This document shows, in pieces, positions 1 to 64,000 of a stretch of DNA of 64,000 nt. Both the position numbers and the translations under genes were made by a program. The notes under the pieces were generated by a model, which worked only from the letters and a program-made list of their open reading frames with translations, was not told where the DNA came from and ran no database searches. Each line of letters starts with the position of its first letter. The stretch's first letter is position 1. Origin of the DNA: Nitrospirota bacterium (GTDB lineage Bacteria > Nitrospirota > Nitrospiria > 2-01-FULL-66-17); assembly GCA_049325335.1 (NCBI GenBank), contig JBMOMC010000007.1, forward strand, positions 224,001 through 288,000, written 5' to 3'.

Positions 1-2618
1 TGATGACTCGCCCCGATCCCCGCGCCGTGATCGCCGTGAAAATACTCGTGGAACGGCAGGTGGTCGCGCCAGTGCGGATCGGTGTAGCGGTGAGCGGCCA
101 GTCCGTGAACCGGGCGCCGCCCCGCATGATCCGGGAGAAAGAGCGCAACCAGCCGCCGCGAAATTTCCGTGGCGACCTGCTCCAACGTCATCAACCGCCC
201 CGACCCGGTCGGGCACTCCACGGCAAACCCGTCGCCCAAATAATGGTGAAACTTCTGGAGCGATTCGATGATGAGGAAGTTCACAGGGAACCACACCGGG
301 CCGCGCCAATTGGAGTTCCCCCCGAAAAGTCCGTCTCCCGATTCCGCGGGTTCATACCGAACCACGCGTTCGTGGCCGTTGACCCGCAGGACATAGGGAT
401 CGTCGCCGTACACGCGCGACAGGGATCGGACTCCGTACGGACTCAAAAACTCGGTCTCGTCCAACATGCGCCGCAGGATGCGCCGCAGTTTGGTCGCGCT
501 CACGATCGACAACAACCGCCGTTTGCCCACGCCGGGCCGGTCCATACTGGCCACGTTTCGGGACAGATCGGGCCGGTTCGCGATGAACCACTCCAACCGA
601 CGCGCGAACCCCGGGAAGCGCTCCATGATATCCGGTTCCAAGGTCTCCACCGCGAACAAGGGAATCAACCCAACCATGGACCGCAGCTTGAGCGGCAAGG
701 CCGCGCCGTCCGGCAGATGCAACACGTCGTGATAGAACCCATTCTCCTCATCCCACAGCCCCGTACCGCCGAGATGATTGATCGCGTCCGCGATGTAGAG
801 AAAGTGCTCGAAAAACTTGCTCGCGATGTCTTCGTAACTAGGATTGGTCTTGGCCAGCTCCAGCGCAATGGCCAGGAGGTTAAGGCAGTAAAACGCCATC
901 CAACTAGTTCCGTCGGATTGTTCGATATGGCCGCCAGTGGGCAGCCGGGTGCTGCGGTCGAACACCGACACGTTATCGAGGCCCAAGAACCCGCCCTGAA
1001 AAATATTCTTCCCCCCTGCGTCCTTCCGGTTGACCCACCAGGTAAAGTTCAGGAGCAACTTTTGGAACACGCGTTCGAGGAAAAACGTGTCGGCGCGCCC
1101 GTACAGTTTCTTTTCGATCTTGTACACCCGCCACGCCGCCCACGCATGCACCGGAGGGTTCACGTCTCCGAACGCCCACTCGTACGCCGGAATCTGGCCA
1201 TTGGGGTGCATGTACCACTCGCGGGTCAACAACACGAGTTGATGTTTGGCGAACTCCGGATCGATCATCGCGAACGGCACCACGTGAAACGCCAGATCCC
1301 ACGCCGCGAACCACGGATACTCCCACTTATCGGGCATCGACAAAATGTCGTCCGTATACAAGTGCGTCCAATCGCGATTGCGGCCGGTGCGACGAGCGGG
1401 CGGCGGAGGCGGGCCGGCCGCGTCGCCCGACAGCCAATTCTCGACCACGTAGTGATAGTGCTGCCGATTCCACAGCATCCCGGCAAACGCTTGGCGCTGG
1501 ATGCGCGACAGCTCGCCGGATTCAACCGCCGGCGTCACACGGTGATAAAACTCATCGGCCTCGCGTTCGCGCTGAGCGACCGTCGCCTCGAACCCCCGGA
1601 ACGGGGTCCCCGTCGCGTCAGGCCGCAGACGAAGTCGGAGGGTCCGCTCCCCGCTGGACGGCACATCCAGGCAATAGTGCGCCGCGGCCTTGGTGCCGGC
1701 GCGCTCGGGATTCACCGCGTCGAGGCAACCCAACACCACGTAGTCGTTGATCCCATCTTTCACATACCGAGATCCATTCGGCGAATTAAACAGGCGCTCG
1801 TAGTTGGTCTCGTTCTCGGTAAAGAGCAGATCCGGAGCGCCCTCGCAGAACAATCGCCGTGCGCCCACCGTGGCCTCGAACGCCTCGATCACGCGGCAGC
1901 CTCGGGCGTCGCGCCCCGCCTTGACGACTGGTTTCTCCACGCGCGGGTCCCATGTCCAGCGGTTCCGGAACCACAACGTGGGGAGTACGTGCAACACGGC
2001 CGGGTCAGGACCGCGATTGATCACCCGAATTTCAATCAACACATCGTCCGGAGAAGCCTTGGCGTACCGCACGAACACGTCCCAATACCGGTCATGGTCG
2101 AACGCGCCGGTGTCCGTCAATTCGTACTCGGGCGCCCCCCGACCGCGACGCCGATTTTCAGCGATCAACTCGTCGTAGGGGAACGCCTGCTGCGGGTACT
2201 TGTAGAGAAACCGCATGTACGAGTGCGTGGGCGTATTGTCGAGGTACCAGTAACACTCCTTCACATCCTCGCCGTGATTGCCCTCGTTGCCGGACAGGCC
2301 GAATAGCCGTTCTTTGAGGATGGGATCACGACCGTTCCAGAGCGCGAGCGCGAAGCACAACCGCTGATGATTATCGGAAATTCCGGCGATCCCGTCTTCG
2401 CCCCACCGATAGACGCGCGAGCGCGCGTGATCGTGGGGGAAGTATTCCCAGGCCGTGCCGGTCGCGCTGTAGTCCTCGCGCACCGTGCCCCACTGCCGCT
2501 CGCTCAAGTAGGGCCCCCAGCGGCGCCAGTGTGTGGTGCGCGTCCGCGCCTCCTCCAACCGGCGTTCTTCCGCGGTCAGCGTGCCGCCGCGGCGAGTTGT
2601 GACGACGTTCGAGTCCAC
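1..2618 (-). CDS. MGH1-like/GH63 glucosidase, 3' end runs off the window start
   Basis: Manual translation from GTG at 2618, close to a [56 protein letters not shown], later [18 protein letters not shown]. Absent from the ORF track because its stop lies outside the window. Confidence 0.85.
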
Positions 2619-2811
2619 TGCCTCCCTGCTCGTGTCTCTCCAGCACTATATAGTATCCGGGTCTCGATGAGAGTCAACGAACCGGCCCACTCATCGCACT
2701 GACGCACAGTGCCGATGATGCGTCTGGCCATGATTCGGATATCTGCTATGCTTACGCACCGCGCACCGAGAGGACAGTTTTGCGCAAAGCCATGACGGAT
2801 GGAGCCGCCCG

Positions 2812-3162
2812 ATGAAGTGTCCGTATTGCACGACCGCTAACCGTGACCCGCGTCGTTTTTGCAGCCGCTGCGGAGTGATCCTCGGGTGGCCCTGCGCCCG
2901 GTGTGCGTTCTTCAACCACCTTGGCGAACAACATTGCGGCGGCTGCGGAGAACCGCAATCCGGAACACCCCACGTGCCGACGACGGGCGCGCCCGCCCCT
3001 GAATCAGCCCTTGCCGCGGCGCCAACCGGTTCGGGCGGTCGCAGCCAGTTGATCACAAAGGAAATCGACCACTTTCTCAAAGAGCAGGCAGCGAAACCCA
3101 AAGACCAAGAACAGAACGAGCCCGTTTCCCAAACCGATATCGATGATCTATTCCGTCACTAA
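2812..3162 (+). CDS. Double zinc-ribbon protein
   Basis: Four CxxC pairs (CPYC, CSRC, CARC, CGGC); acidic C-terminal motif SQTDIDDLF; upstream GGAG. Confidence 0.7.
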   Translation: MKCPYCTTANRDPRRFCSRCGVILGWPCARCAFFNHLGEQHCGGCGEPQSGTPHVPTTGAPAPESALAAAPTGSGGRSQLITKEIDHFLKEQAAKPKDQEQNEPVSQTDIDDLFRH

Positions 3163-3179
3163 TTCGTCTCAAACCGACC

Positions 3180-4877
3180 ATGCCGCTTAACCGCGTCCTT
3201 CAATCAAAGCTCGGGCAAATTCTGGTCGAGCAAGGCGCCCTTGATCCCGTCCAACTTGAAACCGCCGTCCAGCACCAGCGAGAGAAGGAGCCCCACAAAC
3301 AACTGGGGACGATCATTTTCGAGTTGGGGTTCGTGTCCGACACCAAAGTGGCCGAGGCGGTTGGGATGCAATTCAACATTCCGGTGATCGACCTGTCAGC
3401 GATCACCATCTCGCCGAAGACTATCGCGACAGTCCCCGAACAACTCGCCCGGAAGCTGGGCATCCTTCCCGTCTTTCTGGCGAACAAGGAACTCACCGTG
3501 GCCTTGGCCGATCCCACCGAGATCGAAACGCTCGACTTTTTGGCCCGAGAGACTCGTTGCGTGGTCCAACCCGTCTTGGCCACACGCCGCCAACTCATCG
3601 CGGCCCAAGACCGGTACTATGCCGCCGAAGCCACCATCGGCTCGCTCGACACCGAGGCCCTCCAGCGGTTCGACGTCGATCACGGCGGCCCGGGAGAGGT
3701 GGAACGACTCCTCGCGGTCGGGAAAGAAATCCCGATCGTGAAAATCGTGGACCAAATCTTCAACCGCGCCATCGCGGAAGGCGCGAGCGATATTCACATC
3801 GAGCCCAGCGACCTCAAGATCCTCATCCGCTTTCGAGTCGACGGCATCCTGCGCGACATCCTGTCGTTCTCACCGTTGCTGCGTGCGGCCATCACCTCAC
3901 GGGTGAAAATTCTGTCTAACCTCGATATCGCCGAACGACAAAAACCTCAAGACGGCCGGATTCAACTTTCGTCACACAACCTGGATATGCGCGTCTCGAC
4001 GCTTCCGACCCAGCATGGCGAGAAGGTCGTGATCCGAATCCTCGACCGCGCCAACGTCCTGATTGGCCTCAAAGACCTGGGGTTCACGCCCCAGAATTTG
4101 GAGCGCCTTCATCAGCTCATTCACCAACCGTACGGCATCGTGCTCGTCACGGGTCCCACCGGAAGCGGGAAAAGCACCACGCTGTACGCGGCCCTCAACG
4201 CGGTCCGCTGTCCGGAGGTCAACGTGGTCACGGTCGAAGATCCGGTGGAGTATCACCTCCCCGGCATCACGCAGGTCCAGGTCAACGTCAAAAAGGGATT
4301 GACCTTCGCGACGATTCTGCGTTCCGTGTTGCGTCAGGACCCCGACATCGTCATGGTGGGAGAGATCCGGGATCCCGAGACGGGCGCCATGGCGACGGAA
4401 GCCGCCCTGACCGGACACCTGGTGTTCTCCACGCTGCACACCAACGACGCCGGGGGAGCGGTGACTCGCCTCATCGAAATGGGGATCGAACCCTTCCTTC
4501 TTGCGCCCTCGTTGTTGGGCGTGGTGGCTCAACGGTTGGTACGGGTCGTCTGCGGAAAATGCCGCGAACTCTACACGCCTCGGCCGACGGAGATCGAGCG
4601 GCTCGGCATGGGGACGGTGTCCGGCGAACTCACGTTCGCAAGGGCCAAGGGTTGCGCGCACTGCCAACAACGGGGATACCGCGGGCGGACGTCGATCCAC
4701 GAAATCCTGATGATTGACGAAATCATGCGGCAGATGATCAGCGAGAAAACGCCCCAGGCGATCCTCATGGAATACGCAAACCAGCGCGGTTTCGTCGACA
4801 TGCGGATCGACGGATTGAAGAAGGTCGTGGCGGGAATTACCACGGTGGAAGAAGTTCTCCGCGTCAGCAAAGGGTGA
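3180..4877 (+). CDS. PilB/GspE-family secretion ATPase with MshEN-like N-terminus
   Basis: Walker A GPTGSGKSTT, TVEDPVEY, LRQDPDIVMVGEIRD, TGHLVFSTLHTN, tetracysteine motif. Confidence 0.92.
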   Translation: MPLNRVLQSKLGQILVEQGALDPVQLETAVQHQREKEPHKQLGTIIFELGFVSDTKVAEAVGMQFNIPVIDLSAITISPKTIATVPEQLARKLGILPVFLANKELTVALADPTEIETLDFLARETRCVVQPVLATRRQLIAAQDRYYAAEATIGSLDTEALQRFDVDHGGPGEVERLLAVGKEIPIVKIVDQIFNRAIAEGASDIHIEPSDLKILIRFRVDGILRDILSFSPLLRAAITSRVKILSNLDIAERQKPQDGRIQLSSHNLDMRVSTLPTQHGEKVVIRILDRANVLIGLKDLGFTPQNLERLHQLIHQPYGIVLVTGPTGSGKSTTLYAALNAVRCPEVNVVTVEDPVEYHLPGITQVQVNVKKGLTFATILRSVLRQDPDIVMVGEIRDPETGAMATEAALTGHLVFSTLHTNDAGGAVTRLIEMGIEPFLLAPSLLGVVAQRLVRVVCGKCRELYTPRPTEIERLGMGTVSGELTFARAKGCAHCQQRGYRGRTSIHEILMIDEIMRQMISEKTPQAILMEYANQRGFVDMRIDGLKKVVAGITTVEEVLRVSKG

Positions 4878-4883
4878 GCGACA

Positions 4884-5267
4884 ATGGGACAGACTCCGAA
4901 AAAGGTCTTGGTCGTCGACGACTCAAGCTTCATGCGTAGCGCCCTCAAGGACATCCTTGAGAAACTCGGCTACCAAGTCGTCGGTACGGCGGAAAACGGC
5001 ATCGAAGCGGTGGCGAAATACCGCGACCTCAAACCCGATATCGTGACGCTCGACATCATCATGCCCCAGATGGGCGGCCTCCAAGGGCTTAAATTGCTCA
5101 AGTCGGTCAACCCCCATGCGGTCGTGGTGATGGTGTCGTCGATGACTGATCGCGAATCCGTCACGGAGTGCGTCAAAGCGGGCGCCGCGCATTACCTGCT
5201 CAAGCCCTTTGACGAGACCAAGGTCGCGGAGGTGATGAAACACGTCGCGACCGCGCGCGCCGCGTAG
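4884..5267 (+). CDS. CheY-like single-domain response regulator
   Basis: VLVVDDS, phospho-Asp in DIIMP, KPF motif. Confidence 0.9.
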   Translation: MGQTPKKVLVVDDSSFMRSALKDILEKLGYQVVGTAENGIEAVAKYRDLKPDIVTLDIIMPQMGGLQGLKLLKSVNPHAVVVMVSSMTDRESVTECVKAGAAHYLLKPFDETKVAEVMKHVATARAA

Positions 5268-5286
5268 CGCGCCTCCGCCCGGCCCG

Positions 5287-6831
5287 TCACCGCGTCCACT
5301 CGAACCACCGCCTCAGCAGCCGCTGTTTTCCCTCGGTGAACGTCGATTTGCGCCAGGCGTTCGCCGCGCGTTTGACCACCTCGGCCTGCGTGGGATAGGG
5401 GTGGATCGTGCCCCCGATCGCGGAGAGACCCAGCGTGTTGCGCATCGCGACCGTGACCTCGCTGATCAGATCCCCCGCACGCGCCGCCACGATAGTGGCG
5501 CCGAGGATCGCGTCGGAGCCGCGTTTCACGTGCACGCGTGCAAAACCGTCCTCTTCTCCGTCGAGGATCGCGCGGTCCACCTCGTCGAGATTGAACGTGA
5601 CGGTGTCGCACGCGATCCCCGCGGCCTGGGCCTCGGCGTGGGTCATGCCCACGTGCGCAAGTTCCGGCTCCGTGTAGGTCACCCGCGGAATCACCAACGA
5701 GCTGACGCGGGCCGTGCCCAGCCCGAACGGATGCGGAAACAGCGCGTTCTGAATCACGATCTGCGCGTGGGCGTCGGCCGCGTGCGTAAACTGAAACCGC
5801 GAGCACACGTCGCCTGCGGCAAAAATCCGCGGATTGGCGGTCTGGAGGCGGTCATTCACGGCGATGCCCGCGGTCTGATCAGAGGCGACGCCCGCAGTGT
5901 CCAACCCGAGACCCTCGACGTTCGGAGTCCGGCCGACCGCGACGAGAATCTCGTCGACGGCTGATTCCTGCGTCGTACCATGACACGCGTAGAAAAGAAC
6001 CTTGTCCCGGCCTCGTTGCTCCACGCGCATGACCTGAGATCCGAGCGCTAACGTCACCCCCTCTTGTGCCATCCGCGCGCGAACCAGCGCGGCAGCGTCC
6101 GCGTCGTCCCGGGGGAGGATGCGATCCAAGCGGTCAAAGAGCGACACACGGCTGCCGAAGCGAGCGAACGTTTGCGCCATCTCGCAGCCGATCGGGCCGG
6201 CCCCGATCACGGCCAATCGCCGCGGCAAGTCCGTGAGCGAAAAAAACGTTTCGTTCGTCAGATAGCCCGACTCGGCCAATCCCGGTATCAACGGCACCGC
6301 CGGCCGCGCGCCCGTGCAGATTGCGGCTTTGGCGTAGGCCAGTCGCGTCCCGGCAACTTCGACGACCCCGGGCCCCGCGAACCGGCCGGCGCCAATGAAC
6401 ACGTCCACGCCCAATTTCGCAAACCGGTGCGCCGAATCGTTGGGGCTGATCCGCGCGCGCAGCCGCCGCATCCGCGCCATCGCGCTTGCAAAGTCGTGCG
6501 TGAGTCCCTCGATGCCGCGAACGCCGAACTCCCCGCTCCGCCGAACCGCGGACCAGGCGCGGGCGGCCGCGATCAGGGCCTTTGACGGCACGCACCCGAC
6601 GTTCAAGCAGTCCCCGCCCATCAAGTGCCGCTCGATCAACGCGACCTTGGCGCCCAACCCCGCGGCAATGGCCGCGGTCACCAACCCCGCCGTGCCCGCC
6701 CCGATCACCACCAGGTTGTACCGGCCGGTGGGCGTGGGGTTGACCCAACCCGGAGGGTGAACATTGCCCACCAACCGTTGGTTGTATTCGTCATCGGGCA
6801 AGACCATCGGATGTGGTTGCTCGGCCATCAC
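5287..6831 (-). CDS. MerA/dihydrolipoamide dehydrogenase-like FAD disulfide oxidoreductase
   Basis: GAGTAG, GGDCLNVGCVPSK, GAGPIG, HPYPT; no MerA C-terminal Cys-Cys pair. Confidence 0.85.
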   Translation of the reverse strand: MMAEQPHPMVLPDDEYNQRLVGNVHPPGWVNPTPTGRYNLVVIGAGTAGLVTAAIAAGLGAKVALIERHLMGGDCLNVGCVPSKALIAAARAWSAVRRSGEFGVRGIEGLTHDFASAMARMRRLRARISPNDSAHRFAKLGVDVFIGAGRFAGPGVVEVAGTRLAYAKAAICTGARPAVPLIPGLAESGYLTNETFFSLTDLPRRLAVIGAGPIGCEMAQTFARFGSRVSLFDRLDRILPRDDADAAALVRARMAQEGVTLALGSQVMRVEQRGRDKVLFYACHGTTQESAVDEILVAVGRTPNVEGLGLDTAGVASDQTAGIAVNDRLQTANPRIFAAGDVCSRFQFTHAADAHAQIVIQNALFPHPFGLGTARVSSLVIPRVTYTEPELAHVGMTHAEAQAAGIACDTVTFNLDEVDRAILDGEEDGFARVHVKRGSDAILGATIVAARAGDLISEVTVAMRNTLGLSAIGGTIHPYPTQAEVVKRAANAWRKSTFTEGKQRLLRRWFEWTR

Positions 6832-7577
6832 TTCACCCGTTTGAACACAATATCGCCGTAATATGCGGTGGCGGTCTCACCCGTGTTGTCCGTGTCCGTC
6901 ATGATCGCCACGCCGTTGACCTTGGGCGGCTCGCCGCCGAACGCCCGCCGGTAGTCGTCATAGAGATTTCGCTCCTCATCCATCCACCGCTCGATATTGG
7001 CCGCGCCGGACTCCACCACGATCATCCGCACGAAGTCCGTGTAGGCGTTGGGCGCCACGGTTCCGACCGGCGCGGCGCGGTCCCAGATATAGTTGATCGC
7101 GGCGATCGGGATGTCCCCGAACAACAATCGACCCGCCTGATACTTAGCCTTGCGGGACCAGCGTACCTTGTCGGGCTCGTAGGCGAACGTGAGGTACAGC
7201 CGCGCCGCGTAATCGTCGCCCTGCTTGTTCGTGAGGTCTCCCCCGGCAATCACGTTGCTGACCTTCCACCGCCACGCAACAATCGGATACTCTTTGAGAT
7301 CGATCGACACCTCCCGGGTCAAGCCCGATGCGCCCGCTCGACTCTCGGCCCGCACCACCACCGCGTCGCCGTCGCGCACCACGGTGTAGTCCGTTGCCCT
7401 CTGGATTTTCTTGAACGTCAGTGGCTTCCATCCCGGCGGCGGAGTCGGTCCCTCGGTCGCGGACGAAAACGCGCCGACGACCATCGCGGCATCCGATTCG
7501 GCGCAGACCCGCGTGACACGGGACATCGTGATCAAGACGAACACCGAGAGCGCGATCCGCCACGCGCGCTGCGTCAT
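6828..7577 (-). CDS. DUF3047 family exported protein
   Basis: Motifs WRWKV, GDDYAARLY, AINYIW, VAIMTDTDNTG. Likely ATG at 7577 overlaps the upstream stop; the ORF-track start is over-extended. Confidence 0.8.
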   Translation of the reverse strand: MTQRAWRIALSVFVLITMSRVTRVCAESDAAMVVGAFSSATEGPTPPPGWKPLTFKKIQRATDYTVVRDGDAVVVRAESRAGASGLTREVSIDLKEYPIVAWRWKVSNVIAGGDLTNKQGDDYAARLYLTFAYEPDKVRWSRKAKYQAGRLLFGDIPIAAINYIWDRAAPVGTVAPNAYTDFVRMIVVESGAANIERWMDEERNLYDDYRRAFGGEPPKVNGVAIMTDTDNTGETATAYYGDIVFKRVK

Positions 7578-8251
7578 CACGACCACCGGTCGCGCCACCG
7601 GTGGTACGCCACCGGGACAAGCGCCAAGAGTCCCAGCAGGGCAAACGCGCCCAGCACCCCGGGCGACGCAATGTCGTTGAGCGAGTCGATGTTCCCTAAT
7701 TGGCTGCCCGCATTGGCATACACGATACTCGCGGGGATGATCCCGACGGCGGTCGCCGCCGTATACGTCGACAGTCGAATCCGCGTCAGCCCCGAGGCCA
7801 GGTTGACCAGAAAAAACGGAAACAAGGGAATCAACCGCAATGTCAGCAAATAATTGAACGCGTTGCGATCGAACCCGCGGTGGATCGCCTCCAACTTCGG
7901 GCCGAATCGACGCTCCACCGCGTCCCGGAACAGATACCGCGCGACCAAGAACGCGAGCACCGCGCCCGAAGTCGCCCCCAAGTTTACGTAGACCGTGCCC
8001 AATGCGGTCCCGAAGAGGAACCCGCCGGTCAGCGTGAACATCACCGCCCCGGGGAGCGACAACGCGGTCTGCACGCAATACGCCGCGACGAAGACGATCA
8101 CCGACAGCGCGTAGTGCGAGGCGGTATACGCTTGCAACGCGTCCTTATTGGCTTTCAGCGAGGCCAAGGTGAGATATCGCCCGAGATCAAGACCGATGAA
8201 CGCCGCCACCGCCGCGACCACCGTCGCCACGAGCACCAACTTCCCGATCAA
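7577..8251 (-). CDS. TVP38/TMEM64 (DedA/VTT) membrane protein
   Basis: TALSLPGA, GGFLFG, LRLIPLFPFFLVN motifs; start codon uncertain. Confidence 0.85.
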   Translation of the reverse strand: MIGKLVLVATVVAAVAAFIGLDLGRYLTLASLKANKDALQAYTASHYALSVIVFVAAYCVQTALSLPGAVMFTLTGGFLFGTALGTVYVNLGATSGAVLAFLVARYLFRDAVERRFGPKLEAIHRGFDRNAFNYLLTLRLIPLFPFFLVNLASGLTRIRLSTYTAATAVGIIPASIVYANAGSQLGNIDSLNDIASPGVLGAFALLGLLALVPVAYHRWRDRWS

Positions 8252-10338
8252 CGGACGGCCGGCGATGACCGCCTCCTGCCGGCGGCAACCGTGCCGCGGC
8301 CCAACTTCGTGCGTTGAAACGCGCTGATCTCGGTCCACGCTCGGAGGACCTCGGCCACGGTCCACGCTTGGGCGATACATCCGCGCGGCGCGAACGGCGG
8401 GTCGCCGTCAAAGATTTCGCTCAAACTCCCCACCCCAGCCGCGGCCAGGTGCTGCGCCATCGGCTCCAGGAACGCGCCAGCGGCCGCGGGATCGCCATAG
8501 ACCCGCAGATGCGCCAGCGCAAACGGCCCCAACAGCCACCCCCACACCGTCCCCTGATGATACGCCGCGTCCCGCGAGTTCACGTCGCCTTGGTACCGTC
8601 CGACGTATCGAGGATCATCCGGCGCCAGGCTCCGCAACCCGTGCGACGTGAGCAACGTGCGCGCGCAGACATCGACCACCGCGCGCTGTTGGTCCGCGGT
8701 CAGGGGGCTCTCGGGCAACGAGACCGCGAACAGTTGATTGGGCCGCACGGATGCGTCATGACCCTCGGGACCGTCGAGCACGTCGTAACAACACCCTCTC
8801 GCGGAATTCCAGAACCGCACGAATCCCGTTTTGGTTCGCTCAGCCATCTTGTCGTAGGTTGCCGGATCGCGCCGTACGCGGCGCGCAAAGGACGCGGCCG
8901 CACGCAACGCGTTGTACCAGAGCGCGTTGATCTCTACCGGCTTGCCCATACGCGGCGTGATGACGCGATCGCCGACCTTCGCGTCCATCCAGGTGAGCTG
9001 CACGCCCGGCTCCCCCGCGACCAGCAACCCGTCCTCGGGATCCGCCCCGATCCGGTACCGCGTGCCCCGCGCATACCAGGAGATGATGTCTTCCACGACC
9101 GGGAACAGCGCGCGCAGCGTCGTGTCATCGCGCGTCGCGGCGTGATAGGCGCGAATCGCTTCGATATACCACAAGGCCGCGTCCACCGTGTTGTATTCCA
9201 CGGCCCCGCCCGTGTCGTCGAACCGGTTGGGCAACAACCCGCGGTCCGCGTAACGCGCGAACGTGGTCAGGATCCCGCGCGCGACTTCGGGACGACCGGT
9301 CGCGAGCGTGAGGCCCGGCAATGCGATCATAGTGTCCCGCCCCCAGTCCCCGAACCACGGGTATCCCGCGATCACGGTACGGCCTTCAGGATCATCCCGC
9401 GTGGTGCGCCGTACGATGAACTGCTCCGCGGCGAGCGTCAACTGTTCGATCCATCGGGGGACCGGCTCCGTGCCTCGTGGCGCTGCCGTCCGGCGACAGT
9501 CCAGCACGCGCCGTTCATACGCCCGTCGTGCGCTCAATACCGATCGACCGTTCGATGGCGGCCGCGGTTCAGCACTGGTCACAACCGTAACAGACTGACC
9601 TGGTCCAAACGTCGCCCGCACCGTGGCCGCGTGCAGGTGATCGTCACGCGAATCAAGCCCGCGTTCGCGTTCGGCCGACAGGTCGAACCCCACGTGCCAC
9701 GCGTGCGCCGGCTCCACGAACGTACCGCGCGCGGCCAGCATGATGGGGGTCGCTCCATTAAATGGGATCACGCGCACCCCATGCGGTTCGGACGTCACGT
9801 CCATGGACCAATCGCTCCCGCGCGTGGTCCCGTGGTCCTGCCGAGCATTGACGAGGACCTTGATCGTCAGGTCCAGCGGCCCGCTCGCACGCGCCACGTC
9901 GTACCGGACATAGGTGGTGTTGGCGCCGTGCTCCATCCACACCCGTTTCTCGATGATCGCGTCCGCGCACGCAAACCGCCACGTAGGAATCGCGCCGTCG
10001 AGGACGAACTGTTCGATGTGGCGGTAGCCGTGCGGCTCGACAGATCCGTCGGCCCATTGGTTGGTGCAGAGCGGATACTCGACGTGGCCATAGACCGCGG
10101 TTTCATCCAACTTAGCCACGAGCAGCGTGCGCCCGAGTGGAGGAGCGAGCGCCGCCATCAAAATCCCGTGGTAACGCCGCGTCAGCAGCCCGGCCACGGT
10201 CCCGGACGCGTACCCGCCAATGCCATTCGTGACCAACCACTCGCGCGACGCCGCGGTCGCGATGTCGCCGCAGAGATCGCGCCCTAGGACAACCGTTATG
10301 TTCGACGGATCCGCGTCGTTCCGAGACGTTCTTGCCAC
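8248..10338 (-). CDS. Amylo-alpha-1,6-glucosidase (glycogen debranching enzyme family)
   Basis: REWLVTNGIGGYA, IAGYPWFGDWGRDTMI, LTWMDAK, AYHQGTVW, GCIAQAW; probable GTG start at 10338. Confidence 0.9.
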   Translation of the reverse strand: MARTSRNDADPSNITVVLGRDLCGDIATAASREWLVTNGIGGYASGTVAGLLTRRYHGILMAALAPPLGRTLLVAKLDETAVYGHVEYPLCTNQWADGSVEPHGYRHIEQFVLDGAIPTWRFACADAIIEKRVWMEHGANTTYVRYDVARASGPLDLTIKVLVNARQDHGTTRGSDWSMDVTSEPHGVRVIPFNGATPIMLAARGTFVEPAHAWHVGFDLSAERERGLDSRDDHLHAATVRATFGPGQSVTVVTSAEPRPPSNGRSVLSARRAYERRVLDCRRTAAPRGTEPVPRWIEQLTLAAEQFIVRRTTRDDPEGRTVIAGYPWFGDWGRDTMIALPGLTLATGRPEVARGILTTFARYADRGLLPNRFDDTGGAVEYNTVDAALWYIEAIRAYHAATRDDTTLRALFPVVEDIISWYARGTRYRIGADPEDGLLVAGEPGVQLTWMDAKVGDRVITPRMGKPVEINALWYNALRAAASFARRVRRDPATYDKMAERTKTGFVRFWNSARGCCYDVLDGPEGHDASVRPNQLFAVSLPESPLTADQQRAVVDVCARTLLTSHGLRSLAPDDPRYVGRYQGDVNSRDAAYHQGTVWGWLLGPFALAHLRVYGDPAAAGAFLEPMAQHLAAAGVGSLSEIFDGDPPFAPRGCIAQAWTVAEVLRAWTEISAFQRTKLGRGTVAAGRRRSSPAVR

Positions 10339-10379
10339 CAGCCCCGACTCCCTTCGAGGCGCACGGCCACTCCGTGCGC

Positions 10380-11156
10380 TCAATCCATCGTGGCCCCGCC
10401 GCACAGGTTCACCGCCTGGCCGGTCATGCCGTCCGCGGCATCGGACGCGACGTACACCGCCAATTGCCCGACCTCGTCAGGCTGCATGAACCGTTTGAGC
10501 GGCACCGCGGCCTCGGCCTGACGGCGGAACTCATCCTCGGTGATGCCCATGGCGCGCGCGCCGTTCGCGACGCCTTCGTGCGCCATGGCCGTGTCCACCC
10601 AACCGGGACACAGCGCGTTGACCGTGATCTTGCGCGGGGCCAGCTCCAGAGCCAGCGACCGGGTCAGGCCAATCACGCCATGTTTGGACGCGCAGTACGC
10701 GGCGTACCCCGGGACGCCGAACCGCCCCAACACGGAGGAGAGGTTGATCACCCTCCCGTGCGCGTGATCTCTGATGTGCGGCGTCACCGCCTTGGTGACC
10801 ACGTACATGCCGGTCAAATTGGTCGCGATGATCCGATCCCACAACGCCTCATCCGCATCACCAATGGCGGTGATGCCGGCCACACCGGCGTTATTGACCA
10901 ACACGTCGATCGCACCCCACCGTCCGACGATTGCCTCCACCCCGCGCGCAATCGACGCGCGATCCGTCACGTCCAAGGCCACCGGCATCACGCGCGCGCC
11001 GGACGGATCCAACTTCGTCGCCTCAGCCCGCAGTCGCGCGCCGTCCCGCGACGCGATCACGACACGCGCCCCTTCTTCCAGATACGCCCGAGCAATCGCC
11101 CGCCCAATGCCCGTGCCCCCGCCCGTCACGAGCGCGGTCCGATCACGCAGTCGCAT
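10380..11156 (-). CDS. SDR-family oxidoreductase (ketoacyl reductase-like)
   Basis: TGGGTGIG, NNAG, YCASK catalytic motif. Confidence 0.9.
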   Translation of the reverse strand: MRLRDRTALVTGGGTGIGRAIARAYLEEGARVVIASRDGARLRAEATKLDPSGARVMPVALDVTDRASIARGVEAIVGRWGAIDVLVNNAGVAGITAIGDADEALWDRIIATNLTGMYVVTKAVTPHIRDHAHGRVINLSSVLGRFGVPGYAAYCASKHGVIGLTRSLALELAPRKITVNALCPGWVDTAMAHEGVANGARAMGITEDEFRRQAEAAVPLKRFMQPDEVGQLAVYVASDAADGMTGQAVNLCGGATMD

Positions 11157-11314
11157 GCAGCACTCCTCTGAAGAACGATCTAACCGGCCGTGGCGCATAC
11201 CCTTCGGCCGACAAGGAAGCGATGATAGGCGGGTACCGCCACGAAATCAACGACCAACTATCCGCGCAAGCCCCCACCCCTCTTGCGGGGGAGGAGGAGC
11301 GGAGCGGGAGGAGG

Positions 11315-13597
11315 TCAGCCGTTGGCGGTCTTACGCGACGGACCGGCCTGGTCGTACACCCAATAGTCCGGCCGCACGTCATCGACCTGGATCACGTCGC
11401 GGCGCAACGCGGCGGCTTCGGACGCGGTCTCGGCCTCGGGCTGGGTGATCACGCCGCGCGCCACGCCCTCACGCAGGAGCGTGGCCTCGTCCGCGGGCCG
11501 CAATGTTCCGGCCTGGATCGCGGCGCGCAGCTTTTTTTCCACCGCGTCCGCGGCCACGACTTTTTCCAGGGCCAGGTCCAATCGCGCGACCGCCTCGGTC
11601 GGGGCCGTGGGCGCGTACACACCGACGGTCAACCGATCGCGCGCGGCGGACGGCTCCAACAAGACGCTCGCCGCCTGGTGCGTCAACCGGTCGTCGGGCC
11701 GCTTGGCGCTCCGCCCCAGCGGAAAGATCGCCACGCGCAACAGCCCCGCGACGAATCGGTTCGGGAAATTTCCGATCACCGCGTCCAGACGATCCTCGAC
11801 GGTCCATAAACTCTCTTCACACGCCCAGCGCACCAGCGGCAGGTCCGCCTCGGGCCGGCCCTGGTCCTCGAACCGTTTGAGCGCGGCGGAGGCCAGGTAC
11901 AGATGGCTCAACACGTCGCCCAAGCGCGCGGACAGCGATTCCTTGCGTTTGAGCGCGGCGCCCACCACGATCATGGCCACGTCCGAGGCCAACGCAAGGG
12001 CGGCGCTCATGCGCGACACGCGCTGAAAGTACGTGTGAGTCGGGCCGCCTACCGGCGCGGACGCAAACCGCGCGCCGGTGAGGCCGTGGAAGAACGCGCG
12101 CCACGTGTTCTTCGCGATATGCCCGAGGTGGCCGAAAAACGCGCGATCGAACTCGCGCAGGCCGCGCGTCTGATCCGGGTCCGTCGCCGCGCGCAGTTCC
12201 TTCAAGACGTAGGGGTGGCACCGGATCGCGCCTTGGCCGAAGATAATGAGGCTACGGGTCATGATGTTCGCGCCCTCCACCGTGATGCTGATGGGCACCG
12301 CTTGATACACGCGCGCCATGAAGTTGCGCGGCCCCAACACGATCCCGGATCCGCCGTGCACGTCCATGGCGTCGTTGACCGCGCGCCGCATCAGCTCGGT
12401 CAAGTGATACTTGATCATCGCCGAAATGACCGACGGCTTCTCGCCGCGATCCACCGCGCCGAGCGTCATCACGCGCGCCGCGTCCGTGGCGTAGGTGGAT
12501 CCCGCGATCCGCGCCAACGCTTCCTCCACGCCTTCGAAGCGGCCGATCGACGTTTTGAACTGTCTGCGCACGCGGGCGTAGGCGCCGGTTGACCGCGACG
12601 CGAGCTTGCACGCGCCCGTGGCCAACGCGGGCAAAGAAATGGCCCGCCCCGCGGCCAGACATTCCATCAACATGCGCCACCCTTGGCCGATTCGGGGCTG
12701 CCCGCCGATAATCGCGTCCATGGGCACGAACACGTCTTTGCCCTGGGTCGGACCGTTTTGGAACGGGATGTCGATGGGCACGTGGCGGCGGCCGATGGTG
12801 ATGCCGGGCGTATTGGTCGGAATCAGGGCCACGGTAATACCCAGGTCGGTCTTCTCGCCGATCAAATGGTCGGGGTCGGAACACTTGAACGCCAACCCCA
12901 GCACGCTCGCCACCGGCGCCAAGGTGATGTACCGCTTGTTCCAATTCAACCGAACCCCGAGCACGTTGGACTGGCCCTTGTACGCGCCGCGGCAAATCAC
13001 GCCGGTATCGGGCATCGACGCCGCGTCGCTTCCGGATTCAGGACCCGTCAACGCAAAACAGGGTACTTCTTCGCCGCGCGCCAATCGGGACAAGTAAAAG
13101 TTCTTCTGATCCTCGGTGCCGTAGTGCAACAGCAATTCCGCGGGTCCGAGCGAGTTCGGCACCATCACGGTCACCGCGCCGGTGATGCTGCGGCTCGCAA
13201 GTTTCATCACCACGCACGAGTGGGCCAATGCGGAAAATTCCAAGCCGCCATAACGCTTCGGGATGATCATCCCAAAAAATCGCTGCTCCTTGATGAACCG
13301 CCAGACCTCGGGCGGCAGATCGTGCCATTCCTCGGTAATGCGCCAGTCATCGAGCATGCCGCACAATTCATGGACCGGGCCGTCCAAAAACGCGCGTTCC
13401 TCGGCCGTGAGCGTGGGTTCGGCTTCCGACAACAACCGCGTCCAGTTCGGTTTCCCGCTGAACAATTCCGCGTCCCACCACACGGTCCCGGCTTCCAGCG
13501 CCTCGCGCTCGGTTTGGGACATCGCGGGCATGGCCTTTCGGTAGGCCCGCAAAATCGCCGCGCTGATCACTCGCCGTCGAATGCCGAACAGGTCCAT
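11315..13597 (-). CDS. fadE: Long-type acyl-CoA dehydrogenase
   Basis: MSQTEREALEAGTVWWDAELFSG, VMVPNSLGPAELL, PISITVEGANI, extended C-terminal domain as in FadE. Confidence 0.9.
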   Translation of the reverse strand: MDLFGIRRRVISAAILRAYRKAMPAMSQTEREALEAGTVWWDAELFSGKPNWTRLLSEAEPTLTAEERAFLDGPVHELCGMLDDWRITEEWHDLPPEVWRFIKEQRFFGMIIPKRYGGLEFSALAHSCVVMKLASRSITGAVTVMVPNSLGPAELLLHYGTEDQKNFYLSRLARGEEVPCFALTGPESGSDAASMPDTGVICRGAYKGQSNVLGVRLNWNKRYITLAPVASVLGLAFKCSDPDHLIGEKTDLGITVALIPTNTPGITIGRRHVPIDIPFQNGPTQGKDVFVPMDAIIGGQPRIGQGWRMLMECLAAGRAISLPALATGACKLASRSTGAYARVRRQFKTSIGRFEGVEEALARIAGSTYATDAARVMTLGAVDRGEKPSVISAMIKYHLTELMRRAVNDAMDVHGGSGIVLGPRNFMARVYQAVPISITVEGANIMTRSLIIFGQGAIRCHPYVLKELRAATDPDQTRGLREFDRAFFGHLGHIAKNTWRAFFHGLTGARFASAPVGGPTHTYFQRVSRMSAALALASDVAMIVVGAALKRKESLSARLGDVLSHLYLASAALKRFEDQGRPEADLPLVRWACEESLWTVEDRLDAVIGNFPNRFVAGLLRVAIFPLGRSAKRPDDRLTHQAASVLLEPSAARDRLTVGVYAPTAPTEAVARLDLALEKVVAADAVEKKLRAAIQAGTLRPADEATLLREGVARGVITQPEAETASEAAALRRDVIQVDDVRPDYWVYDQAGPSRKTANG

Positions 13598-13646
13598 AAC
13601 ACCGTCCTTGTGGGTGTCCGGAACGGGCCCCACGCCCGCTCCACGC

Positions 13647-15311
13647 CTACGCGGTCAAGCGCGCCCGCTTGCCCGCGGTTTCGATATACCGACGGCTCAC
13701 CGGCGAGAGATCCGCGGGGTTCACCATCGCTTCGATCAACACGAACCGCTCTTCCGCGGCCGCGGCCTCCAGCGCCTGCGCGAGCACCGGCACGGTCGCG
13801 GCCCGCACGCCCCGCCCGCCCCAAAGCTCCGCCAACTTGGCGTACGGCCAGTCCGGCAAATCGAGTAAGCGCTTTTGCGTGGTCAACGGCCGAAAAATGC
13901 CCCAGCCGTGATTATTGAGCAGCACCACGATGGGATTGAGCCCCAAACGGACCGCGTGCGAGATTTCACCCCCGGTCATCTGAAACGATCCGTCCCCGCA
14001 CAGGATCAGCGGACGAAGCCCGGTGCCCAACTGCGCGCCCAACGCCCCGGGAATCGAAAATCCCATTGAGGCATAAAACCCTTGGGCCATGTAGAGTCCG
14101 GTGGACGGGACTTTGAGCTCGATCCCTCCGAACAGGCTGTCGCCGGAGTCCACGATCACCGCGGTCCTGGGGTGCGAGGCCACGAAGTCGTTGATCGCGG
14201 CCAGCAACGGTGCCATATTGAGCGGCGGGCCGGCATGTTGGACGTCTTTCGGCAAATTGTCGTGATACGCCACGCGCTCGGGATGCCGCTTCAACGGGCG
14301 TTTGAGCACCGCCTGGATAAAATCCCGCTCGCTCACGCGCGAGTAATTGTGAAACTTGATCCGCACCTTGTTGCCGATGGTCCACATCGACTTGTGGCGG
14401 GGAATCTCGGGCGATTGCTGCCCCAGTTCGATATCCGTGAGCAGGGTCCCGAGACTCAACACCACGTCCGCGTCTTTGGCGCGTCGACGGACGGCGGGCG
14501 GGCTCATCGGTCCGGCGTACACCCCCATGTACTGCGGATGCTCCATCGGAAACGCGCCCTTGGCCAACACCGACGCGGCGCACGCGCAGCCCAGGCGGTC
14601 CACCAACTCAACCGTGTCGCGTTTCGCCCCGAACCGATACGGCTCGATCCCCACGATCACCATCGGACGTTTGGCGCGGTTGAGCCACGCCGCGGCCTCG
14701 TCCGCCGCCTCCGCCACTTTCCTGGGGTCGCTGACGGGACGCGGAAGTCGGCCGTCCCACTCGATCAGACGGCGGGGCACCGCGATGGATTGCGTGACCA
14801 TGTCCCGGTGGATTTCCAGGTATCCGGGTTGGCGGTGGAGCCACATCGCGCGAACCACCTCGTCGATCTCATCCGCCGCCGTCCGCGGGTCGGAAATGAC
14901 CCGCGCCGTGCACGTCACTTCACGAAACATGTTCACCTGTGATTCGATCGCGCGCGCCTGGTGGTGAATCAGGGTCCCCACGCGGTACTCGTCCTCTCCG
15001 GGCCCTCCGCTCAACACCAACAAGGGCACTCGTTCGGCAAACGCGCCGGCAATTGGGTTGATCACGTTAAACCCGCCGGCCCCGTAGGTCACGCACACCA
15101 CGCCCAACCCGCCTGTGCTGCGTGCATACCCGTCCGCGGCAAACCCCACCGACGGCTCGTGCGACAGCGTCACCACGTGCAGGCCACGTGTCCGACCGAA
15201 TTTCATGAAAAGGTTGATCACCAGATCGCCGGGAATGCCGAAGACATGCCGCACGCCGATCATGCGGAGATACGCGACCAGGAAGTTTCCCAGCGGCATT
15301 CGCGAGCGCAT
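13647..15311 (-). CDS. TPP-dependent 2-keto-acid (indolepyruvate/phenylpyruvate-type) decarboxylase
   Basis: FGIPGD, FAADGYAR, GDGSFQMTG...LNN TPP-binding motif. Confidence 0.85.
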   Translation of the reverse strand: MRSRMPLGNFLVAYLRMIGVRHVFGIPGDLVINLFMKFGRTRGLHVVTLSHEPSVGFAADGYARSTGGLGVVCVTYGAGGFNVINPIAGAFAERVPLLVLSGGPGEDEYRVGTLIHHQARAIESQVNMFREVTCTARVISDPRTAADEIDEVVRAMWLHRQPGYLEIHRDMVTQSIAVPRRLIEWDGRLPRPVSDPRKVAEAADEAAAWLNRAKRPMVIVGIEPYRFGAKRDTVELVDRLGCACAASVLAKGAFPMEHPQYMGVYAGPMSPPAVRRRAKDADVVLSLGTLLTDIELGQQSPEIPRHKSMWTIGNKVRIKFHNYSRVSERDFIQAVLKRPLKRHPERVAYHDNLPKDVQHAGPPLNMAPLLAAINDFVASHPRTAVIVDSGDSLFGGIELKVPSTGLYMAQGFYASMGFSIPGALGAQLGTGLRPLILCGDGSFQMTGGEISHAVRLGLNPIVVLLNNHGWGIFRPLTTQKRLLDLPDWPYAKLAELWGGRGVRAATVPVLAQALEAAAAEERFVLIEAMVNPADLSPVSRRYIETAGKRARLTA

Positions 15312-15512
15312 GGCGACAGTATAACACCGGAATTTCTAAGGGCTACCGGCGAATATCGCGCATGAGCGCATGAAAACGATCGGCGGTTGGTCGGTTCACC
15401 GGTGCGCCGGTTACCTATGCCGCCACCCGCCGTCAAGATCACGGCCTCCACGCCCCAGCAGGAATCACGATTTTGTAGTACACTATAGGCACACATTTAC
15501 CGAAAGGACTCC

Positions 15513-15929
15513 ATGACCACGACAACCAGCGACACCGTAGGCACTGATATTGCTTCGATGTGCACCAAATGCCGAATCGAACGAGAACACACTGTGGCAT
15601 CCACGGTCGGTGAAAAGATTGGGAAAGTTCGTTGTAAGACCTGCGGCAGCACGCACCGCTACATTAAACCGGGGAGCCCGCTCCCCGCGCCGCGCCGCAA
15701 AGTCTCGAAGGTCACGACCGAAGAATCCTGGAGTCGCCGTTTGGAGTCCGCGTCCACCAAACAACGGACCGCGTACACTCCGGCCGGGGCGTACCAACTC
15801 GACGATGTGATCGACCACAGCCACTTCGGGGTCGGCATCGTCACCATGCTCACGGCCAAGGACAAGATGCAGGTCACGTTCAAAGACGGCCCCAAAATCC
15901 TCATCATGGGCATGCGGCCGGCAGTCTAA
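15513..15929 (+). CDS. Conserved hypothetical Zn-finger protein
   Basis: CTKC..H..CKTCGSTH plus IDHSHFGVG..VTF domain; AAGGA RBS. Confidence 0.7.
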   Translation: MTTTTSDTVGTDIASMCTKCRIEREHTVASTVGEKIGKVRCKTCGSTHRYIKPGSPLPAPRRKVSKVTTEESWSRRLESASTKQRTAYTPAGAYQLDDVIDHSHFGVGIVTMLTAKDKMQVTFKDGPKILIMGMRPAV

Positions 15930-16045
15930 ACTCGCTCACGAAAGCACCACCTCCGTCACCCCGGGCAGACTTCGCGCCTGGGGTGACACGTTTCGGGCCA
16001 GGGTTGTCCGGTCGAGTAAATGCCCCTATCGCCTTGCCGAGAACG

Positions 16046-16702
16046 TTACCGCGCGACGATCGCGGTATCGTAGCCCTCTTCGGCGAACGAACGGGCGCGA
16101 GAACGGGCTTCGTCGCGCGAGGCAAAGGGGCCGAGGCGGACGCGGTGATAGGTCAGGCCCTCCACCGTGACTTGCGTGATGGTCACGCCGTGTGTTTGCA
16201 GTTCGAGCGCTTGTTTTAAGCGCGCGGCGTTGTCGATGTCTTGGAAGGCCCCGAACTGAATGCTGAATGCGGCATCTCCGTCAACCGTTACCGGCTCCTC
16301 CGTGACCCGCTTGACGTACCGCAGGTCGCGATCCATCACCTCGACCTCCACGCGCCCCACCCCATCGGCCGTGAGGCCGATCTGCCTGGCCGCGCCGTAG
16401 GACAAATCCAGGTGGCGCCCGCGGACAAACGGGCCGCGGTCCGTCACGGTGACGCGGCTGGTCCGTCCCGTCTTGGGATTGGTCACGTGTAACCGGGTGC
16501 CGAACGGCAGCGATCGATGCGCCGCCGTGAAACCGTGCATATTGTAGCGCTCGCCGGACGCGGTGAGGCGGCCGTGAAACGGCTCGCCGTACCAGGACGC
16601 CACGGCCGTAAAACGGCCGCCCGGCGTGGGCGTGATCTGGCGGCCGCCGCAGGCGGACGACAGCATGACGATGACGAACAAGACGACCAGACGCGTGACC
16701 AT
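16046..16702 (-). CDS. rlpA: Septal ring lytic transglycosylase lipoprotein with SPOR domain
   Basis: Lipobox LSSAC, ASWYG, TAAHRSLPFG, DRGPF, DLS, C-terminal SPOR domain. Confidence 0.9.
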   Translation of the reverse strand: MVTRLVVLFVIVMLSSACGGRQITPTPGGRFTAVASWYGEPFHGRLTASGERYNMHGFTAAHRSLPFGTRLHVTNPKTGRTSRVTVTDRGPFVRGRHLDLSYGAARQIGLTADGVGRVEVEVMDRDLRYVKRVTEEPVTVDGDAAFSIQFGAFQDIDNAARLKQALELQTHGVTITQVTVEGLTYHRVRLGPFASRDEARSRARSFAEEGYDTAIVAR

Positions 16703-16737
16703 GCCGCGGACCGCGTCGTGAGACACCCCGGCGACCG

Positions 16738-17403
16738 TTACACGCGCTCCCACAGACCGAACACGCCGAACGGCGCAAGTCGTCGCGCGCGTTGCTCGGC
16801 AATGGCGAGAAAACCTTGGGCCTCTTCGAAGGCGGTAAATAGATGTCGATCGTTGAGATGGCCCGCCCAACGCCGTTGAAGGGAGGGGACGTCCTCATGT
16901 TCGGTATGATATGGCGCGTCGGTCAGCGCGCTGTACAACTTCGGGTTGGCGACATCGTACCCCATGAGTCGCCAGCCCTGATCCAACGGTCCCAGATCCG
17001 CGGCATCCGGCCCGAGCAAGGACAGCCACTCGGGCGCTTCGGGGTTGAGCGAATCCACCGCGAGCGTGACCGCGATCAGGCTGTACTGCCGGTCCCGCAT
17101 ACCGTCTTTGGCATCCACGTGCCGACGCAGTCGCTCGTAGTCGCTCCACAGCGGAGGCAACGGCCCCGCGTCGTCGGGACGCGCCAAATCCGCGAGCGCC
17201 GCGCACACCGAGCTCCAGATGTTCTTATCCACCGAGGCCGGTCGTTCCACATCATCGCGCAGCAGATACAAAAAGGGCCCGTTCTGTGGCCACCAATTGG
17301 CCATCGGCAGCCAATTCTGGCGCGCGTCGAACCCCAGCACCGTGTGGCGTTGCCCGTCGGCCCCGGCGAACGCATTCACCGCTTCACTCACATTCCGGTC
17401 CAT
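16738..17403 (-). CDS. Hypothetical protein
   Basis: 221-aa ORF with GGAG RBS, between purC and rlpA in the same orientation. Confidence 0.65.
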   Translation of the reverse strand: MDRNVSEAVNAFAGADGQRHTVLGFDARQNWLPMANWWPQNGPFLYLLRDDVERPASVDKNIWSSVCAALADLARPDDAGPLPPLWSDYERLRRHVDAKDGMRDRQYSLIAVTLAVDSLNPEAPEWLSLLGPDAADLGPLDQGWRLMGYDVANPKLYSALTDAPYHTEHEDVPSLQRRWAGHLNDRHLFTAFEEAQGFLAIAEQRARRLAPFGVFGLWERV

Positions 17404-17417
17404 CTCCGACTCCTGTG

Positions 17418-18335
17418 TTATGGGGCCGTCTGCGCGAGTCGGGACAACGCCTCGGCATACTTCTCACTCGTTTTGCGGATCACGTCCGCCGGAAGCTTGG
17501 GCGCCGGCGGTTGGTGGTTCCAGCCGATCGAGTCCAAATAGTCCCGCACGTACTGCTTATCAAAACTCGGCGGCGAACTGCCGGGTTGATACCGGTCCTT
17601 CGGCCAAAAGCGCGACGAATCCGGTGTCAGGACCTCGTCGATCAGGTACGGCTGATTGGTCGCGGGCTCCAGACCGAATTCCATTTTGGTGTCCGCGATG
17701 ATGATGCCCAAGCGCTCGGCGTGCGCCGCGGCCCGCTGATAGACGGTGAGACTACACTGCCGAACCACCTTCGCCAGATCCGCCCCGATCAAGGACTCCA
17801 TGCGTTCGAACGAAATATTCTCGTCATGCCCGCTGACGGCCTTGGTCGAGGGCGTGAAGATGGGCTGCGGGAGTCGGTCGGCTTCTTTGAGCCCCGACGG
17901 CAGCGGCTGGCCGCACACCGTGCCGCTCGCGCGGTACTCCTTCCACCCCGAACCCGCCAGATACCCGCGGACAATACACTCCACCGGCAGCGGGTTGTAT
18001 TTGCCGACCAGCATCGAGCGGCCGTCGAGCACGTCGCGGTATGGGCGGCACGCCGCCGGAAACTTATCTACCTCGGTGGTGATCAAATGGTGCGGCAACA
18101 CGTCCTCCATGGACCACAACCACTCGAACCAAAACTTGGACAACTGAGTCAGCACATACCCTTTGCCGGGAATGCCGTCCGGCAACACCACGTCGAACGC
18201 GGACAGCCGATCCGTGGCAACCAGCAACAAGTGCTCGCCCAAGTCGTAGATGTCCCGCACCTTGCCCTGGCGCTTGGGGCCCAGGCCGTCACATTTCGTC
18301 TCCAACACCACCGGCCGATCCACCACGTGTTTCAT
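17418..18335 (-). CDS. purC: SAICAR synthase
   Basis: [59 protein letters not shown]. Confidence 0.97.
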
Positions 18336-18686
18336 GCCCTCACCCCCTGGTTGCCGAACCCGATACTTGTACCAGACGCGGGACACGCCATGCAATCCCA
18401 CCACTCAAAACACGACGTCTTCATCTGATCTGACACACGTATACCGAATCCACGCCACCTGTTGATAACGTGGGGACAACACCGCGAATTTCGCAGCAGT
18501 CGCCTGAATTGGCGCGAGAGCGAGCGTGATGCTCACTTTTTGATCCAATTAATATCGTTGTATTTCAATAAGATCAGCGCACAACGCACTTTCAATCGCT
18601 GCGAATGGCTGAAATCACGGAAATCAGCCGGTCGTCCACAGCACCAGTGATTTCGACAACCATGTCTCCCTCGATGCGGCCGGCAG

Positions 18687-20294
18687 TTAGTGCCCGGCTT
18701 TCTCCGCCCCCAACCCCGTGTTAGCTCGCACGAGCAGCTCGGCGTACTTGGCCTCGGCCTGCGGTTCACGGCCCAACAGTGTGCCGATCACCGCGCCGAG
18801 AAACCCTAACGGGATGCTCACGATGCCGGGGTTTTCCAGCGGGAACCAGGGCGCGGCTTGAATCAGATGGCGGGCCGCGCCGGTCACGCCCGGCGGGTCA
18901 ATCGCCATGACGCTGGGACTGACCAGGATCAACGCGATGGAAGAGACCAGCCCCGTCGCCAAGCCCCACGACGCGCCCCGCGTCGTGAACCGTTTCCAGA
19001 ACAGCGAAAACACGATCACGGGCAGATTCGCCGAGGCGGCGACCGCAAACGCGAGAGCGACCAGGAACGCGACGTTGGTGTTTGGTCCCACCACGATCGC
19101 AATGCCGATCGCCAACACGCCCACCACACACGCGGTCACGCGGGCCACGCGCACTTCCTCGCCCGGACTGCGTTCGCGGCCGTGGTGCAGCACGTTGGTG
19201 TAAAAATCATGCGCGAAGGAGGTGGACGCGCTGATGGTGAGTCCCGCCACCACGGCCAGGATCGTGGCGAACGCCACCGCGGAGATAAACGCAAAGAAAA
19301 GATCGCCGCCCAAGGCGTGCGCGAGCAGGGGCGCGCTCATGTTGGTCCCGCCGTTCGCCGCGATCGCGTCGCGCCCTACGATGGTGGCCGCCCCGAACCC
19401 CAGGAACGTGGTCATGATGTAGAAACCGCCGATAATCGCCATGGCCCACACCACGCTCACGCGCGCGGTCTTGGCGTCGGGCACGGTGTAAAACCGCACC
19501 AGGATGTGGGGCAACCCCGCGGTGCCGAAGATCAACGCGAGACCGAGCGACACCAGATCGAGCGCGCCATACGGGGGTTTGAACCGCAGGCCCGGCTCCA
19601 GGAAGTTTTGCGTGACCGCTTGCCCGCTCTTATCGTGGTACGTGACGTGGGTCACGGCGCGGAAAAACTCTCCCAGATCGAATCCGAAGTGCGCCAACAC
19701 CAGGAGGCTCAGCAGCACGGTCCCGCTCATCAACAGGACGGCCTTGATGATCTGCACCCACGTGGTCGCGAGCATCCCGCCGAACACCACGTACACGATC
19801 ATCAACACACCCACGCCGATCACCGCGGCCTCGAACCCGATGCCCGAATCCTTAAGCAGCAGCGCCACCAACGCGCCCGCGCCCACCATCTGCGCGATCA
19901 TGTAAAACGTGCTGACCGTCAGCGTGGAGAGCGACGCCATCGCGCGCACCGGCCGCGGGCTCAATCGGTACGCGAGCACGTCGGCCATCGTATATTTGCC
20001 CGCGTTGCGCAAGGGTTCGGCCACGATGAGCAGCACGGTCAAGTACGCGACCAACCACCCGACCGAATACATGAACCCGTCGTACCCTTGGAACGCGATG
20101 ATGCCCGCGATGCCGAGGAACGACGCCGCGCTCATGTAATCGCCCGCCACGGCCACGCCGTTTTGCCAACCCGAAATCCGCCGATCCGCGGCGAAAAACG
20201 CGCTGGCCCCGCTCGACCGACCCGCGGCCCAGTACGTGACCCCCAACGTCAGCGCGATAAACCCCAAGAACATGACCAGCGAGGGGGACATCAT
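18687..20294 (-). CDS. actP: Cation/acetate symporter (SSS family)
   Basis: [48 protein letters not shown]. Confidence 0.9.
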
Positions 20295-20605
20295 CGCGAC
20301 TTTCGCCTTCCGAGCGATGCGAGAATGCCCTGCGCCATGCGGTCGAAGCGGGCCGCCGCGCGCAGATACCACGCCGCCAAGCCCCATGCCATCACGAACT
20401 GGGAGAGCGCAAACAGGTACGCCAGGTTCACGGACCCGACGACTTCGGTCTTCATGAGATTGGGCGCGTATCCGACCAACAACGGCAGCGCAAAATAATA
20501 GATCACGAAAAAAATCGTGGCGGGAATGATGAACACCCGTTTGGCCGCGATGAGGCTTCGAAAATCCTCCCGCGCCGCGACGCGATCCCAATCCGCGAGG
20601 TTCAC
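20291..20605 (-). CDS. yjcH: DUF485 (YjcH-like) ActP partner membrane protein
   Basis: Two TM segments, [10 protein letters not shown] motif; stop overlaps the actP start; probable GTG start at 20605. Confidence 0.8.
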
Positions 20606-21205
20606 GTTGCCGGCGCCGCCCGAGCGGCGGTCTCCGCCCCACGAGAAACGTCGCGGCGGGTTCTCATCGGCCGATCGCTCGTGAGCGGGTTGGCCGCCTT
20701 GTCCCAGCGGCGCGACGTCGGTTTCCTCGCCCACCGCGGGAGTGAGATCCCGATCCGGACCATCAGTCTTGCGGGTGCGTTTGCCTTTTTCGCGGCGTCC
20801 CATTCGTCCCCATCCCGCTCCTGGGCCTGAGCGTCAACCATGCCGCGGCAGTGTAGCAAAAATCGCGCGGGTGAGCACGTCTGAGGTCGCGACCGCGCGT
20901 GCGATTTCAGATGATTCCGCGCGATCTTGACTTCGTTTCAAATCCGGTGGTATACGAAACGGGTTACCGCTACCGTATTGCAGTACGTCCTCAGTACTGA
21001 GGACGGATCTCGTCCTCCCGCAGGTGGCCGCCGCCTGCAAGCGGTTCGGTTCAGGGCCCGATCGGAGGCTCTGATGGACCAGGGCACCGGGTTCCAGGCC
21101 GTTCACGACACGCGTTCGCGCGGGCCCCGCCGCAGAACGCGTGCGCCCCCCAGCACCCGAGAGACCTTTCCGGATTGTCGCGTCATGTGGAAAGGAGCGT
21201 GTGCG

Positions 21206-23359
21206 ATGAACAGTCCCTCTCACCACCGATTGCCTACTCCCCGCCGCCGGCCGTCCCCGGCAGGCCTCATCTTCCCGATCGCGCTCTTGCTCGCGATCGT
21301 TGCCGCGAGCAGCCAGGCGCAACTCATCGACCTCCCCGAACACAGCGTCCTCCAGGAACGGATCGGGGCCAGGATTCAAGCGCTCGGACGGTACGATCTC
21401 CAGCGCCTGAATAGGATTCATCACCAATGGAACCGTGTTGCGCGGACGGCCGCCGACTTTAATGAGACGCGCGAGATGCGGCGTCAAGAGTCCCTCGGCC
21501 ACACCATCGCCGCCGCCGCGCGCGCACAGTTCGTCGAACGTTCGGCGATCGAAACCTCGCTGGCCGACAGTCGGGGCCTCCGGGACGCGATCCGCAGCGG
21601 GGCGTGGCGCCAGGAGCACCTCGGGCTGGCGATCGTCCGAACCGCGGCCGCGCTTGCGCCGGGTGATCCTCGCTTTCGCGAGCGGCTGCGCGCTCGAGGC
21701 AGCGCGCTGATCGCGATGGAATCACGCGTGGGCCGTCGCGCCGACACACGCGTCGCCGAACTCAGCGGGCGCCTGGCCCAGCTTCCCCGCGACGAACTCG
21801 CCCGGTTGGCCGACGCGGTGACCGACGGCCATCGCACGGCGCACCTGTACGACACGGCGCACGACGCGTGGGTCGTACGCGCCATCCGCGGGCTTCAAGA
21901 CGAGATGGATTTTACGCGCAGCACCGACGATTACCGGCGCGTGGCGGACGACGCGAAAGCCGCGCTCGCGCCGCGGTGGGGGGTCGGCGGATTCTGGGAA
22001 TTCGGCGCGGCCGCGCTCGCCGGGATCGTGATGACGATGACCTGGTTCGGAGCGACCACGCCGGGCGACGTACGGCGGACGTCGGAGCAAACCCCGCCCG
22101 TGAAAAGGAGACCGTCCCCCCATCTCACAAGGAGAAGAGAGGGTGCCATGGCCCAATCAACCATCCTGTTCAGTTGGCCCCGCGAAGTGGTGTTCGGCAA
22201 CCACTGCGCGCGGGATATCGGACGTTATGCCGCGCGCGACGCCATGACCCAGGCGATGATTTTGACCGATGCCGGCGTGGTCCGCCAAGGCCTGGCGGAG
22301 CCGGTGCGAACCTCGCTGGCCGAGTCCGGCCTTCGCTGCGACCTGATTGACAAGATCACCAGCGAGGTTCCGCACACCTTCATCGGCGCCATCGCGAATC
22401 GATGCCGGGAAGCGCGGGCCGACGTGCTGATCGCGGTCGGCGGCGGCAGCGTGATCGACACGGCCAAAGCCGTCGGCATCCTGCTGACCAACGGCGGCGA
22501 GATCCAGGACTACGAAGGCATCGACCGCGTGACCCGCGCCATTACGCCCCTGTACGTGGTTCCCACCATGGCGGGGAGCGGGGGCGAGTGCAGCCAGTTC
22601 TGCATCGTGCTCGACACCGCGCGCAAGAAAAAGATCGAAATCTTCAGCCGCAAATTGATCCCGGACCGCATTTTTATCGATCCGACGTTGACCCGTTCGA
22701 TGCCGCCCGAACTGACCGCGGGCAGCGGCATGGACGCGTTGGCCAACGCCATCGAGGCCTACTGCTCCACGTGGGGCAACGCGCTGACCGACTCGCTCGC
22801 GCTCGACGCCATACGCCTCATTGCGGACAATCTGCGGACCGTGGTCGCCAACGGGCAACATGCGGAAGGCCGCCAACACATGGCGCTGGCCGCGTTCGAA
22901 GCCGGACTCGCCTTCACGAACGCGCAAAGCGGGGCCGTTCATGCGCTCGGGCACTCCTTGTCCGGCTTGTTCGACATTCCGCAACGCGTCGGCGACGCTA
23001 TCCTGCTCCCGCACGTGATGCAGGCGAATATAAACGCCGACATGCCACGCATGGCGAAGGTGGCCGAAGTCTTGGGAGAGCCGATCGCGGATCTGAGCGT
23101 CCGCGCGGCGGCTCAGAAAGCCGTTGACGCGGTGAAGCTGTTGCTGGCGGACGTGGGATTGCCCGCCACCCTCGACAAAGTGGGCGCGGATCGCAACGCC
23201 ATTTCGACGCTGAGCGAACAGGCCTTACAAGACACCTTTATGCGCACCAACCCCCGAGCGCTGAACTTTGAGGAGATCGAGGTCATCTACGAGGACGCAT
23301 TCGGCGACTATGCCGAAGTCGGATCACTCGCGGGTCGACGGGCCCCCACGACCCACTAG
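21206..23359 (+). CDS. Signal peptide/helical/TM region in frame with a degenerate iron-containing alcohol dehydrogenase (internal start at 22148)
   Basis: AAGGAG RBS with ATG at 21206; no stop before a second RBS and ATG at 22148. GGGSVIDTAK is present, but the metal-ligand motifs read DALANAIE and IPQRVGD. Confidence 0.75.
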   Translation: MNSPSHHRLPTPRRRPSPAGLIFPIALLLAIVAASSQAQLIDLPEHSVLQERIGARIQALGRYDLQRLNRIHHQWNRVARTAADFNETREMRRQESLGHTIAAAARAQFVERSAIETSLADSRGLRDAIRSGAWRQEHLGLAIVRTAAALAPGDPRFRERLRARGSALIAMESRVGRRADTRVAELSGRLAQLPRDELARLADAVTDGHRTAHLYDTAHDAWVVRAIRGLQDEMDFTRSTDDYRRVADDAKAALAPRWGVGGFWEFGAAALAGIVMTMTWFGATTPGDVRRTSEQTPPVKRRPSPHLTRRREGAMAQSTILFSWPREVVFGNHCARDIGRYAARDAMTQAMILTDAGVVRQGLAEPVRTSLAESGLRCDLIDKITSEVPHTFIGAIANRCREARADVLIAVGGGSVIDTAKAVGILLTNGGEIQDYEGIDRVTRAITPLYVVPTMAGSGGECSQFCIVLDTARKKKIEIFSRKLIPDRIFIDPTLTRSMPPELTAGSGMDALANAIEAYCSTWGNALTDSLALDAIRLIADNLRTVVANGQHAEGRQHMALAAFEAGLAFTNAQSGAVHALGHSLSGLFDIPQRVGDAILLPHVMQANINADMPRMAKVAEVLGEPIADLSVRAAAQKAVDAVKLLLADVGLPATLDKVGADRNAISTLSEQALQDTFMRTNPRALNFEEIEVIYEDAFGDYAEVGSLAGRRAPTTH

Positions 23360-23431
23360 GGACAGGGACCGCCGAGTCGGCGTCGGCCCTTCACCGGGGC
23401 CGATGCCGACGTTCACGCGAGCCTTGCGCGA

Positions 23432-24538
23432 TTGGATGGCTGTGTTACAGTTCCTCCTGCCGATCTCGGACCACGCCACCTGATGAAAACGCTGCGGGCG
23501 CTCCTCCATATCAGCAAACACCTCCCGTCCACGCAGAGCCGTCAGGACGTGCTCTTTCTGTTGGTGAACGCGATCGCCGGCCTGATCGAAGTGACCCGCT
23601 GTTCGATCATTCTCGTCGAGGAACATGGGGCAAACGGTCGCGTCCTGGCGACGTTCGAAGATCCCGCCAGTCGAGAATTCCCGATCGATCTGTGTAAGTA
23701 CCCGGAAATTCAGGAGGCCGTCACCACGGGCAACACGGTGCTGATCCGCGATGTCCAAGACGATGCGCGGATGCGCGAGGTGGTCCCCCTGTTCCGGCAC
23801 CTTCAGATTGCGTCCATCCTCGTGGTCCCGATGCGATGCGACGACCGCGTGCTCGGTACGTTGTTTCTCCGAACGTCACGGCCGCATCGCGCGTTCACCG
23901 AAGAAGAAATTCTCTTCTGCGAAACCGCGTCGTACATGGCGGCCAACACCATCTTGGGCCTGACCCAGTACCAGCGCCTATCCGAGGAACGGACACGGTT
24001 GGCCGAAGAAACTCTGCGCGATTCGTTGACCGGGCTGGGGAACCGGCCCAGCTTCTCCCGCGCCCTGGCCGAGTCGATCGCCTACGCTAAACGGCACCAA
24101 CGGCCCTTGGCCTGTCTGATGATCGACGCGGATAATTTCAAGCCGATCAACGACCGGTTCGGACATCACCACGGCGACCGCGTGCTCAAAGGCATCGCGG
24201 ACGCCATCACGGGCGCGCTCCGCGGGTCGGACGTGGCGGCCCGCTACGGCGGGGATGAATTCGCGGTGCTGCTGCGCGACACGGACGGTCCCGGAGCCTT
24301 CACTAAAGCCGAACGGATCAGGGACGCGGTCCGACACAGTCCGCTCCTGGACGGCGAGCCCCCCGTAACGGTGAGCATCGGCATCGCGGTGTGGAACGAT
24401 CTGATCGGCCTCGACCCCGACTATGACCTGCTGGCCGAGGCGGATCGCGCCTTGTACGACTCCAAGGCCAACGGCAAGAACCGCACCACGCCGACATTCG
24501 GCGACCGGCCGCAGCCAGCCAAATCCGACGCCGCGTAA
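23432..24538 (+). CDS. GAF-GGDEF diguanylate cyclase
   Basis: GAF domain, DSLTGLGNR, I-site RGSD, RYGGDEF; ATG at 23483 is an alternative start. Confidence 0.9.
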   Translation: MDGCVTVPPADLGPRHLMKTLRALLHISKHLPSTQSRQDVLFLLVNAIAGLIEVTRCSIILVEEHGANGRVLATFEDPASREFPIDLCKYPEIQEAVTTGNTVLIRDVQDDARMREVVPLFRHLQIASILVVPMRCDDRVLGTLFLRTSRPHRAFTEEEILFCETASYMAANTILGLTQYQRLSEERTRLAEETLRDSLTGLGNRPSFSRALAESIAYAKRHQRPLACLMIDADNFKPINDRFGHHHGDRVLKGIADAITGALRGSDVAARYGGDEFAVLLRDTDGPGAFTKAERIRDAVRHSPLLDGEPPVTVSIGIAVWNDLIGLDPDYDLLAEADRALYDSKANGKNRTTPTFGDRPQPAKSDAA

Positions 24539-24608
24539 GGCCCGTTCACCCTCCAGAAACACCATGAGGTCGGCGCCATGGGCGCCAACCTCACAAACAC
24601 GCATCTCC

Positions 24609-24633
24609 GGAATCCCGCGTTCGCGGGCATGAC
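24609..24633. repeat. REP-like hairpin between convergent genes
   Basis: GGAATCCCGCGTTCGCGGGCATGAC, a stem-loop of the GTCAT..CCCGCG..CGCGGG type. Confidence 0.5.
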
Positions 24634-24643
24634 CACGACTTCT

Positions 24644-24994
<351 letters not shown>

Positions 24995-25087
24995 TCAGGG
25001 TCGTGGTCACCAGACAGACGCCGACTTCCGGCCACCCAGACGCGGGTGGCCGGAAGCAGACGCATTTCAACATACTTCTTCGCTTCC

Positions 25088-25135
25088 AATCCCCCTCTTA
25101 ATCCCCCCTTTAACAACGGGGGCGAGGGGGGATTT
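25088..25135. repeat. CCCCC..GGGGG REP-like hairpin (related copy at 45555-45590)
   Basis: ATCCCCCCTTTAACAACGGGGGCGAGGGGGGATTT versus ATCCCCCCTTTGACAAAGGGGGGAAGGGGGGGATTT. Confidence 0.6.
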
Positions 25136-25144
25136 TTCCACCAG

Positions 25145-26239
25145 TTAGAACGAGTAGTACGCCGCGATTGCCGCGGTATTCTGATTGCCCGTCGCAGCGC
25201 CATCCTCGTCCGTAAAGGGCGCGCCGTCCGATCCGTCGTGGCGGAACTCAGCGCGCCACTCCAGGTTCTCTTTCATCTTGCAGGCAAAGGTGAGCGTCAC
25301 CTCACGCAGGGTCTGCGCGCTACCCGTGCGCGCCCCATCCTGATCATCGAATACCTCGCCTCGCAGCGTGACCGAGTGCTTGTCGCCAAGCCCAAGGTTT
25401 GCATAGATGGCATAGCCTTGCCAAAGGTCGCCTGCCGTGCCAGGACCAGCCGCAGCCGCCTGTGACCCGCGGTCATAGTTGAGCACCACGGCCACGCCAT
25501 CCATGGGCTTAATCGTCGCCACCACGTCGACAAGCCCGCGGTTGTCGTGGTGAGCCCCGACCGTGGACTCCGGCCCGTACATCCCCGTCACGGACAGCGA
25601 GAGCATGTCCGTCGGCGCCAAGCCGACCTGCAGTTCTACCGACTTCCCGGTGTTGTTGTCGCTGTCATTATCCCAGCCGTTGTTGATGCCCAGGTGCCCG
25701 GACAGTCCTGACCCCATCTCGGAGTGGAAACGCAGCCCGGTATGCGTGAACGGAATCGCGTAGCCAAATAGGAACGACCGGCTGATGTTGTAGTTGGCTG
25801 GTCCCTCGATCACCTCCGCGCCGTGAAGCGTGGCGAACTTTCCGAACTTGAGCTCCACGGCATCGCCGAACGCCTTGTCCGTCACATACGCCTGCTGCAC
25901 GAACAGGTCGGCACTGGTATCCGTCGCCAATGTATCGGCGTCCAGACCGTAGTTCAACACCAAACCAAACCCCATTCCCGAGTCCGTGCTCTTACTGAGC
26001 ACCAATTCCGCCATGTTGATCGTGAAGCTGTTGGCCGTTGTATCGAACACACGAAGGGCATTGGCATTCGTGGCCGGATCGTTATCGAAGTTGTACGTGT
26101 ACTGCCCCTCAACATACCCACTGGCCTTCACTCCACCTAACCCTTCCAGCCCCGCCCCATAGGCCGGCGCGCCCAGCGCGACCGCGGCCAGCGCGGCCAA
26201 CATCCCTTGTTGAACTGCTTTACTCTTCACTGCGTACAT
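25145..26239 (-). CDS. Putative outer-membrane beta-barrel porin (BBP2/OmpL-like)
   Basis: GGAGGAGG RBS, signal peptide, QQAYV, GKFATLHGAEVI, NYNISRSFLF, PFTHTG, C-terminal Phe. Confidence 0.85.
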   Translation of the reverse strand: MYAVKSKAVQQGMLAALAAVALGAPAYGAGLEGLGGVKASGYVEGQYTYNFDNDPATNANALRVFDTTANSFTINMAELVLSKSTDSGMGFGLVLNYGLDADTLATDTSADLFVQQAYVTDKAFGDAVELKFGKFATLHGAEVIEGPANYNISRSFLFGYAIPFTHTGLRFHSEMGSGLSGHLGINNGWDNDSDNNTGKSVELQVGLAPTDMLSLSVTGMYGPESTVGAHHDNRGLVDVVATIKPMDGVAVVLNYDRGSQAAAAGPGTAGDLWQGYAIYANLGLGDKHSVTLRGEVFDDQDGARTGSAQTLREVTLTFACKMKENLEWRAEFRHDGSDGAPFTDEDGAATGNQNTAAIAAYYSF

Positions 26240-26517
26240 TCCGTCCTCCTCCGTGTACCCCCTGTTCCTGGGAGCATGTGAATAATCCCCGGAGCTCCGG
26301 GACTCCGTCCGTCGAAAGGCGATTCCATACCGCCCCCAATGGCGGAACATCTTACACAGAAACACATCAGGAATCGAGCAAAAAATGTGTGGACAGGATA
26401 TCGGCCAAACACGGCCGTTGGATCACGGAACGCCCGGAGGCCGATGTCGCTCGACACCGACCTCCGGTATCCCGACGCACCAACCGACGGCCCGGCCTCG
26501 ATTCGTTACAACGCTCG

Positions 26518-28417
<1,900 letters not shown>

Positions 28418-28501
28418 AGCCCCTACTCCTTGTGTGAAACGTTCGTGAAAGGGTGAACACCACCGCCTCGCCACCACCACCCCGCTGACACAGGGACCTT
28501 T

Positions 28502-28517
28502 AGCAAGCACGGGGCCA
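28502..28517 (-). promoter_or_regulatory. Sigma54 -24/-12 promoter for amtB1-glnK2
   Basis: Minus strand TGGCCC-CGTGC-TTGCT, with exact GG-N10-GC spacing. Confidence 0.75.
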
Positions 28518-28624
28518 CCACATCCGATCCACCTGACGTCGCGTCACCGCACTGAAAACACTTGAGAAAATCCCATCAGGATGGTGTGGCGACCTCCATT
28601 GAGACACGACAGGCGACCACCAGG

Positions 28625-28846
28625 TCAGACATTTTTGTCGAGAGCCGACACTTTTGTCGAACGCACGATGCCGTATTTCTTCATCTTGTAGCGCAGCACG
28701 CGTTCGCTGATTCCGAGGCGGCGTGCCGCCTCGGACTGACTCCCGCTCGCCGCGGCCAATGCGCGCGTGATGAGGTCGCGCTCTAAATGCTCCACCGCGT
28801 TGCGGATCGAGGCATCCGTGTCATGCCGCGCGGCGTTCCCGCTCAT
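28625..28846 (-). CDS. Stand-alone Fis-type HTH mini-protein
   Basis: LERDLITRALAAASGSQSEAARRLGISERVLRYKMKKYGI; ATGA overlap with the nitrite reductase stop. Confidence 0.75.
   Translation of the reverse strand: MSGNAARHDTDASIRNAVEHLERDLITRALAAASGSQSEAARRLGISERVLRYKMKKYGIVRSTKVSALDKNV
28627..28659. promoter_or_regulatory. Tandem CGACA-N4-TGTCG enhancer-like sites
   Basis: AGACATTTTTGTCG (28627-28640) and CGACACTTTTGTCG (28646-28659). Confidence 0.7.
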
Positions 28847-31812
28847 GACCGCGGCTCCGTGGGCGCTCCGTCGCCGTGCGCGACGTGAACGGCCTTATCG
28901 CGGATCACGTGGCGCGCCAACCCCTCGAGTACGGATTCCAAGGCGTCGCACGGGACGTCTTCCATGATCTTGCTGCCGGGTTCGGTGCGCGGGCCGGATC
29001 GGCCGCCGACGAAAATATCCACCGCGTCCACAACGTGGCCGTTGATCTTGGCCCGTTTGCCCAACAGACCGATATCCGCCATCAGGTGGTTGCCGCAGCC
29101 CGACGGGCACCCGGACCAGTGGATCGAAACGGGTTTGCTGACGGAGACCTTCTGCTCCAACGCCCGCGCGATCGCGAGTGCGCGCGATTTGGTTTCGATC
29201 AACGCGAGACCGCAGTAGTCGGTCCCGGGACAGGCCACCAGACCGCGCATGATTTCGGAGGGATTGTAGGGCACCTCTTTGAGCAACGGCTCGTCGGCCA
29301 ACAACGCGCCAAGCTTGCGGTCCGGAACATTCACGAGGACCACGTTCTGTTCCGGCGTGATACGGATTTCGCCGCTGCCATAGCGCTCCGCGAGCCGGGC
29401 CAGGTCCTCGATCTGCTCGACGGTCAACCGCCCGATCGGCACCGCGAGCCCCACGTAGTTGAGGCCGGGTTGCTTCTGCCGGAACACGCCGATGTGCGTG
29501 TTCTTTTTTTTTGCATTCCGCTCATCGGTCCCAGCGCGAAGGAGCGGCCGGCCGACTCGCTGTTCGATGTCGGTGCGAAACCGCTTGGCGCCCCACTCCT
29601 GCACTAGAAACGCGAGTCGCGATTTGTTGCGGGCTTCGCGTGGACCATGGTCGCGGAATACCCAAATAATGGCGCTCGCAACATCCACCGCCTCCTCGGG
29701 CCGAACAAACACGTCCAGCGGGGTCGCCGGGGTGAATCCCCCCGATCCTTGCTTGCCACCGACCGCAACGTTGAATCCCATCACGGGTTCCCCGTCGATG
29801 GTCCGCGAGGCGGGCGTCATGGCGATATCTTGGGACTCGGAATGCGTGCAATTCTCCCGACAACCGGTGATGACGATGTTGAGCTTGCGCGGCAGATCCG
29901 TGAACTCCCGGTTGTTGATGAATCGCTGGGTGAGCGCGCGATTGATCCCCGCGGTATCCAGGGTTTCGGTCGGGGCCAGGCCCGTGACCGAACAGCCCAT
30001 GACGTTGCGGATGTTGTCCATGCCGGTCTGCATGGTGGTCAGCCCCACGGCCTGGAGCGCGTCCAAGATCGCGGGAATCTGCTCGATCGTCATCCACCGC
30101 AACTGCACCTGCTGCCGGGTGGTCAACTCCGCGAATCCGCGGCCGAACTCGCGCGCGATTCGGGCGAATTCACGGAACTGCGCGGCCGTGGCGATCCCAT
30201 TGGTCACGCGCACGCGCAGCATGAAGTGCCCGGGCGTGGGCGTTCGCAGAAACACGCCGTACCACTTCAGGCGCTGCACGTCGTCTTCCGTGATCGTTTC
30301 CCATCCTTCCTTGGCATACCGGGACAGATCAGGAAGCACGTCCAGACCGGGTTTGGCTTTCTTGAGCTGTTCGATCTTATTCGGCGCTTTCATCGCGACG
30401 GCGCCCTGCGCAGAAGCCGGCGCCAGGATCGCCAACAGTTCGTCCACCAACCCGACGCAGGTTCCGCAGCCGGTGGTGGCGCGCGTGCACTCCGCGATCT
30501 GTTGGCGCGAGGTGCACCCTTTGTCCTGAATCGCGGCCGCGATCTCGCTTTTGGTGACGCTGTTGCAGTTGCAGATCGTAGCGCTCTCCGACAGGTCGGC
30601 CACGCTGGCGGCCGTCGACTCCCCTCCGGCCAACAACGTCGCGCGTTCGGCGGAAATATCGGTCCCGGCCGCCATCTTCTCGCGGATCGCCTGACTGCCC
30701 GACGAATCACCGAGGAAAATCGCGCCTACGATCCGTTGGTCGCGGATCACGAGCTTCTTGTAGCTCTCCATCCCGGTATCGCACGAGAGCAGCACCTCGT
30801 CCGCGTCGGATCGCTCGATCACTTGCCCCATGGACGTGAGGTGAATGCCGGCCACTTTGAGCGTGGCCTGGGTGACCGATCCTTCGTAACGCAGGCGTCC
30901 TTCGCCCGCGATCGCGTCCGCCGCCACCTTGGCCTGTTCGAACAGCGGCGCCACCAACCCGTACGTTTGGCCCCGGTGTTCCACGCACTCGCCCACCGCG
31001 TACACGCCGTCAACCGACGCGGCCATGGTGTCGTCGACCAACACGCCGCGGTTCACGGCCAAACCCGCCTCGCGCGCGAGTTGCACGTTGGGCCGGATGC
31101 CGGCGGTGATCAGCACCAGATCGGTCTCGATCACCTCGCCGGTGGATAACCGTACGGCTGCGACCGCGTCATCGCCCAGGATCGTTTCCACGGTGCACGA
31201 CAGCCGCACCGCAATCCCCATCTTCTCGATCCGCCGACGCAACAAGGCCCCGGCCCCGGCATCGAGTTGTTGTTCCATCAGATGCCCGGCCAGGTGCGCC
31301 ACGGTCACGTGCATCCCGCGGTTGGTGAGACCGCGCGCGGCTTCCAGGCCCAACAGCCCGCCGCCCACCACCACCCCGCGGCGGTGGGACGCGGCCCACC
31401 GGATCATGCCCTCGGTGTCGTCGATATTCCGAAAGGTGAACACGCCGCGTTTGTCCAACCCGCTGATCGGAGGAAGGAACGGCGTGCTGCCGGTGGCCAG
31501 CAGCAGCCGGTCGTATCCCACGCGCGTCCCTTCCTGCGTGACCACGGCTCGATTCGGAAGATCCAGCGCGGACACACACATTCCGGTATACAGGTCGATT
31601 CCGTGTCGGTCGTACCACTCGCGCGGATTGAGAATGGTGTCTTGCACGGACTTGGCGGCCGCGAGCACGTCCGACAACAGGATACGGTTGTAGTTGACGT
31701 ACGGCTCCGCGCCGAACACCGTAATGCGCGGCGGATTGGGACGGGTCACCATTGCTTCCGCGGTCGCAATGCCGGCCATGCCGTTGCCGACCACCACCAC
31801 GTGTGTGGTCAT
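28843..31812 (-). CDS. Assimilatory nitrite reductase: NAD(P)H-flavin domain, BFD [2Fe-2S] and a complete NirA-type siroheme module
   Basis: GNGMAG, GGGLLGLE, CNCN..CGTC, LKWYGVF, LTTRQQVQLR, LPRKLN, CPGTDYC..SGCPSGC. Confidence 0.9.
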   Translation of the reverse strand: MTTHVVVVGNGMAGIATAEAMVTRPNPPRITVFGAEPYVNYNRILLSDVLAAAKSVQDTILNPREWYDRHGIDLYTGMCVSALDLPNRAVVTQEGTRVGYDRLLLATGSTPFLPPISGLDKRGVFTFRNIDDTEGMIRWAASHRRGVVVGGGLLGLEAARGLTNRGMHVTVAHLAGHLMEQQLDAGAGALLRRRIEKMGIAVRLSCTVETILGDDAVAAVRLSTGEVIETDLVLITAGIRPNVQLAREAGLAVNRGVLVDDTMAASVDGVYAVGECVEHRGQTYGLVAPLFEQAKVAADAIAGEGRLRYEGSVTQATLKVAGIHLTSMGQVIERSDADEVLLSCDTGMESYKKLVIRDQRIVGAIFLGDSSGSQAIREKMAAGTDISAERATLLAGGESTAASVADLSESATICNCNSVTKSEIAAAIQDKGCTSRQQIAECTRATTGCGTCVGLVDELLAILAPASAQGAVAMKAPNKIEQLKKAKPGLDVLPDLSRYAKEGWETITEDDVQRLKWYGVFLRTPTPGHFMLRVRVTNGIATAAQFREFARIAREFGRGFAELTTRQQVQLRWMTIEQIPAILDALQAVGLTTMQTGMDNIRNVMGCSVTGLAPTETLDTAGINRALTQRFINNREFTDLPRKLNIVITGCRENCTHSESQDIAMTPASRTIDGEPVMGFNVAVGGKQGSGGFTPATPLDVFVRPEEAVDVASAIIWVFRDHGPREARNKSRLAFLVQEWGAKRFRTDIEQRVGRPLLRAGTDERNAKKKNTHIGVFRQKQPGLNYVGLAVPIGRLTVEQIEDLARLAERYGSGEIRITPEQNVVLVNVPDRKLGALLADEPLLKEVPYNPSEIMRGLVACPGTDYCGLALIETKSRALAIARALEQKVSVSKPVSIHWSGCPSGCGNHLMADIGLLGKRAKINGHVVDAVDIFVGGRSGPRTEPGSKIMEDVPCDALESVLEGLARHVIRDKAVHVAHGDGAPTEPRS

Positions 31813-31841
31813 TGCACGTTCTCCATCGGTATCAACACATG

Positions 31842-31857
31842 AGCAAACCGTGTACCA
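31842..31857 (-). promoter_or_regulatory. Sigma54 promoter for the nitrite reductase gene
   Basis: Minus strand TGGTAC-ACGGT-TTGCT. Confidence 0.8.
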
Positions 31858-31925
31858 GCGTCAAATCGGCTGTCAGCGTCCAAACCAAACGTTGAGTGTC
31901 TTCCTGGCCTGCTCAGAGGCGGGTT

Positions 31926-31975
31926 CGACGATATTGTCGAACACTTCTGTGAAGCTTGGATCGACAATTCTGTCG
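31926..31975. promoter_or_regulatory. CGACA-N4-TGTCG enhancer-like sites
   Basis: CGACGATATTGTCG (31926-31939) and CGACAATTCTGTCG (31962-31975). Confidence 0.7.
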
Positions 31976-32000
31976 GATGGGCGCCAAACACGGGCTCAAC

Positions 32001-33152
32001 TCAGCGTGATGCGGTCGCGCGTACCACCTCGTCGGGAGTATTCATACTGTGAACCGCGCGTCGCAGCGCATCGGGGAGCACCACCTGCTCCCACCGGGAG
32101 CGTCGCACCGCGCCGCGAAGCCCCAGCCGTCCCTGTTCCAACGCGGCGCGCGCAACCGATACCCAGGCCGCGGGAAAGTATCCCGGAAGCGGGTCGAGAT
32201 CGACTCCGTTCTCCCCGCGCAGAAAACAGGGGATGTCCGGGTCCGGCGGGCTCAGCAACAATCGGAGCATCTCGGGTGTGAGAAGGGGCTGGTCGCACCC
32301 GGCCACGAGATAGCGATCGGCCAGCCCGCTCGACAGCAGTGTTTCGATGCCTCCCAACGGGCCCTGGTCGGCCCGTCGATCGTCCATCCGAATGATGGGC
32401 GGCTCAGGGACCCACCCCCGACACGCGCCCACGATCACCACCTGAGGGCAGACCGCCTGCATCGCCTCAATCACGTGTTCGATCATGGGACGCCCGTCCC
32501 ACAACCGCACGCCCTCTTTAGGACGCCCCATCCGACGACTGTGGCCGCCCGCGAGGATGGCGCCGATCACGCGAGGAAGAACTCGAATCGACTCGCCGAC
32601 CCGCAACGTGCCCTCGGTCACCACCCGCGCCATGTACCCGAACCGGCCCTGGACCACGGTCTTTAAGTCCGGATGGATCGCATCGAGCACGAAACAGGGC
32701 TTGCGCGGCTCAACGAGTTCGATCTCGACCCCGCCGGAAAACCGCACCCGCATCCCGGGCGTCAGCGCGAGCAAACCGAGCCCGCGCACCGTGAGGTTCT
32801 CCCCCATCACGCCCGGCCCCACCGTGTATCCCTCGCGCCGGATCTGAGCGATGACTTCTTCTTCAATGAGCGAGATCGCGCGCGTGGGTTTGACGTGTTT
32901 GGCATGCGCCCGCCCGTCTCCCCGGATGCCGTCCGATGTCACCTCGGCCGCCGAGATCGACAGCTTGGGGATGCCGCCCGGTGAAATGTTGATCGAGGTG
33001 ACGGTGGGGGGAGAGGGAGAGCCGGGGGTGGGGAGAAAGGGCGATAAAGATTCCGCGCTCTCTCCCCGGTTCCCCGGTTCGCCGGCTCTCCGGTTCGCAG
33101 TTTCCCCCGGTTCCCCGGTTCTCCCACTCTCCGGTTCGTTATTAATGCTCAC
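32001..33152 (-). CDS. mobA: MOSC domain fused to molybdenum cofactor guanylyltransferase (MobA)
   Basis: MOSC motifs GENLTV and PRKPC, then ILAGGHSRRMGRPK, GPLGGI and CDQP; probable GTG start at 33152. Confidence 0.8.
   Translation of the reverse strand: MSINNEPESGRTGEPGETANRRAGEPGNRGESAESLSPFLPTPGSPSPPTVTSINISPGGIPKLSISAAEVTSDGIRGDGRAHAKHVKPTRAISLIEEEVIAQIRREGYTVGPGVMGENLTVRGLGLLALTPGMRVRFSGGVEIELVEPRKPCFVLDAIHPDLKTVVQGRFGYMARVVTEGTLRVGESIRVLPRVIGAILAGGHSRRMGRPKEGVRLWDGRPMIEHVIEAMQAVCPQVVIVGACRGWVPEPPIIRMDDRRADQGPLGGIETLLSSGLADRYLVAGCDQPLLTPEMLRLLLSPPDPDIPCFLRGENGVDLDPLPGYFPAAWVSVARAALEQGRLGLRGAVRRSRWEQVVLPDALRRAVHSMNTPDEVVRATASR
33064..33138. repeat. Degenerate 8-bp tandem repeat (CCCCGGTT)
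   Basis: About 9 units such as CCCCGGTT, CGCCGGCT and CTCCGGTT; a related short array lies at about 15383-15414. Confidence 0.7.
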
Positions 33153-34986
33153 TCGGCACCACTCCCACCTGCGGTAGCTCGGCCAGGCCGCTGACCCGCG
33201 CGTGTGTTTCAAACACTTTGTTGCCCCAAAAAAACGCGCCGGGATGGGTGGTGGGGACCACCACCACGTAAAACATGGCGCGCCCGACCAGCTCGTGGAC
33301 GATCGCGGCCAGCCAGATCGCGGCCCACGCCGCCGCAAGCCATGGGGCCGGCGCACCCGGATCGCCCACGGCCATGAGGGTGACGGCTGAGATCACCAAC
33401 AACGTCCAACTGACCCAGCGCGCGACATAGGTCTTGCCGTACGTGGTGAGCATGAGTCGACGCGACACCGCGGCTTCGTCCCCCCGTTGGTTCAAGAACC
33501 GCAGATGCGCGGCCAGGGAAATACCCTGCAACGCGAGTCCGGCCAGCAGCGCCGCAGCCGCCTGGTCCGAGACCGGAAACGGCGAGCGCCCCGCCATCAC
33601 CTCCGCCAGGCAGAACACCATGCCGACCGTGGCGCTGCCCAAAATCACGACGCTCGACGCGAACGCCCCGCCCGCGTGCCAGTGATCCCAAAACGGCCTG
33701 GCTTTGATGCGATAACACCGGATCATGCTGTAGAGGCCCAGCCCTCCGGCCACGACGCCGCTCCATCCCAACAGCGAGGGCGCGCGATCGGCGATCCCAG
33801 CGGGCAACCACGCGATCAGCCCTGGAAACGTGACAACGACCGCCAGCGCTCCGAGCAGATGGTAGAACGCGCCCATGAAGAAAATTTCCCGGCTCACCCA
33901 CGAGTGTCGCAGGTTGTTCATGGCGCGATAGAAATATTGCGGCTTGCCCAAGTGCAGGGTGGACATCACCATGCCCAGCGTCTGCAGCCCGAACAGTCCC
34001 CAGAGCGTGGCGGCAACCGCGATCGGATGCGCGGTCGGGGACAGCACCGCGCCACCCTCCCCGCCCAACCACGGCCCCAACACGATCCACATCAACGCGC
34101 CCACCACGGCCTGCGACAGCAGCGTGAACACGACCAAGGGGTCCTCGCGCGAGCGGAGCTTGGCCAGCCCCCACTCCGCGGGCGCCGGCGATCCGCCCGG
34201 GGCCACGGTGAAATGGTCTCCGCCCGGCTGATCCCGTCGGTACGCGATGGGTTCGCCGTCCGCGCGACGGAATTCGCCGGGAAGCGATCGGGTTTGCTGG
34301 AAACGGATATTCGGCTGCGAGATCGTCGGATCGGGAAATCCTGGGATCGCAAGTTTGGCCTGCTGTTTTCCCTGCGGGATGTCTTCGATCACCCCAAAGT
34401 CCAGCGCGTTGGACAGACAGGCCGACACACACGCGGGTTTGAGGCCGATCTCCAGCCGGTCCACGCACATGTTGCACTTCTCGACCTGACCCTTCACCGG
34501 GTCCAGTTGCGGCGCGTTGTAGGGACACACCCAGGTGCAGTACCCGCAGCCGAAACAGATATCCGGATCCTGCAGCACCGCGCCGTACTCCACATATTTG
34601 GTGTACGCGAGCGTGGGACACCCCTTGAGGCACACCGGGTTCTCGCAGTGATTGCAGGCCATCGAGATGTTCAACCGCAGCACGTCCGGATACGATCCGC
34701 CCTCCAGGTACCCCACCTTGCGAAACGAGAGGTGCGCGGGCAGATTGTTTTTCTCGGAACAGGCGGACTCACACGCGTGGCAGGCGATACAATTATCCGC
34801 GGTGAAGTGAAACCCGTGCTGCAAATACCGGTCGGGATTGGACGATGCTCCGCCGCAGCCGTTGATGGTCAGCGGTTGCCCGACCAGATCGGGATAGGTC
34901 TGGGCCAGATCCACGAGGGTTCCGTGTTGGCTGACGTTCCCCCCCCCCTCTTCCCCTCTCCCCCTCTCCGATTCGATTATCTTCAA
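33142..34986 (-). CDS. 4Fe-4S dicluster (DmsB-like) fused to a DmsC-like membrane anchor
   Basis: CIACHACESAC, CNHC..C..GCP, CFGCGYCTWVCP, CNMC..PACVSAC, then PLVVFTLL, HLGKP, SWVSRE, ELVGRAMFY. Confidence 0.88.
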   Translation of the reverse strand: MKIIESERGRGEEGGGNVSQHGTLVDLAQTYPDLVGQPLTINGCGGASSNPDRYLQHGFHFTADNCIACHACESACSEKNNLPAHLSFRKVGYLEGGSYPDVLRLNISMACNHCENPVCLKGCPTLAYTKYVEYGAVLQDPDICFGCGYCTWVCPYNAPQLDPVKGQVEKCNMCVDRLEIGLKPACVSACLSNALDFGVIEDIPQGKQQAKLAIPGFPDPTISQPNIRFQQTRSLPGEFRRADGEPIAYRRDQPGGDHFTVAPGGSPAPAEWGLAKLRSREDPLVVFTLLSQAVVGALMWIVLGPWLGGEGGAVLSPTAHPIAVAATLWGLFGLQTLGMVMSTLHLGKPQYFYRAMNNLRHSWVSREIFFMGAFYHLLGALAVVVTFPGLIAWLPAGIADRAPSLLGWSGVVAGGLGLYSMIRCYRIKARPFWDHWHAGGAFASSVVILGSATVGMVFCLAEVMAGRSPFPVSDQAAAALLAGLALQGISLAAHLRFLNQRGDEAAVSRRLMLTTYGKTYVARWVSWTLLVISAVTLMAVGDPGAPAPWLAAAWAAIWLAAIVHELVGRAMFYVVVVPTTHPGAFFWGNKVFETHARVSGLAELPQVGVVPSEH

Positions 34987-37163
34987 TAGGACCTCGCCCG
35001 CAAGTTGGCCGCTGCCGCGGCATCCTGATCCTGAATTTTCTCAATCCGCACCGCGGACTGCTTGTACGCGGGCTGGCGGGAATACGGATCGAGCAGGCCG
35101 AGCGCGAGCCGGTTCACGCAATCGTAGTAATGCATGGGAATGAACACCGCGTTGGGCGCCACGCGCTCGGTGAGTTGGGCCATGACCACGGCGTCCGAAC
35201 GGCGCGAAACGACCCGCACGTACTCCAGGGATCGGATGCCCAGGCGTTCGGCCGCGCTGGGATTAATTTCCATGTACGGCGTGGGGCTGAATTTGTTGAG
35301 GTTCCCGATCTTGCCGGTCTTGGTGCGTGTGTGCCAGTGCTCGACCACCCGTCCGCTATTGAGCCAGAACGGATACTGCTCGTCCGGCCGCTCGTTGTTG
35401 TCCACGAACGGCAAAGGAATCAGTTTGGCCTTGCCGTCGGGATGATGGAAGCGGCCGTCGGTATATAACCGCGGCGAGCCGGTGGGAGCGGTGTCGTTGC
35501 ACGGCCACTGAATCCCGCGCTGCTTCTCGATCGAGTCGTGGGTCATGCCGGAATAATCACAAGGGCGCCCCTTGGACACCGCGCGCAACTCGTCGAACAC
35601 CTCGCCCGGCACGTCCGAAAACTTCAGGGAACGGCCCGCCTCAAAGCGTCGGGCGAGATTCGCGAAGATCCACAAATCGGGTTTGGCCGCTCCGGGCGGC
35701 TCGATCGCCTTGCGCACGATGTTCACGCGGCGTTCGGTGTTGGTGAACACGCCCTCCTTTTCCCCCCACATGGCCGCGGGCAAATACACGTGCGCGTAGT
35801 TCACGGTCTCCACATCCGCGTACGCGTCCTGCACCACGAGGAATTCCAACTTCTCCAGGGTCTTACGGATGCGGGAGGTGTTCGGCATGGAGGTCATGGG
35901 GTTGGTCGCGATCAGCCACAACCCTTTGATCGCGCCGGTCTCGATGGCCGGGAAAATATCGGTCTGGAACAGTCCCCGCTTAGGAGGGAAGAATGCCTTG
36001 TCCACGCCCCAGAACTCGGCCATAAACTCGCGGTCCGCGGCTTTCTCCAACTGACGGTAACCGGGCAAGCCGGAGCAGGACGAGAATTCGCGAGTGCCCA
36101 TGGCGTTGCACTGCCCGGTGATGGACAACGAGGTGCCGCCGGGCTTGCCGATGTTCCCGGTGATCAAGTTGAGATTGTTGATCGCGGCCACGCCGTCCGA
36201 TCCGTGCGTGGACTGGTTGATCCCCATGGTCCAAATGGTCATGGCCGCGCCGGCCTTGGCATACACGCGCGCCACGGTGCGAATGGTGTCTTCGTCGATG
36301 CCGCAGATCTTGGACGCGGTCACGGGATCGTATTGCTCCACCAGCGCAGCCCACTCGGCAAAACCAGTGGTGTGCGCCTCGATATAGGCGCGATCTTCCA
36401 GGCCCTCCGTGAGAATCACGTGCGCCAGGCTATTCAGCAGCACCAGGTCCGTGCCGGGCGTGATCGGCAGGTGAATGTCGGCCATTTGCGCAAATACCGT
36501 CACGCGCGGGTCCACCACGATGATCGGAAACTTGCGGCGATCGAGTGCGTCCTTCAAGCGCCACCAAATGACGGGGTGTTGTTCGGGCAGATTGGACCCG
36601 ATCGCCAGCAGGCATTCGGTGTGCGCGAAGTCGTCGTAACAGCCGGGCGGCCCGTCGCTGCCGAAGGAGCGTTTGTAGCCCGACACCGCGGAGGCCATAC
36701 AGAGCGTGGTGTTGCCGTCGTAGTTGTTGGTCCCGATCACACCGCGCACCAGTTTGCCCAGCGTGTAGAATTCTTCCGTGAGAATCTGGCCGGTGGAGAC
36801 CACTGCGAAACTGTCGCGGCCATAGGCGGCCTGAATCCGCGTGATCTCGGCGGCCGTGTGATCCAGCGCCTCATCCCAACCGGCCTGACGGTAGGCCTCG
36901 AACGGTGCCCGGCGCATCAACGGGGTCTTGCCCCGGTTGGACGACGCGAACAGTTCGAACTCGAAGATCCCTTTCAAACACAGTTTGCCCCGGTTCACGT
37001 CCGCGTTCGACGCGCCGCGGGCTGACACGGCCTTGCCGTGTTTGTCCACCCCCACTTCGATCGAACAGCCGGTTGAGCAATAGCCGCAGGTCGTGTACAC
37101 CCAGCGGTCAACGGGTTTCACCGCGAGCGTGATTGGGGTTTTCTTGCGGCGTCCGAACAGCAC
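34983..37163 (-). CDS. nasA: Assimilatory-type nitrate reductase catalytic subunit
   Basis: CGYCSTGC..LCLKG, NTTLCMASA, GSDGPPGCYDD, TGQCNAMG, TNTERR; no Tat h-region. Confidence 0.88.
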   Translation of the reverse strand: MLFGRRKKTPITLAVKPVDRWVYTTCGYCSTGCSIEVGVDKHGKAVSARGASNADVNRGKLCLKGIFEFELFASSNRGKTPLMRRAPFEAYRQAGWDEALDHTAAEITRIQAAYGRDSFAVVSTGQILTEEFYTLGKLVRGVIGTNNYDGNTTLCMASAVSGYKRSFGSDGPPGCYDDFAHTECLLAIGSNLPEQHPVIWWRLKDALDRRKFPIIVVDPRVTVFAQMADIHLPITPGTDLVLLNSLAHVILTEGLEDRAYIEAHTTGFAEWAALVEQYDPVTASKICGIDEDTIRTVARVYAKAGAAMTIWTMGINQSTHGSDGVAAINNLNLITGNIGKPGGTSLSITGQCNAMGTREFSSCSGLPGYRQLEKAADREFMAEFWGVDKAFFPPKRGLFQTDIFPAIETGAIKGLWLIATNPMTSMPNTSRIRKTLEKLEFLVVQDAYADVETVNYAHVYLPAAMWGEKEGVFTNTERRVNIVRKAIEPPGAAKPDLWIFANLARRFEAGRSLKFSDVPGEVFDELRAVSKGRPCDYSGMTHDSIEKQRGIQWPCNDTAPTGSPRLYTDGRFHHPDGKAKLIPLPFVDNNERPDEQYPFWLNSGRVVEHWHTRTKTGKIGNLNKFSPTPYMEINPSAAERLGIRSLEYVRVVSRRSDAVVMAQLTERVAPNAVFIPMHYYDCVNRLALGLLDPYSRQPAYKQSAVRIEKIQDQDAAAAANLRARSY

Positions 37164-37197
37164 GTCAGTCGAGCACTCCGGTCACGCGGATCTCATA

Positions 37198-37213
37198 CGC
37201 AAGAGCGATGCCA
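37198..37213 (-). promoter_or_regulatory. Sigma54 promoter for the nasA operon
   Basis: Minus strand TGGCAT-CGCTC-TTGCG. Confidence 0.8.
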
Positions 37214-37263
37214 CCAACCCCGCCCGGAAACACCGCGGAAATACGCGTGGGATGAACCGTTGT

Positions 37264-37298
37264 CGACAGAAATGTCGGACCGACCAACAGGAATGTCG
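37264..37298. promoter_or_regulatory. CGACA-N4-TGTCG enhancer-like sites
   Basis: CGACAGAAATGTCG (37264-37277) and CAACAGGAATGTCG (37285-37298). Confidence 0.7.
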
Positions 37299-37348
37299 AG
37301 TCGAGTGGTGAGCCGGAAGAAGGAGCGAGGATCGCGAGAACCACGGTT

Positions 37349-37372
37349 GTAGGGGCGTACGGCCGTACGCCC
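37349..37372. repeat. GTAG-family REP element
   Basis: GTAGGGGCGTACGGCCGTACGCCC; further copies at 39116 and 46003. Confidence 0.75.
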
Positions 37373-37377
37373 AGACG

Positions 37378-39084
37378 CTATCGCGTCAGCAGCGCCAGCA
37401 GCGCCAGCGCCAACAGCGCGGACACGACTTGCCAGAACCGCACCGGGTTTCGATGATACAGGGGCACTCGGTCAGGCGTGCGTTTAGCGCCTTGAACCAG
37501 GCCGTTTTCCAGTTCGAACGCCATCTCCATGGCGTCTGCGAAGCGCTGCGCCTTGTCAACGGCCGTGGCTTTGGCCAGCACCACATCCAGCCACGCCGGG
37601 AGATCCGGCCGGTGGTGGGTGAGCGACGTCCGCTTGGTAAAACGAGGACGTGAGAACGCCTCCACTTCGCCATACGGGTACGCGCCGCTGAACAGGCGAT
37701 ACAGCGTCACGCCCAGCGCGTACACGTCGGATTGTTCGTCACCCGCCTCGCCGGCAAACAGCTCCGGCGCCATGAAACTGGGCGTGCCCGGGATCTCCTC
37801 CGACGGCGTATCCTGGATCCCCGGCAACCGCGCGACCCCTAGGTCCAGGAGTTTTAACCCGCCGTCCGGTTGCACCAGCACGTTGTCGGGTTTGACGTCT
37901 CGGTGGATGATCCTCAGACGGTTCAACCCGTACACGGCCTTGGCCAGCGCGATGCCGAGCCGCACGCCTTCTTCCAGCGAGATCGCGGGCCCGCGCGCCA
38001 ACCGTGATTCCAGGGTCTCACCCTCGTAAAACGGCATCACCGCGTACAAACGCGTCCTGCGGCCCGGCGGCAACTCGATCACTTCGCCGATCCACGGGCT
38101 CGTCACCCGCGAGGCGATCCAGGCCTCGCGCACGAATGCGCGACGGTAAGACGCCTCGCCCTCGACCCGGGGATGGGGAAACTTGAGCGCCACGTCACGC
38201 CCATCAAGGGTGTCTTTGGCCCGGAACAGGCGACTGTACCGGCCGTTCGAAACCACCCCACCCAGCAAGAACCCGTCGATCAGGTCGCCGGACTTCGGCA
38301 GGTCGGCGATGGGCAATGTCTCGATCGCGCCTTCGAATTCGGCCTCGTCCGCGGCGGGCAACCCTACGACGTCCACCACCAGCGCCGTGGCATTGTCCTG
38401 GCTGCCCGCGTCCAACGCCGCGCGCACTAATCGTTCGGCGCTCTCTTGCGGCGACGTCCGCTCGGCCACGATCCCCTGGATCGCGCGATCCGACAGAACC
38501 GCGTGTACGCCGTCGCTGCACAACACGAACCGGTCGTGCAACTTGATCCCGTCCGCGGCGTAATCCGCGCGCAGCAACGCTTCGATGCCCACGGCGCGGT
38601 ACAACACGTGACGGAGATCCGGACGACTGTGGGTGTGGTCCGTGGTCAGCCGGGTCAACCGGTTGTCACGGTATCGATAGATCCGGCTGTCGCCGACGTG
38701 GATAGTGTGCACCTGACGACCTCGGAGCACCACGGCGCTGAATGTGGTGGCCATGTGCTCCAACGCGGGATCCTGCCGCCCCTGCGCAAACACCCACCGG
38801 TTCATGGCATCCAGTGCCCGACCCGCTGCGCGCTCCACCCCGAGCGTGTCCGGCAGACCGAAATACCCGTCGAGAAATCCGCGGACCGTGACCTCCGCGG
38901 CCTGACGCCCGCCGCACGCGCCGCCGATGCCGTCCGCCACCGCGAGCACGCACCCCTTCACGGCGCGCTGGTGCGCGTCACCAAGGTGCGAGCCCACGAA
39001 ATCCTCGTTGACCTCGCGTCGGCCGGTCTCGCTCACAGATCCGATGCGGATGTGCAACTCATCATGGGCTCCGGCAGGAATCAT
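37378..39084 (-). CDS. Bifunctional PP2C phosphatase / Ser-Thr kinase with C-terminal TM
   Basis: NEDF, VADGIGG, HVGDSR, LCSDG, DNAT; kinase motifs VALK, HRDVKPDN, DLG, GTPSFMAPE. Confidence 0.9.
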   Translation of the reverse strand: MIPAGAHDELHIRIGSVSETGRREVNEDFVGSHLGDAHQRAVKGCVLAVADGIGGACGGRQAAEVTVRGFLDGYFGLPDTLGVERAAGRALDAMNRWVFAQGRQDPALEHMATTFSAVVLRGRQVHTIHVGDSRIYRYRDNRLTRLTTDHTHSRPDLRHVLYRAVGIEALLRADYAADGIKLHDRFVLCSDGVHAVLSDRAIQGIVAERTSPQESAERLVRAALDAGSQDNATALVVDVVGLPAADEAEFEGAIETLPIADLPKSGDLIDGFLLGGVVSNGRYSRLFRAKDTLDGRDVALKFPHPRVEGEASYRRAFVREAWIASRVTSPWIGEVIELPPGRRTRLYAVMPFYEGETLESRLARGPAISLEEGVRLGIALAKAVYGLNRLRIIHRDVKPDNVLVQPDGGLKLLDLGVARLPGIQDTPSEEIPGTPSFMAPELFAGEAGDEQSDVYALGVTLYRLFSGAYPYGEVEAFSRPRFTKRTSLTHHRPDLPAWLDVVLAKATAVDKAQRFADAMEMAFELENGLVQGAKRTPDRVPLYHRNPVRFWQVVSALLALALLALLTR

Positions 39085-39115
39085 CGGCCCATTCTACATC
39101 CACGCGCCCACATGG

Positions 39116-39143
39116 GTAGGGGCGTACGGCCGTACGCCCCTAC
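39116..39143. repeat. GTAG-family REP element
   Basis: Perfect 28-bp palindrome GTAGGGGCGTACGGCCGTACGCCCCTAC. Confidence 0.8.
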
Positions 39144-39202
39144 GAAGACCGCAGGAAATGGACCCAGAGACAACGCCGCGATGTCCATGTATGGACAGGC
39201 TC

Positions 39203-40486
39203 TCACACGCGGGCCCCGGACACGGCTCCCCACGTTGTTCTCCAACGGGCCTTCACGAGCACCAATCCGACGAGACCAACGAGCGCGAGCCCGGCAAATA
39301 TCAGGAACCCCAAGGCAAAATCCCCGGTCAACCCCTTGGACCATCCGAGCGCTCGGGCCAAGACGAATCCCCCGAGCCCGCCGGCCGCCCCAACCAGTCC
39401 GGTCATTACGCCCATCTCCCGGCGAAAACGTAACGGCACCAACTGAAACACCGATCCGTTCCCCATCCCCAACGCCATGGCCCCGACAAAAAAGATCGCC
39501 ACCGCGGCCCAGGCCGCTCCGGGCAGATCGAGCAGACTCCACCCCGCCACCTTGGCGAGCGCGACGGACTCCGCGGCGGGCGACGGCCCCTCGGGCAGAA
39601 ACGCCACGGCCAGATACATGAGCGAGACCACGCCAAAGAGCGTTTGCAGGGTCCGGATGCCTCCCAGGCGATCGGCCAACCACCCGCCCACCGGCCTGAA
39701 CAGGGACCCCGCGAACACCACGATGGCGACCATAAGACCAGCGGCGATCCCGGACGCGTGATACCACTGGGTGAAGTAGAGCGGGAGCGCGCTGCTCAGG
39801 CCCACGAATCCGCCGAACGTGATCGAGTAGAAGAACATGAACCACCACGTGTCCGGATCCTTGAGCACCCCGACGTAGTTTGACCACGTCACCGGCGCCG
39901 CCCGATCCGGCGCGTCCTTGGCCATCACGGCATAGAGCAGGAACACCACGGATGCGGGAATCAACAACGCCCCGAACACCGCCTGCCACCCGAAGCGCTC
40001 GGCCAGCCACGGCACGAACATGGAGTCCAGCACCACGCCCATGTTGCCGGCCGCGGCGATGCCCAGGACCATGCCTTGATACCGTGGGGGGTACCAGCGG
40101 CTCGCCTGCGGAAGCGCCACGGCAAAACTCGCCCCCGCGACCCCGAGGATGACCCCGAGCACCTCCACGTCCAGCTTGCCGTGCAAACCGACCAGCCAGG
40201 CGTAGGCCAACCCGGCCATGACCACGAGCTGACCCGCTTGCCCCGCGCGTTTGGGGCCGATCTGGTCGGCCAAAATTCCCAGGGGAATCCGCAACGCGGC
40301 GCCGAACAGGATCGGGATCGCCACGATGCCGAACTTTTCTTCAACGCTGAGCGTCAGGTCCTGGGAAATGTACAACGACAGTGGGCCGAGCACTACCCAG
40401 ACCATGAAACTGATGTCGAAATACAAAAAGGCCGACAACAGCGTCGGCCAATGCCCCGCGCGCGCAAACTCTTTGACATTCCACAC
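39203..40486 (-). CDS. narK: NarK/NNP-family MFS nitrate/nitrite transporter
   Basis: GHWPTLLSAFLYFD, GASFAVALP, AAAGNMG, GMGNGSVFQLVP. Confidence 0.9.
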   Translation of the reverse strand: MWNVKEFARAGHWPTLLSAFLYFDISFMVWVVLGPLSLYISQDLTLSVEEKFGIVAIPILFGAALRIPLGILADQIGPKRAGQAGQLVVMAGLAYAWLVGLHGKLDVEVLGVILGVAGASFAVALPQASRWYPPRYQGMVLGIAAAGNMGVVLDSMFVPWLAERFGWQAVFGALLIPASVVFLLYAVMAKDAPDRAAPVTWSNYVGVLKDPDTWWFMFFYSITFGGFVGLSSALPLYFTQWYHASGIAAGLMVAIVVFAGSLFRPVGGWLADRLGGIRTLQTLFGVVSLMYLAVAFLPEGPSPAAESVALAKVAGWSLLDLPGAAWAAVAIFFVGAMALGMGNGSVFQLVPLRFRREMGVMTGLVGAAGGLGGFVLARALGWSKGLTGDFALGFLIFAGLALVGLVGLVLVKARWRTTWGAVSGARV

Positions 40487-40515
40487 GGATCGCCTCCGGC
40501 CCGCCGTGGATACAA

Positions 40516-40531
40516 AGCAATCTCAATGCCA
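40516..40531 (-). promoter_or_regulatory. Sigma54 promoter for narK and the kinase gene
   Basis: Minus strand TGGCAT-TGAGA-TTGCT. Confidence 0.8.
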
Positions 40532-40569
40532 GGGCAATCGCGCGCACGAGGGGCGGGGGAGGGAACGTC

Positions 40570-40616
40570 TGACACAATCGTCGAACAGAAATGTCGCGCC
40601 CGCGACAAACTCGTCG
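40570..40616. promoter_or_regulatory. Three CGACA-N4-TGTCG-like sites
   Basis: TGACACAATCGTCG, GAACAGAAATGTCG, CGACAAACTCGTCG. Confidence 0.7.
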
Positions 40617-40636
40617 CGGTGGGCGACGCCGGTGGG

Positions 40637-42312
<1,676 letters not shown>

Positions 42313-42342
42313 CGGCGTGACTCCAGCGTGAGGGATACGGCT

Positions 42343-42397
42343 CGACAAAATCGTCGAACGTGGCGCGTATCCTGGCACAACCCGGGGTGCGGGTCAA
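42343..42397 (-). promoter_or_regulatory. Sigma70-like promoter with a downstream CGACA-N4-(T/C)GTCG site
   Basis: TTGACC (42397-42392), 17-nt spacer, CAGGAT (42374-42369) with an extended-10 TG; site CGACAAAATCGTCG at 42343-42356. Confidence 0.55.
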
Positions 42398-42498
42398 CAG
42401 GCAATTAAGTACGGTATACCGATTCGGCGATCCGCCTGCCCCGGCGCGCGGAAGCGTCCCGGGCCGGGCAGTCTCAATTGGACGGGACCCGCGGGAGA

Positions 42499-43419
42499 TT
42501 ACAGCGGAAGAAGGTCGGACGCGGACGGCGCCGGCAGGTCCGCCGCGGCTTCAACCCGACGCCACGCGGGACCGCCGTCCTGGTCACGTCCCGAGGAGGC
42601 CAGGGTTTCAAACCCCCGCGTCAAGATCGCGGTGGCATCCCACCAACGCCGGGGAGCGTTCAACATCACGAGGAGGAGATCGCCCTCTTCGCGGATCGCC
42701 CGCGCGATCAAACAGCGGCCGGCCCGATTGGTAAAACCAGTCTTGACCCCCACCGCGCCGTCGAAGCTCGCCATCAGCCGGTTGGTGGTGCGGTACCGAT
42801 AGATCCGGCGGCCGTCCAACGTGCGTAACACGCCCTGGTGAATCTTGACCGCCTCATCGAACGCGGGGTTCGCAAGCGCAGTGGTAGCGAGCCTCGCCAG
42901 ATCGTTCGCCGTGGAGTAATGACTCGGCGCGTCGAATCCGCACGCATTCTGAAAATGCGTATTGGCCAGCCCCAAAGCGTCGGCGTAGCGGTTCATTCTC
43001 TCGACGAATCCATCTTCCGTGCCCGCGATCGCTTCAGCCACGGCCCGGCACGCATCGTTCGCGGACGTGACCAGCATGGCATCGATGAGGTCCCCAAGCC
43101 GAAACGTCTGCCCGGCCCGCACGCGCAACCGATGGCCGGTGGCGCGTGCCGCGTGTCGGCTGATAGTCACGGTCGAGTGGAGGTCGCCTTCCTCGAACGC
43201 GATCAGGGCGGTCATCACCTTGGTCAGACTTGCCGGCGCCAGCCGAGCGCCCGCATTGGCTTCGTACAACACCCGCTGTTGGGACAGGTCCATGAGCAGG
43301 AGCCCCTTGGCCCGAACCTTGGGCCACGCCGCCTCGTCGGCCCAACTCGGGACCGCCCAGCCGAACAACGCGACGACGACAAGCGTCACGGCCCACCGTT
43401 GATGGCGCCGGATCACCAT
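42499..43419 (-). CDS. dacA: D-alanyl-D-alanine carboxypeptidase (S11)
   Basis: PASLTK, SAND, GVKTGFT motifs; signal peptide. Confidence 0.88.
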   Translation of the reverse strand: MVIRRHQRWAVTLVVVALFGWAVPSWADEAAWPKVRAKGLLLMDLSQQRVLYEANAGARLAPASLTKVMTALIAFEEGDLHSTVTISRHAARATGHRLRVRAGQTFRLGDLIDAMLVTSANDACRAVAEAIAGTEDGFVERMNRYADALGLANTHFQNACGFDAPSHYSTANDLARLATTALANPAFDEAVKIHQGVLRTLDGRRIYRYRTTNRLMASFDGAVGVKTGFTNRAGRCLIARAIREEGDLLLVMLNAPRRWWDATAILTRGFETLASSGRDQDGGPAWRRVEAAADLPAPSASDLLPL

Positions 43420-43508
43420 CCGATCGAACTCACCGCCACCCGACTCCTCGCGGAACATTGGGGCCAACTATAATAGACGCCTCCCCGGTCGTCAACGCTC
43501 GTCTCACG

Positions 43509-44312
43509 CTAGACCACCCACAAGACCAGACACTTGGCGCTCCCCCCGGCCTTGTGAAACTCCGACAGATCCACGGGATGGGGCGTGAAGCCGTGCGCGC
43601 GCAGGGTTCGTTCCAACTCCTCGCAACCGGCCTGCAGGACCACGTCGCGCCCCGCCACTACCGCGTTGCACCCAAACCGCGCGGCGTCGGCCTCGCTCAC
43701 CGCGATCGGCTCGGGCACGAACTGCGCGATCACCTTGCGGCCGTACTCGTCGAACGCGGACGGATAATACAGCGCGCGCCGGGTATCGAGCGGGCAGAAA
43801 CACGTGTCCAAATGGTAAAAGCGCGGGTCCACCAGTTCGAGCGAGAGCACCTCGCGGCCCACCAGAGCGGCCACGGCCTGGTGCGAGCGGACGTCGGAAC
43901 GGATGCGGTACCCCGCGAACAGGGCCTCGCCCAACCACAACGCGTCGCCTTCGCCCTCGAAACACGTGTCCTCGGGCACGGCGTCGATCCGATACCCGCG
44001 CGCGCGAAACCACGCCTCGTAAATGGGTTGTTCCTGTTGGCGCTCCGGATGGAGGAACCGACTGGCCATGAAGCGGCCGGGTACGACCAGACCCGCGTTC
44101 GCAGTAAAGACCAAATCAGGCAGGCCCTTGACCGGGTCGAGCAGATCAACGCGAATGCCTAGGCCGTTGGTCAGCTCGTTGTACAACGCCCGCCACTGCG
44201 CCTGCGCGCGCGCCGCATCCGCAGGCCTGCGCACATCCATCCACGGGTTGATTTCGTATTCGATCCCGTAGAAGTCCGGCGGACACATCAACAGGGATCG
44301 ACCAGGCGTCAT
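43509..44312 (-). CDS. Amidinotransferase-superfamily enzyme (arginine dihydrolase-like)
   Basis: YEINPWM, LPDLVFTANAG, FEGEGD, FYHLDTCFCPL, KAGGSAKCL. Confidence 0.85.
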   Translation of the reverse strand: MTPGRSLLMCPPDFYGIEYEINPWMDVRRPADAARAQAQWRALYNELTNGLGIRVDLLDPVKGLPDLVFTANAGLVVPGRFMASRFLHPERQQEQPIYEAWFRARGYRIDAVPEDTCFEGEGDALWLGEALFAGYRIRSDVRSHQAVAALVGREVLSLELVDPRFYHLDTCFCPLDTRRALYYPSAFDEYGRKVIAQFVPEPIAVSEADAARFGCNAVVAGRDVVLQAGCEELERTLRAHGFTPHPVDLSEFHKAGGSAKCLVLWVV

Positions 44313-45547
44313 CCCTTCGACCGCGCACCCATCGGCGGATCCAACGCATCAACCAATGTCCGAAGAAACGGCTCCACGTCGGTGACCAGGCCCATGGCCT
44401 GAAAGCTCCCGCGATCCCCGAGTTTGGTCACCACCGCGGGGTTGATGTCCACGCAGATCAATTTCACCGAAGCGGGCAGAATGTTACCGGTGGCGATCGA
44501 GTGCAGCGTAGTGGCGATCAGGATCGCCACGGTCACGTCCTGGATGTTTTCGCGCATGGCGTCCTGGGCGCGGACCGCGTCGGTGATTACGTCCGGCAAC
44601 GGCCCGTCGTCGCGGATCGACCCGGCCAGCACCACGTCCACGCCGCACGTCACGCACGCGTGCATGATGCCGTTGGACAGTAGGCCACGCTCCACGGCCT
44701 GGCGAATGCCCCCGACCCGACGGATCGCGTTGATGGCACGCAGGTGGTGCTCGTGCCCCTCCTCGACCGGAATGCCCCGGTCGAGCGACATGCCCAGCGA
44801 CGTGCCGAACAACGCCTGCTCGATGTCGTGCGCCGCGAGCGCGTTGCCCGCGAACAAGACCTGCACGTACCCAGATCGAATCAACCGTTCCAGGTGCGGG
44901 CCCGACCCGGTGTGGATCACGGCCGGTCCCGCGACCACGAGAACCTTGTTCCCCGCAGCGCGCGCGGCCTTGATGTGCGCGGCCATTTCGCGGATCACCA
45001 CCGCCTTGGGTTTTTCGGAGGACACGCTGCTCGCCATAAACTCGAACACGTTGCGCTCCGGTGAACGGTCAATGGGCGAGACTTTGACTCCCGCGTGCCC
45101 AACCACGATCCGATCGCCGCGGCGCACCCGGTGCATGGGCACCGTACCCGCGCGGCCGGCGGCGGGGTCGAACGCGATGCCGCAATCCATTTCCGGACGT
45201 TCGACCGGGATCCACGCGCCGTTCACACGAATCCACGAGTCAAAATGCGACGTGCAGTAGAACCCTTCGGGGAACGCGCCGTCGCAGTCCGCCGCCACGA
45301 GCTTGACGTCTTCGCCCCGCACGGGCAATGCGCCATGCTGCCCGATGCGTCCGAGGATCACGTCGAGCTGCGCAGCATCGGACGCGGTCACGTTGATCGT
45401 GGCGCAACTCGCATCTTCCCGGCGGTGCCCCACGGTAAGATCCACGATCTCAAACCGCCCGCCCAGATTCATGATCTCGTCGAGTACCTTGGGCAGCAGC
45501 AGGGAATCAATGATGTGGCCGCGAAGTTCGACAGTTTCAGTGGGCAT
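44309..45547 (-). CDS. TIGR00300 / LOR-SDH-type ornithine cyclodeaminase-like protein
   Basis: LRGHIIDSL, FEFMASSVSSEKPK, GPAVIHTG, LAGSIRDDGPLPD, KLGDRGS. Confidence 0.85.
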   Translation of the reverse strand: MPTETVELRGHIIDSLLLPKVLDEIMNLGGRFEIVDLTVGHRREDASCATINVTASDAAQLDVILGRIGQHGALPVRGEDVKLVAADCDGAFPEGFYCTSHFDSWIRVNGAWIPVERPEMDCGIAFDPAAGRAGTVPMHRVRRGDRIVVGHAGVKVSPIDRSPERNVFEFMASSVSSEKPKAVVIREMAAHIKAARAAGNKVLVVAGPAVIHTGSGPHLERLIRSGYVQVLFAGNALAAHDIEQALFGTSLGMSLDRGIPVEEGHEHHLRAINAIRRVGGIRQAVERGLLSNGIMHACVTCGVDVVLAGSIRDDGPLPDVITDAVRAQDAMRENIQDVTVAILIATTLHSIATGNILPASVKLICVDINPAVVTKLGDRGSFQAMGLVTDVEPFLRTLVDALDPPMGARSKG

Positions 45548-45625
45548 TTAGAAGATCCCCCCTTTGACAAAGGGGGGAAGGGGGGGATTTGCAGGGCGCG
45601 CGATCGAGCCGAGAACGCACGGCGA

Positions 45626-45979
45626 CTACCCGATCAAATGCTCTCGAATCGCATTCGCCAACGCGTCGGCTTCCAATCGCTCGGACGCGGAGAACACCAG
45701 CTTGCCCCGTTTGTACAGGTGCGTGGTCGGAAAACTCTCGAACTCGTAGCGCTTCTTGATCTCCCGGCTCCCCGGAATGTGCATGAGGCCTCGCCCGAAT
45801 TTCACCTTGGGAGAGAACTCCCGCGCCGCGGCCTGGATCGCGGGTTCGTACTCGTCGCAGTTGTGGCAGTTGGCGATTTTATAGAACACGGCGGCCGCTG
45901 GCGCCGCATGGTACTCCTCAAAGTTCTCGTCGTTGACGCGCGGCAGTTCAATCGGCTCAGTGTGCACGGTATCCATCAT
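45626..45979 (-). CDS. Thioredoxin-fold protein
   Basis: CHNC motif and FPT cis-Pro motif. Confidence 0.7.
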   Translation of the reverse strand: MMDTVHTEPIELPRVNDENFEEYHAAPAAAVFYKIANCHNCDEYEPAIQAAAREFSPKVKFGRGLMHIPGSREIKKRYEFESFPTTHLYKRGKLVFSASERLEADALANAIREHLIG

Positions 45980-46002
45980 GGGCTCGGGGCACGATAAAGA
46001 AC

Positions 46003-46030
46003 GTAGGGGCGCACGGCCGTGCGCCCCTAC
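46003..46030. repeat. GTAG-family REP element
   Basis: Perfect palindrome GTAGGGGCGCACGGCCGTGCGCCCCTAC. Confidence 0.8.
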
Positions 46031-46050
46031 CCGTCTCACGGCATACCGTA

Positions 46051-46512
46051 CTACTTGAGCGATTTGATGGCGTTCAGAATTTCCTGGTCATCACGCGCGG
46101 TCAGGATCTCCTGGACCTTCACGTACTTGACCACGCCGGCCTTGTCGATCACCACGGTGGCGCGCTTGGTGATGAATTTATCTTCCAAATACATGCCGTA
46201 CTTCTTGGCCGTGTTGCCGCCCATGTCCGACAGCAGGCGGTGCTTCAAGCCGAGCGAGTCGGCCCACGCCTTGTGCGAGTAGACGCTGTCGATGCTGATG
46301 CCGAGCACCTCCGTATCTGCCGAGGAGAACTTCGGGAAATCGTCGGTCAAGCACCGGTTTTCCTTGGTGCACACCGGGCTCCAATCCAGCGGATAGAACG
46401 CCAACACCACGTTCTTCTTGCCCTTGAAGTCGGCAAGTTTCACTTCCTTTTGGTCCTGATCCTTGAGCGTAAAATCCGGAGCCGTCGCCCCCACTTGAAT
46501 TTCTGCCGCCAT
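46051..46512 (-). CDS. Peroxiredoxin (AhpE/BCP-like)
   Basis: APDFTL, FYPLDWSPVCTKE; GGAGG RBS. Confidence 0.9.
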   Translation of the reverse strand: MAAEIQVGATAPDFTLKDQDQKEVKLADFKGKKNVVLAFYPLDWSPVCTKENRCLTDDFPKFSSADTEVLGISIDSVYSHKAWADSLGLKHRLLSDMGGNTAKKYGMYLEDKFITKRATVVIDKAGVVKYVKVQEILTARDDQEILNAIKSLK

Positions 46513-46986
46513 TGCCGTCCCTCCTGTGTCTATGAGAAATCGCGCAACCGTGCGGAAGACCCCGCACCGCGCACCGGAAGAAAAGAGGCCACGTTCTATC
46601 ACGGGGATTTTGGGGTTGTCAAGCAACCGGTGCCGACGTGGGGATGATTCGGTAAGTCCGGCGGTCCGAATCAGGACGATGGCGATGTTCGCCTTCTGCG
46701 GTCTCGTCACCCCGCTCGGTCAAACGCAAGTCAAAAGCCACGCCTGTCCATTGGTATCTTGTTCGGTCAGAATCCTTATTCCTGTGGCCGACCCATGTTT
46801 CCGGTACTTTATCCTCCACAAGCGTTCCCGCCGTCATCGTCACTTACGAATCTGAAATCCGCATTACGGATCACGTGGGTAGAAACTCGGCATTCATGTA
46901 CGGATTTCCGTCAATCGGGCTGTCATCGACCATAAGAAATGTCGACCTTTCAATGAGTTACTCTTGCTTAATCATCAATTGACCAG

Positions 46987-47002
46987 TGGCACCTAAGTTG
47001 CT
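46987..47002 (+). promoter_or_regulatory. Sigma54 promoter for the FN3/secreted-protein operon
   Basis: TGGCAC-CTAAG-TTGCT, a full consensus match; upstream ACGGA-TT-TCCGT inverted repeat. Confidence 0.8.
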
Positions 47003-47097
47003 ATACATGTCCCCGGATTTGACGGACCTGACATAAGATGGTCAGCGTAGCTCTAGAACATTGGGCGAGAATTGAGACCGGGAGGAGGACGGTGTTC

Positions 47098-47577
47098 ATG
47101 ACAAGCGGACGTTTACCGCGACTCTTGATACCCACGGTATCGGCGATGGGGGAGGAACTCACCGCTCGCAAACGCCACGCCCGTCTCTTCGCCGGCTCGT
47201 TGCGCCAACTGTCCGGTCTCGCCCTTGGCGTCGGCCTCTTGGTGTTGGCGGGGTGCGGTAACGGAGCAGGATCAACCGACGCCCAGAGCCCGTCGGACCC
47301 CGTCAACCTCAGTACCGCGGTCTTAAATTGGGATGCGCCTTCCACCAGCGAGGACGGGACGCCGATCGCGGATCTGGCCGGATACAGAGTTTACTACGGC
47401 ACCACCGAACCGGTGACCAAATCGAACAGTGACAGCGTTGATGTCGGCGACACCTTGGGCCACACCTTCGACAGCCTCCCCGCCGGCACGTACTACTTCG
47501 CGGTCGCCGCGTATGATCTGTACAACAACGAGAGCGAGTTATCGGGGTCCGTGACCAAGGTCATCTCGGAAGGTTAG
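47098..47577 (+). CDS. Fibronectin type III lipoprotein
   Basis: GGAGGAGG RBS, lipobox VLAGC, LNWDAP..LAGYRVYYG..GTYYFAVAAYD..NES. Confidence 0.8.
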   Translation: MTSGRLPRLLIPTVSAMGEELTARKRHARLFAGSLRQLSGLALGVGLLVLAGCGNGAGSTDAQSPSDPVNLSTAVLNWDAPSTSEDGTPIADLAGYRVYYGTTEPVTKSNSDSVDVGDTLGHTFDSLPAGTYYFAVAAYDLYNNESELSGSVTKVISEG

Positions 47578-47616
47578 GCCATCACCATCACACGGGATAT
47601 ATTCGGGGTATCGGCT

Positions 47617-49026
47617 ATGCGGTTATCGCAATGGGGCGTGGGAATCGCGGGAGGAGTGCTCGCCGGTGTTCTGGGAGGCTGGGGGCTATCGTCCGACGCG
47701 TGGGGCGCGACGTACTACGTGGATCAGGCGCACCCCAGCGCCAACGACAGCGGTCCCGGCACGAGTGAAACCGCACCCTGGTTGACGCTCCAGCGCGCGA
47801 TGCAATCCGACATCGTGGCGGGAGACACGGTCTACGTGAAGAATGGCACATATGACGCGGGAGCGGGTGAATTTAATCCGGCAAATTCCGGAACCCCAAG
47901 CGCGCCGATCGCCTTTCGCGCGTTCTCGGGACACCGTCCCGTGGTCACGAAGCCCGGCGGAGATCCGGCAGGCGGAAACCGTATGGTGATCGGCGCGGAC
48001 GGCCGAGGGAGTTATGTGATTTGGGATGGATTCACCCTTGGTCCGTGGACCAACGTCTTGGTGATGAACGCCGATGGCGTCGTGTTGGAAAATTTGATCA
48101 TCGACAAAGGCGCATCGGTACCGGCGAGCTGCGGACAAGGCAACTACAACGGCATTTTCGTCGAACTCGCTAACAACACCGTAATTCGCAACAACATCAT
48201 TCGCAACATCAACTATACCGGCTGCAACTTGTGGAACGCGGGTGGGATCGTGTTGTACGAAGCGCACAACACGCGTATTTATAATAACGAAATCTATAAC
48301 ACCAACACGGGCATCAACGATAAAGAAAATGGCGTCTCCAACATCCACGAGTTCAACTACTTTCATGACATCGCCGGCCCCGGGGTGATGTTTCAGGGCT
48401 ACGCCACGAGCCGGTGCGGGGCCTGCCCGGTTGAGAACATTGCGGTCCGCAACAATATCTTCGTCAACACCGATGTTGGAGTGTATCTGAATCTTTCGGA
48501 CCCCTCGCGCGAGCGAAATATCGATGTCTACAACAATGTCCTGTATAACGTCCGCAAGGGGTTCGGCATGATCACCGCCATTCCGGACATCGACGTTTAC
48601 AACAACATTCTGATCACGCGAGCCGTTTCCGACTCTGCTGAAATCGACCTCGATGCGATTCCCGCTGATTGGATGTCCAACTACAACAATTTCGAAGCGG
48701 CGTCAGGCGGAACGATCACCTTTAACACCCCGTCCGGCGCCGTCACGCTCACCCAGTGGCGGACCTCGCTGGGCGCTGACTTGAACTCAACCACGCTCGG
48801 TTCTCTATTTATCGGACCACTCACAGGGTCGATCCGTCCCGAGGCGTTCCGGCTGAGCGGGATATCACCACTGATCAACCAGGGTCGCACCGGGGGAGTC
48901 TTGACCGGTACGCCGGTCAATATGGGAGCATTTCTCAGCAGCAATGATGTGGTCGGCTTGCGATCGGACTTGGGTCCGGTGGATTTCACTCCGCCTGCGC
49001 GGCCGACCGGCCTGAACGTTCGATAG
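47617..49026 (+). CDS. Secreted right-handed beta-helix (pectin lyase-like) protein
   Basis: Signal peptide, ATYYVD..ANDSGPGT..PWLTL, AGDTVYVKNGTY, NN-rich coils; tail DFTPPARPTGLNVR. Confidence 0.8.
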   Translation: MRLSQWGVGIAGGVLAGVLGGWGLSSDAWGATYYVDQAHPSANDSGPGTSETAPWLTLQRAMQSDIVAGDTVYVKNGTYDAGAGEFNPANSGTPSAPIAFRAFSGHRPVVTKPGGDPAGGNRMVIGADGRGSYVIWDGFTLGPWTNVLVMNADGVVLENLIIDKGASVPASCGQGNYNGIFVELANNTVIRNNIIRNINYTGCNLWNAGGIVLYEAHNTRIYNNEIYNTNTGINDKENGVSNIHEFNYFHDIAGPGVMFQGYATSRCGACPVENIAVRNNIFVNTDVGVYLNLSDPSRERNIDVYNNVLYNVRKGFGMITAIPDIDVYNNILITRAVSDSAEIDLDAIPADWMSNYNNFEAASGGTITFNTPSGAVTLTQWRTSLGADLNSTTLGSLFIGPLTGSIRPEAFRLSGISPLINQGRTGGVLTGTPVNMGAFLSSNDVVGLRSDLGPVDFTPPARPTGLNVR

Positions 49027-49087
49027 GTCTGTCCGGCGCCTCCGCGCGCCGGACGAGCATTGGCATTCCGCGGATACTGGAGCCACC

Positions 49088-49927
49088 ATGAAGCCATTGC
49101 GCCCTGTAATCGTCGCGATCGTTCTCGGACTGGCGCTGTCCGGACTAAGCCGGACCGCTTCGGCCCAGATTCTGCTCCAAGAAGATTTTGAGGACAGTAA
49201 TCTCTCCAGCCGCGGCTGGTACGACATGGCGCGATGGGGCACGGAACAATTCATCTCGACTACCCAAGCCCGAAGCGGGAGTGCGTCCCTGGAAGTCCGC
49301 TACCAGAGCGGATCAACCGGCCCCTATATGCGTCATCAGTTTTCAGGTCAAAACCGCGTGTACACCCGGTACTACCGCAAGTGGGCGTCCAACTGGCGGT
49401 GGTCAACGGTGCCGGGACCGCACGATACATACCTGTTCGCCATGTACGGCCAACAATACTTCGCTCCGACCGAGACGTATCTGACCGTTTATACCGACGC
49501 CGTGTATCAGGGATTACCAAGTTGGCAACCGGGAACCATCGGGCTCCAAACAAAACGCTCGCTACAAGGCGAGTCGTATCGGACGTTGACGAGCTTGAGT
49601 CAGCCGCCCGCGCGATTCGTCCTTGATCAATGGTATTGCGTGGAGGTGATGGCCACCATGAACACCCCTGGAAGCAGCGACGGACGGCTTCAGTTATGGC
49701 TCGATGGGACACCGATCTTCGACGTGAGCGGCCGGCTACTTCGGGATGCCAACAATGCGGGGCTTCAGTTCGACCAGTTTATGTTCGGCCCGTACTTTCA
49801 CGGTGGAACGTCGCAAGTCCAGTCAACCTGGATTGATGCGCTGGTGATCGCTACCGAACGAGTGGGGTGTCTCGATGCCTCCGACACCACGCCTCCAAGT
49901 GCGCCGACCGGCCTCGTGGTTGAATAG
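49088..49927 (+). CDS. Secreted polysaccharide lyase/ConA-like jelly-roll protein
   Basis: Signal peptide, EDFE, QWYCVE..NTPG..DG..LWLDG, WIDALVIATERVGC; tail DTTPPSAPTGLVVE. Confidence 0.7.
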   Translation: MKPLRPVIVAIVLGLALSGLSRTASAQILLQEDFEDSNLSSRGWYDMARWGTEQFISTTQARSGSASLEVRYQSGSTGPYMRHQFSGQNRVYTRYYRKWASNWRWSTVPGPHDTYLFAMYGQQYFAPTETYLTVYTDAVYQGLPSWQPGTIGLQTKRSLQGESYRTLTSLSQPPARFVLDQWYCVEVMATMNTPGSSDGRLQLWLDGTPIFDVSGRLLRDANNAGLQFDQFMFGPYFHGGTSQVQSTWIDALVIATERVGCLDASDTTPPSAPTGLVVE

Positions 49928-49959
49928 CGATGTATACCAGGCGTCGCGGGAGGAATCGA

Positions 49960-51006
49960 ATGCCCACGCGACTCGTTGTTTTCGTGGTAACCGTCGTCAT
50001 GTTCAACGGTCAGTTCGCCTTCGCAGCGCACGACTCAATCGCCCCATCAGCGCCACGGGGCGTCACGGGCCACGGTGTGAGCGCCACGTCGATAGAACTG
50101 ACGTGGTGGCCTTCCCAGGACAATGCCGGCATCGACCACTACAACATCTATCGGTGCCAGGGATCGTCCTGCACCGGGACGCTCGTCGGCACCGCCGACA
50201 CCAATTATTTTCTCGATACGGGTTTATCCGCCCAAACCCCGTACTCCTACACCGTCACGGCGGTTGATCCCGAAGGACGGGAGTCGGCTCGTTCACTCAC
50301 GCTGGACGGCTACAGCCGGAGCATTCTGACACACCCAACGGGCGGAACCGAAACGATCGAGATCACCAGCTCGCCGACTCAGGTAGCGCCTGGAGCGACG
50401 TTCAGCGTGAGCTGGCGACCGACGCTCAACTATCAGCCGGGCTCATTCGGTCATCATGACGCCCATTTTAACGATTCGTTGGACACATGGGGGTGTAATC
50501 CGCCCAACTGCTGGTACGAGGTGGATATCACCAGTAATGGCGGAGTGTATTCCGTCACGTCCACCGCGCCAGCCGCCACCAAAGACATCTATTGGATCCC
50601 GGACCCGCACGCGGCCGGAGCCACATACAATATCAACACCCACCAGCACTATCCGCTTGCGCGGATCGTCGTGACCAACGGCAACCCGCTAGCCATCACG
50701 ACCACCACCTTGCCGAACGCCACGCTGAACACGCCCTATTCCCGAACCATCGTCCACAACGCCAGCAACGAGGCGGTCGGACCGTTCGCGTGCGGGGTCT
50801 CCGAGGGCAGACTGCCGAATAATGTGCTGCTCAACAGCGCGACCTGCGTCCTATCGGGAACCCCCACCGAGTCCGGGAGCTTCATCTTCACCGCTCGCGT
50901 CAAAGCGACCAGTGAAAATTACGCCATGCGCCGGCTCGCGTTGACGGTCGGCACCTCATCCGACACGATCCCGCCCAGCCCCCCCACCGGCCTCACCGTC
51001 CGATAG
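49960..51006 (+). CDS. Secreted FN3 plus putative Ig-domain protein
   Basis: Complete N-terminal FN3 (APSAPRGV..LTW..YSYTVTAVD), Ig-like LAITTTTLP..LSGTPT; tail DTIPPSPPTGLTVR. Confidence 0.75.
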   Translation: MPTRLVVFVVTVVMFNGQFAFAAHDSIAPSAPRGVTGHGVSATSIELTWWPSQDNAGIDHYNIYRCQGSSCTGTLVGTADTNYFLDTGLSAQTPYSYTVTAVDPEGRESARSLTLDGYSRSILTHPTGGTETIEITSSPTQVAPGATFSVSWRPTLNYQPGSFGHHDAHFNDSLDTWGCNPPNCWYEVDITSNGGVYSVTSTAPAATKDIYWIPDPHAAGATYNINTHQHYPLARIVVTNGNPLAITTTTLPNATLNTPYSRTIVHNASNEAVGPFACGVSEGRLPNNVLLNSATCVLSGTPTESGSFIFTARVKATSENYAMRRLALTVGTSSDTIPPSPPTGLTVR

Positions 51007-51082
51007 TCCCAGCAGGGAACACCTGGAAGACCGGTTTGAAGCGCCACGACCCCACCCGCGGCATGCGAATACAGACCGGTTC

Positions 51083-51910
51083 TCATAGATGCAATGCTCG
51101 ATTAACCCTCCCTTTAAGCTTATTAACAACGCCTTTAATTTTATAATTGATAACACGATCTCTTTTTTTTAGAAGTTCGTCGGCCCCGTTGAACTCAGAG
51201 AGAAACTTGTTCGCCCATTTCGCATTGATGTCGTTACTCTGCCTTTTTGTGACTTGCTCATTCGGTATTTTTTCTGGATCAATCTCCGCACCAACAAATT
51301 CTGCGATCCGTTTTATTGATTGCGTAAGACTGTCACGAACATCTCTAAAGTCCATGTCAATTCGTTTACATCCGCAGGCGGCCAGACTATACCGCCAAGA
51401 AGAATTTTCGAGAATGGTTTGACGGAGATATGCGTTAATCTGATTGAAATTATATTTCGGATTATCATGCACAGGTTTTTGACCAGATATCCATACACCC
51501 GTTTGACTCGCGATTGCCAATGACACAGCTTGTCCTATCAGGTCTTCCCGAGAGAGAAGGATGTAGTACGCGTTTGGGAAATATTCCATTAACCGATGGA
51601 ATCCACCAAACTGATTTATATGGGAGTAATGGATCTTTATTCCAAATACTCCGTTAGGCGATGTCCTTCGCCGCTGTATTTCCGTCAAAACATCAAAAAA
51701 AAGTTTTTTACCAAAGCGCCTCTTCCATTCGGCGATATTCGCGGAATTTGCATACTCAAGTGGAAACCCAAAACAGCTGGTCTTATGCAGCGCATGCCCC
51801 AACATATGGCCGCCCGATCTGGCGGTCGAAGCGATGATCAGGATCTTCGAGGGCTTTTCTACTCGAGGGAAATCATGGTGCTCTGAGAATTGGTCGTCAT
51901 ATAAGTGCAT
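51083..51910 (-). CDS. Stf0-family sulfotransferase
   Basis: ASTARSGG PAPS-binding loop, PLEY, NGVFGIK, LSREDLIGQAVS; AT-rich. Confidence 0.8.
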   Translation of the reverse strand: MHLYDDQFSEHHDFPRVEKPSKILIIASTARSGGHMLGHALHKTSCFGFPLEYANSANIAEWKRRFGKKLFFDVLTEIQRRRTSPNGVFGIKIHYSHINQFGGFHRLMEYFPNAYYILLSREDLIGQAVSLAIASQTGVWISGQKPVHDNPKYNFNQINAYLRQTILENSSWRYSLAACGCKRIDMDFRDVRDSLTQSIKRIAEFVGAEIDPEKIPNEQVTKRQSNDINAKWANKFLSEFNGADELLKKRDRVINYKIKGVVNKLKGRVNRALHL

Positions 51911-52192
51911 CGTGCTCCCCGTTGCGTTGCCAAACGAGTCCGGAGAATTCCTCCATCCGTTCCCGGTATCGTTTTCCCTTTCGAACGACAACGCCATGAA
52001 TACTACATTCTTCCGGCACGCCTGCTTCGGATACCACCGGCGACATGGGCGAGTACCCGAACCACCTCATCGACCACGTGGCGGTCGCCGCGCAGATGTC
52101 CTCGGCGGATAACCCCTGCGTCGAGGCTGCGATTATAATTCTTTTCGGAATTTTTCTACAACGCAACGACTTTCTGAGCGAGGACCTGTTGT

Positions 52193-52969
52193 CTAGCGAC
52201 GATGGCAACGGTTGCATGACGTCAGCGGGAACGCAACCTTCCCGTGGCAGGTTCCGCAGAAACGTCCGGCGTTCAAATCCGACATGGACATGACATTCGC
52301 TCCCTTCTTCTGCGTGAACACACCAGGATGGCAATTGCGACATTCAAGCCAGAGCGCGTGGGAGGCATGCGGGAAAACTACCGGCGGCATGCCGTCGGTT
52401 TCCGTAAACACGATATCCGCCGGCCCGGGTTCGGGAGAACCCGATGACGGGTTCGGTTTGTAGGATGGGCGCGGTGTAATCACGCCCTCTTTCACCGCGG
52501 CAATCCAGTCGATGCCACCGTCCTCGTCCCGTGGAAACGGCTGCAACAAGACCTCTGGATCCCGATTGTCCTCCGCATATGGCGGTCCCGGTTCCGGCAG
52601 TGTGGTTGCGCTTGGATCAGACCGGGCAATGAGGCGATCGTCAACCCGGTGACACCGCGTACAAGTGATGGGCCGCCACGCAACCGTGCCGTTGTGACAG
52701 GTTGAGCAAAAGTTTTGCTTCGCCGCCATCCGTTCCATCATGATGTTCAGCGTGTTGGCCGCCATGGGGAACACATCGGGATGACAGGCCGAACACATAA
52801 ATTCGGTTCGGTGAATCCAGTGCGGAAACACCACGGCGGGAGCGCCGAATTCCTTGGCAGTGGTGTTCATCTGAACGTCGCCATAGAAGCCGAACGCAGG
52901 ACCTCCGTCGCCAATGACCGACCACAGCAACACGAGGGAGGGAAGAACCGCGTGGGCGATGATTCTCAC
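52193..52969 (-). CDS. Hexaheme cytochrome c (two c7-type triheme domains)
   Basis: Six CxxCH motifs (CSACH, CSTCH, CTRCH, CRNCH, CGTCH, CNRCH), two VVFPH motifs, signal peptide. Confidence 0.9.
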   Translation of the reverse strand: MRIIAHAVLPSLVLLWSVIGDGGPAFGFYGDVQMNTTAKEFGAPAVVFPHWIHRTEFMCSACHPDVFPMAANTLNIMMERMAAKQNFCSTCHNGTVAWRPITCTRCHRVDDRLIARSDPSATTLPEPGPPYAEDNRDPEVLLQPFPRDEDGGIDWIAAVKEGVITPRPSYKPNPSSGSPEPGPADIVFTETDGMPPVVFPHASHALWLECRNCHPGVFTQKKGANVMSMSDLNAGRFCGTCHGKVAFPLTSCNRCHRR

Positions 52970-53061
52970 GGAGTCGGTCCGACCGGCAGGATGGCCAAGA
53001 ACGCACTATCGCCGAAAAGCGAGGACGTCACCATGGTTGCGGAATCAATCGCGTTCTGACC

Positions 53062-54015
53062 TCAAGGAGACTGATTGATTGGGATACAGCCGCTGCGCGC
53101 GGTGGAGAACACCACCCCGTCAAAGTGGATCGCCGGCGTAGTGTTGGTGGCTGCTGCGCCGCCTTCGGCTCCCACGAAGTTGTCCGAGATGTTGACCATG
53201 GTCCACGCAAAGGTCCCCGGCCCGCTGGCGCCCCGCGTGTCGGCTGATGGATTTGAGGCAACAAGTTTTCCGTCAACGTAGATCTCCATCAATCCATTGG
53301 CGGGATTGACTCGGGTATTCTGCCGGACGTGGAGTTCAAGACAATACCACCGGTCGACCGCAAACTCACCGGGCAAACTGCCCACGAGCAGATTGTTCTG
53401 ACAGCACCACGTTGTGCCGTCCGCGGTGTACGCGTAGGTCCACCGAATTCGCGTCGGGTCTCCATGAAAGGGGCCCCAGTAGCTCTCGATGCACGGACGT
53501 CCGGACTGACAGGAGTCGACGGTCCTTAACCGACCGAATTTAATCCCGCCGTACAACGCCGGCCACTCCCACCCTTTGGGTAGCCGAACATAGTGTCGGA
53601 CCCACAACTCCTCGCTTGGAGATGTCCACGTGGTTGGTTCCTGATTCGCATGGTCACGTAGTTCTGACGCGCCCTGCCGACCTGGAAGAAAATGTTCCGC
53701 GAAGAAGCAGTTCCCAGTGGCCGCAGTGCCGTCACAGATGATCTGAATTGCGTCCGAGGAATGCCAATACACGACGTTATCCCAGACATGGTCGAGGGGT
53801 TTCCCGGTTCCGACCGGCGGACTCAGCACGTGGACGCCGGAATTGGTTGGGAAATACTCGAAGTCATCCGCAATCAATGTTTCGGCCCAAACCGGAGCGG
53901 ACACCAACCATCCGGCGGTCACCCAGGCGCCCAGGAACGCGTTCCATCGTGCGCGGCGATCGAACACGCTGATCTTAGCGATGAGAGGGACCAGATCGTT
54001 GCCGACCCTGAACAC
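53062..54015 (-). CDS. Secreted polysaccharide lyase/ConA-like protein
   Basis: Same pattern as 49088-49927 (DDFE, RWYCLE..NT..NG..YVDG, FDGVVFSTARSGC) but without the tail. Confidence 0.65.
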   Translation of the reverse strand: MFRVGNDLVPLIAKISVFDRRARWNAFLGAWVTAGWLVSAPVWAETLIADDFEYFPTNSGVHVLSPPVGTGKPLDHVWDNVVYWHSSDAIQIICDGTAATGNCFFAEHFLPGRQGASELRDHANQEPTTWTSPSEELWVRHYVRLPKGWEWPALYGGIKFGRLRTVDSCQSGRPCIESYWGPFHGDPTRIRWTYAYTADGTTWCCQNNLLVGSLPGEFAVDRWYCLELHVRQNTRVNPANGLMEIYVDGKLVASNPSADTRGASGPGTFAWTMVNISDNFVGAEGGAAATNTTPAIHFDGVVFSTARSGCIPINQSP

Positions 54016-54016
54016 G

Positions 54017-57000
54017 CTACGGATTCACCGTGACAACCTGCGTGGCGTCCGTGGCCGAGATGAATCCTGAGGCGCTCACGGACACGGTAGTTGTTCCAGC
54101 CCCCACTGGGTCAAACGCCACACCCAATTCCGCGCCATCCAAAAACGCCGGCGGCGTCGAATAGTGGCCCGGTGTTAGGACCAGGGGGACCGAAGGAGCC
54201 CGATTGTCCCGGGTAGCCAATTGTCCAACCGCCCCGTTACTACTGGTAATGTTCAGCGTCACCCCTGGGAGACCACTTCCCACCCGGACCAGTTGGGCCG
54301 CAATGAGCGGACCGCCGCCTTCAGCCGTCACGCCTGACAACACACGGAAGAAACTGTCAGCGCCACTCGCGACGTGGGTCGGCGTGAGGTCCCTTATTGC
54401 AACGGCCGGTTGCACAATGTGTATGGGACCACTTGTGGCCGGTATGTAGCCGGGGGCAGAAATCGTGAGCTGTCCCGTACCGCGCGCCTCTTCCACGCCC
54501 TGGATTGTAAATGTGGAGATCGAGGACGTACCGCCTGGTATGACCAGCGTAATCGATGAGCTCCCAGTTCGAGGCCATGCCTCTGGTGCAACCAATAGCG
54601 TGGGGAGATTACTGGTTACCGTCACCGGCAGCCCGCCGGTCGGCGCAGTAGCCCCGTTGAGCAGACGAATCAGGAAGCAGCCGGCGCATTCCAGGCCTGC
54701 ACCCAAACGGAAGTCGCCCCCCCCGAACCCGAAATGGACTATCTCCATGGCGAGGGCGGTGCCGACGGTGACGAACTGACTGGCGCCGGTGGTGGAGCCC
54801 ACGCCGACCGCGCTCGCGGTCACGGTCGTGGTCTGCCCCGTGGCAGTATTGTCCGGATCAAACGCGATCCCGCCCGTGGCCACGCTCGCCGCCGACTCGC
54901 TCTGCCCCGGCGCAATACTCACCTCCTTGGACAGCCCACTCCCGGTGGTGGTCACCAGCGTCCCGGCTGCGGGCTCGCTGCTCATGACGGTCACGGTCAG
55001 TGTGCCCGGCCCGCCCTGCCGTAGGGCTTGCGCGGTCCCGAACGTGGTCCCGCCCGCACTACTCGGCAATCCCACGCGCACGCCAAACTCATCATTCGCC
55101 GCGCCTGGGCTCAGCGTGCTCGCCAAGTTGATCAGCGTCAGCACCGGCGGCTCGATGGAGACGGCCGGACTCGTGCCGTCGAGGTACCCGGCCGCACTCG
55201 CCACCACCTGCACGGGTCCGCTCGCGCCTTCCACCCCCTGCAGGCTAAATGCCGTGCTGGTGCTGCCGGCCTGGATGACCACCATGAGGGTTCCACTGCC
55301 GCCCCCCGCCGGGATCACCGCTTCGGCCACGCGCAGGCGCGTAACGTCCGTGCTGGTCAGGGTAACTACGAGCCCGCCCGCGGGCGCGGGTTGGTTACTC
55401 GTCACGGTGCAGCACGCGCTCACTTCCAAGCCTGCCCCCAAGCGGGTCAGGGTTCCGAGATTCACACTCAACGTCGGGCTGGTTACGCTCACCAGTTGGC
55501 TCGCCCCCGTGGTGCTGCCGACCCCCGGCGCGCTCGCCGTGATGGTTGTGATCTCGTTCGCCACCCCATCAGCGGGATTAAACGCCACGCCGCCCGTCGC
55601 CACCGTCGCCGAGGAATCGCTCTGGCCCGGCTGGATCTGGACGAGTTGGCTCGCGCCGCTGCCGCCACTGGTCACCAGGGTCCCCGCCGCCGGGGTACTG
55701 GTCGTGACCGTGGCGGTCAGCCCGCCCGGCCCCCCTTGCCGCAGAGCCTGCGCGGTTCCGAATGTCGTTCCGCCACTGCTCGTCGTGATACCCAGTCGCA
55801 CACGAAATTCATCATCCGGCGCGGCCGCCGCCAGGTTTGCGCTCAAATCCACCAGGGTCAGCACGGGCGCTTCCACGCTCACCGCCGGGCTCGTTCCCGC
55901 GGTGTGGCCCGTCGCGGTCGCCGTCACGCTCGCACTGCCCACCGCGCTCTCCACGCCTTGCAGGCTGAACGCCGCGCTGGTCCCGCCTTCCGGAATCGTC
56001 ACCACCACGCTGCTCCCACCGCCGCTCCCCGGGATTGTGCCCGGGGCCACCAACAGCCGCGTGGCATCGCTGCTCGTGAGGGTCACCGCCACGCCCCCGG
56101 CCGGCGCCGGTTGATTGGCGATCACGCTACAGCAGGCCGCCACTTCTAAGCCCGCACCGATGCGGGTCACGGTCCCCAAATTCACGCTCAGTCGCGGCGG
56201 CGCCGGCGTCACGCTCACCACTTGGCTCGCCCCCGTGGCCGCCGTGAATCCGGCAATCAGCGCGGTCACCGTCGTGCTGCCGCCAGTCTCCATCGGCCGA
56301 AACGCCATGCCCCCCGCCGCCACGGTGGTCCGCGTCTCGTAATAGGTCGTCGTGATCGACGCCGCCGCGCTCGCCCCCGCCCCCGCGTTCGTCACCACTT
56401 GCCCCGCGCTCGGGTCACTGCTCGTCACGGTCACGCTGATCGCGCCCGGCGCGCCCCGCCGCACGGGTTGCGGGCTCACAATCCCATCCGGACGAATCGG
56501 CCCGATACGGACCCGAAACACATTGTCCGCCCCGCCGCCCGCTTGCGGACTGGTCAACGCAACGATCGTGTACCCCGGCGTCACCACGCTGATCGGCCGG
56601 CTCGTCGCCGGGGTAAACCCCGTGGCCGTGGCCGTCACCGTCGTCAGCCCGGTCACGCCTTCCAGCCCCTGCAGGCTAAACGTGGTCGTACTGGCTCCCG
56701 CCGCAATCGTCACCACGGTCGACGCCGTGCCCCCTGTGCTCGGCACGGTCGCGCCCGCCACCAACAACCGCGTCGGATCGTTGCTCGTGAGCGTGACTCC
56801 CAACCCGCCAGCCGGCGCGACCGCCCCATTCAATAACCGCACCTGTAAACAACTCCCGCACTCCAAACCGGATCCGACGAGAAATGGCTCCGTCGTAAAA
56901 TACCGAATCTCCATGGCGAGGGCGGTGCCGACGGTGACGAACTGACTGGCGCCGGTGGTGGAGCCCACGCCGACCGCGCTCGCGGTCACGGTCGTGGTCT

Positions 57001-59185
57001 GCCCCGTGGCAGTATTGTCCGGATCAAACGCGATCCCGCCCGTGGCCACGCTCGCCGCCGACTCGCTCTGCCCCGGCGCAATACTCACCTCCTTGGACAG
57101 CCCACTCCCGGTGGTGGTCACCAGCGTCCCGGCTGCGGGCTCGCTGCTCATGACGGTCACGGTCAGTGTGCCCGGCCCGCCCTGCCGTAGGGCTTGCGCG
57201 GTCCCGAACGTGGTCCCGCCCGCACTACTCGGCAATCCCACGCGCACGCCAAACTCATCATTCGCCGCGCCTGGGCTCAGCGTGCTCGCCAAGTTGATCA
57301 GCGTCAGCACCGGCGGCTCGATGGAGACGGCCGGACTCGTGCCGTCGAGGTACCCGGCCGCACTCGCCACCACCTGCACGGGTCCGCTCGCGCCTTCCAC
57401 CCCCTGCAGGCTAAATGCCGTGCTGGTGCTGCCGGCCTGGATGACCACCATGAGGGTTCCACTGCCGCCCCCCGCCGGGATCACCGCTTCGGCCACGCGC
57501 AGGCGCGTAACGTCCGTGCTGGTCAGGGTAACTACGAGCCCGCCCGCGGGCGCGGGTTGGTTACTCGTCACGGTGCAGCACGCGCTCACTTCCAAGCCTG
57601 CCCCCAAGCGGGTCAGGGTTCCGAGATTCACACTCAACGTCGGGCTGGTTACGCTCACCAGTTGGCTCGCCCCCGTGGTGCTGCCGACCCCCGGCGCGCT
57701 CGCCGTGATGGTTGTGATCTCGTTCGCCACCCCATCAGCGGGATTAAACGCCACGCCGCCCGTCGCCACCGTCGCCGAGGAATCGCTCTGGCCCGGCTGG
57801 ATCTGGACGAGTTGGCTCGCGCCGCTGCCGCCACTGGTCACCAGGGTCCCCGCCGCCGGGGTACTGGTCGTGACCGTGGCGGTCAGCCCGCCCGGCCCCC
57901 CTTGCCGCAGAGCCTGCGCGGTTCCGAATGTCGTTCCGCCACTGCTCGTCGTGATACCCAGTCGCACACGAAATTCATCATCCGGCGCGGCCGCCGCCAG
58001 GTTTGCGCTCAAATCCACCAGGGTCAGCACGGGCGCTTCCACGCTCACCGCCGGGCTCGTTCCCGCGGTGTGGCCCGTCGCGGTCGCCGTCACGCTCGCA
58101 CTGCCCACCGCGCTCTCCACGCCTTGCAGGCTGAACGCCGCGCTGGTCCCGCCTTCCGGAATCGTCACCACCACGCTGCTCCCACCGCCGCTCCCCGGGA
58201 TTGTGCCCGGGGCCACCAACAGCCGCGTGGCATCGCTGCTCGTGAGGGTCACCGCCACGCCCCCGGCCGGCGCCGGTTGATTGGCGATCACGCTACAGCA
58301 GGCCGCCACTTCTAAGCCCGCACCGATGCGGGTCACGGTCCCCAAATTCACGCTCAGTCGCGGCGGCGCCGGCGTCACGCTCACCACTTGGCTCGCCCCC
58401 GTGGCCGCCGTGAATCCGGCAATCAGCGCGGTCACCGTCGTGCTGCCGCCAGTCTCCATCGGCCGAAACGCCATGCCCCCCGCCGCCACGGTGGTCCGCG
58501 TCTCGTAATAGGTCGTCGTGATCGACGCCGCCGCGCTCGCCCCCGCCCCCGCGTTCGTCACCACTTGCCCCGCGCTCGGGTCACTGCTCGTCACGGTCAC
58601 GCTGATCGCGCCCGGCGCGCCCCGCCGCACGGGTTGCGGGCTCACAATCCCATCCGGACGAATCGGCCCGATACGGACCCGAAACACATTGTCCGCCCCG
58701 CCGCCCGCTTGCGGACTGGTCAACGCAACGATCGTGTACCCCGGCGTCACCACGCTGATCGGCCGGCTCGTCGCCGGGGTAAACCCCGTGGCCGTGGCCG
58801 TCACCGTCGTCAGCCCGGTCACGCCTTCCAGCCCCTGCAGGCTAAACGTGGTCGTACTGGCTCCCGCCGCAATCGTCACCACGGTCGACGCCGTGCCCCC
58901 TGTGCTCGGCACGGTCGCGCCCGCCACCAACAACCGCGTCGGATCGTTGCTCGTGAGCGTGACTCCCAACCCGCCAGCCGGCGCGACCGCCCCATTCAAT
59001 AACCGCACCTGTAAACACGTCACGCACTCCAGCCCCGCCCCGACGAGAAATGGCTCCGTCGTAAAATACCGAATCTCCATGGTGGATTGGGCAAAAGCGG
59101 ACCCGCTCAACGGCGGGAACGCGGTGGTCAGACCTGCCATCGTCAACATACCCAACATCCATCCGGTCAGCCGCGTCAGTCGCAT
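54017..59185 (-). CDS. Large secreted Ig-like repeat protein (adhesin/S-layer-like)
   Basis: Signal peptide; seven units of about 240 aa, each starting G(A/S)GLE followed by a Cys pair; rich in T, G, A, V. Confidence 0.8.
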   Translation of the reverse strand: MRLTRLTGWMLGMLTMAGLTTAFPPLSGSAFAQSTMEIRYFTTEPFLVGAGLECVTCLQVRLLNGAVAPAGGLGVTLTSNDPTRLLVAGATVPSTGGTASTVVTIAAGASTTTFSLQGLEGVTGLTTVTATATGFTPATSRPISVVTPGYTIVALTSPQAGGGADNVFRVRIGPIRPDGIVSPQPVRRGAPGAISVTVTSSDPSAGQVVTNAGAGASAAASITTTYYETRTTVAAGGMAFRPMETGGSTTVTALIAGFTAATGASQVVSVTPAPPRLSVNLGTVTRIGAGLEVAACCSVIANQPAPAGGVAVTLTSSDATRLLVAPGTIPGSGGGSSVVVTIPEGGTSAAFSLQGVESAVGSASVTATATGHTAGTSPAVSVEAPVLTLVDLSANLAAAAPDDEFRVRLGITTSSGGTTFGTAQALRQGGPGGLTATVTTSTPAAGTLVTSGGSGASQLVQIQPGQSDSSATVATGGVAFNPADGVANEITTITASAPGVGSTTGASQLVSVTSPTLSVNLGTLTRLGAGLEVSACCTVTSNQPAPAGGLVVTLTSTDVTRLRVAEAVIPAGGGSGTLMVVIQAGSTSTAFSLQGVEGASGPVQVVASAAGYLDGTSPAVSIEPPVLTLINLASTLSPGAANDEFGVRVGLPSSAGGTTFGTAQALRQGGPGTLTVTVMSSEPAAGTLVTTTGSGLSKEVSIAPGQSESAASVATGGIAFDPDNTATGQTTTVTASAVGVGSTTGASQFVTVGTALAMEIRYFTTEPFLVGSGLECGSCLQVRLLNGAVAPAGGLGVTLTSNDPTRLLVAGATVPSTGGTASTVVTIAAGASTTTFSLQGLEGVTGLTTVTATATGFTPATSRPISVVTPGYTIVALTSPQAGGGADNVFRVRIGPIRPDGIVSPQPVRRGAPGAISVTVTSSDPSAGQVVTNAGAGASAAASITTTYYETRTTVAAGGMAFRPMETGGSTTVTALIAGFTAATGASQVVSVTPAPPRLSVNLGTVTRIGAGLEVAACCSVIANQPAPAGGVAVTLTSSDATRLLVAPGTIPGSGGGSSVVVTIPEGGTSAAFSLQGVESAVGSASVTATATGHTAGTSPAVSVEAPVLTLVDLSANLAAAAPDDEFRVRLGITTSSGGTTFGTAQALRQGGPGGLTATVTTSTPAAGTLVTSGGSGASQLVQIQPGQSDSSATVATGGVAFNPADGVANEITTITASAPGVGSTTGASQLVSVTSPTLSVNLGTLTRLGAGLEVSACCTVTSNQPAPAGGLVVTLTSTDVTRLRVAEAVIPAGGGSGTLMVVIQAGSTSTAFSLQGVEGASGPVQVVASAAGYLDGTSPAVSIEPPVLTLINLASTLSPGAANDEFGVRVGLPSSAGGTTFGTAQALRQGGPGTLTVTVMSSEPAAGTLVTTTGSGLSKEVSIAPGQSESAASVATGGIAFDPDNTATGQTTTVTASAVGVGSTTGASQFVTVGTALAMEIVHFGFGGGDFRLGAGLECAGCFLIRLLNGATAPTGGLPVTVTSNLPTLLVAPEAWPRTGSSSITLVIPGGTSSISTFTIQGVEEARGTGQLTISAPGYIPATSGPIHIVQPAVAIRDLTPTHVASGADSFFRVLSGVTAEGGGPLIAAQLVRVGSGLPGVTLNITSSNGAVGQLATRDNRAPSVPLVLTPGHYSTPPAFLDGAELGVAFDPVGAGTTTVSVSASGFISATDATQVVTVNP
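54741..59082. repeat. Near-identical 2166-bp tandem duplication
   Basis: 54741-56916 matches 56907-59082; identical shadow ORFs are offset by exactly 2166; a short variable patch lies at about 56852-56874 versus 59018-59040. Confidence 0.92.
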
Positions 59186-59285
59186 CGCAATATTGTCCTT
59201 TTTGTTGATAACAATTGTCGAGGGAAGTACCGATTAAACCGCTAAAACCTGCGCAGAATTCCGTGCGCGATGGGGCTAGTTTCGA

Positions 59286-60380
59286 CTAGTACGATTGGCC
59301 CCGCAATAGGTCAAAAATCCACCGGGCTCGCTCCACCAGCCGTTCCTCGGCAAAACGAAAGCCCTGGTACCACACCGGCTTGAATACTAAATCGTAATAA
59401 CCCGTCAAAAACACTCCCTCGGCCCGAAAACCGCTTTTAAACGTATAGATCGAGTAGGCCGGCGAGTCCGCTTGCGGAGGCCAGTCCGTCCCGGTTCCAC
59501 CAAAATCAAACGTGGCAGCACCCTTGCGTTTGGCCCATCGCAGACCTTCCCACCAGAGCGCTTCATTCGGGTGCAGTGACCGTGCCGCGTGGATCAACCC
59601 GGTGTACAGCAGCCAAGCCCGATTCCCCACCGCAATGGTCAGAAACCCGGCAATGATTTCCCCGTCCTTCTCCGCCACCAGCAATGTCCCGTGTCCGGGT
59701 TTGATGACGTGCCGCCACAACAGTTCGTAGTACGCGGGGCTGCGCACCACAAACCCCCAGCGGTCTCCGACCTCGGTCATGATGGTGCGGAACTTTTCCA
59801 TTTCACGCTCGTCGCAGGCCTCCCGAATCACCACGCCCCGTTTCGCCGCGCCGCGGATGTGCCGCTGATGGGTATCGCGCATCCGCTTGATCAGATCGGT
59901 TTCTGACGGACGAAGATCCATCCAACTCACGATTCGAGGATCATTCAGCGACGACCACTTCTTATCCGCGAGATGGCGAAATCCCGCCTGATGCAACCGT
60001 GCGCGCGCGTCCGCGTCGTCGTCAACGAGATCGGGATCCACACGAAGGAACACGGATCGATACCGTCCGGCAACATCTCGCACGCCGTCGAGGAGACAGT
60101 TCAACGCCTCGGCATCCTTGAGGTCTACGACCGGCCCCCTGGGACTGCACAAGAAGGTCAATGATGTCTTGGGAATCTTGCGCACTAAGAGCGATGCGGC
60201 ACCGCACAGTTGGCCGTTCCGCTCCACTCCCAGTCTGACTGTGTGCGTGCCTTCATAGGCCACCACCTCGCCCCACTCGTAAAGCTGTTTAAAATGCGGG
60301 TGCGGTGAGCCCGCCACCCACGCATTGAAGCGATCGCGGTCCCCCTCGCCTAACTCGATCAGTTCCACGGGTGCGCTCAT
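59286..60380 (-). CDS. FemAB/FemX-family aminoacyl transferase
   Basis: HFKQLYEWG, PRGPV, FLRVDPD, FDFGG, FKSGF. Confidence 0.85.
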   Translation of the reverse strand: MSAPVELIELGEGDRDRFNAWVAGSPHPHFKQLYEWGEVVAYEGTHTVRLGVERNGQLCGAASLLVRKIPKTSLTFLCSPRGPVVDLKDAEALNCLLDGVRDVAGRYRSVFLRVDPDLVDDDADARARLHQAGFRHLADKKWSSLNDPRIVSWMDLRPSETDLIKRMRDTHQRHIRGAAKRGVVIREACDEREMEKFRTIMTEVGDRWGFVVRSPAYYELLWRHVIKPGHGTLLVAEKDGEIIAGFLTIAVGNRAWLLYTGLIHAARSLHPNEALWWEGLRWAKRKGAATFDFGGTGTDWPPQADSPAYSIYTFKSGFRAEGVFLTGYYDLVFKPVWYQGFRFAEERLVERARWIFDLLRGQSY

Positions 60381-60405
60381 ATGACCCTTTGGGCGGTTCC
60401 CCACA

Positions 60406-60666
60406 TCACCGGCGAGACCCGAACGCCACCACCAGCAACACGCCCACCACGCCCACTATCAGGGCGATCACGGCCAACATGCCGGCCCCGCCGACCGACC
60501 CGCTGAGTTGATCAAAAAAGGAACTCGTAGCGGCGGCCGCCGGAGCGGCAGCCTTTCGCGGAGCCTCACTATGGTCGTGGCCCTCGTGGGCCCACAGCAA
60601 CGCCGTCTGGAGGAACCACCCCATCGACCACAGTCCAACCAATAACCGCTTGCGCTGGTTCTTCAT
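60406..60666 (-). CDS. Small exported/membrane protein with HEGHDH motif
   Basis: Signal peptide, AHEGHDH, Ala-rich linker, C-terminal TM helix followed by RR. Confidence 0.55.
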   Translation of the reverse strand: MKNQRKRLLVGLWSMGWFLQTALLWAHEGHDHSEAPRKAAAPAAAATSSFFDQLSGSVGGAGMLAVIALIVGVVGVLLVVAFGSRR

Positions 60667-60736
60667 TTTTTTCCTCTGTGTGCAGGCCCGTGGGGCGATC
60701 ACCACGCCACGGACAGACATACAGTTATGCGAAACA

Positions 60737-61411
60737 CTACAACGATAGGCGGGGGCGAATCTGGACTCCCAACACCCTCACGTTGAAGAAGGTGCTCACT
60801 CGGCGAAATCCCACTCGCATCAGCGCCATTTCCAGTCCGAGCCGAAACGCCGCGCCGTGATCCACGACGTGTCCATACACGCGCTGATATCCGCGCCGCG
60901 CCAGTTCCTGCGCCATCACGGCATTCGTGGTGCCGTACAACCCGTGGCCCCGGAACGCCTCGAAGGTGTACGCATGTTTGAGTTCGGCTTCCTGGGGCGC
61001 GAGGCGGACGAAACGATTCGGGATCGAATGATCGTAGATCCAGGCGATGTGCGCGGGCTGCCCCTCCCACCACGCCACGAACGGCTCGGCGCCGTCGATC
61101 TGATCGCGATAGAATTCGCTCCGAGTGCCTTCCGGCGTCTGGCGAAACCGCGCCAAATCGCTCGGCGTCGCCCGTCTGATTTCGGCTCGCGGATCGGGCG
61201 GCGGCGCGGTGTAGCCGGCCCGCAAGTCAATGGCCAACAATGACACGCGTTGGCGACAGAAGAGGAACGGACCAAGCGCCTCGCGAAAACCTTGTAGGCC
61301 GCCATCCTGCAACAGCCTCCGCGCCGATCGCATCATTCGACCGAACACACCCGGCCGAGCCGGCCGGGATTCGGCGATGGGATGCGCCTCCAGCAAACGA
61401 TCGCGGCTCAT
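60737..61411 (-). CDS. GNAT-family acyltransferase
   Basis: AYTFEAFRGHGLY acyl-CoA-binding motif; ATG overlaps the upstream stop. Confidence 0.7.
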   Translation of the reverse strand: MSRDRLLEAHPIAESRPARPGVFGRMMRSARRLLQDGGLQGFREALGPFLFCRQRVSLLAIDLRAGYTAPPPDPRAEIRRATPSDLARFRQTPEGTRSEFYRDQIDGAEPFVAWWEGQPAHIAWIYDHSIPNRFVRLAPQEAELKHAYTFEAFRGHGLYGTTNAVMAQELARRGYQRVYGHVVDHGAAFRLGLEMALMRVGFRRVSTFFNVRVLGVQIRPRLSL

Positions 61412-62553
61412 AGGCCCAGTCGACTCGCGATAAGGTTGCGCTGAATATCCGAGGTGCCGGAATAGATACGACTCCCGATCGCGTCCCGCACCTCCCGCTC
61501 CAGTTCGGATTCGACCTTGTACCCAGAACCGCCGTGGATCTGCAGCGCATCCAGGCTGGACTGCACGTAGCCTTCGCTGACGACCAGCTTGGTGATCGCA
61601 GACTCCAGCAACGCCGACTTACCCTCCCGCTTCAACCAGCCCACGTGATAGAGCAACAACCGCGAGGTTTCCAAGCGGACTTTCATCTCGGCGATCCGAT
61701 GGGAGACGGCCTGAAACGAGCCAATGGCCCGGCCGAACTGTTGTCGTCGTTTCGCATAGTCAATACAGCGGTCGAGTTGGCGCGCCATTCCGCCCACCGC
61801 GCTCGCCATGATGAGACTCCGTTCCCAATCCATCGAGGAGTTAAAAATCGTGGTCCCGGCGCCGGGTTGTCCCAACATATTCTCTGCCGGAATGTCGCAA
61901 TCGACCAACTCCAGTTCCGACGCCAGACCGGTTCGCAGCCCCATCTTGTTCAGCGTCTTGCCCACCCGCAGGCCCGGAGCGGAGCGATCGATCAGAAACG
62001 CGGAGATGCCTGCAAAACGTTTGCGCGGATCCGTGGAGGCAAATACCACGAACACGTCCGCCACCGGACCATTGCAGACGAACACCTTTCTCCCATTAAG
62101 CCGGAACCGGTCGCCCACACGCTCGGCCGTTGACGTGAGGCTGAAGGCGTCCGATCCCGATTCGGCCTCGGTGATGGCATGTCCGGCGATCAGGGACCCG
62201 TCGCTCAGTCCCGGCAAATACCGTCGTTTCTGGGGCTCCGTGCCGAACTTGAGGATGGCCACTACGCACGAGCAAATTTGCGCGCTGATGGAAAAGAGCA
62301 GTCCGTTGTCGCGGCATCCGTACCCGAGGGCTTCCATGGCCAACACCAATCGGAGCGCGTCCGCGCCTTGTCCGCCGTATTCCTTGGGAATCAACAGACC
62401 CTGAATCCCGAATCGGGCGCACTTGTTCCACGCCTCGCGGGAGAAGAGGCCCTCCGCATCCCGCTGAATCAGGTTTTCCCCCAACTCCCGTTGCGCAAAC
62501 GCGACGACCGCGTCCCGATACCGTTGTTCCTCTTCCGTCCAACCGAATTCCAT
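61408..62553 (-). CDS. Acyl-CoA dehydrogenase-family, L-prolyl-PCP dehydrogenase-like (PltE/RedW type)
   Basis: ALGYGCRDNGLLFS, TEAESGSDA, RDAIGSRIYSGTSDIQR; context with a carrier protein and an A domain. Confidence 0.8.
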   Translation of the reverse strand: MEFGWTEEEQRYRDAVVAFAQRELGENLIQRDAEGLFSREAWNKCARFGIQGLLIPKEYGGQGADALRLVLAMEALGYGCRDNGLLFSISAQICSCVVAILKFGTEPQKRRYLPGLSDGSLIAGHAITEAESGSDAFSLTSTAERVGDRFRLNGRKVFVCNGPVADVFVVFASTDPRKRFAGISAFLIDRSAPGLRVGKTLNKMGLRTGLASELELVDCDIPAENMLGQPGAGTTIFNSSMDWERSLIMASAVGGMARQLDRCIDYAKRRQQFGRAIGSFQAVSHRIAEMKVRLETSRLLLYHVGWLKREGKSALLESAITKLVVSEGYVQSSLDALQIHGGSGYKVESELEREVRDAIGSRIYSGTSDIQRNLIASRLGL

Positions 62554-62560
62554 TCCGCCG

Positions 62561-62809
62561 TTATCTCCCGCTCCGCGCGTTCACCAACGCAACGATCGAG
62601 CTGATGGTTTCAAAATGATCCGGGACTACCTCTTCATCCGGCAACACGATCCGAAATTCTTGCTCCAAGAACGCCAGGAGTTTGACCAACCCCAATGAGT
62701 CGAGAATGCCTCGTTCCAGCAACGAGTCGTGATCACCGACCGCGCCTTGACTCTTCTCGTGCATCAATTCCTTGACGATGAACTCCCGGACTCGTTCCGT
62801 CACGCCCAT
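62561..62809 (-). CDS. Acyl/peptidyl carrier protein
   Basis: LLERGILDSLG phosphopantetheine Ser motif. Confidence 0.88.
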   Translation of the reverse strand: MGVTERVREFIVKELMHEKSQGAVGDHDSLLERGILDSLGLVKLLAFLEQEFRIVLPDEEVVPDHFETISSIVALVNARSGR

Positions 62810-62846
62810 TCCATTCTCCTTTACCATCCGGCCTCCGCCTTGACCT

Positions 62847-64000
62847 TCAACCGACGCCGCCATGTTGCCGCGGCGTGTCGGCCAACGCTTTGCGGTCCAC
62901 CTTTCCGGTGGAGGTTCTCGGCAGCTCGGCATGTATCTCCACGGTCTCCGGCACCATGTACGACGGGAGTCGGTCCGCGCAGATTTTCTTCACGTCGGCC
63001 TCGGTCAGTGATCCGGAAGAATCCACCACCACGCAGGCCTTGATGCGATTGCCGAACTCCTCATCCGGCACCGCCACCGCCGCCGCTTCTTTGATATGCG
63101 GACTGGCGTACAGAGCGGTTTCAATTTCCCCCAGCTCGATCCGATACCCGCGGCTCTTGATCATATGGTCTCGGCGGCCGACCAAGAGGTAGTTGCCGTC
63201 CGCATCCAATGTGACGATGTCGCCGGTGCGGTAGAGTCGTTCGGGAAAATTCGACTGCAAGGGATTGCCCACCACGACTTTGTCGGTCTTGGCAGGATCG
63301 CCCCAGTATCCCTTCATCACCAAAGGCCCACGGACATAGAGTTCCCCTTCTTCACCCGCCTGAATCAGCCGCCCCCCTTCCGAGAGCGCGAACACCTCCG
63401 TGTTGGCGCACGCCTTGCCAATCGGGATCGGCTGCACGCGATCCGTATCCAGCGTCGGCACGCGGTAATACGTGCAGACATTAGTTTCCGTGGGGCCGTA
63501 AAGGTTATAGAACTCCGTATGCGGAATCGCGGCCATGAGCGATCGCAAATACTTGACGGGAAACACCTCGCCGGCAAACAAGACGGTGCGGAGCCGTTCA
63601 AACGAGAAGCGACCGAGTTGGCCGCGCTGCAACAAGAGAATGAGCGCGGACGGCACCGAGTACCAAATCGTGATCGCCTGCCGCTGAATAAACTCCGCCA
63701 ACCGAATCGGAAAGGTCGAGAGCCCCTCCGGGACCAGCACCACGGCACCGCCGGTCTTGATGGCGCAGAAGATATCCAAAATCGAGAGATCAAAATGCAG
63801 GGGTGCGTGGTTGGACAACCGATCTTCGGCGGTGACTGCAAACGTGGAGACCGCCCATTGGATAAAGACCATCGCGTGGCGATGGCTCAACATGACACCT
63901 TTGGGTTCGCCCGTGGACCCGGAGGTATACAGGATGTACGCAAGATCGTCTTCCACCCCCTGGGCGGACTCCCGGCTCGCCGGCTCCGGCGGTCCACCCT
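62847..64000 (-). CDS. Stand-alone amino-acid adenylation enzyme, proline-activating PltF/RedM-like (5' end outside the window)
   Basis: YILYTSGSTGEPKG, NHAPLHFDLS, NLYGPTETNVC, YRTGD, TSTGKVDR; frame is open to the window end. Confidence 0.88.
   Translation of the reverse strand, partial: GGPPEPASRESAQGVEDDLAYILYTSGSTGEPKGVMLSHRHAMVFIQWAVSTFAVTAEDRLSNHAPLHFDLSILDIFCAIKTGGAVVLVPEGLSTFPIRLAEFIQRQAITIWYSVPSALILLLQRGQLGRFSFERLRTVLFAGEVFPVKYLRSLMAAIPHTEFYNLYGPTETNVCTYYRVPTLDTDRVQPIPIGKACANTEVFALSEGGRLIQAGEEGELYVRGPLVMKGYWGDPAKTDKVVVGNPLQSNFPERLYRTGDIVTLDADGNYLLVGRRDHMIKSRGYRIELGEIETALYASPHIKEAAAVAVPDEEFGNRIKACVVVDSSGSLTEADVKKICADRLPSYMVPETVEIHAELPRTSTGKVDRKALADTPRQHGGVG

Follow-up and report, generated by a model that had tools for sequence, protein, structure and literature searches.

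The window, a 64,000-nucleotide stretch of DNA from a Nitrospirota bacterium, contains a probable four-gene operon that adjoins an exopolysaccharide gene cluster with an exosortase. The operon encodes a lipoprotein with an incomplete FN3 domain and three secreted proteins ending in the same short tail, with these features:

46857..46871, no strand assigned: palindrome ATCCG-N5-CGGAT, a candidate activator site by its position
46987..47002, forward strand: sigma54 -24/-12 consensus site, exact match
47098..47577, forward strand: gene 1, lipoprotein and putative socket (start codon at 47098 or 47146; Cys at 47254, then a linker and an FN3 domain lacking strand A)
about 47311-47565, forward strand: strands B-G of the gene 1 FN3, without strand A
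47617..49026, forward strand: gene 2, secreted right-handed beta-helix protein of 469 aa (Pfam Beta_helix, E 6e-8, and homologs)
48982..49026, forward strand: strand-A tail of gene 2 with its stop (C-terminus-anchored matrix)
49088..49927, forward strand: gene 3, secreted polysaccharide-lyase-like protein of 279 aa (PF21294 and PF14099 above cut-off, and homologs)
49883..49927, forward strand: strand-A tail of gene 3 with its stop (matrix; partner in the complex prediction)
49960..51006, forward strand: gene 4, secreted protein with a complete FN3, a His-rich middle domain and a He_PIG Ig domain
from about 50032 (FN3) and about 50692-50949 (He_PIG Ig), forward strand: domains of gene 4 (Pfam fn3 profile positions 1-76 of 84; He_PIG match)
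50962..51006, forward strand: strand-A tail of gene 4 with its stop (matrix; FN3-repeat profile alignment)

Signal peptides and a lipobox, read from the sequence, point to export of all four products, and gene 4 most likely starts at the ATG at 49960, which has a Shine-Dalgarno-like GGGAGGA upstream. A weak NCBIfam invert_tail match spans the signal peptide region only. The three tailed proteins had been described as glycan-active; Pfam folds bear this out for genes 2 and 3 only, whereas no catalytic domain was recognised in gene 4, either by Pfam or by an atlas search of its His-rich middle domain, which gave nothing above 0.81 and no usable match. The gene at 53062-54015, distantly related to gene 3 (19.6% identity, E 6e-8), has no tail, as previously claimed.

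The sigma54 promoter proposed ahead of the four genes is an exact consensus site, one of four in the genome, and a search for a sigma70 promoter-like site found none. Another of the four precedes a second strand-less FN3 gene (C43:83157-85493), whose product is a stalk built of FN3 repeats that has a membrane helix at its C-terminus; an exact site is thus present at each of the two strand-less genes in this genome. Among strand-less open reading frames more widely, 22 of 153 have such a site on the sense strand and 2 on the antisense strand. The palindrome recurs at the second gene, some 105 bp upstream of the sigma54 site there (C43:85630), but only its position is notable, because the genome has 11 copies where 10.9 are expected. 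Of the hallmarks of the PEP-CTERM (PrsR) regulon, a sigma54 site and an upstream motif that ends in TTTACA, the locus has the sigma54 site; the sequence upstream, as read, shows a different palindrome.

An AlphaFold2 model of the mature lipoprotein has six strands over residues 20-104, with a pLDDT of about 90 across strands B-G and about 50 over residues 1-20. Foldseek matched this model to FN3 domains (probability 1.0, TM-score about 0.6), identifying an FN3 beta-sandwich that Pfam fn3 reports below its cut-off (E 0.013); an atlas search with the lipoprotein returned generic fn3 clusters only. The model thus shows six of the seven strands A-G in this one chain, in agreement with the claim that the domain lacks a full strand A. 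The residues PSDPVNL, said to run straight into strand B, do leave too little room for a full strand A, the first Pro lying 13 residues from the strand-B Trp compared with 19-20 in complete domains, although PSDPVNL itself resembles part of that strand. We rejected PSDPVNL as the lipoprotein's own strand A, since it is too short, is not placed by the model and is not conserved, being lost in the five closest homologs (P0002-P0006). A Gly at position +2 of the lipoprotein would favour the outer membrane, by a rule that comes from E. coli and may not hold in this phylum.

The 14-residue tail noticed at the ends of the three secreted proteins lies at the coordinates given above, with TAG directly after each copy. 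Because pairs of the tails have just 28-30 of 45 bases in common, they are not a recent DNA repeat. A C-terminus-anchored matrix, akin to the anchored HMM that the earlier note had suggested, sets the operon tails apart: trained on 31 tails of database homologs, a set that took in two of the window's three tails and left out the third, it gave the three scores of 31.8-38.3, whereas none of the other open reading frames in the genome (8495 in all) scored above 9.8, so that the tail ends 3 of 8495, all of them in the operon. The tail agrees with FN3 strand A in sequence and spacing, and the same peptide is also present within FN3 arrays as an ordinary strand. The proposed likeness to strand A is seen in the alignment of the gene 4 tail with positions 1-13 of a profile built from complete FN3 repeats of the same genome, but at an E value of 0.09.

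The folds that bear the tail are unrelated (beta-helix, lyase-like, GH5, heparinase II, GHL15 and DUF5060). It is found in 19 of 32 lyase-like and 14 of 21 beta-helix homologs, is absent or eroded in the other 13 and 7, and is retained downstream of a complete FN3 in one protein (P0160). Such losses would suit tails that are neutral stubs of truncated FN3 domains, for which three distant lyase-like proteins in the Pseudomonadales sample, ending in an apparent complete FN3 in genomes without a strand-less match, offer an origin. However, no FN3 sequence was found beyond the tail stop codons, none of the 32 lyase-like homologs has a complete FN3 in the tail's place, and the peptide is conserved despite diverged DNA. 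Moreover, the break falls at the same place in unrelated families, with the chain ending one residue past the last conserved tail position in 40 of 61 listed C-termini (about 7 false matches included). The remnant origin, which the earlier note had set against its own proposal, thus failed, and we regard neutral stubs as highly improbable.

A tail that is strictly terminal and portable across folds could also direct sorting or secretion from the C-terminus, recognised by a machine other than FN3, such as a type II secretion system, a protease or a transpeptidase. The genome encodes secretins, besides the exosortase of the adjacent cluster, and one homolog (P0166) has a dockerin-like repeat in place of the tail, as read by eye and without a Pfam match. 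Yet the tail matches FN3 strand A in sequence and spacing and serves as an ordinary strand inside arrays, it has neither the membrane helix nor the basic cluster described for PEP-CTERM (PMC1569441), and no sorting model for it was found in NCBIfam. This alternative, also raised in the earlier note, is therefore not supported, and we consider it very unlikely.

The missing strand is a property of the family to which the lipoprotein domain belongs: the strand-A motif is absent from 101 of 106 profile matches (78 genome loci), and Pfam fn3 begins at profile position 13-16 in 12 of 13 strand-less domains versus 1-4 in complete ones. Strand-less domains occur in 74 of 151 genomes of a phylum sample and in 80 of 301 of a Pseudomonadales sample, while a plasmid tblastn search gave no matches. 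The domain sits at a chain end in 97 of the 101 cases, at the C-terminus in 69 and directly after a hydrophobic leader in 28, and is fused to lipoboxes, C-terminal membrane helices, SLH or dockerin. In two arrays (P0174 and P0175) strand A is kept in 15 of 15 internal copies detected, and only the first copy, right after the signal peptide, lacks it; as a counter-example, P0209 has five internal family repeats without the strand-A motif. When the neighbours of the 78 loci were clustered, polysaccharide genes and sigma54 two-component genes stood out, whereas sequences judged by eye included no chaperone or transporter family dedicated to the loci.

Viral contigs repeatedly encode small proteins made of strands B-G followed by the tail. 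In 13 of 19 measured, the spacing is that of tandem arrays; in AlphaFold2 models the tail is unpaired, and its counterpart in alignments with solved tandems is strand A of the following domain. Circular permutation in cis was rejected for these proteins on the basis of the G-to-A spacing, the free tail in the model and the distance between FN3 termini, which lie about 36 Å apart and were joined in an engineered case with an 18-residue linker (10.1101/2022.08.26.505460). No solved structure of the strand-less family was present among the best 60 of 68 and the best 60 of 73 structure matches. The match to a phage tail-wing chain (9d93_Sa) starts from strand C at its residue 4, and this chain may be a solved natural split FN3.

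The earlier note had called for a check of genomic co-occurrence. Starting from the lyase family, a strand-less FN3 is present in all 16 genomes of the phylum sample (151 genomes) that have this family versus 58 of the 135 others, and lies at most 13 kb from the lyase gene in 13 of 15 other genomes; these genomes are related and not independent, and two loci are present in both sets. Within 20-kb stretches, a strand-less FN3 lies no more than 10 kb away at 11 of 12 tailed Nitrospirota lyase loci, compared with 0 of 4 untailed or degenerate loci, three of which come from one genus and two of which have the domain just beyond the stretch, at 11 and 12.6 kb. Among metagenome loci the domain accompanies 3 of 19 tailed and 0 of 61 untailed ones, and nine of the tailed loci without it have 9-21 kb of context. 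Starting from the domain, a tail lies within 10 kb at just 11 of 78 loci, leaving 67 without, and within 1.5 kb at 0 of 30 loci of the Pseudomonadales sample. DNA-pattern searches for the tail yielded no more matches than their controls; real tails were present in 8 of 50 domain-bearing genomes (34 raw matches versus 36 for the control) and in 0 of 5 domain-rich ones. The patterns catch about a quarter of known tails, recovering 10-11 of the 52 listed C-termini that they had not themselves found, and because they miss most known tails we do not take absence by this measure as shown.

That visible tails are far fewer than strand-less domains would be expected if the six-stranded domain were an autonomous module, for binding or spacing, with the tails acting elsewhere, for instance by strand exchange with complete FN3 arrays, the genes adjoining through common sigma54 control and the exopolysaccharide locus. 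Indeed, the domain may be stable alone, because its monomer model is confident; the same genome encodes giant FN3-repeat proteins of 9014 aa and 6123 aa; anastellin provides a described case of FN3 repeats that exchange beta-strands (PMC13233970); and each partner could have its own reason to be encoded at exopolysaccharide clusters. An autonomous domain would, however, leave unexplained its terminal position, the loss of the strand from the first copy only in arrays, the single-unit proteins with both ends, and the difference between tailed and untailed metagenome loci, and we consider it unlikely.

The operon thus comprises an acceptor fold that is missing one strand and other chains that carry that strand. 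For binding in trans, complex prediction of the lipoprotein with the gene 3 tail as partner scored 0.60 against 0.14 for the best control, in line with the modelling proposed in the earlier note, but the tool rates this score as weak: scores of at most 0.60 were obtained in its benchmark for 18 of 157 solved complexes and for both mismatches that passed. At least 96% of contacts agree between runs, the partner has a pLDDT of 60-62 and no interface is given; likeness to solved FN3 domains may explain the score.

Based on the comparative evidence together with this prediction, we think it probable that donor-strand complementation tethers the enzymes to the cell envelope, under sigma54 control and beside the exopolysaccharide cluster. 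The four genes would be co-transcribed from the sigma54 promoter; the lipid would hold the lipoprotein in the membrane, its FN3 offering an empty strand-A groove, as the six-stranded model suggests; and the last 14 residues of each cargo protein would supply strand A and complete the seven-stranded fold in trans. Since strand A starts at the pole opposite the start of strand B and the end of strand G, the cargo would point away from the anchor, and this FN3 geometry would also account for tails that end 1-2 residues past the strand and for sockets at chain ends. The second, stalked socket might carry this cargo at a greater distance from the membrane. The arrangement probably serves to hold proteins that process or bind polysaccharide near the exopolysaccharide made by the adjacent cluster. 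The docking proposed in the earlier note is retained in this form; the surface is one of two possible locations, as a periplasmic position fits equally well.

With somewhat less than an even chance, the operon exemplifies a general plug-and-socket system, in which FN3 is split at the A-B loop across Nitrospirota, Proteobacteria, other phyla and phages. Interchangeable enzyme plugs with the 14-residue tag would fit sockets that are anchored or on stalks (lipoprotein, membrane helix, SLH or dockerin), and both-ended units would chain head to tail into non-covalent FN3 filaments, giving a cellulosome-like display of exopolysaccharide-processing enzymes and a natural tag/catcher pair. Should binding be confirmed, secreted enzymes would be organised at the Gram-negative envelope in a manner that escapes annotation, where the socket counts as an ordinary FN3 and so short a tag goes unmatched. 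Many FN3 proteins now listed as hypothetical, a large family, would also gain a function, with a link to the remodelling of exopolysaccharide by environmental bacteria that form biofilms, and protein engineering would obtain a natural 14-residue tag and a 9-kDa catcher.

We found no description of a split-FN3 tether of this design in the literature, and known systems resemble it in part. In cellulosomes, as in the proposed tether, glycan enzymes of various kinds have a portable module at the C-terminus for binding to receptors that are anchored or on stalks, and some strand-less FN3 proteins are fused to dockerin. Dockerin and cohesin, however, are two folded domains with calcium-binding loops, whereas the 14-residue peptide would complete a single domain, and neither was matched in the four operon proteins. 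Type V pili likewise have a lipoprotein anchor that accepts a C-terminal donor strand; their pilins have two transthyretin-like domains and are matured by protease from lipoprotein precursors. These pili, exemplified in Bacteroidia by Mfa1 with its anchor Mfa2 (PMC5954841), build fibres, while the tether would hold enzymes and has a different fold: the lipoprotein is an FN3 by model and Foldseek rather than a FimA/Mfa-type pilin, and the proteins scanned gave no match to an Mfa or FimA family. Chaperone-usher pili and archaeal cannulae use donor-strand complementation, in which a beta-strand of one chain fills, non-covalently, the groove of another's incomplete beta-sandwich, as described in PMC12518558. 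The tether would differ from both in its FN3 fold, the C-terminal donor on enzymes and the membrane-anchored adaptor as acceptor. Compared with chaperone-usher pili, the operon has no subunit with both ends, the lipoprotein is an FN3 without strand A rather than a pilin Ig fold without strand G, and a scan of the proteins of the operon and its flanks gave no match to chaperone or usher families. The C-terminal tail of PilC/PilY1, which binds minor pilins, is likewise a short conserved strand that serves as an adapter docking a large secreted protein; as these sources describe it, the acceptor is a pilin complex and the tail is confined to one protein family (PMC13711793, PMC12918778, PMC13533445), whereas the tether's acceptor is an FN3 lacking that very strand. 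The PEP-CTERM/exosortase system, present in the same genome, has in common with the operon an exopolysaccharide link, sigma54-preceded genes for secreted proteins and a short C-terminal tag (PMC1569441), but the tails have no PEP motif and imply no cleavage. Finally, FN3 has been rebuilt from separate fragments by engineered fragment exchange and in circular permutants (10.1101/2022.08.26.505460); these proteins, and the vertebrate matrix fragment anastellin (PMC13233970), are split, in the examples described, at other loops than the proposed tether, which would divide the fold between strands A and B.

Taken together, the operon's FN3 lipoprotein and its three partners are probably joined by donor-strand complementation: the lipoprotein's FN3 domain lacks strand A in its model, and the 14-residue C-terminal tails of the partners would supply it.

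Genes of the operon, assigned with Pfam (in the Pfam, NCBIfam and atlas comparisons, the gene 4 query was the protein minus its first three residues)
47098-47577, + strand: gene 1, lipoprotein with a weak fn3 match
47617-49026, + strand: gene 2, beta-helix protein
49088-49927, + strand: gene 3, polysaccharide-lyase-like protein
49960-51006, + strand: gene 4, complete FN3 plus He_PIG

An AlphaFold2 model of the lipoprotein (83 sequences) has six strands and 20 low-confidence N-terminal residues, and Foldseek matches it to FN3 domains. By eye, the domain starts at strand B in 120 listed of 169 homologs, preceded in those listed by a signal peptide, a low-complexity linker or a He_PIG domain. Model and homologs thus bear out the proposal that this FN3 lacks a full strand A. 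The PSDPVNL segment of the lipoprotein resembles strand A and attracts profile alignments; we rejected it as that strand, since it lies 6-7 residues too near the strand-B Trp and is absent from the closest homologs. The strand-A motif is missing from 101 of the 106 domain hits at 78 genome loci; 69 of these 101 lie at the chain end, 28 after a hydrophobic leader and 4 elsewhere. Of 13 strand-less domains checked, 12 give a Pfam fn3 match that begins at profile position 13-16. Attachment modules recur: three of these proteins have a C-terminal membrane helix, L058 has SLH, L132 and L268 have dockerin, and a permissive pattern places a lipobox-like motif upstream of 35 domains. The genome's second strand-less FN3 (contig C43, 83157-85493, - strand) forms the tip of an FN3-repeat stalk ending in GGC, a membrane helix and RRR, and no tailed gene lies beside it.

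The top two matches of a profile search over 1.84 billion representatives were the arrays P0174 and P0175 (2600-2700 aa, 19-20 FN3 domains), in which strand A is missing from the first domain only and present in 15/15 internal copies detected. The C-terminus of P0174 reads by eye like a FlgD-Ig or type IX-style sorting domain. Among 150 proteins listed, the motif occurs in 889 of 1130 internal domains and is missing from 7 of 14 N-terminal ones; P0209, with five internal repeats devoid of it, is a counter-example. The six-stranded domain might instead be autonomous, as the model could be read, and this we consider unlikely; donor-strand complementation accounts together for the missing strand, the orphan strand, the terminal positions and the single-unit proteins described below.

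Genes 2-4 indeed carry the shared tail attributed to them, each with TAG as its stop. We trained a tail matrix on 31 tails from database homologs, a set that included two from the window; it scored the three window tails at 31.8-38.3 and the next best of the genome's 8495 ORFs at 9.8; NCBIfam holds no model covering the tail. No FN3 sequence follows the stops of genes 2-4, the sole match being gene 4's own domain. Homologs were sought at lengths between 0.55 and 1.75 times that of the query. Among 32 lyase-like ones, 19 carry the tail, two a degenerate end and 11 none, with a complete FN3 in 0/32; among 21 beta-helix ones, 14 carry it (one degenerate), P0160 after a complete FN3. GH5, heparinase II, GHL15 and DUF5060 proteins likewise terminate in tails. 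Judged from sequence, the tails are probably not simple remnants, and neutral stubs, to which the untailed homologs might point, are the least likely reading we weighed. The genome also holds two giant open frames, one just outside the window (contig C7, 191516-218560, - strand, 9014 aa) and one on contig C38 (42237-60608, + strand, 6123 aa), with dozens and a few complete FN3 repeats, respectively, whose strand A resembles the tails.

For complex prediction, residues 10-107 of the lipoprotein were paired with the C-terminal 30 residues of gene 3. The score over three runs was 0.60, against 0.14 for the best control, with run-to-run contact agreement of at least 96% and partner pLDDT of 60-62. 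The mark was reached by 116/157 solved complexes and 2/215 mismatches; just 18 of the solved complexes passed with a score not above 0.60, and so did both mismatches. The tool rates the result as weak, outputs no interface and cautions that likeness to solved domains can yield a pass. The predicted complex lends weak support to the pairing, and docking in trans through strand A, as the earlier note proposed, draws its support from the comparative evidence.

Many small secreted proteins at 79 viral loci consist of strands B-G followed by a tail. Such single-unit proteins, many in viral contigs, include those at L245, L281, L293, L296, L298, L303, L308 and L313 and the proteins P0014, P0025 and P0082. 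Spacing was measurable in 19 of 31 hand-picked examples and is 14-18 residues in 13, compared with 18 residues at 30/31 junctions between neighbouring repeats in the giant FN3 array of this genome. One of them, modelled by AlphaFold2 at pLDDT 94, has six strands and leaves its tail unpaired. Matched against solved tandems, both by profile and by model, it covers strands B-G of one domain plus strand A of the domain that follows. FN3 termini lie about 36 A apart, and engineered permutants used an 18-residue linker (10.1101/2022.08.26.505460). Given this spacing, unpaired tail, alignment and distance, we infer that single-unit tails very probably pair in trans and would thereby build chains, and that these proteins are candidate chain-forming subunits. 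In phage tail-wing base gp30 (PDB 9d93, chain Sa), the profile match starts with strand C, at residue 4 of the chain; this is possibly a solved natural split FN3.

Cargo proteins of different kinds adjoin strand-less FN3 domains in three genomes of the same genus (G001, G002, G003), one of the family (G005) and two of the class (G009, G016). Kinship inflates all co-occurrence counts that follow. Of 151 genomes of the phylum, 16 have the lyase family and 74 the strand-less profile, with both in all 16; the two lie at most 13 kb apart in 13 of the 15 besides this genome. Over 16 stretches, strand-less FN3 accompanies 11/12 tailed loci (two tails accepted by eye) versus 0/4 untailed or degenerate loci. 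Of these four, two have it 11-12.6 kb away and three belong to one genus. Among 301 Pseudomonadales genomes, 80 have the domain and 22 a lyase-like match: three with a clear tail (domain in 3/3), one ambiguous (no domain found) and 18 untailed or cut off (domain in five). At 80 metagenome lyase loci, the domain accompanies 3/19 tailed versus 0/61 untailed. The reverse link, from domain to tail, is loose, with a tail at only 11/78 strand-less loci and at 0/30 short Pseudomonadales ones. An insensitive DNA pattern, applied to 50 of the 78 loci, found tails in at least 8/50 genomes with the domain (four matches without a locus) and in 0/5 domain-rich genomes.

The sigma54 site reported before the four genes is an exact match to consensus. 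Each of the genome's two strand-less FN3 genes is preceded by one of its four exact sites, with ATCCG-N5-CGGAT lying 105-130 bp upstream of that site. Of 153 strand-less ORFs, a few from duplicate loci, 22 have a sense site versus two with an antisense one. Genome G001 has a PrsT-family gene and a sigma54 two-component pair nearby, and sigma54 sites stand before PEP-CTERM genes in Proteobacteria as well (PMC1569441). A sigma54-like site with one mismatch (40516-40531, + strand) lies between a nitrate/nitrite transporter gene and a PII-ammonium transporter pair, both on the - strand.

The operon, whose lipoprotein has its best named relatives in Nitrospirota, ends a polysaccharide cluster of about 40 kb, read from ORF sequences. 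The cluster includes an exosortase, and the genome encodes four PEP-CTERM-like proteins; that the tail is itself a sorting signal is nevertheless very unlikely. In gene 4 (49960-51006), the middle domain (about 125 residues, His-rich, two Cys) is possibly a metal-binding Ig-like domain. Convergent with the operon is a Stf0-family sulfotransferase (51083-51997, - strand; GC 44% versus 58-64% in the surroundings), probably acquired, which may sulfate the polysaccharide. The tailless relative noted earlier (53062-54015, - strand) proved a distant lyase-like paralog of gene 3, between a multiheme cytochrome c gene (52193-52969) and a large repeat protein. A secreted, Thr/Ala/Gly-rich 1722-aa protein (54017-59185, - strand) has no Pfam or NCBIfam match and contains a near-exact 722-aa duplication (718/722 residues, 2157/2166 bases), either recent or an assembly artefact. 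Downstream of a peroxiredoxin lies a pair (43509-45547, - strand) that from translations we take to be an amidinotransferase-like gene adjoining one resembling TIGR00300-family ornithine cyclodeaminases.

We found no description of this proposed split-FN3 system in the full texts searched, mostly open-access papers; supplements could list such proteins. Donor-strand complementation is already known as a mechanism; an FN3 version that docks enzymes is, as far as we searched, undescribed.
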